Counted from the stretch's first letter, positions 1-64,000 are shown. The stretch is DNA of 64,000 nt from Coleofasciculus sp. B1-GNL1-01 (GCA_040220235.1 JAVJTO010000034.1), one strand, 5' to 3'. Made by a program: numbers and translations. The notes: generated by a model not told the origin, from the letters alone.

Positions 1-326
1 TCTATATTGATGAGATTGATGTATTTTATCAGTTGATTTGTGGCAATAAGGACAGGTGGCTTTATTGGATTTATTCGCTAATTCAATTAAGATTTCATTT
101 TCGGTTATAAACCAATAGTTAGTGGCTTTAAAACCCTCAAAGTTGATAAGTTTTGTAACGAAAAATAAAAGGGAGTTAGATGGCATAGTATTAATCTTTG
201 ATTTTTGCTGTTCATTTTCAGAATACTTTATATCATAAAAGCTGACCTCAAATCAAGGTACAGCAGGGACTCAAGGCAACTTTGAGTGTAAAAATATTTC
301 AATTATTTGTTTTTCTTTACAGGTAA

Positions 327-812
<486 letters not shown>

Positions 813-819
813 ATTAGTT

Positions 820-956
820 AGATCCCCGACTTCCACGACTGGCTAAGATCCCTGACTTCCCCGATTGGCTAAGATCCCCGACTTCCCCGACTGGCTAAGA
901 TCCCCGACTTCCCCGATTGGCTAAGATCCCCGACTTCTTGAAGAAGTCGGGGATCT
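820..956. repeat. Four tandem 26-bp units ending in a 33-bp palindrome
   Basis: (AGATCCCCGACTTCCCCGAYTGGCTA)x4 with minor variants, then AGATCCCCGACTTCTTGAAGAAGTCGGGGATCT. Confidence 0.9.
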
Positions 957-958
957 GA

Positions 959-1534
959 CTAATCCGGGAAGGCGAATCCGGTTCTGGGATCGCGGATAAA
1001 TAACCCCAGCACTAATGAGTCCATCACCGTGTCCCATACGGGGTTCAAACGCTCTGCATCATCTACCCAGTAGTCAAAAGTAATCAAACATTGAACGCCA
1101 GAACCTAACCCAATACAGATGCGGGAATAGGCGTCGCGGTTTTCGTTAGGGTCAATAAATTTGAATTGAGTCCAGACGATGCGGGCGGTTTGGCGCTTCA
1201 GTTCAATAATTTCGCCCTTCTCCGTTATATTCCGCTCATCATCTCGAACGACTCGCTTTAATAAAGAAACTAAGGGAAATTCAGCCCAGTCGCCTGGAGG
1301 AAGTAGATTATAGGACGCTTCTAAGCGACAATCATCGTTGGGTGGCTTGTTGTCCAGAAACCGAAACGATTTGGTATCTGGTTCAAAATGCCAATCTTCG
1401 GGAACATCAAAGCGCAATGCTCCTCGCCCTGCTACGAAGATCCGATGTCCTGGCTTGGATGTCCAGTTGTGGTCTTCTTTTAGCTCTAGGGTTTCCTTGA
1501 TCCATTGGAGATTGTGCTTTTTGCGTTTAGCCAT
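959..1534 (-). CDS. Hypothetical protein
   Basis: Long ORF with globular composition; start taken at MAKRKK. Confidence 0.75.
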   Translation of the reverse strand: MAKRKKHNLQWIKETLELKEDHNWTSKPGHRIFVAGRGALRFDVPEDWHFEPDTKSFRFLDNKPPNDDCRLEASYNLLPPGDWAEFPLVSLLKRVVRDDERNITEKGEIIELKRQTARIVWTQFKFIDPNENRDAYSRICIGLGSGVQCLITFDYWVDDAERLNPVWDTVMDSLVLGLFIRDPRTGFAFPD

Positions 1535-1748
1535 AGCCGATCGCCTAGATGAAAACCACATTTAACTATTGATGGTAACACTATCTCTGGCTCCCAGAGA
1601 GGGTGGGCTAGATTTCTACACCATTTCTTTCTCTGGATGGAGGTGAACAAAAACTTATACGCTCATGCACTAGCCGAAAGACACCGAAATCCTTATTCTG
1701 GATTAGTGGCAGTGAGTGCGACTGATCAGTGCTGAGGACAAGTAACTA

Positions 1749-3107
1749 ATGGGACGAATCTTTATTTCTGCCGGACACGGAGGAATTGAACAAGGGGGAC
1801 GCGATCTAGGGGCGATCGCAGGCGGTACAACGGAAGCTCAACAGATGATTCTGCTGCGGGATCAGATTGTCCCGGAGTTGCGATCGCGTGGCTTTGAGGT
1901 TCTCTCTGTCCCGGATGATTTGAGTTCAACTGAATCAATCCAATGGATTAATGCTCGTTATCGTCCCGGCGATGTGGCGCTGGAAATTCATGCGGGTTCT
2001 TCCTCCAATCCCAGTGTCCGAGGAACGGCGGTTTACTACATTGCCAATAACACTGAACGCAAAAATCATGCAGAACTGATCCTCCTCGCACTCCTGCGGC
2101 GTCTTCCCCAATTGCCAAACCGAGGCGCAAAGCCGGATACGGCGACAGGGATGGGTTTTCTGGCGTTTACCCGCGATACGATTCTTCCTTCGCTGCTGAT
2201 GGAGGTTGGCTATCTCACCAATCCAGAGGATCGCTTTATTATTCAAAATCGCCGCCGCGAAATGGCGTTAGGGATTGCGGATGGACTAGCGGCGTGGAGT
2301 CGAGCGGTTTCGGGAACGGAACCGGGAGGAAATGGAACGGATGTTACCTATCCTTCGATTAATATCAAGATTAATAATCAAACGTATGGAGAGCAAGGCA
2401 TTATTGTCAATAACAATGCCTATATTCCCATTGACTTAGCCGATCGCTTGGGTGTGGATTTAACCACGATTCCCGGTATTCGCCGCCTTCAGTATCGAGG
2501 AGTGGTTTATGTCAAAGCGATTGAATTGCGAGATTATAATATTTCAGTGGGTTGGGATGCAGCGACACGGACGGTAATTTTGCGCTCTATTTTACAAATT
2601 TGTCCGGGTCAAATTGACCGAATTATGGCACATGGGAATACGTCAGAAGTGCAGTTAATGATGTTTCTCAAAGCCAATAATGAAGACGCCTTGGCTCAGT
2701 TTCCGGATTTACCCAAGCTTTACCGGGAAGAAGCCGCCATTGAGGGGGTAAATTATGATATCGCCTTTTCTCAAGCCATGGTGGAAACGAATTTCCTCCG
2801 TTTTGGTGGCGACTTGAAACCTAGTCAAAATAACTTTGGCGGCTTAGGATCAGTTGGGGGTGATCCGGAGGGAGCAACATTCCCCAGCGCCCGATTAGGC
2901 GTTCGCGCTCATATTCAACAATTAAAAGCCTACGCCAGTTTAGAACCCTTGGTACAAGAAGTGGTCAGTCCCCGATTTCGCTTTGTCACTCGTGGAATTG
3001 CACCCCTAGTTCAGCAGTTGAGCGGACGTTGGTCGGCTGACTTGAATTATGGCGATCGGATTATGGCTGTTCTCCGGCGTCTGTATGAATCAGCCGGGTT
3101 TTTCTAA
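1749..3107 (+). CDS. N-acetylmuramoyl-L-alanine amidase + glucosaminidase-domain cell wall hydrolase (TftA-like)
   Basis: Amidase_3 motifs SAGHGG, TTEA, ALEIHA, LMEVG; C-terminal QAMVETNFL...QNNFGGLG...LSGRWSAD. Confidence 0.85.
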   Translation: MGRIFISAGHGGIEQGGRDLGAIAGGTTEAQQMILLRDQIVPELRSRGFEVLSVPDDLSSTESIQWINARYRPGDVALEIHAGSSSNPSVRGTAVYYIANNTERKNHAELILLALLRRLPQLPNRGAKPDTATGMGFLAFTRDTILPSLLMEVGYLTNPEDRFIIQNRRREMALGIADGLAAWSRAVSGTEPGGNGTDVTYPSINIKINNQTYGEQGIIVNNNAYIPIDLADRLGVDLTTIPGIRRLQYRGVVYVKAIELRDYNISVGWDAATRTVILRSILQICPGQIDRIMAHGNTSEVQLMMFLKANNEDALAQFPDLPKLYREEAAIEGVNYDIAFSQAMVETNFLRFGGDLKPSQNNFGGLGSVGGDPEGATFPSARLGVRAHIQQLKAYASLEPLVQEVVSPRFRFVTRGIAPLVQQLSGRWSADLNYGDRIMAVLRRLYESAGFF

Positions 3108-3200
3108 GGGTGAGTAGTCCTCAAACCTTTACGAATGACATAAGACAAATGACAAATGACGATCTCTACCGTTAACTTTTGTTGTGTCCACATACTTACA

Positions 3201-3578
3201 TTATGACCAGTCCAAAACTTTAGTTACTTCCTTAGTTAGCGTCATTGGGTCAAAGGGTTTAGCAATAACTCCAGCAATACCTAACTGATCAAATTGAGTG
3301 ATGTCGTTGTTAAACACTTTTGCTGTGAGTAAAATTACGGGGATTTTCTGAGTGCTGGGAGAGTTTTGTAACTCTTTCAATAGGGTTAACCCATCCATAT
3401 CCGGCATCATCACATCCAAGAGAATCGCATCAGGTTGTTCAGTTTGGGCTAACTGTAGTCCTTTCTTGCCGGATTCAGCCGTGATTACTTGCCAGTTGCC
3501 AATCGTTTCCAGGCAAGCTTGGATCACTAAACAAAGATTGGGTTCATCGTCAATGACTAAGATATATTTGGTAGACAT
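3201..3578 (-). CDS. Single-domain response regulator (CheY-like)
   Basis: ILVIDDE, LLDVMMPDMDG, LTAK, KPF. Confidence 0.92.
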   Translation of the reverse strand: MSTKYILVIDDEPNLCLVIQACLETIGNWQVITAESGKKGLQLAQTEQPDAILLDVMMPDMDGLTLLKELQNSPSTQKIPVILLTAKVFNNDITQFDQLGIAGVIAKPFDPMTLTKEVTKVLDWS

Positions 3579-3652
3579 AAAGGGAACTGGGAATGGGAAA
3601 CAGGGAACAGGGAATAATCAATTTAAATGTACATCAGCTTACTTGTGAAAGA

Positions 3653-3815
3653 GGGCGAGTTTTGTTGTTCATTTATTGGTGAGAAGGACGGGTTTTGTTG
3701 TTCATTTATTGGTGGATAGGGCGAGTTTTGTTGTTCATTTATCGGTGGATAGGGCGGGTTTTGTTGTTCATTTATTGGTGAATAGCGAAATTTAGTCCCT
3801 AAACCCGCCCCTACA
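3653..3815. repeat. Four tandem ~33-bp units followed by a REP-like half
   Basis: GGGCGRGTTTTGTTGTTCATTTATTGGTGRATA-like x4 with no spacers, then AAACCCGCCCCTACA, complementary to the unit start. Confidence 0.88.
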
Positions 3816-3871
3816 GATTGCCTAAACTCGCCCCTATTGCTGACTGTTCACGTTCTTCGAGGGTAGATTTA

Positions 3872-5077
3872 TTACTGATTACTTGTTTCCTCCTGATTAA
3901 CTTTCTCGATTTGACGGGCAAAATGGGTTTCTCTATACTGCAATGATTGCGCTAATTCTAGACCTTTTTGAAAAGCGTCTAAGGCTTGGGCATACTTGTT
4001 TTGGGTGAGATAAATCTGACCCATTTGATCGTAAGCTTGCATCAACCCATAATAATTGTAGGACTGTTGTTCCACAATAATCAACGTTTCGTACACTTGG
4101 AGTGCATAGTCGGGTTGGTCGTAAGATAAATAGAGTTGGGCTAATTTTTCGAGTGCATCACTGGCATAAGCAAACTGTTGTGATGACCAAGCGAGTGCAT
4201 AAGCTTCTTGGTAGCTTTGAGAAGCTTGTTCGGGTTGATTCAGGGCTTCGTAGTCGGCACCTATCCCAATTTTTAGGGCGGGAATTTGCGTGTAGTTTTC
4301 TTGGTTGAGGTAACTTTCCACTAACCGTTCCTTGATCCGCAGGGCGTTTTCGGGTTTCTGGGATTGTTTATAAATGTTGAGTAATTCTTGTAAATAGTTA
4401 ATCTCCGCCACGCGATCGCGCCTTGCTTGGGCTATTGCCAGTAATTCTTCATAAATGGCGGCGGCTTGGGGATAATCAAACCAAGCCAAGTGGAGTTGGG
4501 CGATGGTTTCTAAGGTTTCGGCTTGAGTTTCTAGATCTTCTTGTTGACGAGCATCGGCTAAAATTTGCTCATAGATAGCTAGGGCATTTCTGGGAACTCG
4601 TACCTGTCGATAAGCTTGACCTAATGCACCTAAAAGTTCTGGATCTAACTCTCCTTCTTCCTCAGCGTTTTGCTGAATCGTTTCTAAGCGTTTAGTAATT
4701 AACTGTACCTGGGATTTTGCATTCCGACTCCAGGCAATTTCACCGACGCGCCCTAGGGTTTTGACTTCTTCTAATCGTCCACCCAGAACTCGCCGTAACC
4801 GAATTTCTCGATACCAGATATCAAACGCCTCTTCTTGATTTCCCGCCCTCAATTCGGCGGCGGCTTGATTATTTAATTGATTGAGATCTTCCCTCAGTCG
4901 GCGGCGTTCTAAGGGGCTTAAAGGGCGTTCTACGGGGGGATTGGGAAGCAGGGGATCACCAGTGGTATCCAGTTCTAGGGGATTGGGTGGATTTGTTTCA
5001 GCGGGTTGGGCTAATGTTGGACTACTTAACCCTAACCAGAGTGTCGCGATGCAAAAGAGGAGTTGAACTTTTTTCAT
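3872..5077 (-). CDS. Secreted tetratricopeptide-repeat protein
   Basis: Signal peptide MKKVQLLFCIATLWLGLSSPTLA; repeated TPR-like helices. Confidence 0.85.
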   Translation of the reverse strand: MKKVQLLFCIATLWLGLSSPTLAQPAETNPPNPLELDTTGDPLLPNPPVERPLSPLERRRLREDLNQLNNQAAAELRAGNQEEAFDIWYREIRLRRVLGGRLEEVKTLGRVGEIAWSRNAKSQVQLITKRLETIQQNAEEEGELDPELLGALGQAYRQVRVPRNALAIYEQILADARQQEDLETQAETLETIAQLHLAWFDYPQAAAIYEELLAIAQARRDRVAEINYLQELLNIYKQSQKPENALRIKERLVESYLNQENYTQIPALKIGIGADYEALNQPEQASQSYQEAYALAWSSQQFAYASDALEKLAQLYLSYDQPDYALQVYETLIIVEQQSYNYYGLMQAYDQMGQIYLTQNKYAQALDAFQKGLELAQSLQYRETHFARQIEKVNQEETSNQ

Positions 5078-5302
5078 TAATTTAAGCTGTATAAGATGCA
5101 ACACTGTTTTCAGTAGAGCCAGGAAATAAATTTCTTATCTTTAAGCTAAAGTAAGCTACAGTTTACTACCTTAAAGACTTTTAACCCGTTTGAACGGGAC
5201 GCGAGCTTTTAGCCCGTAGACGCAAAGCGGCTTCTCTTCGAGAACTTTAGTTCAGAGCTTAAGTCTGATTAATTATTATCTTATCTGCCAACGTAATCAC
5301 CA

Positions 5303-6598
5303 TTGACGCTTAAAATCAACTTAGAGTTTCTACAGGAACCCCTTACCCTAAGACGTTTGACATTTCTTATGAGTCAGCTATTAACACAAAATCCCTTAAA
5401 AATCAAGACATTTCGCCCCCTATTGTCTCGACTCTTAGTCGTGGCGATCGCGCTATTGACTCTGTTGACGACAAGCTGTAGTCCCTCAACCGCCAGAACC
5501 GCCGAACAGCGAACGTTTCTGGATTTATCCTTGGACTTTTTGGCGGAGTATCAACTGCCCAAACCAATGAGGTTTGAGGATACTCCCGTTGGCGGCTTAT
5601 CCGCCCTCTCCTATGATCGCGATCGCGATCGTTTTTTGGCACTGTCCGATGATCGGTCAAATCTCGCACCCGCCCGATTTTACACCCTGGCGCTGGCAAT
5701 TAACCGCGACTCAGCCGGAGAAATTGGGATTGAATCCGTCACCGTGGAGGATGTAACCATTCTCAAAGACGAAAACGGCAAACCCTATCCGGCGGGAACC
5801 ATTGACCCCGAAGGCATCGCCCTATCCGGTAAAGGTGGTGTATTTATTTCCACTGAAGGGGTTCCTAGTCAGGGAATTGAACCCTTTATTCAAGAATTTG
5901 ACCGCCAAACGGGACAACCGTTGCAACGCTTGCGAATTCCTGACCGTTTTCTCCCGAATAATACTACAGAAGAGGAACAAGTTCCCCGTGGCGTACAAGA
6001 GAACCTAGGCTTTGAAGCATTAACCTTAGAACCCATTACATTAGCGGCGGCGAGTGGCGATCCTTTTCGCCTATTTACAGCAACGGAATCGGCGTTAATT
6101 CAAGATAGTTTACCCCCAGATTCAGAGGAGGTTCCCCGAATTCGGTTGCTGCATTATTTAATTAGCGATATTGCCCCACCCATGCTAGTAGCGGAACATT
6201 TGTATCCACTGGCTCCCGCCCCCAAAGGGACAATTGATTATGGCTTATCGGAATTAGTGGCATTAGATACAGAAGGTCACTTTCTTAGTTTAGAACGGAG
6301 TTATGGGTTGTTGGGACTCAGCGCCCAAATTTATCAACTAACCCTGGGTGGGGCAACCGATACATCTAATGTTGCCAGTCTCAAGGGGAATATTTCTCGC
6401 CTTGATCCGGTGAAGAAAAAATTGCTCCTTGATTTAAGTACTTTGGGAATTTATTTAGATAATCTGGAAGGGATGACTCTAGGTTCACGGTTGCCCGATG
6501 GGAGTCAGAGTTTGGTATTAGTCAGTGATGATAATTTTAATGAAGCACAGATTACGCAGTTTCTTTTGTTTCGGTTAAACCTGAATAAGTCGAATTGA
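5303..6598 (+). CDS. Esterase-like activity of phytase family (lipo)protein
   Basis: GGLSAL, LSDDRS, DPEGI, NLGFEAL, DNLEGM, LVSDDNF; lipobox-like LTTSC; start uncertain. Confidence 0.85.
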   Translation: MTLKINLEFLQEPLTLRRLTFLMSQLLTQNPLKIKTFRPLLSRLLVVAIALLTLLTTSCSPSTARTAEQRTFLDLSLDFLAEYQLPKPMRFEDTPVGGLSALSYDRDRDRFLALSDDRSNLAPARFYTLALAINRDSAGEIGIESVTVEDVTILKDENGKPYPAGTIDPEGIALSGKGGVFISTEGVPSQGIEPFIQEFDRQTGQPLQRLRIPDRFLPNNTTEEEQVPRGVQENLGFEALTLEPITLAAASGDPFRLFTATESALIQDSLPPDSEEVPRIRLLHYLISDIAPPMLVAEHLYPLAPAPKGTIDYGLSELVALDTEGHFLSLERSYGLLGLSAQIYQLTLGGATDTSNVASLKGNISRLDPVKKKLLLDLSTLGIYLDNLEGMTLGSRLPDGSQSLVLVSDDNFNEAQITQFLLFRLNLNKSN

Positions 6599-6814
6599 GC
6601 TAAATTGTAGTGGCGTGATACAGCTAATTGGCTCTCTTCCTCTCCCCCCTTCTCCTTGTCAACCTCAATTACAAATTTAAAGCCATAGCAGGTTGACAAG
6701 GAGAAATAAATGTGCATTATTTTCAATTCTCCCCCCACTGCCGACAAACCCCTTACAATAAAAAGACAGCTAATTGTATAGATTTGTATAGCCAACTCAG
6801 GTATAGAACGATAT

Positions 6815-7837
6815 ATGGCTGCTGCCGTTTTAATCGAGAACCTAAAAAAATACTACGGGGATGTCGAAGCCGTGAAGGACATCTCTCTGAACGTCGAACC
6901 GGGTGAGATTTTTGGCTTACTTGGTCCGAATGGGGCGGGGAAAACCACAACGATTCGCTGTCTGTGTACTTTAAGTAAACCGGACGCGGGTAAGATTGAG
7001 GTATCGGGAATTTCTGCGATCGCGAATCCTAGAGCCGTCCGTCGTCGCATCGGTTATGTCGCCCAAGAAGTGGCATTAGACAAAGTGTTGACAGGGCGCG
7101 AGTTACTGCAACTCCAAGCAGATTTATATCACCTACCCAGTAGTATTGCCAAAGAGCGGGTCAATACCATGATAGAGGTGTTGGGCTTGCAAGAGTATGC
7201 TGATAAAAAGACGGGAACCTACTCCGGCGGAATCCGCAAGCGCTTGGATTTAGCTTCCGGCTTACTCCATAAACCCGATGTTTTGGTTCTGGATGAACCC
7301 ACCGTGGGACTTGATATCGAGAGTCGGGTAGTGGTGTGGGAATTTCTGCGTCAATTGCAAAACGCGGGTACGACCATATTTATTACCAGCCACTATTTGG
7401 AAGAAGTAGATATTTTAGCCGATCGCGTGGCAATTATCGACAAAGGAGTTGTCATTGCCGAAGGTACACCCTCTCAGTTAAAGGATAACGTGGGAGGCGA
7501 TCGCATAACCCTCCGCATCCGGGAATTCTCGCCTATGGAAGAAGCCCAAAATGCCAAGGAAAAGCTGGAGGTGTTACCCTTTGTCCAAGAAGTGATTATT
7601 AATACGGCACAAGGAAATTCCCTCAACTTAGTGGTTAAACCCCAAAGTGACGCATTGACCAACATTCAGCAATCCTTAAAAGATGCTGGATTACCCATCT
7701 TTGGCATTGCCCAATCTCGACCTAGTTTAGATGATGTCTACTTAGCCGCCACAGGTCAAACCTTAATGGATGCTGAACTCGCGGCGGCGGGAACACGAGA
7801 TGTGAAGGCAGAGAAAAAGCAACGGATGAAGGAATGA
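6815..7837 (+). CDS. ABC-2 type transporter ATP-binding protein (DrrA-like)
   Basis: Walker A GPNGAGKTT, signature YSGG, LVLDEPT, H-loop TSHY. Confidence 0.93.
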   Translation: MAAAVLIENLKKYYGDVEAVKDISLNVEPGEIFGLLGPNGAGKTTTIRCLCTLSKPDAGKIEVSGISAIANPRAVRRRIGYVAQEVALDKVLTGRELLQLQADLYHLPSSIAKERVNTMIEVLGLQEYADKKTGTYSGGIRKRLDLASGLLHKPDVLVLDEPTVGLDIESRVVVWEFLRQLQNAGTTIFITSHYLEEVDILADRVAIIDKGVVIAEGTPSQLKDNVGGDRITLRIREFSPMEEAQNAKEKLEVLPFVQEVIINTAQGNSLNLVVKPQSDALTNIQQSLKDAGLPIFGIAQSRPSLDDVYLAATGQTLMDAELAAAGTRDVKAEKKQRMKE

Positions 7838-7992
7838 TGAGATGATGCTCAAATAACGACAAGCCATGACAAACATTGTGGATAGAGAACTAACCCATCA
7901 GTGAAATCAGTGTAACTAACCTTTCATGTCCCTACCCCCATCGGTCTAAGAAATCCGTGAAATCAGTGTTTTGACCAATAACAAATAACATT

Positions 7993-8886
7993 ATGAGTGG
8001 AACTGTAACACCATCAAAACCAGAAATTAATTGGCAACCCGACGTGGTAAGTCAAGTCCCTGTCAGCGATAAGGCGGGTGTCGGTGAATTTGTCCAAGAA
8101 ACCTTGGCACTCACTAAACGCCTGTTTATCCAACTGCAACGACGCCCCTCTACCTTAATTGCTGGCGTAATTCAACCATTGATGTGGCTAATTCTATTTG
8201 GGGCGTTATTTCAAAATGCACCAAAAGGACTCTTTGGCGAAAGCTTATCCTATGCCCAATTCCTGAGTGCAGGTGTAATTGTATTTACCGCCTTCGCAGG
8301 TGCGCTGAATTCTGGCTTACCCGTGATGTTTGACCGGGAATTTGGCTTTCTGAATCGCTTACTGGTTGCACCTCTGGCGTCTCGCTTCTCCATTGTCGCC
8401 GCATCCGCTATCTATATCGTCGCCCTCAGCTTTATCCAAGCCGTCGTGATTGTCGCCGCTAGTGCAGTTATGGGTGCGGGTTTTCCTAATATAGCCGGAC
8501 TGGGTGCGATCGCGCTGATTGTTTTCTTGCTGGTAATCGGGATGACAGCATTAAGTTTGGGACTCGCCTTTGTGCTTCCGGGTCATATTGAACTCATTGC
8601 CGTCATTTTTGTCACCAACTTACCCCTGTTATTTGCCAGCACTGCCCTAGCGCCGCTATCCTTTATGCCAAGATGGTTACAATTTGTCGCCAGTCTCAAT
8701 CCCTTAAGTTATGCAATTGAACCGATTCGCTATCTCTACCTCCATGGAGACTGGTCTTTAGGTAGTGTTGTCATGGAAGCACCTTGGGCTTCAATTACAT
8801 TTGGTGGGGCTGTTTTAGTCTTGTTTGGCTTTGCTACTGTCGCCTTAGTTCTGATTAGTCCATTGCTGCGCCGTCGATTTGCCTAA
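7993..8886 (+). CDS. ABC-2 type permease (Ycf38-like)
   Basis: Six hydrophobic segments, DREFGFLNRLLVAP, NPLSYA; follows the ATPase gene. Confidence 0.9.
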   Translation: MSGTVTPSKPEINWQPDVVSQVPVSDKAGVGEFVQETLALTKRLFIQLQRRPSTLIAGVIQPLMWLILFGALFQNAPKGLFGESLSYAQFLSAGVIVFTAFAGALNSGLPVMFDREFGFLNRLLVAPLASRFSIVAASAIYIVALSFIQAVVIVAASAVMGAGFPNIAGLGAIALIVFLLVIGMTALSLGLAFVLPGHIELIAVIFVTNLPLLFASTALAPLSFMPRWLQFVASLNPLSYAIEPIRYLYLHGDWSLGSVVMEAPWASITFGGAVLVLFGFATVALVLISPLLRRRFA

Positions 8887-9004
8887 TGGCATTGAAACTT
8901 GGCAGTTTGGGAGGGCTAAAACCCTTGATATACCGTAGGGTGGGCAGGGTCCCACCCACTTTAATTTAAAGGGTAAACATACGTTTTCTAGAGGAATTAG
9001 CAGC

Positions 9005-11605
9005 ATGGTGGAACTTTGGACAGCGCTAGGCGTTTCTATCCTCAACGACTTACTTTTAAAGGATATCCTCCTGAAACTGGGGAAAGAAGCGTTAGAAGAC
9101 TATGTTAAAGATTTTTTTAAAGACTGTATTAAAACCGGGGTACAATCTGCCCAACCCGATATCCTGAAAAAAGCGCTGGGTGAGGCTTTACAGCAATTGC
9201 TCAAACTCATCGAAGATGAACTCTTATTTGAATGTGAGTTAACCGAAGCCGAAGTTCGAGACACTTATCAAATAGCAATTGGGCGGTTTCTCCAAGACGA
9301 TGAAGTTAAACCCCTATTAGGAAAAGCCTTTGAAAAAAATTGTCGTGGCATCGACGATAATCAATTAAGGATAATTTGGAGACAGCGCTATTCTCCCGAT
9401 ATGCCAACTGGGTTTAACTGGGATGGGATTGCCAAGCAATATGTTAAAGATGTGAAACGCATTGTCCGCAATTCGCCAGAGTTAAAGGAACTGTTAACAT
9501 TAGAGATTCTGGAATCTATTGAACAACAGGTTCGAGACAATGCCAAAATTAATCCTGATTTTAATATCACTAAATATCAAGAAGGATTACGGGAACGCTA
9601 CAGTCATTTAAACCTATCCAGTTTAGATACCACAGGCTGCGCCTATAATGAACTAAAACTCTGGCACGTTTTTATTCCCCAAAATGTGCGACAAGTTCAT
9701 CAGGTATTACCCCAAGTCTATGAACTCCCTAAAGAACATCAGCGGCGACTGCGAGAGAGTCATCTACTTGACGCGGATGTGTCTGTGGAAGAGTTAACTG
9801 AATATAAACAGGTTTATTCTCAACAGCCAATTCGTCCGATTCAGGAAATTATTAACGATAAAGATAACTATCCCTATCTGGTGATTCTCGGTGATCCGGG
9901 TTCGGGTAAATCTACCTTGTTGCAATATTTGGCATTAGATTGGGCAAATTCTACCCCCAATGATGCCAGTTTACAGCCGATACCCCTGCTGATTGAATTA
10001 CGCACCTATATGCGAAATCGCGATGTGGGACAATGTAAGAATTTCCTGGAATTTTTCCATGATAGCAGTGGGATTGTCTGTCATCTGAATCAGCATCAAC
10101 TGGTAGAACAGTTAAAAGCCGGAAATGCTTTGGTCATGTTTGATGGCTTGGATGAAGTATTTGATCCGGGGAAACGGGAGGATGTGATTACTGATATTCA
10201 TCGCTTCACCAATGATTATCCTGATGTGCGGGTAATTGTTACGTCTCGTGTGATTGGCTATAAACCCCAGCGGTTACGAGATGCCCAGTTTTATCACTTT
10301 ATGTTGCAAGATTTAGAGGCAAATCAGATTCAGGAGTTTATTACCCGTTGGCATGATTTAACCTTTACTAATCAAGTAGATAAACAAAGGAAGCGGGAAC
10401 GGCTGCAACGGGCAATTAATACATCAAAAGCGATTCGCGAACTCGCCGGAAATCCGCTGCTATTGACAATGATGGCAATATTAAATCGCAATCAGGAATT
10501 ACCCAAAGATAGACCGGAATTATACAACCAAGCCTCGCGAGTATTGCTGCATCAATGGGATGTGGAACGGGCGTTAGTGGAACATCAGCAGTTAGAGATT
10601 CAAACGATTGATTATAAAGATAAGCAGGCGATGTTGCGTCGGGTAGCTTATCAGATGCAAGCAGCAGAGAAAGGATTGGCGGGTAATCTGATTGCGGCGG
10701 ATGAGTTAGAAGGAATTTTGACGGATTATCTGAAAACATTAGATATCAATAATCCTAGGGCGGTGGCTAGGGTGATGATTAAGCAACTGCGGGAACGGAA
10801 TTTTATTTTATGTTTCATGGGGGCAGATTATTATGCTTTTGTGCATCGGACATTTTTGGAATATTTCTGTGCCTGGGAATATGTTTGGCAGTTTGAGAAA
10901 GAACGAACGCTTTCTCTGGAGGCGTTGAAAACCGAGGTTTTTGGGAAGCATTGGCAGGATGAGTCTTGGCATGAAGTGTTACGGCTGATTGTGGGGATGA
11001 TTGAGCCTAAGTTGGCTGGGGAGATTATAGATTATTTGAGGAATCAGTCGGGGGAAGCGGAAAAGTTTATTAATGTGTTTCTAGCGGCGGATTGTCTGTC
11101 TGAGGTGAGAAATCGTTCGGGTATTGCATCAACGGTGATTCAATTATTGAATCAGATTAATGGTTTAATTCAGTATGACTTACCTTATTATTATGAATCT
11201 TATAGCGAGGAAGCAGATTTAGTTCGGGCAATTCGCATCGAAGCGGTTGCGGCAATTGCGATAACCTGGCATGATTCTCCAGACACTTTACCTTGGCTGA
11301 AACAAAAAGCCCAATCTGATGACGATGAGTATGTGCGAGGCGCAGCGGTGGAAGAATTAGCAAAAGGCTGGAAAGATGAGCCATGGTTATTTGAATTATT
11401 ACGCGATCGCGCTCTCAATGATCCCTTTGTGCGAGAGGAAGACTGGGAAGACAATCCTCGGCAATTAGCCATTGAAATCATTGTCAAACAATATCCTAAC
11501 CATCCCCAGACTCTACCCTTGCTGCGCGACAGAGCCGAAAATGACCCCGATGAGAAAGTTAGAGAGTTTGCCCATAAAAAATTGGCACAATTAGCTATCG
11601 TTTGA
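9005..11605 (+). CDS. NACHT NTPase with C-terminal HEAT repeats (NLR-like STAND protein)
   Basis: Walker A GDPGSGKS, Walker B LVMFDGLDE, VTSR, GNPLLL, FVHRTFLEYF; HEAT-like DEYVRGAAVEEL and DEKVREFA. Confidence 0.9.
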   Translation: MVELWTALGVSILNDLLLKDILLKLGKEALEDYVKDFFKDCIKTGVQSAQPDILKKALGEALQQLLKLIEDELLFECELTEAEVRDTYQIAIGRFLQDDEVKPLLGKAFEKNCRGIDDNQLRIIWRQRYSPDMPTGFNWDGIAKQYVKDVKRIVRNSPELKELLTLEILESIEQQVRDNAKINPDFNITKYQEGLRERYSHLNLSSLDTTGCAYNELKLWHVFIPQNVRQVHQVLPQVYELPKEHQRRLRESHLLDADVSVEELTEYKQVYSQQPIRPIQEIINDKDNYPYLVILGDPGSGKSTLLQYLALDWANSTPNDASLQPIPLLIELRTYMRNRDVGQCKNFLEFFHDSSGIVCHLNQHQLVEQLKAGNALVMFDGLDEVFDPGKREDVITDIHRFTNDYPDVRVIVTSRVIGYKPQRLRDAQFYHFMLQDLEANQIQEFITRWHDLTFTNQVDKQRKRERLQRAINTSKAIRELAGNPLLLTMMAILNRNQELPKDRPELYNQASRVLLHQWDVERALVEHQQLEIQTIDYKDKQAMLRRVAYQMQAAEKGLAGNLIAADELEGILTDYLKTLDINNPRAVARVMIKQLRERNFILCFMGADYYAFVHRTFLEYFCAWEYVWQFEKERTLSLEALKTEVFGKHWQDESWHEVLRLIVGMIEPKLAGEIIDYLRNQSGEAEKFINVFLAADCLSEVRNRSGIASTVIQLLNQINGLIQYDLPYYYESYSEEADLVRAIRIEAVAAIAITWHDSPDTLPWLKQKAQSDDDEYVRGAAVEELAKGWKDEPWLFELLRDRALNDPFVREEDWEDNPRQLAIEIIVKQYPNHPQTLPLLRDRAENDPDEKVREFAHKKLAQLAIV

Positions 11606-11936
11606 AATGGTGCGTTACGCTTGGCTAACGCACCCTACACCCGCCCCGACTCAGGTATCTAGACTTCCTGTGAAAAGAAAGGGCGATCCGATAAAATTGA
11701 GTGGACACAGTTGTCAATTTGTGCTAGCGGGACGTCCCTACGGGGAATTAAAAGAGCGATCGCTCTGGAAACGTGTTAAGAAAGAGATGGCTGATGATAG
11801 CGATCGGGAAAAAATCCCAGATAAAAATAATTAGAGGCGCTATAGTAGGGACACGGCACTGCCGTGTCCTTATTGGTAGAACTGCCGTATCCTTATAGAA
11901 ATCTAATCGTATTTCTAAATAAACAGGTTAATTGCC

Positions 11937-12329
11937 ATGAAGATCAGCACCCTATTGACTCCGGCACTCACCTCAACCCTTTTCGCTTCCCTAGGGTTAG
12001 GAGTGGTTGTTAGCATGACCTCAATCATTATGCCTGAAGGAGCGATCGCACAAACCACTGAACGGGTGAATCCCCTAGAAGATCTCGATAATCGGCAAAA
12101 TGAGCGAGATTCACTCACGGGAACCACGGGTAACAGTGGTTTTAATGTCTTTGATTTTATCCATCGCTCCCGTTTAGGCGTTGATTCGGAAGCATTTAAC
12201 AGCGAACTGGATCAAAACTTAGACAATGCGACAGAGGAGTTCCGGCGGCTACAACGGGAACGGTTGAGAAATCAACCACAAGTTCAACCGAATTCCCCCT
12301 CTGTTCCCACCGGAGGTGCAACTCGATAA
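11937..12329 (+). CDS. Hypothetical secreted protein
   Basis: Hydrophobic N-terminus ending AIA-Q. Confidence 0.7.
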   Translation: MKISTLLTPALTSTLFASLGLGVVVSMTSIIMPEGAIAQTTERVNPLEDLDNRQNERDSLTGTTGNSGFNVFDFIHRSRLGVDSEAFNSELDQNLDNATEEFRRLQRERLRNQPQVQPNSPSVPTGGATR

Positions 12330-12354
12330 AACTGTCCTCACAACATTCCCTTTT

Positions 12355-12456
12355 GTAGAGACGTTCCGGCGGAACGTCTCTACCAATCTATAGCAGTAGA
12401 CACATCGATTAGGACTTTCGGCACCATTGTAGAGACGCGCCACGGCGCGTCTCTAC
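12355..12456. repeat. Two GTAG-type REP palindromes
   Basis: GTAGAGACGTTCCGGCGGAACGTCTCTAC (12355-12383) and GTAGAGACGCGCCACGGCGCGTCTCTAC (12429-12456), between convergent genes. Confidence 0.88.
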
Positions 12457-12496
12457 TCTCCAGTTAAAAAAGGTGCAAAATCCTATGGTATAAGCT

Positions 12497-12551
12497 TTCT
12501 GCCCTTCTGCCTCCTGCCTCCTGCCTTCTGCCTTCTGCCTTCTGCCTTCTT
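12497..12551. repeat. Heptamer short tandem repeat (STRR-like)
   Basis: (CTGCCTT/CTGCCTC)n, about 7 units. Confidence 0.85.
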
Positions 12552-12554
12552 GCA

Positions 12555-12989
12555 CTAGCTCATGCTGGCTAGGATATCCTGAGCATGGGAATCGGTTTTC
12601 ACCTTCTCATCAACATACGTGATCGTCCCTTCACCGTTAATCACATAAGTGACGCGCTTGGAGTAACCACCGCCTTCAACATCATAAGCTTTGGTCAGCG
12701 TGCCATCCGGATCAGCGAGCAATTGGAAAGGCAAGCCATACTTCTCCTTAAATTGCTTATGGGATGTCTCATCATCCATGCTCACACCGAGAACAACCAT
12801 ATCTTTGCCTTGATATTCAGCATAGTTGTCCCGGAAGCTTTGGGCTTCCTTGGTGCAACCTGGGGTATCGTCTTTGGGATAAAAATAGAGAACTACTGTT
12901 TTCCCCGCCAAGTCGGACAGGGAAACGGTATTCCCTGCATCATCTTTGGCGGTAAATGCCGGAGCTTTATCACCAACGCTTAAAGCCAT
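12555..12989 (-). CDS. bcp: Peroxiredoxin Q / BCP family
   Basis: LYFYPKDDTPGCTKEA; only one Cys in the protein. Confidence 0.9.
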   Translation of the reverse strand: MALSVGDKAPAFTAKDDAGNTVSLSDLAGKTVVLYFYPKDDTPGCTKEAQSFRDNYAEYQGKDMVVLGVSMDDETSHKQFKEKYGLPFQLLADPDGTLTKAYDVEGGGYSKRVTYVINGEGTITYVDEKVKTDSHAQDILASMS

Positions 12990-13348
12990 AAGTCTTTTTC
13001 CCTGTGTTGACTACTTAACTATTCTTCATCCTACTACGGATAATCAGTGGACTCGATTAAAAAAGTTGGTATGTAACTCAAGGGAAGGTTGATGAGAAAT
13101 TCCCTGTTCCCTGTAGGGGTAACCCGCTTACACCAATTAACAACTCCAATCCACTCAATTAACTCAGGTCGCCCTCGCCTCTGAGGTTAAGATAAAAAGA
13201 AGCGTGACAGACATTTTATCAATTCACTGGCGAAGAATCCCAGCGCCAGATCAATGGTGTGGGGCTTCTCACGGATTACGCTAATCCAGTTGCAGTCAAC
13301 TACCCTGCCCATACACAACATGGAGGAGGTATCCAGCAGCGAATCACG

Positions 13349-13759
13349 ATGACTTCCATTTCCTCTGAAAAAGCCCAGTCGGTTCACTATCCAGAGCGAA
13401 CAGTTAAACGCGCTGAACAAGCTTTGCGCTGTTTGCCTTTCCAGTTAACCTTGTATAAGGAGATGCGTTTGACCAGCGTTTCCCTGCTGGCGATCGCGAC
13501 GCAAAAAGGGATAGAACAGGGCTATACTAAAAGTCCCTTATCCGAGTTGGCAGCCGAACGTGATTTAATGTGGTTGATTCAAGTCGGCGTGTTGCGGCGA
13601 GAAGTTGATGGTCAAGGTATTACCGACAGTTTTCGTCTCACACCCTTGGGTCGTCAACTGGTGGAAAAATGGGCAAGCCGAGGCGAGTCATTGCCCCCGC
13701 CATCCCTGTGCGATCGCATCGCTCACGCCTGGAACCGTTGGTTGCGATTGCCAATCTAA
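13349..13759 (+). CDS. Conserved cyanobacterial protein (Npun_F0494-like)
   Basis: WLIQVGVLRREVDGQGITDSFRLTPLGR motif; start taken at MTSISS. Confidence 0.75.
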   Translation: MTSISSEKAQSVHYPERTVKRAEQALRCLPFQLTLYKEMRLTSVSLLAIATQKGIEQGYTKSPLSELAAERDLMWLIQVGVLRREVDGQGITDSFRLTPLGRQLVEKWASRGESLPPPSLCDRIAHAWNRWLRLPI

Positions 13760-13924
13760 GTGGAATAGCACTGAAATAATATGAGTTCGTAGTCGGCACG
13801 AAGCGTGCCTCAAGCGCTCGCATCGCTCACTACAAACGCTTAAGTCAGTGACATTCAATCTAAGTGCATAGTCTGAGGGTTGCTTCTATTCGTTCTGATT
13901 ACCCGATAACTCTTAACCCGCTTT

Positions 13925-15421
13925 ATGAAATCGCTGATGGTGGTGGGAACAACCTCCCACGCAGGAAAATCCTTTATTACTACCGCCTTGTGTCGTATTC
14001 TTTCCCGGCGCGGTTGGCGTGTGGCTCCGTTTAAGGGACAAAATATGGCGCTCAACGCTTATGTCACCCCCAATGGCGGCGAAATTGGACATGCTCAAGC
14101 GGTTCAAGCTTGGGCGGCTGATGTGACGCCTTGTGTCGAAATGAACCCGATTTTACTCAAACCCCAAGGGGATATGACCTCTCAAGTCATTCTCATGGGT
14201 CAAGTGGCAGGTAAAGTCGGCGCGGCGGATTATTATGAACAGTACTTTGATCGCGGTTGGCAAGCGATTCAAGAGTCCCTAAAGCGTTTGAGTCATGAGT
14301 TTGATTTTGTCGTGTGCGAGGGTGCAGGAAGTCCGGCGGAAATTAATTTGAAGCACCGTGACTTAACCAATATGCGGGTAGCGAAGCATTTAAATGCGCC
14401 GACGTTACTCGTGGTAGATATTGATCGCGGTGGCGCATTTGCCCATGTTGTGGGGACTCTGGAACTCTTGGAACCGGATGAGCGAGCTTTAATTAAGGGC
14501 GTGGTGATTAATAAATTTAGAGGACAGCGATCGCTCTTAGAATCGGGAATTACTTGGCTCGAAGAACGCACCGGAATTCCTGTCATTGGGGTGATTCCCT
14601 GGATTAATGAGATCTTTCCCGCCGAAGACTCTTTGGCATTACTGGATCGCTACAATAAGAGAAAACGGGATAGTGAATTAACGGTGGCGGTCATTCGTTT
14701 CCCTCGCATCTCTAACTTTACCGACTTTGATGCCCTCGAAGCGGAATCAACGGTTAACGTTAAATATTTAACACCGAATCAATCCCTGGGATATCCCGAC
14801 GCCCTGATTTTGCCAGGGACAAAAACCACCATTAGCGATTTGCTCGTGTTGCACAAAACAGGCATGCTCGAAGAGATTAAAAACTATGCCGCTGCGGGGG
14901 GTACAGTGTTAGGGATTTGTGGGGGGTTTCAAATGCTGGGTCAAACCCTGCTTGATCCCGATGGTATTGAAGATGAACCGGGACAATATCAAGGATTAGG
15001 ATTATTACCGATCAAAACCATAATGACCGCCAGAAAAGTGGCACGTCAGCGCCTAGTCACCTCCAACTATCCTCAAGTCGGTTTACCTGTTTCGGGTTAC
15101 GAAATCCATCAAGGGCGTTCTCGGTTGATTGACTCAGAAACTACGGATAATAAGTCTGCCTATCAACCCCTGTTTGATGACCCCGGTTTAGGGTTAGTCG
15201 ATATCACTCAGTCCATTTGGGGAACCTATCTCCATGGTTTATTTGATAATGGTCCCTGGCGACGGGCGTGGTTGAATCAACTGCGACATCAACGTGGACT
15301 TGCGTCTTTGCCAACGGGTATTCCGGACTATCGAGAGCAGCGCGAAGTGGTTTTGAATTCCTTAGCCGATAGCGTCGAGGCTCATTTAGATTTAAGTACT
15401 ATTATTCCTAACTTGGCGTGA
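13925..15421 (+). CDS. cobQ: Cobyric acid synthase
   Basis: VVGTTSHAGKS, PFKGQNMALN, EGAGSPAEINL, GICGGFQMLG, GTYLHGLF. Confidence 0.96.
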   Translation: MKSLMVVGTTSHAGKSFITTALCRILSRRGWRVAPFKGQNMALNAYVTPNGGEIGHAQAVQAWAADVTPCVEMNPILLKPQGDMTSQVILMGQVAGKVGAADYYEQYFDRGWQAIQESLKRLSHEFDFVVCEGAGSPAEINLKHRDLTNMRVAKHLNAPTLLVVDIDRGGAFAHVVGTLELLEPDERALIKGVVINKFRGQRSLLESGITWLEERTGIPVIGVIPWINEIFPAEDSLALLDRYNKRKRDSELTVAVIRFPRISNFTDFDALEAESTVNVKYLTPNQSLGYPDALILPGTKTTISDLLVLHKTGMLEEIKNYAAAGGTVLGICGGFQMLGQTLLDPDGIEDEPGQYQGLGLLPIKTIMTARKVARQRLVTSNYPQVGLPVSGYEIHQGRSRLIDSETTDNKSAYQPLFDDPGLGLVDITQSIWGTYLHGLFDNGPWRRAWLNQLRHQRGLASLPTGIPDYREQREVVLNSLADSVEAHLDLSTIIPNLA

Positions 15422-15442
15422 GTTAATCACTAAAATCTGTTC

Positions 15443-15682
15443 ATGAGTGTTACCATTCGATTTTTACCCGATGATGTCACCATTAATGCAGAAGTAGGAG
15501 AACCCTTACTGCAAGTGGCTCAACGTGCTGGTGTTTTCATTCCCACAGGATGTCTGATGGGTTCCTGTCATGCTTGCGAGGTTGAGATTAACGACGGAGA
15601 AACGATTTGTGCCTGTATCTCGGCTGTACCACCGGGTCAGGAACAGCTTACGATTAATCTTTACAGTGATCCAACCTGGTAA
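15443..15682 (+). CDS. 2Fe-2S ferredoxin-like protein
   Basis: GCLMGSCHAC...CAC. Confidence 0.88.
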   Translation: MSVTIRFLPDDVTINAEVGEPLLQVAQRAGVFIPTGCLMGSCHACEVEINDGETICACISAVPPGQEQLTINLYSDPTW

Positions 15683-15872
15683 GTTATTGGTCATTGGTCA
15701 TTTGTCATTGGTCATTTGAATTTCTTCTTGAGTAATTGAGCAATCATTATGATCAGTGAATCTCTGTTTTCTGTTGACTATGATACTAGCTTAACCTAAA
15801 CTTTCCCCCTACAGATGGAGGTTGAACAGTAGAGCCAGCGTAAATCCCAATACGGCTCGGATACAGCATCTT

Positions 15873-17500
15873 GTGACGTACCCAGCGCTGCCGTTACCGG
15901 ACAGCGTGGGCAACTGAAGCCTTAAATAAAGCGGTCAGAACTTCCTTTGAGGTACTATTAGTAGTAGAAGTTACTACTACTGGATTCCCTCTACGGCGTT
16001 TTATCGTAGGGAACACGTCCAGCCCTACACGTTTTAGGTTGATAGCAGCATTAATATCTCTATCAACCCAGATTTTTAACAGTTCATCCCAATACTCTCG
16101 AATCGAGCAGTCCGTAAACACGAACTCATCTCGGTAACAGAGGATTTGGGAAGTATAAGCAGGATTCTTTTCAACAACCACAGCTCCAGCTTTTGCAGCT
16201 ATGTAACTCAGAGTTGAGAAGAATTGTCCGAATGCAGCATCCAACCAGGACTTGTTCAGTCCGGACTTAGCCGACTGACCATTAGGAAGATATTTCCCGT
16301 CATCATCCTGCTTGGGTGCATTGCGCTTGGTTAAACCTTTGAGGTTTAAATCCTCACAGAAAAACACCTTCTTGCCGCTTCGCACCAATTTGTGCGCGGT
16401 CTTATATTGGAAGTCTTGACGACTTCTAGCAATGCGTTGGTGAAACTTTGCTTCTCTTTTGGCTAGTTTACGGCGACGGCGAGACCCTTTCTTTTTAGCG
16501 TTTCGCTTGGTCTGCAATCTGCCTAACCTGTTGAGGTTTTTCCTTAAGGGCTTAAGAGAGGGTAGGCTTTCACCTTCAGAGGTGGCAAGATATACATCCT
16601 CGTGTAGAACAGCATCAAGCCCCATCGAGTTATCCCAAGTTGGGATTATCTTGTCTGGGGTGAAATCTGGAACAGACGGGTTATCCAAGATAAATGATGC
16701 GTACCAGCCGTCAGGCTTCTTGGTGACGCTGATTTGCTTGAGGTTAAACCCGTCTGGTATTGGGCGATGAGTTCTAACCTTGACCAGCCCAATCTTAGGT
16801 AGTCTTAGGTAAAGCCAACGACCGTTGACCGTACAGAACTTCAACCACTCGTTCTTTACCCCGTCAAATACCATTGTTCGGTAGCGAGACTCGCTTTTGA
16901 ACCGGGGTTTACCAGAGCGTTTTCCCTTCTTGTCTCCTTTGATGTACCGTTCAAACGCCTTATCAACTCGCTTACAGACATCCTGCAAAATAGTCGAATA
17001 GATATCACTGAAGTCTAGGAGTTCCCCTGACCACTTAACCAACGCCAAATCTTTCTTAATAGAAGGGAGTTGGTTTTTCTGGTTGTAATAATTGGGACGT
17101 TCCTTAAGTTCTGGAAGGTGACAAATCAGGGGACAGGAATTAACCGAACATCGGTTCTGCTCCCACCAATCCATTCGTTCGCCCAGCATTCTGTTGTACC
17201 AATAGCGACAAACCCTCAATCCTTGATTGAGGGAGAGCTTTTGCTTGGTACTGGGATAAAGGCGATACTGGTAGGATTTTTTCATATCTTATATTCTACC
17301 ACATTATAGTCAAAAAGAAACGCTACAGATCTAGTTATTTTAATGTAGCGCTGTTACAAGAATATTAAAGTTCTTAAGCAATAAATTCGCGGACAGCATG
17401 TAACCAAATGTGAAAGAAGAGGATGTCGAACCCTCTTCTTTAACCGCCTATCCATCCCAGCGCCGCCTTTCAGGACGGCGTGGGTCTTCCGGCGTTTTTG
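15873..17500 (-). mobile_element. IS200/IS605-family tnpB-only (IS1341-type) element
   Basis: Homologous subterminal hairpins at both ends (CCCAGCGCTGCCG..CGGACAGCGTGGG 15881-15910; CCCAGCGCCGCC..GGACGGCGTGGG 17456-17484); right end GGGTACGTCAC; left end TTTAG|CAAAAACGCCGGAAGACCC; no tnpA. Confidence 0.8.
15894..17285 (-). CDS. tnpB: RNA-guided endonuclease TnpB
   Basis: YQYRLYP N-terminus, GKPRFK, RuvC-I GLD, RuvC-II CEDL, KSGLNKSWLDAAFGQF, RuvC-III DRDINAAINL. Confidence 0.93.
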   Translation of the reverse strand: MKKSYQYRLYPSTKQKLSLNQGLRVCRYWYNRMLGERMDWWEQNRCSVNSCPLICHLPELKERPNYYNQKNQLPSIKKDLALVKWSGELLDFSDIYSTILQDVCKRVDKAFERYIKGDKKGKRSGKPRFKSESRYRTMVFDGVKNEWLKFCTVNGRWLYLRLPKIGLVKVRTHRPIPDGFNLKQISVTKKPDGWYASFILDNPSVPDFTPDKIIPTWDNSMGLDAVLHEDVYLATSEGESLPSLKPLRKNLNRLGRLQTKRNAKKKGSRRRRKLAKREAKFHQRIARSRQDFQYKTAHKLVRSGKKVFFCEDLNLKGLTKRNAPKQDDDGKYLPNGQSAKSGLNKSWLDAAFGQFFSTLSYIAAKAGAVVVEKNPAYTSQILCYRDEFVFTDCSIREYWDELLKIWVDRDINAAINLKRVGLDVFPTIKRRRGNPVVVTSTTNSTSKEVLTALFKASVAHAVR

Positions 17501-17588
17501 CTAAAACGGTGTATCACATCGAGCCTGAAAACGCTGTAACGCCGCTAAAATGATGGAATAGATTTCACAGTAATCAATACCTCTGATC

Positions 17589-18461
17589 ATGATTCGTCTG
17601 CCCACCCAATCCAATCCCCCAGATTCTCCCCGGCAAACTTTGCCGACCATGTATGATTTACCCAGTGATAATCCGGAGGACCCTGGATTGCCTGATGAGT
17701 TTCACTTTTTTCAACCCCTGCTACTCCTTTTAACCTTTCAACCAACGAATTGGAATTGGGAGGAGGTGTTTTCTGCCTGCGATTTGAATCTTTATTATGA
17801 TGTTAATCATACTCACTGGTACAAGCGTCCCGATTGGTTTGGCGTTGTCGGAATTCCTCGCTTGTATGAACAGCGAGAGTTGCGTTTAAGTTATGTGATT
17901 TGGCAAGAGCAAATTAGTCCTTTTGTGGTAGTGGAGTTATTATCTCCGGGGACGGAAGATGAGGATTTTGGACGGACAATACCCCAAGCCGGAAGTCCAC
18001 CGACAAAATGGCAGGTTTATGAAAAGATTTTGCGGGTACCGTACTATGTGATTTTTAGCCGCTATACCTTGGAACTGCAAATCTTTCATTTAGTTGAGGG
18101 GAAGTATCAACGGGTGAATTTAACCGATAATCGGTTGGTCATACCCGAATTAGGGTTAAGCTTAGGATTATGGTCAGGACGGTTTCGGGAGATTAACGGA
18201 CGTTGGTTGCGATGGATGACCCCTTCAGGCGAGTTGATTCCTACGGATAATGAACAGGCTGTATTTGCTGAACAACGGGCAATCGCCGCCGAAGAACGCG
18301 CCCAGCAGGAAGCCCAACTTGCTCGATTAGCTGAAGAACGCGCCCAGCAGGAAGCCCAACGCGCACAATTAGCCGAAGAACAGGTACTTGCTGCTGAGGA
18401 ACGCGCCCAGCAATTGGCGCAACGGTTGCGAGAATTAGGGATTGATCCGGATAATGTATAG
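17589..18461 (+). CDS. Uma2 family (DUF820) endonuclease-like protein with coiled-coil tail
   Basis: RPDWF, VVELLSPGT, WLRW, EERAQQEAQ repeats, LRELGIDP. Confidence 0.9.
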   Translation: MIRLPTQSNPPDSPRQTLPTMYDLPSDNPEDPGLPDEFHFFQPLLLLLTFQPTNWNWEEVFSACDLNLYYDVNHTHWYKRPDWFGVVGIPRLYEQRELRLSYVIWQEQISPFVVVELLSPGTEDEDFGRTIPQAGSPPTKWQVYEKILRVPYYVIFSRYTLELQIFHLVEGKYQRVNLTDNRLVIPELGLSLGLWSGRFREINGRWLRWMTPSGELIPTDNEQAVFAEQRAIAAEERAQQEAQLARLAEERAQQEAQRAQLAEEQVLAAEERAQQLAQRLRELGIDPDNV

Positions 18462-18726
18462 GGCAAGATAAGCTGTCATGCATTTAAATTGGGTATGAGT
18501 AGCGAGCAAATTGGGTGTGAGTAGCGAGCAAGATGCAAAGCCTGCGGCATGGCTTCGCTAAACGCACTACGACGATTTCGCCGTTGATGAATTTAAGGTG
18601 GGTGGGCATATTGCCCACCCTACGGGATATTAATGGGGTTATGGCGGCTAAAAGGCTTCATAAAAATCCATGTTCTTGGCGAACACTGGTAAGTTAGTTA
18701 TTATTGCTCGCTTTCGTTACTGCATT

Positions 18727-19377
18727 ATGTCATCGACTGTATCCTCTACTTCTAGCCAAGCGATTCCGGTTGAGAAAATCCGTTATAACGATCAGGGGCT
18801 TGTCCCCGCTATTGTCCAGGATTATCTGGATGGTACGGTATTGATGATGGCGTGGATGAATCGGGAATCGTTGCAGAAAACCTTGGACACGGGGGAAACC
18901 TGGTTCTGGAGTCGATCGCGTCAGGAATTATGGCACAAAGGCGCAACATCGGGTCATTTGCAATATGTGCGATCGCTCCGGTATGACTGTGATAGTGATA
19001 CGCTGCTGATTGGTGTGGAACAGGTGGGGGATATTGCCTGTCATACGGGGGAACGGAGTTGTTTTCATCAGGTGGATGGGATAAAAGCTGCACCGCCAGC
19101 CGATACCTTGTCTCAGGTGTTTGAGGTGATTTGCGATCGCCGGAATAATCCTACCCCTGAATCCTATACCTGTAAGCTATTTAATGGTGGGGATAATAAG
19201 ATTCTTAAAAAGATTGGTGAAGAAGCCGCCGAGGTAGTCATGGCGTGTAAGGATGATGAGAAAGATGCGATCGCCTCAGAAGCGGCGGATTTGTTTTATC
19301 ACACCTTGGTAGCGTTGGCGCATCACCAGGTTGATGTGCGGGATATTTATCGCAAGTTACAGGAAAGACGGCGGTAA
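18727..19377 (+). CDS. hisIE: Phosphoribosyl-AMP cyclohydrolase / phosphoribosyl-ATP pyrophosphatase
   Basis: [40 protein letters not shown]. Confidence 0.96.
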
Positions 19378-19452
19378 ATAACCGATAAAAACGGATGGGG
19401 ATTTCCGCCGATTTTGTTCAAATTAATGACACCGGAAGCCTAAGGTTTAATC

Positions 19453-20580
19453 ATGACATCCTTATATTTTAAAGGATTTATTCGGGATATTCGGTATAAT
19501 CCCCAGTTCCGTTCTAAACTGAAAGTTTATCCGCTTAATTCATTTGACATTAACACAGCCTCCTCTTCTGGTATCATCGAATTAGATAGTCCAGAGAATA
19601 CATTAGCCTTCTCAAAATGGGTTTCTCCTAAAAGAACTCGGTCTTATCCTTTTGCCAGAATCTACAATACCTATTACTTAAATACTAAAAAAGTTACAAT
19701 AATTCCAATTATTAAGGATGAAGGACTGGCTGGTGATCATGATCGGATTAACTTTATTACCTTTTCTTGGATGAGTTTGTTAAATGTCTACATTATCTTG
19801 GCTTGGTATGAAAATGCGGAAAATGTCAAGGCAAACTCAGATAAGCTAACCAAACAAAAATTCAATCCTGCTTACGTTAGAGAAAAAATTAACGAAATAG
19901 CTAACTATCAATTAACAGCGTTACACTGGAACACGACTCATTTTCAAAATGACTTTAACGATATCTATAGAACCGCTGTCAATCGGTATCAAGTGATCTC
20001 GCAAAATCAAGGCGTTCCAGTGCGAAGCCAAAATAATCAACTGGCTGTCCTGGAACAGTTTAATGTGAACAACGATTTCAGTCTAGAAAAGTTCAAAGAT
20101 TATACCCTGCCAAAATCTCTCAAAGCTGCTCAACGAGAAGTCCTAACCAGGCATGAGTTGGAATATTTAGCAGACGGAGATAAGGGAATATTTGAAATTT
20201 CCAATTATTTAGGCGGACAGTATTATCTCACAGTCGATGAAGTTTATCAAGAGGATAATACGTACATTCTACAAGAATCAAAAAATAGTCGCAAAAAATT
20301 GCCTACTCTAGCAGATATTAAAGATGGATTATTTAAACTTATCTTGTTTGCCAACCTAGAAAAACTCTTGATTGATGATTCTGAAATTAACTTCCTCGTG
20401 TGTCTAAAAATAACGGGACATATCATCGGTTCCTTATCACTGCCAACGACTAATGATGTTATCCACGAATTTTGCCAAAGCAATCGATTTAGTCCTGTGC
20501 AAGTAAGAACTATTATGAAACTCGCTCAAGAGTGTACGGTTAATCCTAAACTATCTATCCTGATTGATTCATCTAGTTAA
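19453..20580 (+). CDS. Putative type II restriction endonuclease
   Basis: AT-rich ORF ending 1 nt before the MTase start; PD-(D/E)xK-like TVDEVY...LQESK. Confidence 0.6.
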   Translation: MTSLYFKGFIRDIRYNPQFRSKLKVYPLNSFDINTASSSGIIELDSPENTLAFSKWVSPKRTRSYPFARIYNTYYLNTKKVTIIPIIKDEGLAGDHDRINFITFSWMSLLNVYIILAWYENAENVKANSDKLTKQKFNPAYVREKINEIANYQLTALHWNTTHFQNDFNDIYRTAVNRYQVISQNQGVPVRSQNNQLAVLEQFNVNNDFSLEKFKDYTLPKSLKAAQREVLTRHELEYLADGDKGIFEISNYLGGQYYLTVDEVYQEDNTYILQESKNSRKKLPTLADIKDGLFKLILFANLEKLLIDDSEINFLVCLKITGHIIGSLSLPTTNDVIHEFCQSNRFSPVQVRTIMKLAQECTVNPKLSILIDSSS

Positions 20581-20581
20581 A

Positions 20582-21385
20582 ATGAGCAAAAGTCCTCTTC
20601 GATATCCGGGCGGTAAATCAAAGGCATTAGACAAAATATTGCCCTATATTCCTTGGGATATCCAAGAATTTAGAGAGCCATTTGTCGGTGGGGGTTCAGT
20701 ATTTTTAAAAGTAAAAGCCAGTAGAGCTTTATTTCCTATACATTACTGGATTAATGATTTAAATTATGATTTATGCTGCTTCTGGAAAATTGCCAAAGAA
20801 AACAATCATAAACTCATTGAAACTATCCGCAATATGCAAGTTACCTATCCAGAAGGTAGGCAGCTATATAATTGGCTCACGGTCAAAAATCATAAGTTAT
20901 CTGAATTAGAACTGGCTGCACGTTTTTTTATATTGAATAGAATTACCTTTTCCGGAACAGTAGATTCAGGAGGGTATTCTCAGAAAGCCTTTGAACAGAG
21001 ATTTACAGAATCATCGATAGAGAGACTGATCCATGTAGCGCCGTGTCTTGCATCAGTGACGATTACCCATGGAGATTATGAACAACTCATTGAGCCAGAT
21101 GGCAACAATGTATTTATCTTCCTTGATCCTCCTTACTATCAAGCAAAAAAATCTAAATTATACGGTGTTAAAGGTCACTTACACACCTCCTTCGACCATC
21201 AGCGATTTGCTAATATTATGAAGAATTGTCAGCACAGATGGTTGATTACTTATGATGATTCACCTGAAATTCGAGACCTATTTAGTTTTGCTAAAATCAT
21301 TGAATGGGAGTTGCAGTATGGCATGAATAATTACAAAAAGAAAACGGCGGCAAAAGGTCATGAGTTATTTATCAAAAATTACTAA
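20582..21385 (+). CDS. DNA adenine methyltransferase (D12/Dam-like class)
   Basis: SPLRYPGGKS, EPFVGGGSV, INDLN, FLDPPY. Confidence 0.92.
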   Translation: MSKSPLRYPGGKSKALDKILPYIPWDIQEFREPFVGGGSVFLKVKASRALFPIHYWINDLNYDLCCFWKIAKENNHKLIETIRNMQVTYPEGRQLYNWLTVKNHKLSELELAARFFILNRITFSGTVDSGGYSQKAFEQRFTESSIERLIHVAPCLASVTITHGDYEQLIEPDGNNVFIFLDPPYYQAKKSKLYGVKGHLHTSFDHQRFANIMKNCQHRWLITYDDSPEIRDLFSFAKIIEWELQYGMNNYKKKTAAKGHELFIKNY

Positions 21386-21659
21386 ATTCAGGATTAGCGA
21401 TGTATTGTTCTATAGGGGCATAGCGTAAATTATCCTCTAGTTTTTCAGCACCGTAGTGACGCAAGACTTGTCGTTGAGCCAGTAACTGACCAAATTCATA
21501 CTGATCCATCTGTGCGAGTTCTCTAGCCTTACCGAAGGATAGGAGTTTTTCAGTATAAAGGGCAACCGCCAACTCACATAATAATTCTTGCTCAATCCTT
21601 TGTTCAGGTAAGCGAATTGCACGGAGTACGGAGTCAGGAATCGATAACTGAAGGCTCAT
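21372..21659 (-). CDS. UPF0175 family protein (putative antitoxin)
   Basis: ELAVALY...LSFGKARELA...EFGQLL. Confidence 0.8.
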   Translation of the reverse strand: MSLQLSIPDSVLRAIRLPEQRIEQELLCELAVALYTEKLLSFGKARELAQMDQYEFGQLLAQRQVLRHYGAEKLEDNLRYAPIEQYIANPEFSNF

Positions 21660-21824
21660 TTGTTCTTTCCTATTCTCAGCTATTCTTTCTTACAGTAACA
21701 AAGAAGCTAAATACAGCTCGGTTCATTGGTGAAAAATACGATCGCATCCCTCAGTCGTAATGGGAACATGTCACCTTTGCAGGTTGGGTTCTTGGAACGT
21801 AGGCTCTCGCCTTCTCGTACTCGC

Positions 21825-21943
21825 CTAGTACAAGAAGGCAGAAAGAAGTCCGAAGGCAAAGGGCAAAAGGCTATAAGGAACCTATGGTAGCTGCTTTTAG
21901 GGAGCTTATTAACTGGTTAGTTATTTCTGCCACGCTGCACTAG
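21825..21943. mobile_element. Small MITE-like element nested in other repeats
   Basis: Imperfect terminal inverted repeats CTAGTACAAGAAGGCAGAAA / TTTCTGCCACGCTGCACTAG. Confidence 0.5.
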
Positions 21944-22237
21944 GAGTTCCCGAAGGGTAGAGTAACCCAACGCCAACGAGTTAGGGTGTTGGGTGTCGCT
22001 ATCGCTCTACCCAGCCTCCAAGAACTTTTGACTTCTCCCGCGACGATTCTAAGCAGTTGTTTCGTAGCGGGTTAAAACCGCGCTACATCCATGGCACGCT
22101 CTTTAAAGTAAAAGTGCTTTAAAGTCAAGCTGTTTGCACTAATAAGCCAAAATTACTAGGTGGCTTGCTGAAATAATTTCTTCATTAACTAAGTATTCCT
22201 AAGCAGGAGATTGTGACGAGGCTTAGGGATCACCTGA

Positions 22238-22269
22238 CTCATTCTTACGTAGATCTACGTAAGAATGAG
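22238..22269. repeat. Perfect 32-bp palindrome with no loop
   Basis: CTCATTCTTACGTAGA|TCTACGTAAGAATGAG. Confidence 0.95.
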
Positions 22270-22481
22270 GGATTTGATTAAGAACAGGTAAAAATCAGTG
22301 TGAACTAGACTGGCTATAGGTTGGTGCTATATGCCCTCGGCTGGTTACCGCAGAAGCTGCTTGAGATACGCCAGTCAAGCGTCCTGGCAACGCTGAATTT
22401 TGAGGTTACTAATTTTACACTGCTTTTTCCGAAAAACAGGTATTTATTTCATGAAGATTATGTAAAGATTTAGCAAACCTC

Positions 22482-22510
22482 TTGCCAGAAAAATAAAAAC
22501 AATATAAAGT
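22482..22510 (+). promoter_or_regulatory. Candidate sigma70-type promoter of the PEP-CTERM gene
   Basis: TTGCCA-17 bp-TAAAGT, preceded by 11-bp periodic direct repeats. Confidence 0.4.
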
Positions 22511-22739
22511 TGTCTATATCGGTGAAAAGTTAGTTTCTATCAAGAGAAAAGCGGCAGGCTATGATGTCAGGTTACTCCCTGACTCAAGCAATGCTGTTCA
22601 ATACCTGCTGAAGATTTACAGGTATTCAGGATTTCTTGTATAGCTGCCAGTTTTTGGGTTATTTTTTTTACTTACTGGCTCATACTAACTCAATCCGTAC
22701 ATCTGTGTCAAATTCTAATAGTACGAGGAAAATTTACGT

Positions 22740-23441
22740 ATGAACCGTCACACCACTTTGGCTGTCGCTTGTGCAGCTACCGCTACTGCTGTTATGGGAT
22801 GGGTGGCAACTCCAGCTCAAGCAATTACGTTAGGAGAGCTAGTCGATAGCGGCGATAATTTCATTGTTGGTGAAAAGAAATTTACGTTCGATACCTGTAA
22901 TATTGTTACGGGTGGTGCTGGACTTGCTACTCCTTTCACCTGTGATGATATTGAAGTCATATCAATCGTTGATGGAGATTTTACAGGTTTTCGGCTGCAA
23001 TCGATCTTCTCAGCTATTAACACATCTCTCATTGATGTGCTAGTCGAGTACACTCTCGAAGGCGTAGATCCTGGCAAATTGTTCTCTGGCGCTAAGTTGG
23101 CTTTCAACGGTGATGGCAATCCAGACGGAGGTTTTGTCACAGGTGTTACTGAGCAATTCACGGATATGTTTGACAATATCGTTGGGCAAATCAACGTAAC
23201 GAATCCTCCACCCGTATTTGTGGACGAAATAACGTTTGATTCGCCAGTGTCAAAACTATTTGTCAGCAAAGATATTGGATTAGCTGCCTTTGTGACACCG
23301 GCTCAAGCGAATATTTCATTCGTCGATCAAACATTCACCCATGAATCTGTTCCTGAACCCGGTACAGTCAGTGGACTACTTGCGATCGGTTCCTTAAGCA
23401 TTGGTGCAATAGTGCAGCGACGTCGTGCCAATAAAGCCTAA
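22740..23441 (+). CDS. PEP-CTERM sorting domain protein
   Basis: Signal peptide ending PAQA; C-terminal VPEP + TM + QRRR. Confidence 0.92.
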   Translation: MNRHTTLAVACAATATAVMGWVATPAQAITLGELVDSGDNFIVGEKKFTFDTCNIVTGGAGLATPFTCDDIEVISIVDGDFTGFRLQSIFSAINTSLIDVLVEYTLEGVDPGKLFSGAKLAFNGDGNPDGGFVTGVTEQFTDMFDNIVGQINVTNPPPVFVDEITFDSPVSKLFVSKDIGLAAFVTPAQANISFVDQTFTHESVPEPGTVSGLLAIGSLSIGAIVQRRRANKA

Positions 23442-23532
23442 TTTGATGCACTTGCTCACTCAACGCTAATCTCTTCCAAGATAAGCAGGCTCTTGGTGGT
23501 TAGAGCTAGTTTGATGTAAGTGTTGTTTCTAT

Positions 23533-23561
23533 TCTAGCCCCACTGCTCTAGTGGGGCTAGA
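23533..23561 (+). terminator. Stem-loop downstream of the PEP-CTERM gene
   Basis: TCTAGCCCCACT-GCTCT-AGTGGGGCTAGA; no clear U-tract. Confidence 0.45.
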
Positions 23562-23596
23562 TCATCATTGATAGTTTTATTAGCACATTTAAGCCT

Positions 23597-24523
23597 TTGA
23601 TGTTTTCCATTTTTATCCTCACCCACAACGAAGAACTGGATATTGCTGAAGCCATTGAGTCAGCACAACTATCCGATGATGTGATTGTCGTAGACTCCTA
23701 CAGCAGTGACGCCACCGTAAACATCACCAAACGCTATCCTGTCCGCCTGGTTCAGCATCCCTTTGAATCTCACGGTAAACAGCGCACTTGGATGTTGCGT
23801 CATATCCCGACTAAGTATGACTGGGTTTATATCCTGGAAGCTGATGAACGGATGACTCCCACCCTGTTTGCAGAGTGTTTGGCGGCGATTAAAAACTCAG
23901 AACACGTCGGTTATTACGTGGCGGAACAAGTTATGTTTATGAACCATTGGATTCGCCACAGTACCCAATATCCTCGCTATCAATTGCGCCTCTTAGACAA
24001 GCACAAAGTTTGGTTTACCGATTATGGTCATACGGAACGAGAAATTTGCCAGGGAACCACGGGGTTTCTGAGACAAACCTATCCCCATTTTACCTGTTCC
24101 AAAGGGTTCAGCCGCTGGATAGAAAAGCACAATCGTTACTCAACCGATGAAGCCAGAGAAACCCAGCATCAGTTAGAAAATCATACTGTCAATTGGCGAA
24201 ATATCTTCTGGGGACGCACGGAAGTTAAACGCCGTCGCGCTCTGAAAGATTTATCCTTACGTTTGCCTTTTCGTCCCTTGCTACGCTGGTTTTATATGTA
24301 TTTCTTTTTGGGGGGGATTTTAGATGGTAAAGCGGGATTTGCCTGGTGTACGTTGCAAGCATTTTATGAATATTTGATTGTACTAAAGGTTTGGGAATTG
24401 CAACAGAAACCGACACAATCGATCGCATTGGTACAGATGTCAGGCGTCAGCAACCTAGAGCGGGTAACGGTTACAGGGACTCAGAGATTACGGCGCGATC
24501 GCCCGCTGCATTTGAATAGTTAG
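23597..24523 (+). CDS. Glycosyltransferase family 2
   Basis: ILTHNEE, VVDSYSSD, LEADE, KHNRYS. Confidence 0.9.
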   Translation: MMFSIFILTHNEELDIAEAIESAQLSDDVIVVDSYSSDATVNITKRYPVRLVQHPFESHGKQRTWMLRHIPTKYDWVYILEADERMTPTLFAECLAAIKNSEHVGYYVAEQVMFMNHWIRHSTQYPRYQLRLLDKHKVWFTDYGHTEREICQGTTGFLRQTYPHFTCSKGFSRWIEKHNRYSTDEARETQHQLENHTVNWRNIFWGRTEVKRRRALKDLSLRLPFRPLLRWFYMYFFLGGILDGKAGFAWCTLQAFYEYLIVLKVWELQQKPTQSIALVQMSGVSNLERVTVTGTQRLRRDRPLHLNS

Positions 24524-24526
24524 GCT

Positions 24527-25039
24527 TCACGCTTTCTTGAGAAATGGAACTAAGTGCATCATGTAATCCCGTTTGCCAATGGGTACACCAGCCATGCGAA
24601 GAATGTCGTAAGCCGTAACCAGATGGAAATAGAAGTTTGGAATTAAAAAGTCGTTCACGTAGGCGCGACCAGACATTTCTATATAAAGACCCTGGTCGAG
24701 ATCAATGCGCGTCAACTCACTTAGCTTTTCATCTTCGACGTTAACGCCCGAAAGAAGTCCCTTGGTATTCGTTATATGTTCGTATGCTTGTGCAAGAAAT
24801 GTGACGTCTGGATCTAGATTATCCATCGGTTTGCCGTTACACCATAAAGCAAAGTTTCGTGGTTGATTGCAGGTGAAAGCAACCTGTGTACCGAAGGGAA
24901 GCATATCAGTCGCAATACGCTTCTGAAGAAACGACTCACTATCACTGAAATGAGTCTGAGCTGACTTGAGGAGGTGTTCGAGAGTCGTGAGACGGCTTTG
25001 GAAGATAGTTTTAATTGAATCTATATTTTGACTTGGCAT
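24527..25039 (-). CDS. DUF1993 family protein
   Basis: DMLPFGTQV, PNFYFHLVTAYDILR..GVPIGKRDY. Confidence 0.88.
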   Translation of the reverse strand: MPSQNIDSIKTIFQSRLTTLEHLLKSAQTHFSDSESFLQKRIATDMLPFGTQVAFTCNQPRNFALWCNGKPMDNLDPDVTFLAQAYEHITNTKGLLSGVNVEDEKLSELTRIDLDQGLYIEMSGRAYVNDFLIPNFYFHLVTAYDILRMAGVPIGKRDYMMHLVPFLKKA

Positions 25040-25303
25040 TTTGCGATCTCTTAAGACTTATTTCATGTAGTCTAAGTGTATACGGAAAACCCAAAAATGC
25101 ATACCTATCATGACACCATCCACAATAAAACGGGGAATAAAGTTGTGTAATATGCGGCGATTCTTTACCCTGGTTCCTACAAGTCATATTCTGGAGGAGA
25201 AATTGAGGCGCTTCCAGCCTATCCTGGAAATGAGGCTAAACTACAGCAGCACCTATATCCTGTTTTAGAGAACGCCCTCACGGTTGTGTAATCGCCTAAA
25301 CTG

Positions 25304-26824
25304 ATGAATCTAGATGTCATTGTTATTGGTAGCGGAATTGGTGGATTGACGGCGGGTGCTTTACTCGCCCGTTATGGGAAACGGGTGCTAGTTTGTGAAA
25401 GCCATGCTATTCCCGGCGGTGCGGCGCATAGTTTCCACAGACAGGGGTTTGAGTTTGATTCGGGTCCTTCGTTTTATTGTGGATTAAGTCAGCAACGCCC
25501 CAGTTTAAATCCATTACGGCAAGTTTTGGATGTCCTGGGCGAGTCGTTACAAACCGTTCCTTATGACCCCCTCGGACATTACCATTTTCCCGAAGCCACG
25601 TTACCTGTGTACAGTGACACCCAACGGTATCGAGAAGCCGTGGCGGAGATTACACCTCAAGGGGCGCAGGAATTAGCCCAATTTGAAAAACGCCTACTTT
25701 CTCTCTATGAAGGGTTGCGAGAGATTCCGACAATTGCATTACGATCCGATTGGCAGGTGATTCCAGTTTTAGTGGGACGTTATTTACCCTCACTCTTAAA
25801 ATTACTGCCCCATCTGGGACTTGTCCAGAATTCTGTGGGTAAAGTCATGGATGAAACCGTGCGTGATCCCTGGGTGCGGCGGCTGATTGATGTGGAATGC
25901 TTTCTGTTATCGGGATTAAAAGCACAGGGAACGATCGCGCCTGAGGTAGCCTTTATGTTAGGGGAACGTTCTCGTGCGGGTGTGGAGTATCCTGTAGGGG
26001 GAAGTCGGGCGATTGTGGAGGCGTTGGTGCGCGGGTTAGAACGCTGGGGGGGTGAGTTGCGCCTAAATGCCCATGTTGACCAAATTGTAGTCGAAAATGG
26101 GAAAGCGGTTGGGGTACGATTGCAACGGGGAGAGGTGGTAAACGCGCCAGTGGTGATTTCTAATGCCACAATTTGGGATACCTACAGCCAATTATTGCGC
26201 CCAGAAGATTTACCGACAGCGTACCGGAAACAGTCCCTAGAAACCCCAGCCGTCGAGAGTTTTATGCACCTACATTTAGGGATTCGGGCGGAGGGATTAG
26301 AAGGGTTGACAGGACATCATGTTGTGGTTCACGATGCTAATCGGGATATTACCGAACCCGGTAATACTTGCATGATTTCCATTCCTTCAGTGTGGGATGC
26401 TAATCTCGCCCCAACGGATCATCATGTAATTCATGCCTATACCTTAGAACCCTACAATGGTTGGCAGCGTGATGATAACTATAAGGAGAAGAAAAAAGCG
26501 CGATCGCAATCTTTATTCCGGGCGCTAGAACGGGTGATTCCAGATATTCGAGAACGGATTACCTTAGAACTGATTGGAACACCGTTAACCCATTCCTATT
26601 ATTTACGTCGCTATCAAGGCACTTATGGTCCCGCGATCGCGGCGGGTAAAGCTATGTTTCCCAGTTGTCACACACCGATTCCAGGATTGTATCGGGTGGG
26701 GGATAGTACAATGCCAGGAATTGGGGTTCCGGCTGTGGCGGGTTCGGGTATTCTTTGCGCGAATACCTTGGTGACACCCTCACAAACCGCCGAGATATTG
26801 GCATGTCTGGATAAGCAAGGGTAA
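25304..26824 (+). CDS. Phytoene desaturase / carotenoid isomerase (CrtH-like) FAD oxidoreductase
   Basis: VIGSGIGGL, FDSGPS, GDSTMPGIGVPAVAGSG. Confidence 0.88.
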   Translation: MNLDVIVIGSGIGGLTAGALLARYGKRVLVCESHAIPGGAAHSFHRQGFEFDSGPSFYCGLSQQRPSLNPLRQVLDVLGESLQTVPYDPLGHYHFPEATLPVYSDTQRYREAVAEITPQGAQELAQFEKRLLSLYEGLREIPTIALRSDWQVIPVLVGRYLPSLLKLLPHLGLVQNSVGKVMDETVRDPWVRRLIDVECFLLSGLKAQGTIAPEVAFMLGERSRAGVEYPVGGSRAIVEALVRGLERWGGELRLNAHVDQIVVENGKAVGVRLQRGEVVNAPVVISNATIWDTYSQLLRPEDLPTAYRKQSLETPAVESFMHLHLGIRAEGLEGLTGHHVVVHDANRDITEPGNTCMISIPSVWDANLAPTDHHVIHAYTLEPYNGWQRDDNYKEKKKARSQSLFRALERVIPDIRERITLELIGTPLTHSYYLRRYQGTYGPAIAAGKAMFPSCHTPIPGLYRVGDSTMPGIGVPAVAGSGILCANTLVTPSQTAEILACLDKQG

Positions 26825-26856
26825 TCGTGCGATCGCTCAATTGATCAACAGTATTC

Positions 26857-26968
26857 TAAGTAGGTTGGTGGAAATAAACTCAACCTTATGAAGTTATGTA
26901 AACAACCCTCAAACCCTTACAAAGGACGAATGACGATCACCACCGTTAACTTTAACTGTCCCTACCTA
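26857..26968. mobile_element. MITE-like dispersed repeat (relatives at ~3108-3198 and ~50371-50460)
   Basis: TAAGTAGGT...ACCTA ends; shared ATGACGATC(T/A)CYACCKTTAACTTT core in three copies. Confidence 0.65.
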
Positions 26969-28240
26969 TAGTAAATGACCTGATGAGATCAAAAACCCAA
27001 TCAGGAATCCTAAAATTGTGGAGAAAACCACGGAACTGCCTCCCAGTTCATAAGCTTCCGGCATCATTGTACTCGCAACCATGGCTAAGATTGCGCCACC
27101 AGAAATAGCCTGTGCGATCGCGACAACGACCTCAGATGTATTATTTTGTAAAAAATAACCCGCAATGGCACATAAACCACTGAGAATCACAACACCTATC
27201 CATAATCCTAAAATCTGACTCGTTTTCGTTCCCGCTTGTTTCATTCCCGTGGCGCTGGATAAAGCTTCTGGAAAATTAGAAATAAATACCGCCAATAAAA
27301 AAGACCAGCCCAAATCGCTATTGCCGGAATTCATGCCAATCACCGCCGCTTCTGGGATATTATCAATTAATGTACCCACCAGAATAGCAAACGGTGTAGA
27401 CTGTTTCACCAAATTTTCTAAGGTAACTTGATCGTCCCGGAGTAACAGATCCAGGTCAACTTGATTCATAACTTGCTGTCGCCACCGATCTAAACGATGT
27501 TCCACAACCATGCGTGATTCCGTCGCGACTTGCAGTCGTCGGGCTAAGGCGCGACTCAGTGACCAAGCCAGATGGGGCGACCAGGTTAGCATGGTGTTGA
27601 AATGTTCCTGGTGTAACTGATACAATTCCATTTGGGTGCGAGCCACCACGGTGGCAGATCGCGGTTCTCCAGTCAGGAGTGCCATCTCACCAAACACTTC
27701 TCCAGGTCCCATCGTACCAAGGAGTTTTCGACCCTTTCGTACTTCGGCTTCACCGTCAACAATCATATAGAAATAGTCACCAGGGGTTCCGTCTTCACAG
27801 AGTACGTCTCCAGGGTTGGCGTGAATTGGATTGAGAAACAGGGCAACTCTCTGCCGTTCCTTGGGAGGTAGGTTTTGGATCACCTCAATATGGGCGATGC
27901 GATTAAGGATATCCGTCACCTGATCAGCACCATGTTCAACCAGGTAGCGGCGACTGGATGCTGGTTTACGCAAGAATCCGCCATGTTGGTCGATATAGGA
28001 TGTCAGTCCGGTAAATAATATCCCTCCTGCCATAAACCCAATTAACAGGGGGACAAAGCCACTGTGACGATAGACCGGAATCGTGATTTCAAACGCGATC
28101 GCAGACAGTAGTGTACCACTGCCAAATGCCATAATCGTCGCGGATAAGTGGCGACTCGGTTGCCAAAAGACTCCCACTGATGCGCCCAAGGCTAAACTAG
28201 ACGCGCCCAGAATTCCTTGCAAAAAGGCTGCCGTTGGCAT
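26966..28240 (-). CDS. ZIP-family metal transporter with an inserted cyclic-nucleotide-binding domain
   Basis: MAFGSGTLLSA, IDNIPEA, ISNFPEA, MMPEAY (ZIP); GEVFGEMALLTGEPRSATV (cNMP). Confidence 0.88.
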   Translation of the reverse strand: MPTAAFLQGILGASSLALGASVGVFWQPSRHLSATIMAFGSGTLLSAIAFEITIPVYRHSGFVPLLIGFMAGGILFTGLTSYIDQHGGFLRKPASSRRYLVEHGADQVTDILNRIAHIEVIQNLPPKERQRVALFLNPIHANPGDVLCEDGTPGDYFYMIVDGEAEVRKGRKLLGTMGPGEVFGEMALLTGEPRSATVVARTQMELYQLHQEHFNTMLTWSPHLAWSLSRALARRLQVATESRMVVEHRLDRWRQQVMNQVDLDLLLRDDQVTLENLVKQSTPFAILVGTLIDNIPEAAVIGMNSGNSDLGWSFLLAVFISNFPEALSSATGMKQAGTKTSQILGLWIGVVILSGLCAIAGYFLQNNTSEVVVAIAQAISGGAILAMVASTMMPEAYELGGSSVVFSTILGFLIGFLISSGHLL

Positions 28241-28373
28241 AGGTGGCTTACGTTTTTAGGTCAGTTTTCATCCTATCGGAGAAAGGGCATAAAAGAATGT
28301 GGGATTGTCTACAAACGTTAAACTGAGGACAGGGGTATAACCAATTGATTTCTCTTTCAGGCATCAGATAACA

Positions 28374-28949
28374 ATGATTGAACTCCTAGCCGTACTGTCA
28401 GTAGCAGCAGCCGTAGGAATGAGGATTGCTTTGCCGTTGTTGGTGATTGGCTTGTTGCAAAGCGATAACCTCTGGAATGAAATTCCCCTGCTGTCTCGCA
28501 TTCAGCCGTCGGTTTTAGTCGGTATTTTGACCACCTTCTCGTTATTTGAATTATTTGCCTCAAAGAAGTTGCTGGGACAGCGAGTCTTGCAAATTATCCA
28601 ACTCTTGTTTAGTCCTGGGGTTGGCGCAATTATGGGTATTGCTGTCGCCCAGTTTGCCAACGCCCCTGTAGAAATTATTTGGATTGCTGGGATAGTTAGT
28701 GGATTATTGGCTTTTGTCCTGCAATTGGTACAAGTTGGCTGGTTTTTTCGCTTACGCGGTTTACCCTTATGGGTGGTTTTTTGTCAAGATGTTTTATGTG
28801 TGGCGTTGGTTATCTTTGCCTTTGATGCGCCTCAACAAGGTGGATTAATTGCGCTGATTCTGTTGTGGTTAGCGATTCGCAGTTCTCAACAATGGCATCG
28901 TTTATATGGTAGAAATAATCGTTCGCGGCGATATCGGCAAGTTTTATAA
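28374..28949 (+). CDS. DUF4126-like membrane protein
   Basis: AVGMRIALPLL start; multiple TM helices. Confidence 0.7.
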   Translation: MIELLAVLSVAAAVGMRIALPLLVIGLLQSDNLWNEIPLLSRIQPSVLVGILTTFSLFELFASKKLLGQRVLQIIQLLFSPGVGAIMGIAVAQFANAPVEIIWIAGIVSGLLAFVLQLVQVGWFFRLRGLPLWVVFCQDVLCVALVIFAFDAPQQGGLIALILLWLAIRSSQQWHRLYGRNNRSRRYRQVL

Positions 28950-29005
28950 GTAAGTTGTCATGAGTCATTTGCTCTTTGTCACAGGATAACTTATCACGCT
29001 TTATT

Positions 29006-29172
29006 CCCGCATTTCTCACAAGTTTTGCCATCTTAGTCCTTGAAACCTTTACAAGTGAGGATGTTTCGAGCATTTTTGACCGAACCTAAATTTCGACAGA
29101 GTGTTGAAAGCCTTATTGTACCGTAAATCCAGGTTGTATAAGTCTTTGGACAATTGTGGTGAGAAATCCGGG
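29006..29172. mobile_element. ~167-bp MITE-like element
   Basis: Terminal inverted repeats CCCGCATTTCTCAC / GTGAGAAATCCGGG. Confidence 0.65.
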
Positions 29173-29214
29173 TAAAGTCATTGGGGAAATTGAATTAGAA
29201 TTACGCCCGGAAAT

Positions 29215-29284
29215 GTAGGGGCGCACAGACGTGCGCCCGATTCAATGGTCAAATCTATTCCACCATTTTAGCTGTGCCACGCCA
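29215..29284. repeat. ~70-bp dispersed REP-containing repeat (inverted copy at 63838-63907)
   Basis: Reverse complement TGGCGTGGCACAGCTAAAATGGTGGAATAGATTT...GGGCGCACGTCTGTGCGCCCCTAC closely matches 63838-63907. Confidence 0.85.
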
Positions 29285-29301
29285 TTAGGAATGACATACC
29301 G

Positions 29302-30858
29302 CTACAACTTAGCCACCGCACCATCTCGACGATTGTCGCCAGCACCGACAAGTAAACTATCAGACGTTTTCATCACCGTATGAACTCCGCCAAAAAACAA
29401 ATTCTTTTCGCGCCAACGCACAACCTGTTGGTTTGTCAATAATGGATTAAGTATTTCCGCTTCAGTTAAACCGGGTTCGACATGAAACCGACCATTTTCT
29501 CCATGGGTTCTCGGACTATTCACCGCTTGCTCAACCGTCATCTTAAAATCTAAAATATTAGAAATAACTTGTAAAATAGCTGTCCTAATCCGATTAGAAC
29601 CCCCTGACCCTAAAACAACTTCCGCCTGATTATTTTGCAAAACAATCGAGGGAGACATCATCGACGAAATCCGCACATCTTCCTGCCACTGATGAAAGCC
29701 TTGGGGATTTAAGTCTTCCTCTCCTAACATATTATTCACCATAATCCCTGTACCCGGAATCACATAACCCGACCCTTCCCCGTTAGACGTGGTAACACTG
29801 GCAGCATTTCCCGCCTCATCGATAACACTAATATGGGTGGTACTGCCCCATTTATTTACCGTTTCTGCTAAGTCTTGTTGATACTGGGCAATAGAATCAT
29901 CAGCTAAAAATTGCTCAACAATATTCTCTTGATACAAATAATCATTCAATCCCTTCTGTCTGGCTGTATTTGTCAACTGCATAACCTGTGCCAAAATTTC
30001 TAAATGACGCGCACTGCCAAAGCCCAGATTCGCTAACTCAACGGTAGATAATAATTTTAATGCCCAAGCTATCAATGTTCCACCGGAACTGGGAGGCGGG
30101 TTGGTGAATAATGTATTGCCTCGATAATTAACCGTTAAAGGTTGCCGTTCGATGACCCGATAATGCTTTAAATCTTCTAAGGTTAAATATCCCCCGAATT
30201 CCTGGCAATCGCTGACTAATTGATGAGCAATATCTCCTTGATAAAATTCCCGAACTCCCTTTTTCGCTAAATACGCTAACGTATCGGCAAAAACGGACAT
30301 AGTTATCGTTACATCGGGTTCGATAGGTTTCCCGGTGAGAATAAAAACATTTTGTCCGTTTTGATGCGCCATAACAATTGGCGTCAGAACCGAGGTTAAA
30401 CAATAGTATTGAAACCGATTTAATTTAACCCCATGTTTGGCATAGTGAATTGCTGGTTCGGCTATAACGTGGAAGGGTAAACTACCTAATCGTTGGTGAA
30501 CGTGAAACACGCCAGCCATATTTCCGGGAACCGCCATAGAACCCAGTCCGATATGAAACTCTTGGATAGCACCACCAAAATTAACATCAACGGGATAAAA
30601 ATTAATTTCATTCTCAGGACGTTTTTGACGTGGAGTTTGGCTAAAAAAATCAAAGAGAATATTTTGATTCGTTTGGGTATGGGCTAAGAGGAAACCGCCT
30701 CCCGCTGCTGAGGTGAGTCCCGGTTCCGTGACAAAGGAGGCGAGAATCGCCGCAACCGCCGCATCAAACGCATTACCACCCAGGCGAAACATTTCCCTAC
30801 CCGCCTCAGCCGTTTTCTCATGTCCAGCCGCGATCGCGCCGCGTGTTTTTTGTGTCAT
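29302..30858 (-). CDS. ggt: Gamma-glutamyltransferase
   Basis: GGNAFDAAVA, TTHISVID, NNMLG, SSMMSP, GSGGSNRI. Confidence 0.92.
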   Translation of the reverse strand: MTQKTRGAIAAGHEKTAEAGREMFRLGGNAFDAAVAAILASFVTEPGLTSAAGGGFLLAHTQTNQNILFDFFSQTPRQKRPENEINFYPVDVNFGGAIQEFHIGLGSMAVPGNMAGVFHVHQRLGSLPFHVIAEPAIHYAKHGVKLNRFQYYCLTSVLTPIVMAHQNGQNVFILTGKPIEPDVTITMSVFADTLAYLAKKGVREFYQGDIAHQLVSDCQEFGGYLTLEDLKHYRVIERQPLTVNYRGNTLFTNPPPSSGGTLIAWALKLLSTVELANLGFGSARHLEILAQVMQLTNTARQKGLNDYLYQENIVEQFLADDSIAQYQQDLAETVNKWGSTTHISVIDEAGNAASVTTSNGEGSGYVIPGTGIMVNNMLGEEDLNPQGFHQWQEDVRISSMMSPSIVLQNNQAEVVLGSGGSNRIRTAILQVISNILDFKMTVEQAVNSPRTHGENGRFHVEPGLTEAEILNPLLTNQQVVRWREKNLFFGGVHTVMKTSDSLLVGAGDNRRDGAVAKL

Positions 30859-31193
30859 AACGGTTAATATCTAGTCCGAATAACCACCAGAAGCTTTTGA
30901 GTTATAGCAGTTATTCACATCATCATAACTAGCATCAGGATCAGCATACGGTTGTGACAGTTACCAAATTGTCTCGTTTTTCAGCCATCAGAGTGAGGGT
31001 TCGCGGCGCGATGTATAGGACACTGTTATCCCTTAACTACTTATCCCACAATGATTTATACAGTCTATCTCAGATGAGGAATTGATGCAGTAACTCTTGA
31101 CAATTAATAAAAGTGGCACAGTTCTTATGCGGTGAATTCCATTCAAACGTTTAGCGTTGAATACAACATAAACTTAGCGCCACAAATGGTTAA

Positions 31194-31886
31194 ATGCTAA
31201 CTACTCATCCCCGTAAAAAAGCACTTTTGGCGTTGCTACTGCTTGTATCTGCTGCCAGCCTAGGGACAACCATGGCATTATATATTGCACCAGGTTCTCT
31301 AGGACAGATGATATTTTCCCTGTGCAAAGTCTGGTTATTGGCACTCCCCCTAGTTTGGTTTATTTTGGTGGATCATGGCAAATTTAGACTATGCCTACCG
31401 AAAAAACATGAATTGTTAGCAGGTACAGTATTAGGACTGTTGATGCTTGGGATTATTCTCAGTGCCTATTGGCTGTTAGGTCAACAGTGGATTGATGTGA
31501 TGGATGTCCGGACTAAGGCAAAGCAAGCAGGTATTACTAGCCCAAAGATTTATCTGAGTGGCGCGTTGTATTTTACCTTTATTAATGCGCTAATCGAAGA
31601 GTATATCTGGCGTTGGTTTGTGTATAAAAAATGTGAGGTATTGGTATCTGGGACAAAAGCCGTATTCTTGGCGGCGATGCTATTCACTCTCCATCACATT
31701 ATTGCCTTAGCCGCTTACACTGCTGATTGGGGCGTTGTCCTATTAGGTTCCTTGGGCGTATTCATCGCTGGGGCAGTATGGTCATGGTGTTATCTCACCT
31801 ATCGTACCTTATGGTCAAGTTACATCAGCCACATTTTTGCCGATTTAGCGATCGCAATTGTGGGTTGGCATCTGCTATTTGGGTAG
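31194..31886 (+). CDS. CPBP (Abi/CAAX protease-like) intramembrane protein
   Basis: IEEYIWR, FTLHH, SHIFAD. Confidence 0.88.
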   Translation: MLTTHPRKKALLALLLLVSAASLGTTMALYIAPGSLGQMIFSLCKVWLLALPLVWFILVDHGKFRLCLPKKHELLAGTVLGLLMLGIILSAYWLLGQQWIDVMDVRTKAKQAGITSPKIYLSGALYFTFINALIEEYIWRWFVYKKCEVLVSGTKAVFLAAMLFTLHHIIALAAYTADWGVVLLGSLGVFIAGAVWSWCYLTYRTLWSSYISHIFADLAIAIVGWHLLFG

Positions 31887-32558
31887 CTAAGATGATAATA
31901 ATGAAATTTCTACCTGTAAATTCTGCCTAGCGCGTTCCTCGAATTGATTGAACATCGGATTCGTTAAATAGAGTCGTTCCCGTTGGCAAAAGTTCTGTAA
32001 AATCTGTTTTCGTTTAGGACGATAAATTTGATCGGGAATCCAGGAATATTCTTGTCGAATAGCGTAAGCATAACTATAATAGTCTAACTCGGCTGCACCC
32101 AGAATGGCTAAATCAGCATCTAAGAGAATTTGGCAGTCCAGTTCATTCGCTGAAGCTTGATGAGTTTTAGTCTGCAAAATTAGAGTTTTGATTCGCCTTA
32201 TTGGTGCAATTGGCAGTTTCAATTGGTTTAATGCCAATTCTGCGTAATTAGCGCTTTTTTCTTCATTGTCGTCTGACTTTGGGTCATACAAGATATCGTG
32301 AAACCAAGCCGCGACACGAATGATCGAGAAATCCAGGGTAGTAAGTTGGGGTGCGAGCCTATGTTCACGGATCTCTTCAATTGTTGTTAAAACTTGTTTG
32401 ACATGGTTGAGATTGTGATAGAATCGTTTTGGATTAGAATAAGCAGCAACTAATTCAATAAATACGTTCTGGCTAAGGTGAGGATGAACTTGAAACGGTT
32501 TCATCGCTCTATCCCATTGAGATTTTAAAGCATGAATTGAGCCAGTAAAATGCTGCAT
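31887..32558 (-). CDS. HD-domain metal-dependent phosphohydrolase
   Basis: RFYHNLNH, WFHDILYDP, NEEKSA, LDADLAILG. Confidence 0.88.
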   Translation of the reverse strand: MQHFTGSIHALKSQWDRAMKPFQVHPHLSQNVFIELVAAYSNPKRFYHNLNHVKQVLTTIEEIREHRLAPQLTTLDFSIIRVAAWFHDILYDPKSDDNEEKSANYAELALNQLKLPIAPIRRIKTLILQTKTHQASANELDCQILLDADLAILGAAELDYYSYAYAIRQEYSWIPDQIYRPKRKQILQNFCQRERLYLTNPMFNQFEERARQNLQVEISLLSS

Positions 32559-32604
32559 AAATAGTGTTACTCTAACTTTTTAGACCAGAAGCACAGGAGT
32601 TACG

Positions 32605-32706
32605 ATGAACAGATATCTGGATCAAATCTTGAAGCGGCGTCGCTGGTTACTGCTGAGTCTGTTTGTCGCTTTAGCTATCCTCACCTATTTTAGTCAACAC
32701 GTTTAA
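32605..32706 (+). CDS. Candidate 33-aa single-TM small protein (below the ORF-track cutoff)
   Basis: AGGAG 5 nt before ATG; MNRYLDQILKRRRWLLLSLFVALAILTYFSQHV*. Confidence 0.55.
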   Translation: MNRYLDQILKRRRWLLLSLFVALAILTYFSQHV

Positions 32707-32812
32707 CAGAACTATTTCCTTTGTCTCTCTTGTCCCTTCTCAGAACGACTTGGACAATGTAAGGGATGCACCCATTCCCTATTTTATTGCCTATTGCCGT
32801 GACCACTACTTA

Positions 32813-33514
32813 TCAAGTTTGACGCTTCCGCAGAGAAGTTCTACCCAAAACAGCCATTACCAGGAGACCTAACACTGAAGTAGGTTCAGGAACAGGTTGA
32901 GGATCTGAGGATTCAAACTGATGGGGGATCTGATCATTCGCTAGAGTTTCTGATTCCAACGCTAGAGTTTCAGATTCCAAGCGGCGAGCAACCTCAAAAT
33001 TCGCTCCAGTTTCCGGCTTGGTGGCTAGAAGAGTGCTGAAGAGTAATTCTCCCTGTTGCAGATTCGCTGTTGATTTTCCTGACCAGAAAAGTGAATCATC
33101 AACTCCAGTCGGTGTCCAGTATGCTAAGACGCTACCGTTAGGATAATTCTCATCTCTACCATATAGAGTTACGCCATTATGACTTCCCGTTGTGTTTTTG
33201 AAGCTAGAAATCCAGGGTGAAGAGTTGGCTAGATCCCCTATCCAATCGGTCAATGGACTGGATGAACCAGAAGGAGCATCTCCAAATACAATCCAACGCC
33301 ATGATTGCTCAGGTTCATAGCTGCCATCATTGTTATCAACGGAAAGCTCAAAGTCATACTTGAACCATCCTTCATCTTCAGCTTCAACCGTATAATCCAA
33401 CCGCAGAGGTGTGGCTTGGACACTAGAAGAAGTAAGACTAACGACTCCCAATGTCATTAAAGTGGCGCTAGCAGTAGCCATCGATAAAGTTTTCAGGACA
33501 GTTGCAGTGAACAT
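32813..33514 (-). CDS. PEP-CTERM sorting domain protein
   Basis: Signal peptide ending VQA; VPEPTSVLGLL + RKR; internal 21-bp duplication (LESETLA x2). Confidence 0.9.
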   Translation of the reverse strand: MFTATVLKTLSMATASATLMTLGVVSLTSSSVQATPLRLDYTVEAEDEGWFKYDFELSVDNNDGSYEPEQSWRWIVFGDAPSGSSSPLTDWIGDLANSSPWISSFKNTTGSHNGVTLYGRDENYPNGSVLAYWTPTGVDDSLFWSGKSTANLQQGELLFSTLLATKPETGANFEVARRLESETLALESETLANDQIPHQFESSDPQPVPEPTSVLGLLVMAVLGRTSLRKRQT

Positions 33515-34096
33515 GGTTGCTGGAAACTAAAGGTTTACAAGGACTCTTGTTGGAAGGGAGCCAGCTTGGGAAAGCTGAACTGGATACAAAATAGATGGCT
33601 TACATCAGATGAACTTTTCTGGCTTTATATACGTCAATATTTGTATTTATCGATTAATTTAATCGTGTCATATACGTAGTTATACCGTCTACTTAAACTA
33701 CACAACTTTGCTAAATCTTTTAAATTTATAGCTAAGCTTGTTGAGTACTTTTGGCGCTGTATTTACTACTGGGAGGTCATTACAGCCGTTTTAACTGCTT
33801 TAATTTTATGATTTTTTCATAAAGACAAAAGCGAAAAAATAAAATTATGAATTTATGAAAAGTTTATGTAATTGATAAAGGCTTTATGAAGACTTAACAC
33901 AACGCTCGTTAGAAAAAAGCCTGGATTTCATTGAGTACTGAAAATCATGAGAACAGGTTCTTCATCAAAACTTGATAAAGTGCAATTATTTTTTATCTGA
34001 AGAAAATTCAAGTGAAGTGAAGCGTTCTATTTTTGGCGCAACGCAGCAGGTCTTGTGGCTGATTTAATGGAAGCAGCAAACCTATTCAACTCATGC

Positions 34097-34870
34097 ATGA
34101 CCCGTTCCTCTATGTATCACCTTGGCTTTGGGCAAGATGACCTCGGTTCACCGCCGCCTACCCTGGCGCTGTTATCCGGTGATCCGCAACGCGCTTCTCA
34201 GATTGCTCAAGACTATTTGCAGGATGGGCGTCTGCTCTCGGACAATCGGGGATTAAAGAGTTATTTGGGCAAATTGTCCAATAATTGCCCGATTTTATCG
34301 GCAACGAGTGGTATGGGCGCACCGTCTCTGAGTATCGTGGTGAATGAGTTGGTGCAATTGGGGATTGAGACAATTATTCGCGTGGGGACTTGTGGCTCGA
34401 TTCAAGAGTATGTCCCAGTGGGTAGTATTGTGATTACTCGTGCGGCATTATGTCGTCAAGGTGCAGCTAATGATATTGCCCCAATTGAATATCCATCGGC
34501 GGCTGATCCGTTTCTGACGGTGGGATTAGTGGAGGCGGCGCGGGAGTTAGAGATTGAGCATTATCTAGGGATTACGGCGTCGGTGGATACGTTTTATGAA
34601 GGGCAAGAACGCACCGATTCGGCGAATCCTTATTTAATCCGTCGGCTTCAAGGTATCACTAAAGAATACCGTCGCTTGAATATTCTTAATTATGAGATGG
34701 AATGTGGCACATTATTTAAAATGGCAGGGGTGTATGGATTTGCCGCCGCTTGTGTCTGTGGAGTTATTGCCCAGCGAACGGCGGGAGAAGGGGTAATTGT
34801 TGGGGAGAAAGAGGTAGCGGTGCAGCGGGCGATCGCGGTAGCCATACGTGCTGCCGAAAACGTTGACTAG
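34097..34870 (+). CDS. udp: Uridine/nucleoside phosphorylase
   Basis: SGDPQRA, GMGAPS, IRVGTCGS, DTFYEGQER, YEME. Confidence 0.88.
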   Translation: MTRSSMYHLGFGQDDLGSPPPTLALLSGDPQRASQIAQDYLQDGRLLSDNRGLKSYLGKLSNNCPILSATSGMGAPSLSIVVNELVQLGIETIIRVGTCGSIQEYVPVGSIVITRAALCRQGAANDIAPIEYPSAADPFLTVGLVEAARELEIEHYLGITASVDTFYEGQERTDSANPYLIRRLQGITKEYRRLNILNYEMECGTLFKMAGVYGFAAACVCGVIAQRTAGEGVIVGEKEVAVQRAIAVAIRAAENVD

Positions 34871-34934
34871 AACAGTTTACATAAACCAGCCAATTGATAG
34901 AGTCGTCGGAGAATTGCCAGAACCTTTTCCCCAT

Positions 34935-35075
34935 ACAGCGCCACATCATCAGGGCGGGCGCGGCGGTTAATCTAAGCAATCGCTTCGGTTAACTCCAATT
35001 CATCGGGTACGTCTAGGACTTGGAATCCTCGCGATCGCAAGTCATCAGCAACTAGATTTCCAATACGAATTAAGT
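34935..35075 (-). pseudogene. Fragment of an amidase paralog of 1749..3107
   Basis: DLRSRGFQVLDVPDELELTEAIA*INRRARPDDVAL vs ELRSRGFEVLSVPDDLSSTESIQWINARYRPGDVAL; Trp position is a TAG stop. Confidence 0.8.
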
Positions 35076-35282
35076 TTGTTTGGGGAATTTTACCATGAGA
35101 TTCGATAACGCCAACGGGTGTTTTCTGGAGACGCGATCGCAGGTTGGCATGACTCAAGCATACTGCCGTTTGAACCGTTGAGGGCGATGCGATGAAATCA
35201 GCAAGAGGTAGCCGTGCCGTCTGCGATCGCTTTTGCCTACACTGGAGAGATTAGTATAATCTCTGGCGGCAAAATTCCCAGG

Positions 35283-37643
35283 ATGTTAAAGACTTTTAAT
35301 CAAACCAAAACCGTTTATCCCTTTTTCCTATTTCTATTTACCTTATTCCTAACGCTCTGGCTTGCCCTTCCTTGGGTTAGCGCTCAAGAACCGTCCAAGC
35401 CTAAGCCGCAACCCTGGCATATTGATGGGATAATCGCTGCCCTCAACGATGGGCATGACAAAGTTAAAGACTATGCATTCTGGCAATTAGTTCGATATGA
35501 GCCACAGGAGTTACAAGCTGTCATTGAAAAACCAGAGGATGAGGATATTGCTGAGAAAGCTGCCAACATCCTTCAGAATAAAACCGTTGATTCACACATT
35601 CGTCACCTGATGGTTTATGCATTAGTCAATCTGGGGAAAGCGGGTGTCAACTATATCCCTGATATGCTCAACTTTCTCCAGGATGAAACCGTTGACTTAT
35701 GGGTTCGTCGTTCGGCGGCTGATGCATTAGTCAATCTGGGGGAAGCGGGAGTCAACTATATCCCTGATATGCTCAACTTTCTCCAGGATGAAACCATTGA
35801 CGGGTGGGTTCGTGGCTCGGCGGCTGATGCATTAGTTAGACTCGGAGAAGCGGGCGCTATATACGCTCCTGAGATTGCCAACATCGTTCAGGATGAAACC
35901 GTTGACGGGTGGGTTCGTGGCTGGGCGGCTGATGTATTAGGCAATCTGGGGGAAGCTGGGACTATATATGCTCCTGAGATTGCCAACATCCTCAAAGATA
36001 AAACTGCTGATTCAGGAGTTCGTAGTCGGGCGGCTAATGCATTAGTCAGACTGGGAGAAGCTGGGGTTGTATACATCCCGGAAATTCTTAACTTCCTCCA
36101 GGATGAAACCGTTGATTCACTATATCATAGCTCAACGACTTATGCCTTGGCTTATGCCTTGGCTTATGCATTAAGAAATATGGGAGAAGCTGGGCTGGCA
36201 TACATCCCTAAGATTTTCAACGTCATCAAGGATGAAACAGTTGATTCACGAGTTCGTAGCGGGGCGGTTGAGAAATTAGGTAAACTGGGCGAGACTGGGG
36301 CTGTATACATCCCAGAGATTCTCAACATCTTCAAGGATGAAACCGTTGATTTACGAGTTCGTGAATCGGCGGCTGATGCATTAAGGGATATGGGGAAAGT
36401 CGGCGCTGCCTACGCTCCTGATATTCTCAACATCTTTAAGGATGAAACCGCTGATGCAAAAGTTCGTGGCTGGGCGGCTGAGGTATTAGGCAAACTGGGA
36501 GAAGCTGGCGCTGCTTACGCCCCTGAATTTGTCAACATTATCCAAGACAAAACCATTGACGCACAACTGCGCGAATCGTCGGCTTATGCATTAGGTGAAC
36601 TGGGAAAATCCGGCGCTGCTTACGCCCCTGATATTGCCCAAATAGTCCAGGATGAGACCGTTAACTTGTGGATTCGTTCTTCGGCAGTTAAGGCATTAGG
36701 TAAACTAGGAAAAGCTGGCGCTGTATATATCCCGGAAATTCTTAACATTATCCAGGATAAAACTGTTGATTCACACATTCGTAAATCGGCGGCTCAGGCA
36801 TTAGGAAATCTGGGGGTAGTTAGCGCTCCATACATCCCGGAAATTCTCAACTTACTCCAGGATGACACCGTTTCTTCAGATTATCGTGGCTCGGCAGTTG
36901 TTGCATTGATCAAACTGGGAGAAGCTAGCACTCCATACATCCCAGAAATTTTCAACTTCCTCCAGGGTGACACCGTTGATCCAAGACTTAGTGGCTTCTT
37001 ACTGGGTGAGATATTAGACAAACTGGGGGAAGATAGCGCTCCATACATCCCAGAAATTTTCAATTTCCTCCAGGATGAAACTATTGATTATGATGTTCGT
37101 CGCTTCTTGGCGGTTGAGGCATTAAGCAAACTGGGGAAAGCTGGCGCTCCATACATCCCGGAAATCCTTAACTTCCTTCAGGATGAAACCGTTGACTCAT
37201 ACATTCGTAACTGGGTAGCTCTTTCATTAATTAATATCCGAAAACTGGAGTTAACTGAAATTGTTTTTATTTTGAATAATGTCTATGAACCTAATCAACC
37301 AGATTTTGAACAATGGCGGTTTGCCACTTATTTATTGAGTGGGGGTGCTGATGAAGTAAAAATGCTGCTGAAATGGTTAGGCTATCCTCAATCAACTCCG
37401 ACATCACTCAACTACGAAGACGGTAAAAAAATATTAGAACTGTTTCTGCAAGTCTGGGACAACGCTCAGGATTTGCCACGACTGCAAACAGACTTAGCCG
37501 AAAAGATAGCCCTAGTTACCTCCCTAGTTTCTTGGAAACCCCAGGATATTGATTTACTGCAACGCCACTACAATAACCTCAAAGCCGGAAACTTCTCTCA
37601 AGCTGATACTTTGGAGTCAGTTATCCTCAACCTGAAAAAATAA
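35283..37643 (+). CDS. Exported or membrane-anchored HEAT-repeat protein (~16 x 35-aa repeats)
   Basis: N-terminal hydrophobic segment ending VSA-Q; 105-bp tandem repeats, consensus ETVDxxVRxxAAxALxxLGEAGAxYIPEILNxLQD. Confidence 0.9.
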   Translation: MLKTFNQTKTVYPFFLFLFTLFLTLWLALPWVSAQEPSKPKPQPWHIDGIIAALNDGHDKVKDYAFWQLVRYEPQELQAVIEKPEDEDIAEKAANILQNKTVDSHIRHLMVYALVNLGKAGVNYIPDMLNFLQDETVDLWVRRSAADALVNLGEAGVNYIPDMLNFLQDETIDGWVRGSAADALVRLGEAGAIYAPEIANIVQDETVDGWVRGWAADVLGNLGEAGTIYAPEIANILKDKTADSGVRSRAANALVRLGEAGVVYIPEILNFLQDETVDSLYHSSTTYALAYALAYALRNMGEAGLAYIPKIFNVIKDETVDSRVRSGAVEKLGKLGETGAVYIPEILNIFKDETVDLRVRESAADALRDMGKVGAAYAPDILNIFKDETADAKVRGWAAEVLGKLGEAGAAYAPEFVNIIQDKTIDAQLRESSAYALGELGKSGAAYAPDIAQIVQDETVNLWIRSSAVKALGKLGKAGAVYIPEILNIIQDKTVDSHIRKSAAQALGNLGVVSAPYIPEILNLLQDDTVSSDYRGSAVVALIKLGEASTPYIPEIFNFLQGDTVDPRLSGFLLGEILDKLGEDSAPYIPEIFNFLQDETIDYDVRRFLAVEALSKLGKAGAPYIPEILNFLQDETVDSYIRNWVALSLINIRKLELTEIVFILNNVYEPNQPDFEQWRFATYLLSGGADEVKMLLKWLGYPQSTPTSLNYEDGKKILELFLQVWDNAQDLPRLQTDLAEKIALVTSLVSWKPQDIDLLQRHYNNLKAGNFSQADTLESVILNLKK

Positions 37644-38084
37644 AATGGGATTCAAACCGTTAAGCTAAAAGCTGACATTTATCTCAAGTTGAGGAACTGT
37701 CTCTTGTCGGTGCTAATATAAATAAAACTTTTAGTTTCGAGGTTTAAGTTTTAATATTGTAAAGACAAGGGGACTTGGGGCGGGCAGAAAACGTCACCGA
37801 TAAATCCTGATTTGACCTGGGTTTGAGGTTGTAGTATTATCCTATTTGAATAGTGTATTTTGGTCATATTGCGGTCAATTTTAAATAAAAAACGCTTCAA
37901 CGCCTGAATTCGGCGTTATTTTATTCGGGCTAGCGTCGGAAAAATTCCCATAATACAAGTATGCTGCATCACCCAATTGTCTGGACTCACTCCGAGGCGG
38001 ATTTGACAAAAAAACCGTTTAATGCGTTTGGTGCCTAGTTGGGGTTTGCTGCAGGGAGTTTCCCGTTTGTGCAGCAAGCCACAC

Positions 38085-38912
38085 TTAGCCGAGCATTTCT
38101 GGGTCAATTCCCAAGGCTTGAAGTTGTTCTGGAGTGAGGGATTGAAGCTGCTGTGCTAACTGCTGTCGTTTCTGTCGCTCTTGTTCTAACTGCTGCAGCG
38201 CTTTCTGCTTCTCTAGTCGCTCCTGTTGGGCTTGTTCTTGTCCGGTTAACAATAAGTTCCCTTGCTCATCCCACCAACGTAGCCAGGATTGTTCTGGCTG
38301 ATTCAAGACAACTCCTCGCCATACCCCTAACTCGACCTGCATCGGTTTAATCGGATAATGTCCCCGTTGATTGGGAGTCATCGGCTCATAATCTGTACCG
38401 ACTAAGTGATACATCTCCAACCTATCGTTGCTGACTTGATAGATGCCATAATAGGGAACTCGCATCACCCGTTCATAGACCCAAAACTTACCGGGTTTGG
38501 TGACGACTCCAGTTTCAGCGCGAGATAAGGGAGTATCATCGCGTTCCTCACTTCCATCTCCAGAGGCAAACTCTAAGACAATAGTCGGTGTAATATATTC
38601 CCGCCACAATACATAAGAGCGACGGATGACTCCATCTAATCGAGGCGGTACATTTGGCACATAAAACCAGTCCGGCGCTTCTGCTCCCTTCTCCGGTGGG
38701 TCAGTCTCGCGCCAGTAAATCCCACAATCTTGTCCAATACAATATTGCCCGTCTGGATGCAGTCGCCGTAAGGTTGAATCAAGGGAATCAGTAAGAATTA
38801 GGCTTTGGGGATGCTCCTGGAAATTTTTCACAAATGTACCATCTGATTCTGGTAACTGGGTGTGGTCAGGAAATTGAGGCGGTAGATTAATCTCCGTTAG
38901 TATTTCAGGCAT
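38085..38912 (-). CDS. Uma2 family protein
   Basis: QLPESDG, APDWFYVP, VLEFASG, WLRWWD, LGIDP. Confidence 0.9.
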   Translation of the reverse strand: MPEILTEINLPPQFPDHTQLPESDGTFVKNFQEHPQSLILTDSLDSTLRRLHPDGQYCIGQDCGIYWRETDPPEKGAEAPDWFYVPNVPPRLDGVIRRSYVLWREYITPTIVLEFASGDGSEERDDTPLSRAETGVVTKPGKFWVYERVMRVPYYGIYQVSNDRLEMYHLVGTDYEPMTPNQRGHYPIKPMQVELGVWRGVVLNQPEQSWLRWWDEQGNLLLTGQEQAQQERLEKQKALQQLEQERQKRQQLAQQLQSLTPEQLQALGIDPEMLG

Positions 38913-39131
38913 AGTCGAATGAGTGTGGCAACAAATAACTGCTCCTATTGTCCCGCATCGATGAGGTTAACCTATTCTGCCCCAGCTTCTCTTAACCGAA
39001 CAGGATTGATCCGACTTCCTCCTCCCTCATCGGGATTTTAGTATAAAATGTTACTCAACTCGTTTCCCCTACTTTCTCCATTAGACGAAAATAAGAGAAT
39101 AGGGACTAAGAAGAAGAACGGGAACGCTTGA

Positions 39132-42100
39132 ATGTACATCTATCGCACCTCTGGGTTTAATGAGAAAGCAGAACGCTATGGAATTCGCGATCGCATCGAT
39201 GATCTGTGTACTCAACTGCAAACTCAACGACTCGATGAAGTGCAATCCCGGTTTGAGCGGGTTTACCCTTACCTGAAGCGCCGCCTCCTCAACCGCCGCC
39301 TGATTGGTCGTATCCTGTATCTGGATCATCAGCAACTGTTGTGCTTCATTGATATCTTTAAACGGGGTGATCACGACTATGAACAGTTTCTGGAATCTCC
39401 CCTTGATTATGGTCGCACCCATTTGGAACCGCAACTCGATCAGCAACAGATTCGCGATTGGTTAACCCAAGCCCAATCTCAGCAACAGGCGGTTGCACCG
39501 TTACCTGAACTCCCGCAACGCTTGCGCCCTTGGCTTGAACCGCCGGGATGGGAACGGGATATTGTCCCAGATGATTGGGTGATCTATGAAAGTGAAGAAT
39601 GGGTGAGACAGTTTACCACGGTTAAAGGGCAAGAGGCGTGGAAAACTTACTATCAGATTATTTCCCAGATTAATACCAATACGTCTACATCTACAGGAAA
39701 TGGCAATGGTAATCGTGCAGCCATCCCAACCGACAGCTTCGCCGAAACCCTGATCGTTTCCCGTGAACCCCAGCTTCCCGAAAATGTCAACCTCTGGAGT
39801 GAAAACAATTGTTACGTCCTCTACAGCCAGATTGAAACCACGGATGCGAGTGTTCGCGGTGTCTTATTTCTCTTAGCCGCCTTTGATCATCCCCCCTCCA
39901 GCGCCGAGATTCGGGACGTGGGAGTGCGAACCACCCTATTCAATGGTGCAAACACCCCCAACCGCTTATCCCAACCCCTAACCATCCACGAATTAACCCC
40001 CTTCGCCCGTCGTTCCTATCCCGCTTACCTCTTAGCCGATGACGAAAGTTGGTTGGCGATTGAACGGGGGAGAGAAGCAAATCTCGCCCTTTCCCCAGAA
40101 GAAGAGGAGATTCTGCAATCGGTGTCTTGTCCTACCCTCGAAACCGATTCACTTCCCCTATTTATTAATGGACGGGCGGGTAGTGGCAAGTCCACGATGC
40201 TAATTTATCTGTTTGCCGACTACTGCTACCGTAAATACTACACCCACCAAGGACATCGCCGTCCCGAACCGCTTCCGGGTAAACCCCTGTTTCTCACCTA
40301 CAATGAACGGTTATTAGACATTGCCCGAGATGGAGTCAACCGACTCCTGCGTTCCCATCACCGCTTTGTCGCTGAACGCAGTCCCGGTGATGACATTCCC
40401 AATTGCGATCGCTATTTTCAACCTTTTGGTAAATTTCTGTTAAGCTTACTCCCCCCCCAGGAACGACAACGGTTTAATCCAGACCACTATATTTCTTTCC
40501 ATCGATTCAAACAACTGTATCAGGGAACCTGTGCCGAACCCGCCCTAGCCAAACTGATTCTGCATCTTCCCCAATCCCGCCGCTATTCTCCAGAAATTTG
40601 TTGGCATATTATCCGCAGTTTTATTAAAGGCTACGGTCAATCAGACTACATGACGCCGGAAGACTATCAAGAGGAAGTTCCCCGCAAAGAACGCACGATT
40701 GATGTAGAGAAATTCCAGGGAATCTATGACACGATTTGGCAACACTGGTATAAACATCTGACGACGGAACTGGGTTACTGGGATGACCAAGATTTAATTG
40801 CTAGAGTTTTGGAATTGAAGTGTTATCATCCTCACTATACCGCCATATTCTGTGATGAAGCTCAAGACTTTACTCGCCTAGAGTTACAGCTTATTATGCG
40901 GCTGTCGCTGTTTTCCCAATACCATTTGGGATATCAACCGATTCCGAGTTTACCCTTTGCCTTTGCCGGTGATCCGTTTCAAACTTTAAACCCAACTGGA
41001 TTCCATTGGTCTAGCACCCAAGCGGCTTTTGATGCGGAAGTGATTACCGCCCTTGATCCGGCGGATCAATTAAAGTTGACGGTTAATTTTCAGGAACTAT
41101 CTTATAATTATCGGTCTAGTCTATCTATTGTTCAATTCACCAATTTAATTCAGCTTTGGCGTCACGTTCTCTTTGACATTCCCGAACTCCAACCCCAAAC
41201 CGCATGGCATCCAGGTGATTTCCCTGAACCGCAACTGTTTATTCTCAATCAAAGTATTAGTGCGGAGGAATTAATCACCTATATCAAAGATACGATTATC
41301 ATTGTTCCCTGTGAGGAAGGGGAGGAATTGGCGTATGCCCAAGCTGATCAAGTATTATCTCAGATTTTTCCTCAGTTGGATCAGAGGGAACAGGGAACAC
41401 CTCGGCTTACCTCGACTCCGCTCGGTAACACGCTCGGTGTGTCACAGGGAACAGAGGAGATGAGGGAATTAACTCCACACTCCACACTATCCCCAGAACC
41501 GCTAAAAAATGTTTTAAGCGCAATTTCCGCCAAAGGATTGGAATTTAAACGGGTAATTTTGTATAAATTTGGTGAAGAGTGTAGCGATAATGTCTGGAAT
41601 TTACAAGGCGTTGACCAAAAAGTTAAGGTTGAATACTTTTTCAATAAACTCTATGTCGCCGCTAGTCGGGCAACGGATTATTTATTTATCGTCGATTCAG
41701 ACACAGGAAACCGTCAACTGTGGAACTATGCCAGTGATGAAGCCTTGTTACAGGCAATGCTAGGCTACGCTAAATACAAAAACCGTTGGCAAGATAATGT
41801 GAAAACCCTAGCACCGGGTATGCCAAATATGGTAGAGACAATGCGTGAAGATGACCCGGGTGCGATCGCGCAAGAATTTCAGCTTAAAGGTTTACATGCA
41901 GAAAATCCCAGTTTACTACGCCGAGCCAAACAATTCTATCGGGATTTAGGGGATATCACTCAAGCCAACTCTTGTCAGGCGTGGGCGCTGAAGTTTGAAC
42001 GGCAGTATCGAGACGCGGGTCATTGTTTCCTGGAGTTGGGAGAATCGGATCAGGCGTGGGATTGCTTCTGGCAAGGGCTGTGCTGGTCGGAATTAGTCGC

Positions 42101-43754
42101 TTGGTATGATTCGCACCCCCACCATCAATCAGCGGCTGAGGGCATCCTGGCGCGATTTATGGTGACACCTACGGATGATTTAGCCGCGCTGGATAGTTTT
42201 ACTCAATTTATTATCAGTCATGAATCATGGGTTCTCCAGGGAAATCAACAGGTTAATCAGCAAAAACAATGGCAGCAAGGAATTCAGGACTATGCCCGTC
42301 GCATTGAAACCCTTGCCAATGATTCCTCAATACCCTCATCACAATGGCAGCAGTTTGGCGACGTTCTAGCTACTTTAGCCTCAGGAGGTTATCCAGAACT
42401 AAAGGTGCAAGCGGGAACCTGTTTTTATCGCGCCCAAAATTATGATCAAGCGATACAGTATTGGGACGAAAGTAATGCAACTCAAACCCCAGACTATCAT
42501 CGGGCAAAAGCCTTTACTGTGGGTATGCCAGACGGATTAGCACATTTGGCACAAGCAGGCGAAGCTGATCAGATTATCCACCAATGGCGGCAAGCTGACA
42601 AACCGCGCGATCGCAAATGGCTGCGCTATGTCGCCCAGGCGTTAGAAACGAAGCAGGAATACCAACAAGCCTGTGTGGTTTATGTGGGGTTGGATGACTT
42701 GACTAAAGTCAAAGACTGTTTTCGACTGGCGACACGGGATGGGATCAAAATCAAGCTACTACGGCTACTGTTTCGTTATTACTTCCGCCAGAAATACTGG
42801 CAAGATGCCCTCGAATTGCTAGACACCGATTTGCCAAATGTCATCGGTTCAACCGAGGAAAAAACTGCGCTGAACTTCGACATTGTTTATGAACTGGCAG
42901 GGTCAGAATTAAATCCAAAAGACTTGAGCAAAGACCAACGCCAGGACTATGCACAATTTATAAAAGAGCGAGTTTTATCCAATTCCGACTGGCAAGATTA
43001 CCTATTGATGCCACAGATAGGAATTGCTCTGGAAAAAGTTGGAGCATTGGTGGAAACGTTAGCATTCTACGAGCAATTTGTAAATGACAATAACCTAAAA
43101 CAGCGTCAATTTGCCCGAGAACGTTGGATAGGGACGAAGAAAAAACAAGTGGATTATGTGACGAATCAGGGAAAGCTGAGGAAAGCAGCAAAATTGCAGT
43201 CTAATTTGATTAAAAAAGCGCAGCAGTGGGCAATGAATCCCGATGGTATCTCGGTGATTTCTCCATTAGCGCCGAGAGAACGTCCTTTGACAGATAAGGG
43301 AGTTAACTCAAAACGCAGTCAGGGCGGGTTTGGCACAAACGTTACTATCGATAGTGAAAAGCAAGTTTCTCAACCTGCGCCTACACACTCAACACGTCCC
43401 CGATCCCCGAACACTGAGCAACTCACAATTACTGGATTACCCCCGGAAATAAGAGTAGAGGAATTCGAGAATGGGGTGATCGGATTTACGGTGCGTCACT
43501 TGGCAATTAAGGTAATGAAATCAATCCATCACGTTTTAATTACTGATATTCTCAGTAATCGAGAGGTACGTGTAGATTGGGCGAAATGTCAGGTGAATCT
43601 AGGAGAGGCGACTGTAGAAGCTGGAGAAAGTCAACAGTTATCCTTTACGCTGGTTGCGAGTGGTTATCGGGGTGTTCTATTCTGTAATCAGCCAGAACCG
43701 CGACTGGAATTGGAGATTCAGGGGTGTCAGGATCGGATTGCGATCGGTTTGTAG
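39132..43754 (+). CDS. Large UvrD-like (SF1) P-loop helicase with C-terminal TPR-like region
   Basis: GRAGSGKST, FLTYN, CDEAQD, AGDPFQT, NYRS, AKGLEF, LYVAASRA; then long helical repeats. Confidence 0.85.
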   Translation: MYIYRTSGFNEKAERYGIRDRIDDLCTQLQTQRLDEVQSRFERVYPYLKRRLLNRRLIGRILYLDHQQLLCFIDIFKRGDHDYEQFLESPLDYGRTHLEPQLDQQQIRDWLTQAQSQQQAVAPLPELPQRLRPWLEPPGWERDIVPDDWVIYESEEWVRQFTTVKGQEAWKTYYQIISQINTNTSTSTGNGNGNRAAIPTDSFAETLIVSREPQLPENVNLWSENNCYVLYSQIETTDASVRGVLFLLAAFDHPPSSAEIRDVGVRTTLFNGANTPNRLSQPLTIHELTPFARRSYPAYLLADDESWLAIERGREANLALSPEEEEILQSVSCPTLETDSLPLFINGRAGSGKSTMLIYLFADYCYRKYYTHQGHRRPEPLPGKPLFLTYNERLLDIARDGVNRLLRSHHRFVAERSPGDDIPNCDRYFQPFGKFLLSLLPPQERQRFNPDHYISFHRFKQLYQGTCAEPALAKLILHLPQSRRYSPEICWHIIRSFIKGYGQSDYMTPEDYQEEVPRKERTIDVEKFQGIYDTIWQHWYKHLTTELGYWDDQDLIARVLELKCYHPHYTAIFCDEAQDFTRLELQLIMRLSLFSQYHLGYQPIPSLPFAFAGDPFQTLNPTGFHWSSTQAAFDAEVITALDPADQLKLTVNFQELSYNYRSSLSIVQFTNLIQLWRHVLFDIPELQPQTAWHPGDFPEPQLFILNQSISAEELITYIKDTIIIVPCEEGEELAYAQADQVLSQIFPQLDQREQGTPRLTSTPLGNTLGVSQGTEEMRELTPHSTLSPEPLKNVLSAISAKGLEFKRVILYKFGEECSDNVWNLQGVDQKVKVEYFFNKLYVAASRATDYLFIVDSDTGNRQLWNYASDEALLQAMLGYAKYKNRWQDNVKTLAPGMPNMVETMREDDPGAIAQEFQLKGLHAENPSLLRRAKQFYRDLGDITQANSCQAWALKFERQYRDAGHCFLELGESDQAWDCFWQGLCWSELVAWYDSHPHHQSAAEGILARFMVTPTDDLAALDSFTQFIISHESWVLQGNQQVNQQKQWQQGIQDYARRIETLANDSSIPSSQWQQFGDVLATLASGGYPELKVQAGTCFYRAQNYDQAIQYWDESNATQTPDYHRAKAFTVGMPDGLAHLAQAGEADQIIHQWRQADKPRDRKWLRYVAQALETKQEYQQACVVYVGLDDLTKVKDCFRLATRDGIKIKLLRLLFRYYFRQKYWQDALELLDTDLPNVIGSTEEKTALNFDIVYELAGSELNPKDLSKDQRQDYAQFIKERVLSNSDWQDYLLMPQIGIALEKVGALVETLAFYEQFVNDNNLKQRQFARERWIGTKKKQVDYVTNQGKLRKAAKLQSNLIKKAQQWAMNPDGISVISPLAPRERPLTDKGVNSKRSQGGFGTNVTIDSEKQVSQPAPTHSTRPRSPNTEQLTITGLPPEIRVEEFENGVIGFTVRHLAIKVMKSIHHVLITDILSNREVRVDWAKCQVNLGEATVEAGESQQLSFTLVASGYRGVLFCNQPEPRLELEIQGCQDRIAIGL

Positions 43755-43863
43755 TCAGCACTTTAGTGCTGGAAAAGCAAGCATTTGAAGCCACTAAAGT
43801 GGCTACTACAAACGGACTGGGTTATAACGGGGGTAACAAATTAGCGGCAGTTTTTGTGTCTGA

Positions 43864-44433
43864 TTAAAATTGCAACCCTACGCCACCCTGCACCGAAACC
43901 GCTGTTCCGCCTCCGTTACGATAGGCATCAAAGGCAATAATCGCATTCCCAAAAAGCACTGTACTGCCCCCAGGAACAACATAATCAATCCCCGGTTGCA
44001 AAGCAAAGCTAGTTTTATCTCCCACCGGCGAGGGCGTATCACCACTGGCAAACGCCGCGCCCGCCCCCAGATAAATATCTGTTTGCCAGTTCAGGGGAAA
44101 ATCATAAGAAATAGTTGGCACCACCGCCGTACCTGCACCAATCAAGGCTTGCGCTCGCAGAGAGACAGGAAGTTCTAAGAGTTTGTACCGTGCCGCCAAA
44201 ACTCCGCCAAATTGCCGCCCTTCACCGCGATCATCTTCTTCAATACCGAACGTACCACCAACTCCCACATAACTACCGTAAGCGGCTTGAGCCGATGCTG
44301 ATGTGGGCATAAAAGCAACACTCGTAAGTAGCGCTGTGGCAAGGGTTACGCTGATGCCAATAAAATGTCGCATATTCGGACTCCTCAGTACTGATGTCGC
44401 TGATTTTAGCTTGTGACCTACCTGACTTTCCAT
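43864..44433 (-). CDS. Small outer-membrane beta-barrel protein
   Basis: Signal peptide ending ASA-Q, YVGVGG, alternating strands, terminal GVGLQF. Confidence 0.75.
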   Translation of the reverse strand: MESQVGHKLKSATSVLRSPNMRHFIGISVTLATALLTSVAFMPTSASAQAAYGSYVGVGGTFGIEEDDRGEGRQFGGVLAARYKLLELPVSLRAQALIGAGTAVVPTISYDFPLNWQTDIYLGAGAAFASGDTPSPVGDKTSFALQPGIDYVVPGGSTVLFGNAIIAFDAYRNGGGTAVSVQGGVGLQF

Positions 44434-44656
44434 GGGGTGTCTTGAAACTTAGCAAATCAAGGAGATTAAGGAATTTGATTCGAGCATTTGAATCAATCAA
44501 AACCCCACTAGGAGCATATCAGGGAAAATCGGGGTGGCTTTAATTCATTGGGGTGAGACGAAAAAACAAGAGTTGTAAAACCCGCTCATACACAGGTATA
44601 TGGGAGAATGACAAAATCCGAGAAGAGATTATTTTGCAGAGGATGAGTTAACATCA

Positions 44657-45058
44657 ATGCCTGATATTGTCGATATTGCCGTTAGTGCGGATTCATTCCA
44701 AACCCTGGTAGCTGCTGTACAAGCGGCTGGTTTAGTGGACACTCTCAAAAGTCCTGGTCCTTTTACTGTTTTTGCACCCAATGATGCCGCTTTTGCTAAG
44801 TTGCCACCAGGAACCATACAAACGTTGCTCCAGAATATTCCCCAGCTTACACGAATTCTGACATATCATGTCGTTTCCGGGAAATTGACTCAAGCTGATT
44901 TAGCCAAGGTCGATTCGGTAACCTCTGTTGAGGGTTCGTCTATCCGAATTGACTGTTCTGATGGTTTTGAAGTCAAAAATGCCACAGTTGTTGCCCCTGA
45001 CATCGAAGCGGATAATGGTATTATCCATGTTATTGACACGGTAATTCTCATGGGGTAA
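44657..45058 (+). CDS. Fasciclin (FAS1) domain protein
   Basis: [28 protein letters not shown]. Confidence 0.95.
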
Positions 45059-45557
45059 AGTCACCATCAAAAGGAATATCAGACCCCATTGAGTAAAGGG
45101 CGACCCGATCCGATTGAGTGGGCGGGTGTGGTTAATTGATGTAAGCGGGTCGCCCCTACAGGTTGTTACATTGATGTCCTATCGAATCAGAATCAGGTTG
45201 ATTGCACACAAAAGCAATCACGTCATAATGAGCATTCCAGCCATGTTTCCTGAGGTTGTTTAACCCGATTTGATGTCAGATTTAAATTTCAGGTGGGCAG
45301 TATTCAATTGACTATGTTAACCTGTTGATTTTGATGCTAGTTTAGAGTATTGAGCGCCTGTAAATCCGGCAACGTCAGAAGATATTGAGAAAAATTCTAT
45401 TTTGGCAGCAGCCTGTTGAACTATACCAGAATTTTGTGGACTAGACGACCCCCACGTTTCATTGGCGAAATGAAAATAAAAGTTAACGGTCATCCGGATT
45501 GTGCCGTTTCCCTAATGAAGACAAAAGGAAAGCCAAACTTGTAAGGTTGAAGCAGTC

Positions 45558-45881
45558 ATGACAATGAAGAACGGTCAATGCCACTCCTGTGGATCTTATC
45601 AGATCAGAAGTAACAAAAACCGAAAATTTCCCGCACTGAATACGATGACGCTAGGACTAGGAAACTCCAGCGCTCGTTATGCTTCACTGGATACGTATGT
45701 TTGTGTCAATTGTGGCTATGTTGAAAGCTATGTGGCATCAGCCGATGATCTAAACTACATTCAAGAGAACTGGGCAAAAGTTGAAGCGGCGTCTGAGAAT
45801 GGAAAGCGATCGCCCAAAAAAGTTGAATCGCTTCCGTCTAGAGCGCACGAGGAGTTCAAGCGCCGAGCCATGCATGGTTAA
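45558..45881 (+). CDS. Small Zn-ribbon protein
   Basis: CHSCGS...CVNCGYVESY. Confidence 0.7.
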   Translation: MTMKNGQCHSCGSYQIRSNKNRKFPALNTMTLGLGNSSARYASLDTYVCVNCGYVESYVASADDLNYIQENWAKVEAASENGKRSPKKVESLPSRAHEEFKRRAMHG

Positions 45882-45908
45882 TCCTGTAGATGGAATAATT
45901 TGAGGATA

Positions 45909-47003
45909 TCATTCTTGCCAATACCCTAGATGCTTACGAGCCGCGTCTGTAGCAACCCGCCCGCGAGGGGTTCGATGTAAGTAGCCAATCTGTAACAAAT
46001 ACGGTTCATACACTTCCTCAATGGTTTGAGCGTCTTCTCCGGTGGCGGCGGCTACGGCTTCTAAACCCACAGGTCCCCCTTGGAATTGTTCAATCATCAC
46101 ATTTAACACCAGCCGATCCGTCCAATCCAAACCCGCCGGATCAACATTGAAGACTTCCAAGGCTTCGGCGGCGACGTCTGGGTTAATCACACCCATCTTT
46201 TTCACCTGAGCATAATCCCGCACTCGCCTCAGTAAACGATTGGCGATGCGGGGAGTTCCCCGCGAACGACGGGCAATTTCTATCGCCCCTTCTTCGCTCA
46301 TCGGCGTTTGTAATAATTGGGCGGTGCGTTGCACAATTAGACTCAATTCCTCGGGTTCGTAGAATCGTAGGCGCTGGATCAACCCGAAGCGATCGCGTAA
46401 GGGGGAGGTGAGTGATCCTACCCGTGTTGTCGCCCCAACCAAGGTAAACTGGGGTAAGGGAATACTCCGAGTTCGCGCTGATTGCCCTTTGCCAATCGTA
46501 ATATCTAATCGATAATCCTCCATCGCCGGATACAACAGTTCCTCACTCATGCGTGTAAGGCGATGAATCTCATCGATAAACAAAATATCCCCCGGTTTCA
46601 GATTGACTAAAATCCCTACAATATCCCGAGGACGTTCCAACGCTGGCGCCGCTGTAATTTTACAATTCGTCCCCATCTCCGTCGCCAAAATTAGCGACAT
46701 CGTGGTTTTCCCCAATCCTGGCGGGCCATACAAGAGCAAATGATCTAAAGCCTCATTTCGCGCCTTCGCCGCCGCGATCGCGATTTCTAAAACATCTTTG
46801 AGTTCTTTTTGCCCAATATAGTCGGCTAACCGTTGAGGACGAATCCCTTCCTCTTGGTTCTCCGTTTCATCGGCTGTCGCCGTCGCCAGTAACAAGTCTG
46901 TTTCCAGATCCTGCTGACGTTTCTTACGGCGACCCTTTTTTTTCTGACGGGATTGGGGTTGTGGGTCGGGTTCTTGAGATTGTCTAAAGGAGGTTATAGC
47001 CAT
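45909..47003 (-). CDS. ruvB: Holliday junction branch migration helicase RuvB
   Basis: [44 protein letters not shown]. Confidence 0.97.
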
Positions 47004-47109
47004 GATTTCAGCCTATCATTTCATCGGCGACCAAGACACTCAGGCGCAAAAGGTTTAGATTAGTTAAGGAACTCAGTATTCTCCCATCACACAGCGTAAG
47101 ACATCTGAC

Positions 47110-47877
47110 ATGCTAGCTAAACGAATCTTACCGTGCCTGGACGTAAAGGCGGGGCGGGTGGTCAAGGGCGTCAACTTTGTAAATTTGCAAGATGCGGGTG
47201 ATCCCGTGGAATTGGCACAAGCTTACAATCAAGCTGGTGCCGATGAACTGGTGTTTTTGGATATCACTGCCACTCATGAAGACCGGGATATTATTATCGA
47301 TGTTGTCTACCGTACCGCAGAACAGGTATTTATTCCCTTAACCGTTGGCGGCGGTATCCAATCCTTAGAGACTGTTAAGTTATTGTTAAGGGCGGGTGCG
47401 GATAAAGTCAGTATTAATTCGGCGGCTGTCCGCAATCCGGATTTTATCAATCAAGCCAGCGATCGCTTTGGCAATCAATGTATTGTGGTGGCGATAGATG
47501 CCCGTCGCCGTGTCGATCCCAGCCATCCGGGTTGGGATGTTTTCGTGCGCGGCGGACGAGAAAATACTGGACTGGATGCGATCGCCTGGGCAAAAGAGGT
47601 GGAACGACGCGGTGCGGGAGAGTTACTGGTGACCAGTATGGATGCGGATGGAACTCAAGCTGGGTATGACTTAGAGCTAACCCGCACTATTGCCGACCAG
47701 GTGGAAATTCCGGTGATTGCCTCAGGGGGTGCGGGAACCTGTGATCACATTTATCAAGCCCTGAGTCAGGGGAAAGCCGAAGCCGCCCTCTTAGCCTCTC
47801 TACTGCATTACGGGCAACTTAGCGTATCGGAAATTAAGCACTATTTGCAAGATCATCAGGTTCCCGTCCGGATGTGA
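47110..47877 (+). CDS. hisF: Imidazole glycerol phosphate synthase cyclase subunit
   Basis: [36 protein letters not shown]. Confidence 0.97.
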
Positions 47878-47998
47878 TCAGGGTTCTCAAATCCTTGCCG
47901 ATCTGCCGTAAACTTTTGTGACTAATATCACACAATTGGATCGTTTGCAGCTACATAGACCACTGCTAGAATAGACTAGATGTTACATTTCTTAAATT

Positions 47999-48208
47999 AT
48001 GTTGATTGCTATTTTAATATTCGATATTGCTCTAGTTGCTTGGTCACTGCACTTAATGCAACAGGCATTTGACACACGAGAGTTTTCCTTTATGCTGGCT
48101 GGCACTTTAGTGGCGATGTCGGCGGCTGCCATGTTAGTCGTGTATTTCTTGATGGACAGCTATTTGGGCTACTTGAGTCGGATTGCGGCGGTTTCGGGTT
48201 CGTTTTAG
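47999..48208 (+). CDS. Small two-TM hypothetical protein
   Basis: 69 aa with two hydrophobic helices. Confidence 0.6.
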   Translation: MLIAILIFDIALVAWSLHLMQQAFDTREFSFMLAGTLVAMSAAAMLVVYFLMDSYLGYLSRIAAVSGSF

Positions 48209-48308
48209 TCAGGCTTAGGGTTTCATAATTCAATGATCTCTGACGAGGCAATAATTTAATCAGACTTGACGAAAGGACAGAATCAAGGCATGATGGAAGA
48301 TGCTGCAC

Positions 48309-48381
48309 GGGGCTATAGCTCAGCTGGTAGAGCACCTCAATGGCATTGAGGGGGTCAGCGGTTCGAGTCCGCTTAGCTCCA
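48309..48381 (+). tRNA. tRNA-Ala(GGC)
   Basis: GGGGCTA...TAGCTCC-A acceptor with G3:U70; anticodon arm CCTCA-ATGGCAT-TGAGG; GGTTCGAGTCC T-loop; no encoded CCA. Confidence 0.96.
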
Positions 48382-48555
48382 TTAACACAGAATTAAGAGT
48401 TGCTGAATAACTCTTATGGTGATAACTCTTAGGGTGAGGTTAGGAAATTGTTCACAGGGAAGAGGGAACAGTTTTCATAATTTCAAAAACGGCATTCATC
48501 AAAAACCTCGTGAGACTCCACCCTCAGCGAAGCAGGGTGGAGAGGGATAGAGGAG

Positions 48556-49722
48556 TCAAACCGCGCCGCTCGATGCGGTTAGGTTTGACAATCCAACTGA
48601 AGGCGCGACAATTAATCCTGTGCTTCGCTGCAACAATCGGACTTTTTTAGCCGTAAACTGCCCAAGTCGCTTCCAGTTAGCATCACTAACCGAAATCGCT
48701 TGATCAGTATCACCAGAACACCAACCAACATAGGACTTCCCGGCTTTTTCAGCGATAACCTTATCACCCTTGCTGAACCCGTGACGAGTAACAGTGCCAC
48801 CGTACTTACGCCGCTTTCCACCTTTAGACGGGACACATAAATGCAACTGCCTACGACTGATTGGAGGTCTGCGGATTATCGTAAATGGCGCGGGTGTAAT
48901 CTGAACATCACCTCTCCAGTCACCGTGCTTAGTATGATCAGAATGCCATTCGCGCCATTGAATGAACTCGAAAGCTGCTAGAATTACACCGTCAACAGCA
49001 TGGGTCGCAGGTGTAGAGCAAGCTTTATTCTTCTTATCCTTGGGTAGTCCCAGCCACTTTCTGAGTTGACTGGTTCCATTGCCGTCTCGCTGCCATCCCT
49101 TGTGGGTTGTAACTGGAGCTAATTCAGATAACCAAGTCAGCATTTGTCCTTGTCCCACCATGACCGGGGAGAAGCCAACGCCGGATCGTGCTAATTTTCT
49201 TCCGCTAGTCCTATCTACGTCAGCCATGACTAGCTCGTAGTGAATAGCACTAATCGGAAATAGTTTGCACAGTTCTTTGACTACTCGTAACTCCAACTGC
49301 CTGTTGGCTCGAATAGAGGGAGGTAGTTTACCCTGTTTACGGTTATTGAATCTTCTCTGACGATGACAACGTTCAGGATAAGTCAGCTTCCGATTAATTC
49401 GTCTACCTCGCCTTGCACGACGCATAATTCGCCGTAACTCCATCCGCTCCTTAATTGTCTTAAATGGTAAGACTAAATGAGCCATCCAGAGGGTAGCGAA
49501 ACTCGATTGAACTCCAATCCCTGAATAGCTTTTGCCAGGATCTATTCCTAGAGCTATAGGTTGGGTATTTTCTTCTGTCTCGAACGTTAACTCGATGGCG
49601 AAGCCTTCTAAATCGTTGTATAAGATTTTGGCTTTACCCTCCTTTAGCCAACGCCTAGCGCGGCTGGGTTTTGTTGGCATTAAGGGCTTGCCTGATTTTG
49701 ATAGAACTGGTACTCGTAGCAT
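48556..49722 (-). CDS. isrB: IsrB (RRXRR/PLMP-domain RNA-guided nickase), 388 aa
   Basis: PLMP motif GKPLMPTKPSRARR, RuvC-I GIDPG, bridge helix RRIMRRARR, RuvC-II HYE, RuvC-III THAVD; no HNH between II and III. Confidence 0.88.
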   Translation of the reverse strand: MLRVPVLSKSGKPLMPTKPSRARRWLKEGKAKILYNDLEGFAIELTFETEENTQPIALGIDPGKSYSGIGVQSSFATLWMAHLVLPFKTIKERMELRRIMRRARRGRRINRKLTYPERCHRQRRFNNRKQGKLPPSIRANRQLELRVVKELCKLFPISAIHYELVMADVDRTSGRKLARSGVGFSPVMVGQGQMLTWLSELAPVTTHKGWQRDGNGTSQLRKWLGLPKDKKNKACSTPATHAVDGVILAAFEFIQWREWHSDHTKHGDWRGDVQITPAPFTIIRRPPISRRQLHLCVPSKGGKRRKYGGTVTRHGFSKGDKVIAEKAGKSYVGWCSGDTDQAISVSDANWKRLGQFTAKKVRLLQRSTGLIVAPSVGLSNLTASSGAV

Positions 49723-49734
49723 GGAGATAATCCT

Positions 49735-49964
49735 CACGAGTGAAAGTGTTTACATTGAGCGAAGTCGAAATGTAGTCCCTTCCCGCCATCTCGGTTAAGA
49801 TGTCTTGTCTAACAACAGCCCGACAAAAGGCTTTAGATTTGATCCGGACTAGGGAAGTATCCGGGTGTCTGTGCCAAACCGAGACTCAATGCGGTATTCA
49901 ACGGTTTAAATTGCCGTTTGTCCGGCAATCCCCAACCTCAACGAAGTAGGTTGGGGTTGTTGAA
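49735..49964 (-). ncRNA. omegaRNA scaffold of isrB copy 1
   Basis: ~230 nt conserved with copy 2, with compensatory stem changes; TTCCCTAG loop and complementary downstream GGGAAGGG. Confidence 0.8.
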
Positions 49965-50127
49965 TTTTATCGTATCAAGGCTTATTTTGGGTATTTTATA
50001 AACCTTTAATTGTTCTGGAAACCTTTATTTTTCAGGGTTTTGCGAGTTTTCCAGCCCGCTCAATTGGGGGTGTTGGTGACGCGATCGCCGGACGACTCAT
50101 CATGAGTGATTACAATTGATGTGATCA

Positions 50128-50370
50128 TTGAAAGTCAACCCAACAGCCATGAATGCAACTGAACAAGCTCCTCTAGACGAACAAACCTTGAGCCGATGCT
50201 GTTTGGCACCACTATTTGCTGACATCATGTGTAAGGGTCAGATCAGTTTGTCTGACTGGCGTGAATTGATGACAGCGCCTTGGGATAATTCTTTCACAAG
50301 TAATGATGAAGCTATCTTAATGCGGCTGATCTATGGGGTGCATCGTGGACTCGTGAAAGTTGTTGATTGA
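50128..50370 (+). CDS. Small hypothetical protein
   Basis: ORF with RLIYGVHRGLVKVV C-terminus; start uncertain. Confidence 0.55.
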   Translation: MKVNPTAMNATEQAPLDEQTLSRCCLAPLFADIMCKGQISLSDWRELMTAPWDNSFTSNDEAILMRLIYGVHRGLVKVVD

Positions 50371-50460
50371 TGAACCCCGAAGTATGACGAATGACGTAGC
50401 TTGCTTCTCAAGGGAGCGAGTATGACGATCTCCACCTTTAACTTTAATTGTGTCCACCTA

Positions 50461-51117
50461 TCATAAATTTCGTTTGGCTTCCTGAGCCACTTGCTCAACC
50501 GAGTCATTGGCTAACGCTTCTAAGGCGGCTCGAGCCTCTGAAGTATCGAAGGGCTTGAGCGCCTGGGCGACTCGGTAACGCACTTGCCAGTCAGAGTCGG
50601 TGGCAAAGGGAACTAATAGTGACACCGCGCGGGGATCACCCAGTTCTCCTAATGAACTAATCGCGGCGGTTTGAATCAAGCTGGTTTCGGAGGAAAGTGC
50701 TTCTTCTAAAAGGGGAAACGCACGCGGATCAGCGAGTTCGCCTAATGCCGCAACAATACTAAACTGTAATAACCATTCCGATGATTGGTGGTATAACTGT
50801 TTCATCTCCTCAAACGCCTCCGTCATCTTCAGGGCACCCAAAGCGTCAGCGGCGGCGGCTTGGACATCGGGTTCTGAGTCGTTCAAAAGGCGATCGCGCA
50901 ACAGGGTTAAGGTGCGTGATAAATCCTGATCCCCAAGGGTATCAAGCTGGCTAACGGCGGCGTACCGAACTCGAGCATTGGCGTCAGTCACAATCGGCTG
51001 GATTAATTCATAAGCTATCGATGGTTCTAGCTGGCGTAGTAGATTTACCCCACTCAGGCGGTTGCCAAAGTCCTCGGAACTCAGCAACTGTTGAACAGAC
51101 TCACGAGAAACAGTCAT
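50461..51117 (-). CDS. nblB: Phycobilisome degradation HEAT-repeat protein NblB-like
   Basis: SEDFGNRLSGVNLLR, RVRYAAVSQL, DVQAAAADALGAL, DWQVRYRVAQAL. Confidence 0.8.
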   Translation of the reverse strand: MTVSRESVQQLLSSEDFGNRLSGVNLLRQLEPSIAYELIQPIVTDANARVRYAAVSQLDTLGDQDLSRTLTLLRDRLLNDSEPDVQAAAADALGALKMTEAFEEMKQLYHQSSEWLLQFSIVAALGELADPRAFPLLEEALSSETSLIQTAAISSLGELGDPRAVSLLVPFATDSDWQVRYRVAQALKPFDTSEARAALEALANDSVEQVAQEAKRNL

Positions 51118-51173
51118 TTGTAACGTATTAAGTAATAAGTAATCGGACAAAATTAAAATTGACGGTGGGTTGA

Positions 51174-51644
51174 TTATGACTCGTCCAGTTCAGCAATCAT
51201 TGCCCGTACAATATCTCCTGCCGTGAGGACACCAATCACTTTTCCTTGGTTGTCAGTCACCGCTAGACGGCGCAGGGATTTGTCCTGCATCAGTTTCGCG
51301 GCTTTGCGTAAGGGTTGATCTGGCTTGACAACTACGGGTGCGTGGGTCATAACTTCGCCAACGGTTTGCCCTAGAGCCTTGTGTAGTTCTTCTTCATACC
51401 GGGCTGGGTTTTCTAGATAAATCACACTGTCTAGAAATACGATGTAAACTGGGGGTTCGACTCCTGTCTGTTGCCACAATAAATCTGTTTCTGAAATAAT
51501 GCCCACCAATTTGCCGACATCATTAACCACCAGCAAACCACTGATCCGTCGTTCGGCAAGAATTTTCATCGCCTCTCTGATGGGCGTTTGGGGGGTAACC
51601 GCGATCGGGTCACGGCTCATGACTTCGGCAACGGTTTTGGGCAT
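51174..51644 (-). CDS. CBS-domain protein
   Basis: TVAEVMS, GIISETDL, TVGEVMT, GVLTAGDI. Confidence 0.9.
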   Translation of the reverse strand: MPKTVAEVMSRDPIAVTPQTPIREAMKILAERRISGLLVVNDVGKLVGIISETDLLWQQTGVEPPVYIVFLDSVIYLENPARYEEELHKALGQTVGEVMTHAPVVVKPDQPLRKAAKLMQDKSLRRLAVTDNQGKVIGVLTAGDIVRAMIAELDES

Positions 51645-51829
51645 ACTCAGGCTTGGTATCTTCAAAGGAATTACTCATCTTATTGTAGGGGTTTCGGGAA
51701 TGATGGGGATTAATTTCTCTCGAATGGGTAACTCTTAACCTGGAACAGGGAACGGGACAAGGGATTGAGGGTTTTTACAATTCTTAACTCCGCCCGACAG
51801 AATTGATAGTCAGGGACTTAGGGAGAGGG

Positions 51830-52204
51830 ATGAAATTTCACTTGCATACGGCTTGGGTTACCATTGCGGCTACGAATATCGAGCCACTGGTTGAATTTTA
51901 TAGTCAATTACTCGCTGAATCTCCCCATTGCCATAGTTCCAATACCTATGCTGAGTTTCAGCTACCTGGATTGCGACTCGGATTATTTAAGCCCAGAGAT
52001 AATCATCGACAGGAATTTGAGCAGTCTGAGCAGAGTGGGTTGAGTTTGTGTTTAGACGTTGATGACTTAGACGCCGCGATCGCACTGTTGAGCAACATGG
52101 GATATCCGCCACCGGGCGAAATCATCGTCGCGTCCCACGGGCGGGAAATCTACGCCTATGACCCCAACGGCAATCGCTTAATTTTACACCAACCGCCGCC
52201 CTAA
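51830..52204 (+). CDS. VOC/glyoxalase family protein
   Basis: EFYSQLL, LDVDDLDAAI, YAYDPNGNRLIL. Confidence 0.85.
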   Translation: MKFHLHTAWVTIAATNIEPLVEFYSQLLAESPHCHSSNTYAEFQLPGLRLGLFKPRDNHRQEFEQSEQSGLSLCLDVDDLDAAIALLSNMGYPPPGEIIVASHGREIYAYDPNGNRLILHQPPP

Positions 52205-52521
52205 CTAATCGCCACGTCATAAGCAACATTGGCAAAGGCATAGACGCTATAGAGGAGCAAAACCGTAATCGCGACAACCATAACCAAACGCGGACGCGGT
52301 GACGGGACAAATGCTTCCCTAACCCACATGGATGCGGCTGCACCAATCGCGAAGCTAGAACTGAGGACAAGGTATTGCCAGTCCGGTTGAAAGACCCAAT
52401 TTAAGCCCAAAGCCAGAGTTAACAATACCATTAAATGTTCGATTGACTCCGGTGGATTTTGTTGGGTGGAAAGCACCAGCGTGCGCCAACAGAATTGTAA
52501 ATGTCTCGTGAAAAAACTCAT
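52201..52521 (-). CDS. Small membrane hypothetical protein
   Basis: Three hydrophobic segments; its ATG abuts the end of isrB element copy 2. Confidence 0.65.
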   Translation of the reverse strand: MSFFTRHLQFCWRTLVLSTQQNPPESIEHLMVLLTLALGLNWVFQPDWQYLVLSSSFAIGAAASMWVREAFVPSPRPRLVMVVAITVLLLYSVYAFANVAYDVAIS

Positions 52522-52575
52522 CGTATTTCGCGTGAGACTCCACCCTCAGCGAAGCAGGGTGGAGAGGGATAGAGG

Positions 52576-53541
52576 TCAAATCGACCCTTTCAATAAGGGG
52601 AGATTTGACAATCCAGTTGAAGGCACGACGATTAACCCCGTGCTTCGCTGCAACAATTGGACTTTGGATGCAGTGAACTGTCCCAACCGTTTCCAGTTGG
52701 CGTCACTGACCGAAACTTGTCTCTCGGTGTCTCCAGAACACCAACCGACGTAAGTCTTCCCAGCTTTTTCGGCTATAACTTTGTCACCTTTGCTAAACAT
52801 AAGGCGGGTAACTGTGCCGCCATACTTGCGCCGCTTACCTCCTTTAGAAGGGACACATAAATGTAACTGTCTACGGCTAATTGGCGGTCTACGGATTACC
52901 GCAAATGGTGCAGGTGTGATTTGAACATAACCACTCCAGTCGCCATGTTTGGCATTATCAGAGTGCCATTCCTGCCATCGGGTAAACTCAAACGCGGCTA
53001 AGGTTACACCGTCAACAGCGTGAGTTGCTGGAGTTTGATTAGCTTTGTTCTTTTTGTCCTTAGCTAATCCTAGCCATTGTCTAAGCTGACTGGTTCCGTT
53101 ACCATCCCGTTGCCACCCCTTGTGGGTAACAACAGGAGCTAACTTAGATAGCCAGTTGAGCATCTGTCGTTGTCCTACCATAACTGGAGAGAATCCAATA
53201 CCAGACCGAGCCGATTTACGACCACTGGTTTTATCTACGTCAGCCATGACCAACTCATAATGAATGGCACTAATCGGGAACAGCTTAAACAGTTCTTTGA
53301 CTACCCGTAACTCTAGCTGCTTATTGGCTCGAATTGACGGTGGGAGTTTGCCTTGCCTGCGATTATCAAACCGAGCTTGACGATGACAGCGTTTAGAGTA
53401 AGGCAGCTTCCGGTTAATCCGTCTCCCCCGTCTGGCTCGACGCATGACCCGCCGTAATTTCATCCGTTCCTTAACCGTCTTGAACGGTAGAACCAGATGT
53501 CCCATCCAAAGGGTAAAGAGACTCGATTGAACCCCAATCCC
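52576..53541 (-). CDS. isrB: IsrB copy 2, exon 2 (321 aa: GIGVQSS...LLKGSI)
   Basis: Collinear with copy 1 from GIGVQSS onward; HYE and THAVD intact. Confidence 0.88.
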   Translation of the reverse strand, partial: GIGVQSSLFTLWMGHLVLPFKTVKERMKLRRVMRRARRGRRINRKLPYSKRCHRQARFDNRRQGKLPPSIRANKQLELRVVKELFKLFPISAIHYELVMADVDKTSGRKSARSGIGFSPVMVGQRQMLNWLSKLAPVVTHKGWQRDGNGTSQLRQWLGLAKDKKNKANQTPATHAVDGVTLAAFEFTRWQEWHSDNAKHGDWSGYVQITPAPFAVIRRPPISRRQLHLCVPSKGGKRRKYGGTVTRLMFSKGDKVIAEKAGKTYVGWCSGDTERQVSVSDANWKRLGQFTASKVQLLQRSTGLIVVPSTGLSNLPLLKGSI

Positions 53542-56110
53542 GCTGGAGTCGAACGGGGAATCGCTTCCCCGAACTCTCCTACAAAACCGTGCTTGAGAAT
53601 TTCTCCTCACACGGCTCCTCAAAGATTTGGCACTTGTCATGTGTACCTCGATTCCCATTGAGTGGGTTAGGGGACTAGAAAGGATGGTCATCAATCCAAT
53701 CCTCCATAGTGCTTAATTCCCGATTGGCGTGGATTATGTCGTGGCAGTGACCATGTACTAAAGCTAGATTTTCTCGCTTGTTGTTTTTATGGTTTCCATC
53801 CTTATGGTGTATTTCTGCGAGGCTGTCTGGGCTAAAGTAATGTCCGCAGTGATAGCATTTTCCGCCGTGTTGTTTGACAAGTTTTGCTATTTGTTTCTTA
53901 ACTCCAGGGTAATCTCCCTTTCGTGCGCTCCAATATACCCAATTTCCGTTATAAGGACTCTTAACGCCTTCTACTTTGATATGGCGGACAACCTTTGTGT
54001 CTGAGTGATTAATAAGGGAATATTTTCCATCCTTGGTGGTGAAGACCCAGTTCCTTTTGCCCCTGGTTCCCCATTCCCTTCGGATTCTTGTCCCTTTTTG
54101 TTTACCCTTGTGACGGCTTACTGCCCATCCTCTGAGTTGTAGGTAAGTGATGTTGTCACACTTTTGGAAGGTTTCTTTACTGCATTGTCCTCTTTGATAA
54201 TTACTCCATCCCCTGATAACTGGGTTGAGTTTGGCTATTAGCGCTTGTTTAGGCGCTGTTTTGTGACTTTGTATGATGGAGCCTATCTTTTGGGTGTGTG
54301 ACCTTACCGCTTCTTTAGATGGGGTGATGATGGTCTTAAAGCCCTGTTTGGAGACGTATTTTCCCACATTATACTGCCTGATGGTGAAGCCCAAGAAGTT
54401 GAACCCCACATTACCTTCTTCGGTTGGATTCAGTGTGTGAGAAAGTCTCGTTTTTTCAGGTTTCAATTCCAAACCTATGTCGTTTAACCATTCTGCTGTT
54501 ATCTGCTGACATCTTTGGACAGTGGCTTTATCCGGATGCAGAATAACAAAATCATCTGCATATCTGATGACCGACAATTGCTTCATTAAGTCGCGTTTGC
54601 CAAAGCCATTTCTTCCTGGAAGAGTTCCCGCAAATTGTTTTAAGCGGTTCTCCAAACCGTGGAGGGCTATGTTTGCCAGTAACGGGGATATTACCCCGCC
54701 CTGTGGAGTACCCTCAGATGTTGAACTGTAGCCTTTTTCCCTGTTGGCGTATGCGCTCCAGTCCACCACTCCCGCTTTTAACCAGGACTTAATCAAACGT
54801 CTCATGGTGGGGAATGTATTCAATTTGTTGAGCAGTGCCTCGTGGCTGATACGGTCGAAGCATTTGGCTATATCAGCATCCAGAACATATTTAGGTTTCT
54901 GGTTGATTGCTTGGAATATTGCCTCAATCGCATCATGACATGAGCGCCCTGGTCGGAAGCCGTAACTATTTGGTTCAAACTTAGCTTCCCATTCTGGCTC
55001 TAGTGCTGCTTTTGCTAGGGCTTGGGCTGCCCTATCGTCCATTGTGGGGATACCTAACGGGCGTTTCTCAGTCCTTCCGGGTTTGTCAATCCAGACCCTT
55101 CTTACTGGTTTTGCCTTGCGGTTGTTTACACGCCTCAGTTGGTTGACAAGTTCCAGGCGTTGCTTAGAGGTTAAACTTTTCACCCCGTCTACACCTGCGG
55201 TTTTCTTACCCCTGTTATCCTGAGTCACCCTACGGACGGCAAGCGTTCTAGCTGACCAAGACTTCATCAACGTTTTTTGAAGCTTGCGAACTGCCTTAAC
55301 GTCTCCACGTTGAGAGGCTTGATAGATGCGCTTTTGGAGCTTAAAGACCACCCGTTCCAGCTTGCGCCAGTCCGTGTGTTCCCATCCCACAGTCGCTTGT
55401 TGCTCTGTTTTAGGCATATACACTCACTACTAACACCTCTATCTTCCAAATCTTCGTGAGACTGTCAGCGTATCCCTGCCATTACAGCAAGGCATTAGCT
55501 TCTGTCTCAATCCCGCCTCCGTACATCATGTGGCTAGCTACCTACTTGAGTATCGACCTGCTCAAGAGATGCACGGGGGGTTACTACGTTCCTAACAGCC
55601 TTTTGATTGAATCCTTAGAGTGGTACTGTTCGCCGGGTTTATGGGAAGTGCTTGTTGGTCAATATTCGAGTTGCCAACTCCCTAACCTTGCCCCATTTTG
55701 GGGTCTCCCAGTGTATCAGTCTGATTTCACAGGTTTAAATTGACGACGATTCAGACGTACCTTTGCTTATGCTACTCATAGACTCTTGCTAGAAGGGATT
55801 CTCAAATTAGACTTCTGAGTTACCTCCACTTAACTCCCCCGCTTTATCCTCAAGGTTGCTAATTCTGAGAATAGGGGTAGCGCTTTCAGCTATGCACCTT
55901 AGCGGTAGGACTTGATATTATGAGTGTTGATTGTTCTTTTCCTCACTCCCTTACTGTCTTAGCTGTGTGGCTCGGTAAGGTTCTCACCTACAAGGCTGTT
56001 AAGTTGTCAAGGTTCTGTTATTTCTAACCCATACTGAGGGGGTTAGTAACCTTGCTCCGCGTACAATTCAAGCCGTTAGGCTGTCCATTTTGGGCGGAAA
56101 CGTATCGCAG
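53542..56110 (-). mobile_element. Group IIB intron (chloroplast-like/CL class), 2569 nt
   Basis: 5' CTGCGATACG; DV GAGCCGTGTGAGGAGAAATTCTCAAGCACGGTTT (53617-53584); DVI with bulged A 8 nt from the end; EBS1 CGAATA in a hairpin loop (55668-55663) complementary to exon end TATTCG; removal restores the isrB frame. Confidence 0.93.
53675..55423 (-). CDS. ltrA: Group II intron reverse transcriptase/maturase with HNH endonuclease
   Basis: RVT_N WRKLERVVFKLQKRIY, KTAGVDG, RPLGIP, SYGFRPGRS, GTPQGGVISPLLANI, YADD, domain X LNPVIRGWSNY, CYHC..EIHH..N..N..HGHCHD. Confidence 0.96.
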   Translation of the reverse strand: MYMPKTEQQATVGWEHTDWRKLERVVFKLQKRIYQASQRGDVKAVRKLQKTLMKSWSARTLAVRRVTQDNRGKKTAGVDGVKSLTSKQRLELVNQLRRVNNRKAKPVRRVWIDKPGRTEKRPLGIPTMDDRAAQALAKAALEPEWEAKFEPNSYGFRPGRSCHDAIEAIFQAINQKPKYVLDADIAKCFDRISHEALLNKLNTFPTMRRLIKSWLKAGVVDWSAYANREKGYSSTSEGTPQGGVISPLLANIALHGLENRLKQFAGTLPGRNGFGKRDLMKQLSVIRYADDFVILHPDKATVQRCQQITAEWLNDIGLELKPEKTRLSHTLNPTEEGNVGFNFLGFTIRQYNVGKYVSKQGFKTIITPSKEAVRSHTQKIGSIIQSHKTAPKQALIAKLNPVIRGWSNYQRGQCSKETFQKCDNITYLQLRGWAVSRHKGKQKGTRIRREWGTRGKRNWVFTTKDGKYSLINHSDTKVVRHIKVEGVKSPYNGNWVYWSARKGDYPGVKKQIAKLVKQHGGKCYHCGHYFSPDSLAEIHHKDGNHKNNKRENLALVHGHCHDIIHANRELSTMEDWIDDHPF

Positions 56111-56311
56111 CGAATAGCATTTACCAGGGTCTATACCCATGGCTATGGGTTGAGTATTCTCTTGGGTTTCAAAGGTCAATTGAATGGCAAAACATTCTAA
56201 GTCGTTATGTACTACTTTAGCTTTACCATCCCTCAACCAACGCCTAGCGCGGCTGGGTTTTGTAGGCATTAACGGTTTACCTGATTTCGATAAAACTGGT
56301 ACTCGTAACAT
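56111..56311 (-). CDS. isrB: IsrB copy 2, exon 1 (67 aa: MLRVP...GIDPGKCYS)
   Basis: PLMP domain and RuvC-I; homology with copy 1 stops exactly at the intron 5' end. Confidence 0.88.
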
Positions 56312-56319
56312 GGTGATAA

Positions 56320-56531
56320 ACCTCCGAGTAAAAGTGTGTAGTCCCTTCCCGCCATCTCAGCTAAGATGTCTTGGCTTAACAACAACCCAACAAAAGGTTT
56401 TAGAGGTAATCCGGACTAGGGAAATATCCGGATGTCTGTACCAAGCTGAGACTCTACGCGGTATTCAACGTTTAATGACGTTTGTCCGTCAATCCCTGAC
56501 TTCAAGCGATAGCTAAGTCAGGGTTGTTGAA
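56320..56531 (-). ncRNA. omegaRNA scaffold of isrB copy 2
   Basis: Homologous to 49735-49964 with covarying stems. Confidence 0.8.
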
Positions 56532-56565
56532 TAGCTAGAACTATTGATTAAGAGAAGGAATTGGG

Positions 56566-57267
56566 CTACTGTTGGTAAGGAAGATGATTGTACTCTTGCA
56601 AATAAGCCAGTGCCTCATCCGTGTTGACCTGAGGAAATTCCTCATAGAAACGGCTGACACTGAGAAAATTATCCGGTGTTTCCAGGATAACCAAGCGATC
56701 GCAAAAACGACCGAGCCTCTTGATCAGTCCGGCTGGGGCGACGGGTGTACAAATCCAGATCTGGTGAGGATGATACTCTTTCAACGTTTGAGTCGCCGCG
56801 ATTATGGTCATCCCTGTAGCAATCCCATCATCAACCAAAAGGGCTAATTTTCCTTGGGGATTAGCCTGAGGACAACCTGGGGCAAATTCAGCCAGTTGAG
56901 CTTGAGCTTTATCTTGAGCATGACGCAGGGCAGTTTGTCGCAGATTCGCCTTCAGTCGCCTCCATAGCCGTTGTTGCGCCCACAACACTTGTCCGTCTGA
57001 GGTGACAGCACCAATAGCTAATTCTGGATTTTGGGGAGTGGTAATTTTTTTAGCCACCACGATATCCAGAGGACAATTTAACTGACGAGCAATTGGTACA
57101 GCGACAGGAATACCGCCACGGGGGAGTGCATACACCACGGGTGATACTGTATCACCCGTCGTCGTTTCCAGTTCAGCAATTTGGGTGAGCAGCGCTTGAG
57201 CGAGTTCCTCACCGGCATGAGTGCGATCGCTAAATAGCGGAGCCGATGACATAGGTTCCTCCAGCAT
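56566..57267 (-). CDS. Phosphoribosyltransferase family protein
   Basis: FSDRTHAG, ALPRGGIPVA, LVDDGIATG. Confidence 0.9.
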   Translation of the reverse strand: MLEEPMSSAPLFSDRTHAGEELAQALLTQIAELETTTGDTVSPVVYALPRGGIPVAVPIARQLNCPLDIVVAKKITTPQNPELAIGAVTSDGQVLWAQQRLWRRLKANLRQTALRHAQDKAQAQLAEFAPGCPQANPQGKLALLVDDGIATGMTIIAATQTLKEYHPHQIWICTPVAPAGLIKRLGRFCDRLVILETPDNFLSVSRFYEEFPQVNTDEALAYLQEYNHLPYQQ

Positions 57268-57362
57268 TTAACAGACCTGCCCTGATCATGCCTGATTTTT
57301 ATCATGCTTTTAGGTCAATCCAGCCTGATTCTTAACATAAGGTCATAGTTCCATTTTGGATA

Positions 57363-57512
57363 TTGACACTCACCGTCCTTTAAGGACGGTGATTCTTCCG
57401 TCGTAGGGACTCTTATGAGGTCAGACATACACAGGCGCATCTAACCTCCTACTGATGATGTGAAGTCCTCTAATCCGCTACCCTGAAATTGGGGTCTTCC
57501 TGCACCCTATCG
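57363..57512 (-). mobile_element. 150-bp non-autonomous IS605-type element (both ends, no ORF)
   Basis: Right end GAATCACCGTCCTTAAAGGACGGTGAGTGTCAA; left-end-like TTAAT|C-N12-GAAGACCCC. Confidence 0.65.
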
Positions 57513-57550
57513 ATTAAAAATGATTAGAAGAACTCCCCTAGAACAAGACT

Positions 57551-58177
57551 ATGGTTCAATCTTTGACCAAAACTGTTACCTTTGAAGAGTTTATTGCGTG
57601 GTATCCTAATACAGGCAAACGCTACGAACTCCACGATGGGATAATTATCGAAATGCCAAAACCCACTGGAACACACTCTAATGTAACAGGCTTTTTGATA
57701 GAAGAGTTAATTCTTACCATTGTTCAGATGGGAAAGCGAGGAAATTGGACAATTCCCAGAGAATCCATTGTTAAATCTAGCAATGGTAAATCAGGATATG
57801 AGCCTGATATTATCGTCTTAGACCAAGCAGCAATACAAGCAGAACCCCGTTGGGAAAAAGAATCTATTATTGAAAATGCTCAATCTATCAAAATCATTGT
57901 TGAAGTCGTTAGTACAAACTGGCGAGACGATTATTTTAAAAAGAGAGCAGATTATGAAGAATTGGGTGTTTTTGAATATTGGATTGTTGATTATGCGGCG
58001 CTAGGAGGACGCAATTTTATAGGGAGTCCGAAACAACCGACGGTATCTGTTTATCAACTTATTGAGGGGGAGTATCAAGTGACTCAGTTTCGAGAGAATG
58101 ATGTAATTATTTCCCCTACTTTCTCTGGGCTTAATCTCAGGGCAGAACAGATTTTCAAAGTAGGTCAGTCGTTCTGA
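57551..58177 (+). CDS. Uma2 family protein
   Basis: RYELHDG, YEPDII, VEVVS, EYWIVD, SPTF. Confidence 0.9.
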   Translation: MVQSLTKTVTFEEFIAWYPNTGKRYELHDGIIIEMPKPTGTHSNVTGFLIEELILTIVQMGKRGNWTIPRESIVKSSNGKSGYEPDIIVLDQAAIQAEPRWEKESIIENAQSIKIIVEVVSTNWRDDYFKKRADYEELGVFEYWIVDYAALGGRNFIGSPKQPTVSVYQLIEGEYQVTQFRENDVIISPTFSGLNLRAEQIFKVGQSF

Positions 58178-58479
58178 AAATAGTATTGCTTGTCTTAGAA
58201 GCAACTAAAGAATGGTTGGTTAATCATGGAAGCCCCGGAAGACCCAGCTTCACCAAGATAAAGACTTATTTGCCAAAGCTTATGAGTATATCCGGCAGTA
58301 TTATTGAGATTTGTCAGGGTACTTTTTCCTTTCCCTTCTGTCATCTGCCATCTGCCATCTGCCTTATCCAGCCCCAAACGGAGGTAGTTCACGCGGATTT
58401 GCCTGTTGCACTACCTCACCGCCTCGATAGAATGAAAAGCAAAGAAATATAAACAAACGTAAGGAGTCTATAATCAGCT

Positions 58480-58911
58480 ATGCGAATGCTACATACAATG
58501 CTGCGCGTCGGTGACTTAGATGAGTCACTCAAATTCTACTGTGACGTGCTAGGCATGAAGTTACTGCGGAAAAAGGACTATCCCGGCGGGGAATTTACCT
58601 TAGCGTTTGTCGGCTATGGCGATGAGTCTGACCATACTGTGTTAGAACTGACCTACAACTGGGGTGTTGACCAATACGAGTTGGGTGATGCCTATGGTCA
58701 CATTGCGATTGGCGTGGATGATATTTACGGAACCTGTGAGCAAATCAAGGAACGGGGTGGTAAAGTCGTGCGGGAACCCGGTCCAATGAAACATGGTTCT
58801 ACTGTCATCGCTTTTGTCCAAGACCCGACTGGCTATAAGATTGAGTTAATACAATTGGGGACTCAAGGCTCAGCCAAACCTCAAGAAAAAGCTACAGCGG
58901 CTAGTCATTAA
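58480..58911 (+). CDS. gloA: Lactoylglutathione lyase (glyoxalase I)
   Basis: [39 protein letters not shown]. Confidence 0.95.
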
Positions 58912-58913
58912 CA

Positions 58914-58945
58914 ATGTAGAGACGTAGCATGCTACGTCTCTACAT
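58914..58945. repeat. Perfect GTAG-type REP palindrome
   Basis: ATGTAGAGACGTAGCATGCTACGTCTCTACAT between convergent genes. Confidence 0.9.
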
Positions 58946-58960
58946 CGCCTCCCCCGTTCC

Positions 58961-60130
58961 CTACAAATTCTGCGAAATTTGAGCGATAATCTGATCCTCC
59001 TTCCCCATAACCCATTGGGCAAAGCGTTGGGCTAACGGTGGCACATATACCAGAGGATTCGTAAATCCAGAAAAAATATAAACACCCTCTACGCCCTCAA
59101 TTGCTCCCACTACAGGTAAATTATTACCACCAAACGCCACTAAACAGTGATGCCAAGTTCCCGGTAGTTTAGCTAAAGCAGGTAGGACATTCCCCACCTG
59201 AGTACGAATCCCAGACTCACTCGCGGCTGAGTTTATGGCGGCAAAGGGTTCTGTGAGAACACGGCTAATTTGACCCATCCGTAAACTGCCATCTAGAAAC
59301 TGAATCGCCCCAGCGTCTAAAATCGGCGGCACAGGTTCATAACCCCGTTGATCCCAAAAGGGTTCTACCTCCGCACGGCTAGCTTGCGCTTCAAGTGGAA
59401 AGCGTTGTGTATAGGCGGGCATGACTAATGTTCGCAGTTTCAGGTCAACTGGTGGCGTTTCAATCATTTCCGCGTGGGTGAAGTAGACGCGCACCTGAAT
59501 CCCGGCGGCGTTGAGTAAGGCGCGGCTGAGTCCCCCAGCACAAACTACTGTATTGGCAGCATGATAGGTTTGATTATCTGAGGTTTTCACTCCCTGAACC
59601 CTATCCCCTTGGCGCAGGAGTTCCACCACTTGAGTAATCTGCTGTTCACCCCCAGCACGACAAAAGGCTTGGCGATAGCCTTGGGTGAGGTGTTCCGGAT
59701 GAATATGACCATGACGAACGGTAAGAACGCCCGCGATCGCATTAGGATTGAGTAGGGGTTCTAACTCACAAGCGTCCTCGACTGAGAGTAATTTGGGTGG
59801 CATGGCACAATGAGCATAAGCCGTTGCCATTTTTTCTGGGTCTTGGTTGGCGGAAATAGTCAGGACTAAATCCAATTCCCGAAACTGGGTATCATGGTCT
59901 AATTCGGCTGATAACTGCCTGTGGCGTTCAATTCCCTCAGCGCACAACACCTTCGTCAGGTCTGACTTCCCTGACCAATAGGCTAAACCGCCATAACTGT
60001 ACCGAGTCGCGCCTGGAATGGCTGTGTCTGAATCGACCAACAGAACCCTTAACCCTACCTGGGCAAGTTCATAGGCGAGTGCCGCCCCAGTAATACCCCC
60101 ACCAACAACAATCCAATCGTAGGTCTTCAT
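58961..60130 (-). CDS. FAD-dependent oxidoreductase (DAO/DadA family)
   Basis: YDWIVVGGGITG, GATRYSYG, VVCAG. Confidence 0.88.
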   Translation of the reverse strand: MKTYDWIVVGGGITGAALAYELAQVGLRVLLVDSDTAIPGATRYSYGGLAYWSGKSDLTKVLCAEGIERHRQLSAELDHDTQFRELDLVLTISANQDPEKMATAYAHCAMPPKLLSVEDACELEPLLNPNAIAGVLTVRHGHIHPEHLTQGYRQAFCRAGGEQQITQVVELLRQGDRVQGVKTSDNQTYHAANTVVCAGGLSRALLNAAGIQVRVYFTHAEMIETPPVDLKLRTLVMPAYTQRFPLEAQASRAEVEPFWDQRGYEPVPPILDAGAIQFLDGSLRMGQISRVLTEPFAAINSAASESGIRTQVGNVLPALAKLPGTWHHCLVAFGGNNLPVVGAIEGVEGVYIFSGFTNPLVYVPPLAQRFAQWVMGKEDQIIAQISQNL

Positions 60131-60281
60131 GGTTTTTTGTACATTCTCCACATCTCCCATTGTTATCGGGATTAACCCCTTAGTTAAGGTCATGTCTAAC
60201 GACCGATAGCTGCATTATTTTTCAGATGTTTAGATGATGGAATAGAACAGCTTGTATAGTAAGACCTCTTGAATTGAGTTT

Positions 60282-61463
60282 ATGCTTAGCCGAATCAAAG
60301 ACCTCGCCCAAGACCTCGCACCGCGTCTGATTGAAATTCGCCGCCACATCCATGCTCATCCGGAATTGAGCGGTCAGGAATACCAAACGGCGGCGTATGT
60401 GGCGGGGGTGCTGTCCTCCTGTGGCATCGTTGTCCAAGAAGGAATTGCTAAAACCGGGGTGATTGGGGAATTAGTCGGGGGGACGGATGAACGCTTGGTG
60501 GCGATTCGCACGGATATGGATGCCTTACCGATTACTGAAGCCGCCCCTCTGGAATTTGCTTCCCGGAAGATGGGGATAATGCACGCCTGTGGTCATGATG
60601 TTCACACCACTGTTGGTTTAGGCACGGCGATGGTGTTGTCCGGATTGGGGGAACAATTACCGGGAAATGTGCGCTTCTTGTTTCAACCCGCTGAAGAAAT
60701 TGCCCAAGGTGCCAACTGGATGGTGCAGGATGGGGCGATGAATGATGTTAGTGCCATTTTTGGGGTTCATGTGTTCCCCTCGATTCCAGGCGGTTCTATT
60801 GGTGTGCGTTACGGCGCACTGACGGCGGCGGCGGATGACTTGGAAATCTTTATTACCGGGGAATCCGGTCATGGTGCCCGTCCCCATGAAGCCGTGGATG
60901 CGATTTGGATTGCGGCTCAGGTGATTACTACCTTACAGCAAGCGATTAGCCGCACTCAGAATCCGTTACGTCCGATGGTCTTGACAATTGGACAGATTAA
61001 TGGTGGACGCGCCCCGAATGTGATCGCCGATCAAGTTCATTTAGCCGGAACCGTGCGATCGCTCCACCCCGAAACTCACGCGAATCTGCCAGAATGGATT
61101 GAGTCAATTGTGGCAAATGTCTGCCAGATGTATGGCGCTCGCTATGAGGTGAGTTATCGCCGGGGTGTGCCTTCGGTGCAAAATGACTTAGTTCTGACGC
61201 AAATCTTAGAAGGATGTGCCAAGGAAGCCTGGGGCAATGATCGAGTGCAAATTTTACCCGAATCCTCTATGGGAGCAGAAGATTTTTCCATGTATTTAGA
61301 ACATGCTCCGGGTACGATGTTCCGCCTTGGCGTCGGGTTTAAGGATAAGCCTAATTATCCTTTACACCATCCCCAATTTGAAGTGAATGAATCGGCGATT
61401 ATTACAGGTGTAGTAACGCTGGCTTATTCGGTCTATCAATATTGGCAACAGTCTGTTTTGTAG
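60282..61463 (+). CDS. M20 family amidohydrolase
   Basis: HPELSGQE, RTDMDALP, HACGHD, FQPAEE, GHGARPH, GAEDF. Confidence 0.93.
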   Translation: MLSRIKDLAQDLAPRLIEIRRHIHAHPELSGQEYQTAAYVAGVLSSCGIVVQEGIAKTGVIGELVGGTDERLVAIRTDMDALPITEAAPLEFASRKMGIMHACGHDVHTTVGLGTAMVLSGLGEQLPGNVRFLFQPAEEIAQGANWMVQDGAMNDVSAIFGVHVFPSIPGGSIGVRYGALTAAADDLEIFITGESGHGARPHEAVDAIWIAAQVITTLQQAISRTQNPLRPMVLTIGQINGGRAPNVIADQVHLAGTVRSLHPETHANLPEWIESIVANVCQMYGARYEVSYRRGVPSVQNDLVLTQILEGCAKEAWGNDRVQILPESSMGAEDFSMYLEHAPGTMFRLGVGFKDKPNYPLHHPQFEVNESAIITGVVTLAYSVYQYWQQSVL

Positions 61464-61607
61464 GCAAGAGAGGGGTGAGTTTGGGAAATTTTAGGGGCGG
61501 GTTTAGGGTCTTTATTTTTGCTATTGATCGTAATCTTTGTACAAAACCCGCCCTGACCAACTTTTGAGTTGTATCCTATTATGAATATCTAAAATCTCAA
61601 CGAGGTT

Positions 61608-62246
61608 ATGAGTTTAACGTGTCAACAGCTTCTGCAAAAGCACAATCATGTATGGCATAAAGCAACCATACATCCATTTCTAGAACAGTGTAAATTAGGC
61701 ACAATTAAACCTGAACAATTCAACACCTGGCTGGTGCAAGATTATTTATTTGTGCTAGAATTTACCCGCTTGATTGGACGAGTCTTAGCCGCCGCCCCTG
61801 TCGCCCATTTTGATACTCTCCTAAGTGGAGCAAGTGCAATCAAAGATGAACTGGCTTGGTTTCGAGAAAAAGCGATGGAGCGATCGCTAAATCTAAATAC
61901 TCAAAAACAACCCGCCTGTAACCAATACTGTCACTTCATGCAAACGCTTTGGGAGATGCCTTATCCCGTCCAAGCCACAGCGTTTTGGGCGATTGAATTG
62001 GCATATAATCAAGGCTGGCAATTGCCAGGTCAGATGCGTCAGCCTTACAATGAATTTGCACAACGCTGGGGAAATCCAGGATTTACTGAGTATGTCGCTT
62101 TGTTGGAAAACCAAGCGAATCAGGTATTACCAGAGGCGTCAGAATCCATTCAACAGCAAGCCGAGTCTGCCTTTTTGCAAGTTGCTCAATTAGAAGCAGA
62201 GTTTTGGCAAATGGCATTTAATGCTGAAACGGATCGTGCCGGATAA
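61608..62246 (+). CDS. TenA/THI-4 family protein
   Basis: HPFL, WLVQDYLF, LEAEFWQMA. Confidence 0.88.
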   Translation: MSLTCQQLLQKHNHVWHKATIHPFLEQCKLGTIKPEQFNTWLVQDYLFVLEFTRLIGRVLAAAPVAHFDTLLSGASAIKDELAWFREKAMERSLNLNTQKQPACNQYCHFMQTLWEMPYPVQATAFWAIELAYNQGWQLPGQMRQPYNEFAQRWGNPGFTEYVALLENQANQVLPEASESIQQQAESAFLQVAQLEAEFWQMAFNAETDRAG

Positions 62247-62306
62247 TGTGACTAATTCCCCAGTTTCACTCAACCCTAACAACATATCACACCCAAGGAA
62301 AAAACT

Positions 62307-62726
62307 ATGACTCGCGCCATTATGGAAACGGAAAAAGGAACAATTCATCTAAACTTATTCGAGGAAGATGCTCCGAATACAGTGAAAAATTTTGTTGATC
62401 TCAGTGAAAAAGGCTTCTATGATGGATTGACATTTCATCGCGTTATTCCCGATTTTATGATTCAAGGCGGTTGTCCTCTGGGAACGGGTACGGGAGGTCC
62501 TGGCTATACGATTAACTGTGAAATTAACCCCAATAAGCATTTAGCTGGGTCATTATCGATGGCACATGCGGGACGTAATACTGGCGGAAGTCAATTTTTT
62601 ATTTGCCACTCGCCTCAACCCCATTTAGATGGCGTCCATACTGTTTTTGGTAAAACCGAAGATATGGATGTGGTTAATGCGATTCAGAAAGGGGATAAGA
62701 TTCTTTCGGTGAAGATTGAAGAGTAA
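62307..62726 (+). CDS. Cyclophilin-type peptidyl-prolyl isomerase
   Basis: [41 protein letters not shown]. Confidence 0.95.
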
Positions 62727-62740
62727 TTTTGTCGGCTCAT

Positions 62741-63751
62741 TCAATTAGAGGGCAACGCCGATTCAGAAAGGGGATTGATGGGGTGAATCACGATAACATT
62801 TTCATCCTGATCATCCCCACTGTTGTACAGATAGTCAAAAGCAGTGGTATCGTTAAGTAGATGCGATCGCAAAAACAAGGCACTCCAACGAGCGATAGTT
62901 TCTGTAGCTACATCTTGGTCTAATAAAGGTCTAACAGGATCGCGAACGGGGTTATCTTCATTGGTAATCCCATAATGGTTAGCCCCTTTGACAATGACTA
63001 AAGCCTTGGGTGAATCTTGAATTTGGTTGTAAGTAGCTGTGACTTCAACTAAATCGGCAATTGTGTCTTGACTTCCGGCAATTAAAGCGGTGGGAATCAT
63101 TTGATTATTAATCGGCGGAAATGAACCTGTTTCGGGGGGATCTTTAAAGTTTGTACCATAGAAAATACCAGCCATTACTTCAGGAGGCTGGGTAAAGTTA
63201 CCAGCGCATACTCTAGGAACGCAGATGTCTTGAATAACAGCTAATCCGACAAACCCGCCAAACGAATGTCCGAGTAATCCGAGTTTATTGGTATTAACAA
63301 TTCCCGCAATCGGTGAATCCGGATTAGTGTTTTCTTCTTTTATATAAGAAAGAACATCATTGACTTGCTGCTGTTCAGCAATAAACCCTGTGACGGGTTC
63401 TCCTGTTCTGGGATTGGTTACAGTTCGTTCATGATTAGGGACAATCACGACAAATCCGTAACTGGCAACGGTACTGGCGAAATTGGCGTAATCGGCTTTA
63501 TCCACTAATGCTCCTTGCAGCATTAAGGCGATGGGAAATTGATTGGTGTTGGTGTTAGAATTTGAGGGAATTGGGAAATAAATATCAGCGGGATCACCAT
63601 TGGTTGTAATTGTTGTTTGATAAGTATTAACGGTATCGAATAAAGGTTCGGCGCTATAGGTTGCAGAGGTTGGTTCTCCTGGTGCTAAAGCAATGAATAA
63701 TGCCCCGATTATGGTTACAGATGATTGTTTTTTTGTGGATAAGCAACTCAT
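62741..63751 (-). CDS. Secreted alpha/beta hydrolase (chlorophyllase-like)
   Basis: ASYGFVV, nucleophile GHSFGG, GSQD, GANHY. Confidence 0.85.
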   Translation of the reverse strand: MSCLSTKKQSSVTIIGALFIALAPGEPTSATYSAEPLFDTVNTYQTTITTNGDPADIYFPIPSNSNTNTNQFPIALMLQGALVDKADYANFASTVASYGFVVIVPNHERTVTNPRTGEPVTGFIAEQQQVNDVLSYIKEENTNPDSPIAGIVNTNKLGLLGHSFGGFVGLAVIQDICVPRVCAGNFTQPPEVMAGIFYGTNFKDPPETGSFPPINNQMIPTALIAGSQDTIADLVEVTATYNQIQDSPKALVIVKGANHYGITNEDNPVRDPVRPLLDQDVATETIARWSALFLRSHLLNDTTAFDYLYNSGDDQDENVIVIHPINPLSESALPSN

Positions 63752-64000
63752 TGTCTGCGAGATTTTCGGATTATTTTAAGACTGTCGGAAAAATTGAGTC
63801 CATTGTCAAGTGTTTCGGATAGGTTGCACTCATGGAGTGGCGTGGCACATCTAAAATGGTGGAATAGATTTTACGGTTAAATTGGGCGCACGTCAGTGCG
63901 CCCCTACGGTGAAATGCTTAAATAATTGAAAAAGACATTAGATTTTAACCTAATGCCTTTTTGGTCGATTATAGCCTAATATAGCGAACAGGTTAACCTA

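Follow-up and report, generated by a model that had tools for sequence, protein, structure and literature searches.

In IStrons, a group I intron is fused with an IS200/605 tnpB element; the insertion sequence lies within the group I ribozyme, and splicing and guide-RNA formation are in competition. RmInt1, a mobile group II intron, encodes a protein without an endonuclease domain. In Sinorhizobium meliloti, RmInt1 (class IIB3/class D) is nested in sense orientation in the transposase gene of ISRm2011-2, an IS630-Tc1 element, which can be expressed only after splicing because the intron contains stop codons; the 3′ end of RmInt1 departs from consensus (PMC4238363, accessible text). Site-specific RT-maturase-HNH group II introns are described in tnpB of IS605-1_CC and IS605B-1_CC of Coleofasciculus chthonoplastes PCC 7420, where one site is used in genes that are only ∼60% identical (Kapitonov, Makarova and Koonin 2016, J Bacteriol; PMC4810608, Fig. 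S9); the accessible part of that paper contains no isrB or iscB intron case.

Here, we analyzed a window of 64,000 nt from Coleofasciculus sp. B1-GNL1-01 (GCA_040220235.1, JAVJTO010000034.1), in which the minus strand carries a group II intron within isrB. We read the locus, with a probability of about 0.85, as a mobile RT-maturase-HNH group II intron with a chloroplast-like domain V, which lies in sense inside isrB of a non-autonomous ISC/IsrB (OMEGA) element and probably arrived there by retrohoming, a parasite within a parasite with no functional link between IsrB and the RT. Like the introns of PCC 7420, it is a cyanobacterial group II intron with an RT-HNH protein that runs in the same direction as its host gene and occupies a specific site there, the host being the RuvC-nuclease accessory gene of an element of the IS200/605 superfamily (PMC4810608, accessible part). 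It differs from them in its host gene (isrB, their iscB1, rather than tnpB), in its position (the RuvC-I Asp+6 codon rather than the site between EQQ and NC), in its C1/G-penultimate ends, and in the placement of the guide RNA, which here precedes the intron and is not at the 3′ end of the gene as in the tnpB elements. The earlier note on this window overrated the novelty of an intron in an OMEGA nuclease gene, since the tnpB precedent is in print. RmInt1 is likewise nested in sense in an insertion sequence gene, but its host gene encodes a transposase rather than an RNA-guided nickase and has no guide RNA (PMC4238363, accessible text).

Composite element and its ends

The composite element occupies positions 52522–56531 on the minus strand (4010 nt) and consists of an ISC/IsrB insertion sequence of 1441 nt and a nested group II intron of 2569 nt. 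Similarity to an intron-free paralogous ISC/IsrB element (48500–49964, minus strand, with ends placed by analogy) begins and ends exactly at these limits. Indeed, both ends are base-exact, as a contig from a public RNA library (run X4) fuses 52521 to 56532 and omits exactly 4010 nt; this empty-site joint has zero duplicated letters and thus no target duplication.

The left end, which includes a hairpin at ∼56494–56523, and the putative omegaRNA scaffold together span 220 nt (56312–56531, minus strand). The right end (52522–52575, minus strand) covers the 54 nt past the isrB stop codon, includes a GC-rich palindrome and is nearly identical both to the end of the paralog and to the terminus of ISC1-2_CC given in the accessible part of the PMC4810608 supplement. 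In both the composite element and the paralog, ATGA adjoins the right end (52518–52521, minus strand, in the composite); this is the insertion target and an NTGA-type TAM candidate, the TAM of DtIsrB being NTGA/TTGA (PMC9581776, accessible part). The ATG within this ATGA is also the start of an ORF at 52521–52201. The element has the end features of the ISC1 type: hairpin-bearing ends, no target duplication and insertion beside a 4-nt motif that would also serve as the TAM. TnpA genes occur in the genome (13 Y1_Tnp matches). A promoter and terminator scan of the element was uninformative, with 2 promoter-like sites against 4.8 expected.

The 5′ flank of the left end (56532–56551, minus strand) is the stretch that would supply an IsrB guide, if the guide-at-5′-end layout described for IsrB (PMC9581776, accessible part) applies. 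This flank varies from copy to copy, and a 16-mer from it has a single exact match in the 8.66-Mb genome, which is its own occupied flank.

The isrB gene and its upstream RNA

The host gene is split into exon 1 (56111–56311, minus strand; 201 nt, 67 codons), which encodes the PLMP region and the RuvC-I Asp61 (Pfam RRXRR, 3.9e-17, profile positions 1–62), and exon 2 (52576–53541, minus strand; 966 nt, 321 codons and the stop), which encodes RuvC-II, RuvC-III and the TAM-interacting part (RRXRR positions 57–165). Joining the exons restores a 1167-nt open frame, which encodes 388 aa and has no stop or frameshift. The unspliced frame terminates after 95 aa, and thus IsrB protein is obtainable only via splicing, in agreement with the earlier note. 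Both exon products match Pfam RRXRR and neither has an HNH match, as expected of a PLMP region and split RuvC without an HNH domain.

The intron-free paralogous gene (48556–49722) aligns to DtIsrB (8DMB; E 2.9e-45, residues 2–370). It had been called identical to the joined isrB, which is correct for length but not for sequence: 327 of 389 aligned amino acid columns (84%) and 902 of 1167 nucleotides (77%) are identical. Both proteins contain the motifs GIDPG, HYE and THAVD (Asp, Glu, His..Asp), which we take to be the catalytic residues of IsrB. Comparisons between pairs of isrB genes yield dN/dS values of 0.05–0.12, indicative of purifying selection, and the split copy (0.05–0.10) is no outlier.

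The 220-nt RNA upstream of exon 1 is conserved across 14 aligned copies. RNAalifold analysis of this alignment predicted 26 pairs, 20 of them with compensatory changes, and the left-end hairpin covaries. Because no omegaRNA or HEARO Rfam family matched at E ≤ 1 over 48000–57000, the RNA is identified from its covariation, as a putative omegaRNA scaffold. In run X4 the peak contig depth, a weak measure, is 8179 at 56342–56480, within this RNA.

Intron boundaries and the intron-encoded protein

The intron (53542–56110, minus strand; 2569 nt, CUGCG...CCAGC) runs in sense within isrB, beginning six codons after the RuvC-I Asp, and its limits were placed by Rfam matches and by comparison with relatives. 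The earlier note was correct that a complete ORF-bearing intron lies in sense in an intact isrB, accompanied by the upstream RNA and both element ends, and its coordinates hold. Domains V and VI (53542–53619, minus strand) match RF00029 with 56.4 bits (cut-off 40) and RF04357 with 57.4 bits (cut-off 53). The RF00029 match terminates exactly at 53542, the AGC triad is present, and the alignment places a bulged branch A 8 nt from the 3′ end. Domain V resembles that of the plastid ndhA and ndhB introns (RF04357), a likeness that points towards a chloroplast-like intron of subclass IIB. Another genome has an intron with 88% identity, and this fixes the termini: its first and last letters are the same, but the exon letters on either side differ. 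An intron frame offset by one base (GCUGCG...CCAG), which encodes the same protein, was rejected: in L033 and L067 CTGCGA stays constant next to a variable last exon base, and the EBS1 pairing reaches that base. All intron-family Rfam matches in 48000–57000 are group II. An IStron likewise places a self-splicing intron on the same transcript as an OMEGA-type nuclease and its guide RNA. Here, however, a group II retroelement is nested in the ORF of the nuclease, begins 201 nt past an untouched omegaRNA and does not enclose the insertion sequence; the distinction drawn in the earlier note is correct.

The termini CUGCG and ...AGC depart from the consensus GUGYG and AY. C as the first base is harmful in model introns. 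These non-consensus ends recur in 5 diverged relatives. C1 and the penultimate G occur together in this intron, L067, L066 and L068; L146 and L147 were seen at the 5′ end only, which starts with C, and L069 at the 3′ end only, which is CCAGC. The other 24 aligned D5/D6 ends have a penultimate A. The first and penultimate bases of group II introns contact one another (PMC4238363, accessible text), and the natural C1/G-penultimate pair provides material with which to test that contact.

The intron encodes a protein of 582 aa (53675–55423, minus strand) with RVT_N, RT, maturase X and HNH-type segments. It matches Pfam RVT_N, RVT_1 and GIIM and scores 330.9 bits against TIGR04416 (cut-off 300). 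Of the two motifs said to be kept, YADD is visible in the translation; the HNH-type pattern (CxxC...HH..N...H..CH) is also visible, but its Pfam HNH_3 score of 21.1 bits is below the cut-off of 24.8. A BLASTP comparison of this HNH with that of an IscB (E 0.07, 27% identity over 41 aa) gave no evidence of a common origin. RT dN/dS is 0.11–0.15 against three relatives, consistent with purifying selection, and the non-coding parts of the intron are 81–94% identical among relatives, compared to 67–76% at third codon positions. Both the RT and the ribozyme parts are thus under purifying selection. Taken with the matches of domains V and VI and of the RT-maturase, and with the exon pairing described below, the intron looks functional.

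Recognition of the target site

EBS2 (AUUUA, intron 371–375; 55736–55740, minus strand), a hypervariable 5-mer in conserved context, pairs at 5/5 positions with IBS2 (UAAAU, −13 to −9; 56119–56123, minus strand). EBS1 (CGAAUA, intron 443–448; 55663–55668, minus strand), identified by pairing and co-variation, pairs at 6/6 positions with IBS1 (UAUUCG, −6 to −1; 56111–56116, minus strand), for a total of 11/11 paired positions. Early EBS2 candidates at intron positions 133 and 334 were ruled out by overlap or position. IBS2 co-varies with EBS2 across 8 introns, in 6 of which EBS2 is complementary to −13 to −9 at 5/5 positions. Across the same 8 introns, cognate EBS/IBS combinations pair at a mean of 9.6 of 11 positions, but non-cognate combinations at a mean of only 4.4 (sd 2.0, n = 56). 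Since the EBS sequences co-vary with each target, retrohoming appears to be site-specific. The exon G at −1, which is A in the closest sister copies, is matched by EBS1. Similarly, a C–G pair of IBS1/EBS1 is switched to U–A in L067 and in variants from RNA runs X1–X3: in X1 and X2 the changes 55668 G>A and 56111 C>T occur together, and the X3 contigs, which end at 56110, show only the 55668 change.

The GAC codon of the RuvC-I Asp (56129–56131, minus strand) lies at −21 to −19 from the 5′ splice site. GA at −21/−20 and G at −14 are present at 7 of 7 sites of this lineage and in L074, two non-nuclease hosts included. We infer that the intron protein reads this GA and, more broadly, GAY..GG at −21 to −14.

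Distribution of related introns

The same Asp+6 site holds related introns in other genomes, in isrB (L067, L074), in iscB-type genes (L069, L147) and in tnpB (L068). RNA runs X1–X3 contain a 97–98% variant of the intron, inserted in exon 1 of another isrB; in X1 and X2 this variant has the matching EBS1/IBS1 switch. On this comparative evidence, the lineage truly homes to the RuvC-I coding site. The earlier proposal that the intron homes to this site in sister copies therefore stands with respect to the site, which is occupied in all three gene types elsewhere, but not with respect to the sister copies: the intron is single-copy in this genome, and the 11 sister isrB sites examined are all empty and all mismatched at −1, with none having the cognate IBS1 (best 10/11). 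When homologs were tabulated by host, 17 of the 58 related introns with a scannable exon were in IS200/605-superfamily genes, and the close relatives L066 and L146 occupied transporter genes; specialization on insertion sequence genes is thus partial. A metagenome scan with a 21-nt intron motif found only 2 loci. The contig ends inside iscB on C62, C63, C145 and C154, inspected for introns, proved to be plain assembly breaks in coding sequence.

Evidence from RNA libraries

A metatranscriptome contig from run X4 fuses 56111 to 53541 exactly, omitting the 2569 nt of the intron. However, the intron has almost no depth in X4, and the single intron contig there, at depth 3, has the alternative EBS1 variant, so the exact junction may derive from an intron-less allele; the contig could be either spliced RNA or such an allele. 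Runs X1–X3 leave the exons of this locus uncovered, and the near-zero intron depth in X4 is not readable as absence.

Interpretation of the locus

We propose that the intron arrived in isrB by retrohoming, during which its RNA would have read the target via EBS2/IBS2 and EBS1/IBS1 and its protein may have read the codons of the invariant RuvC-I Asp-x-Gly. As this motif is common to IsrB, IscB and TnpB, relatives would land six codons past the catalytic Asp in all three families, and the lineage could re-target by altering EBS1 and EBS2. The omegaRNA, being upstream of the intron, would be unaffected; IsrB protein would be made only after splicing, which probably needs the maturase. Because both element ends are intact, the 4-kb composite could still be mobilized in trans by TnpA. 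An insertion sequence would offer such an intron a multi-copy, horizontally moving site with conserved sequence.

The earlier note also raised, as more speculative, a coupling of nicking to reverse transcription. In this reading, an omegaRNA-guided nick by IsrB would supply the primer or entry point for the RT, making the locus one nick-and-copy device. This idea draws only on co-location on the same strand and on a weak consensus scan that found no minus-strand terminator-like site from 56531 to 52522. We consider it highly improbable. The RT has its own HNH-type motif, as do its relatives in unrelated host genes such as those for PdxJ, DnaX, SSB and ABC transporters; apart from its own occupied site, the putative guide-side flank has no exact match in the genome; and the targets of IsrB (flank and ATGA) and of the intron (RuvC-I codons) are unrelated sequences. 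Moreover, because the lineage is also found in tnpB, iscB and transporter genes, the intron does not need IsrB. A natural nickase-RT editing device thus finds no support at this locus.

Two further readings assume that the intron splices poorly or not at all, and both draw on its non-consensus ends and single genomic copy. The intron might no longer splice, for example owing to the C at position 1, leaving isrB a disrupted pseudogene that still looks open; the unoccupied sister sites and the lack of intron RNA of this variant in X4 would fit. We think this quite unlikely, however, as several diverged copies with different targets, whose RTs are under purifying selection, retain the C1/G-penultimate pair, the EBS/IBS match is complete up to the exon G at −1, the joined frame of 388 codons is undamaged at a dN/dS of 0.05–0.10, and one RNA library contains a contig with the exact junction. 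Alternatively, splicing might be deliberately poor, limiting the supply of IsrB and the spread of the insertion sequence. Limiting IsrB, which is not the transposase, would affect retention or homing of the element rather than its transposition, according to the model attributed to Meers et al. At least 4 intact intron-free relatives of the isrB element are present alongside the one-copy composite, and a brake of this kind has been proposed for RmInt1 in ISRm2011-2, which also departs from consensus at its 3′ end and ligates its exons inefficiently (PMC4238363, accessible text); by this analogy a brake is conceivable here, but unlikely.

The reading that we prefer, a retrohoming intron that is functionally independent of IsrB, extends the little-known homing of group II introns into tnpB to isrB and iscB and suggests a reason for it: if the target includes the invariant RuvC-I Asp-x-Gly codons, each OMEGA nuclease family would be a conserved, genome-hopping landing site. 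The relatives form a natural series of re-targeted introns, in which EBS1 and EBS2 are altered and the distal exon motif is kept. Unless the introns are recognized, annotation pipelines will misread isrB, iscB and tnpB genes of this kind as broken.

Kapitonov et al. proposed an event by which IscB, and hence Cas9, gained its HNH domain (PMC4810608, accessible part). RT-HNH introns of this cyanobacterial clade might live mainly in the RuvC nucleases of IS200/605 elements, with the catalytic Asp codon as their anchor, and copies at the HNH-linker boundary would then be living examples of that event; we regard this suggestion as unlikely. Intron copies at this boundary lie immediately after MVGQ in isrB (contigs C14/C74 joined to C117/C134) and between YLLN and KW..C..C in iscB (L034, L090). 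An intron at the tnpB site of Kapitonov et al., between EQQ and NC, is also present in this genome (C161).

A group II intron within an intact IsrB element

The split isrB gene lies on the minus strand in two pieces: exon 1 (56311-56111) covers profile positions 1-62 of Pfam RRXRR, and exon 2 (53541-52576) covers positions 57-165 and then runs on to the stop codon. Joined by coordinates, the exons give 1167 nt, or 388 codons free of stops. The intron-free paralog (49722-48556, minus strand) had been described in the earlier note as identical to this joined gene; that holds for its length, but not for its sequence, which agrees at 84% of the protein (327/389 aligned columns) and 77% of the DNA (902/1167). 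The paralog matches the solved IsrB of Desulfovirgula thermocuniculi (8DMB) over residues 2-370 with an E value of 2.9e-45, and IscB chains rank after it, at 1e-19 or weaker with the N-terminal third alone aligned. Both isrB copies in the window keep GIDPG, HYE and THAVD, which we take to be the RuvC-I, RuvC-II and RuvC-III motifs. The dN/dS of the split isrB is 0.05-0.10 compared to 0.05-0.12 in other pairs, and is not an outlier among its relatives.

Between the exons sits a 2569-nt group II intron (56110-53542, minus strand), present as one copy in its genome. Its domains V and VI match Rfam RF00029 with 56.4 bits (cut-off 40), in a match that ends exactly at 53542, and its domain V is of the plastid type (RF04357, 57.4 bits, cut-off 53). 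The intron ORF (55423-53675, minus strand, 582 aa) carries Pfam RVT_N, RVT_1 and GIIM and scores above the NCBIfam cut-off for the group II RT/maturase equivalog (330.9 bits versus 300). Its translation shows YADD and an HNH-type motif, with Pfam HNH_3 at 21.1 bits, under the cut-off of 24.8. Compared with the related introns L067, L066 and L068 in other genomes, the dN/dS of the RT is 0.12, 0.11 and 0.15, and identity is 85-89% in the 5′ and 81-94% in the 3′ non-coding part, compared to 67-76% at third codon positions. We conclude that the intron is real and probably active, and that it is nested in an intact IsrB element.

The intron starts with CUGCG and ends with CCAGC, and so departs from the consensus GUGYG...AY. 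A frame moved by one base, which would leave the protein the same, is ruled out by the 88%-identical relative (one record, L033/L067) and by EBS1 pairing, because the relative keeps CTGCGA but has A, not G, as its last exon base, and EBS1 pairing extends to this last exon position. Two points speak against an active intron: C as its first base, which harms model introns, and its single copy in this genome. First-position C and penultimate G are found together in our intron, L067, L066 and L068, while L146 and L147 have the C-first 5′ end and L069 the matching 3′ end; in all 24 other aligned D5/D6 ends the penultimate base is A, and the remaining recorded 5′ ends all begin with G. The paired change looks compensatory, given the contact between first and penultimate bases described in PMC4238363.

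The five close isrB copies (the window pair, including 48556-49722, and those on contigs C71, C69 and C164 of this genome) are old, with pairwise dS of 0.66-2.2 and every dN/dS at 0.05-0.12. Old insertion-sequence copies in one genome do not usually show such strong purifying selection. A tRNA gene (65 bits; 48309-48381, plus strand) lies ~115 nt past the right end of the intron-free paralog.

Exon junction and element ends in RNA libraries

Part of the stretch is present in 19 public RNA runs, and the contigs of four (X1-X4) were mapped. In X4, a metatranscriptome, one contig of depth 139 joins 53541 to 56111 and skips exactly 2569 nt, with 208 nt of exon 1 without a difference and 36 nt on the other side. 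This joint is the predicted ligated-exon junction. The joined form may instead stem from an intron-less allele, because intron depth in X4 is near zero and the single intron contig (depth 3) carries the other EBS1 variant. A second X4 contig (depth 202, shorter side 69 nt) joins 52521 to 56532 and skips exactly 4010 nt; thus, the element ends are fixed to the base and an empty site exists in the X4 sample. Depth in X4 is highest over the RNA upstream of isrB (8179 at 56342-56480, compared to 180-580 in the exons), contig depth being a poor measure to which paralogs may add. X1-X3 contain an intron variant that is 97-98% identical to ours and has U in EBS1 (55668 G>A). In X1 and X2 this variant lies within a different isrB exon 1, with A at exon position -1 (56111 C>T); the X3 contigs end at 56110, with the exon outside their reach.

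Fourteen isrB copies, 13 of this genome and one of another (G194), share the conserved 220 nt that precede the ATG (56531-56312). The consensus fold of these 220 nt has 26 pairs, 20 of them with compensatory changes, and includes a hairpin at the left end, a long-range helix of 9 bp and a further hairpin inside. An Rfam search of this region matched no family; pseudoknots are described for IsrB omegaRNAs in PMC9581776. The assignment of the upstream RNA as a putative omegaRNA is well supported, not proven. The right end of the element, 54 nt past the stop, is near-identical to that of the paralog and to the ISC1-2_CC terminus in the supplement of PMC4810608. Directly after it, both window copies have ATGA, a candidate that fits the NTGA/TTGA TAM given for DtIsrB in PMC9581776. 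With 13 Y1_Tnp (TnpA) matches in the genome, mobilisation of the element in trans would be possible.

At window positions 52518-52521, the element directly precedes the ATG of a 106-codon ORF (52521-52201). The ATGA target/TAM candidate doubles as the start of this ORF, which the element cuts off from its upstream region. A hairpin of 5-6 bp (ACUCG...CGAGU, window 56294-56325) encloses the Shine-Dalgarno sequence and AUG, and is also found in 13 other isrB copies (alignment A7). One of its pairs is U-A in one of the two isrB subfamilies and A-U in the other, owing to a synonymous change in an Arg codon, which we count as one event because the sequences, 7 versus 7, split by subfamily; the hairpin may gate translation or form the final omegaRNA stem. 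The upstream RNA of three isrB copies contains a ~22-nt palindromic insert (core GACGCGCC ATGG CGCGTC) at differing places, alignment A4 columns 70-90 (C24, C6) and 190-210 (C46), and this insert looks like a tiny mobile palindrome.

Target recognition

EBS1 of the intron (CGAAUA, intron 443-448) pairs with UAUUCG, the six bases that end exon 1, and the corresponding pair in L067 is UGAAUA with UAUUCA. EBS2 (AUUUA, intron 371-375), a hypervariable 5-mer within a conserved context, pairs with exon positions -13 to -9. Among eight introns with a known 5′ exon, cognate EBS2+EBS1 pairing, out of 11, is 11 for our intron, 9 for L067, 10 for L147, 8 for L068, 9 for L066, 11 for L146, 9 for L074 and 10 for L034, compared to a non-cognate mean of 4.4 (sd 2.0, n = 56), with high non-cognate values limited to combinations of the three introns found at one and the same isrB site. 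The Ll.LtrB protein reads positions -23, -21 and -20. In our lineage, G at -21, A at -20 and G at -14 are present at 7/7 sites, and also at that of L074; these sites include two unrelated genes, encoding an ABC-transporter ATPase (L066) and a phosphonate-binding protein (L146), and in nuclease genes the three bases fall in the Asp and Gly codons of Asp-x-Gly. We infer that the intron protein may read these exon bases. The nesting is of a known kind, in a new host and at a new site, with a testable target model. EBS1 of L068 pairs better with the first six 3′ exon bases (GCGACU) than with the 5′ exon.

The earlier note had proposed homing to sister isrB copies. We found the intron absent from all 11 sister sites in its genome, and position -1 mismatches its EBS1 at each of the 11, being A in the closest copies (C34p, C71, C69, C164); the best sister sites pair at 10/11 (C24, C9), and C71 pairs at 9/11. 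A coupling of IsrB nicking to reverse transcription is similarly unsupported: the RT carries an endonuclease motif of its own, its relatives operate in many unrelated hosts, and the putative guide-side flank is matched exactly at only one place in 8.66 Mb, namely the occupied flank itself. We likewise find no support for reading IsrB plus RT as an editing machine.

Relatives in other genomes

A first sample comprised 200 other genomes of the order. Matches turned up in 125 of them, almost always in the RT region (64-72% identity); a full-length match (88%) was confined to G194, where it lies at the same isrB site. Of 29 loci kept, seven are in IS200/605-superfamily genes by Pfam (isrB L033, iscB L034, tnpA L035, tnpB L037, L040, L043 and L059), 10 are in other named genes (L047 counted only through its likeness to L044), and for 12 the host gene could not be called. 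The second set, which overlaps the first, took the 80 nearest RTs with one genome per species, and yielded 58 loci whose exon piece spans 30 aa or more, leaving out L124 and one masked piece. Superfamily genes host 17 of these: isrB (L067, L074), iscB (L069 and L090, the latter called on its HNH part only), tnpA (L078) and tnpB, 10 by Pfam plus L068 and L099 by NCBIfam; L073, L079 and L114, tnpB-like by eye only, stand outside this count. As to whether the flanks are isrB-specific, L067 and L074 do lie in isrB, but iscB, tnpB, tnpA and unrelated genes serve as hosts too.

The insertion point six codons after the RuvC-I Asp is occupied in isrB by our intron, L067 and L074 (a G-first intron with RT identity of only 60%), in iscB-type genes by L069 (3′ junction only) and L147 (5′ junction only), and in a tnpB-family gene by L068 (VDLGLNTT|A). 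The L068 contig may be mis-binned, because its intron (80% RT identity) and its host gene look cyanobacterial, in a record titled Actinomycetota MAG. Other introns lie near the 3′ end of tnpB, past the RuvC-III motif (L037:1267, L040:1156, L091:1900). IS605 elements encode the TnpB guide RNA in the 3′ end region of tnpB, and at these three loci the guide RNA itself would be restored only by splicing.

Relatives in the same genome and the origin of the IscB HNH domain

The genome has eight D5/D6 matches. Three are in isrB, namely our intron and a second family after MVGQ (C117, C134); two are in tnpB, one at the EQQ|NC site already published (C161) and one in the RuvC-III Asp codon (C45); two, separated by 114 nt (38 codons), share a class II ribonucleotide reductase gene (C83:12583-17730), which has weak intein (Hint) matches further along; and one is cut by a contig end (C59).

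The second family (GTGCGA start, RT-HNH tail) splits two isrB copies after ..SPAMVGQ. Its 5′ halves are at contig ends (C14:3070-3207, C74) and its 3′ halves at C117:10325-10583 and C134:1-259, the assembly breaking inside the intron, whose middle is missing. The MVGQ point lies 3 residues beyond the stretch aligned with the DtIsrB HNH-linker and ~9 aligned columns before the IscB HNH insertion. C45:6548-9094 shares its position inside the tnpB RuvC-III Asp codon (..CGHFDHA|D KQAARNI) with L043 and L057, and the C45 host gene may be decayed, because its upstream part is open for only 61 codons. The C161 intron (9961-11988, at EQQ|NCL) is only 2028 nt long, with an RT ORF that starts ~125 nt past the 5′ end; most of domain I seems deleted, and the RT frame is full length.

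RmInt1 in ISRm2011-2 (PMC4238363) is the classic group II intron in an insertion-sequence gene. Kapitonov, Makarova and Koonin (2016, PMC4810608) report an RT-maturase-HNH intron of 2511 bp that occupies a single site in two tnpB genes ~60% identical, mention ‘many other examples’ of tnpB introns as data not shown, and propose that the IscB HNH derives from such an intron. The literature searched, in which few subscription journals are represented, yielded no published intron in isrB or iscB. Compared with an IscB HNH, the HNH of our intron gives an E value of only 0.07. Introns 68-71% identical (L034:1382/3855, L090:1920) lie in iscB at YLLN|KW.R.C.YC, directly before the first HNH Cys, and this site and the MVGQ site together bear on the proposed intron origin of the IscB HNH.
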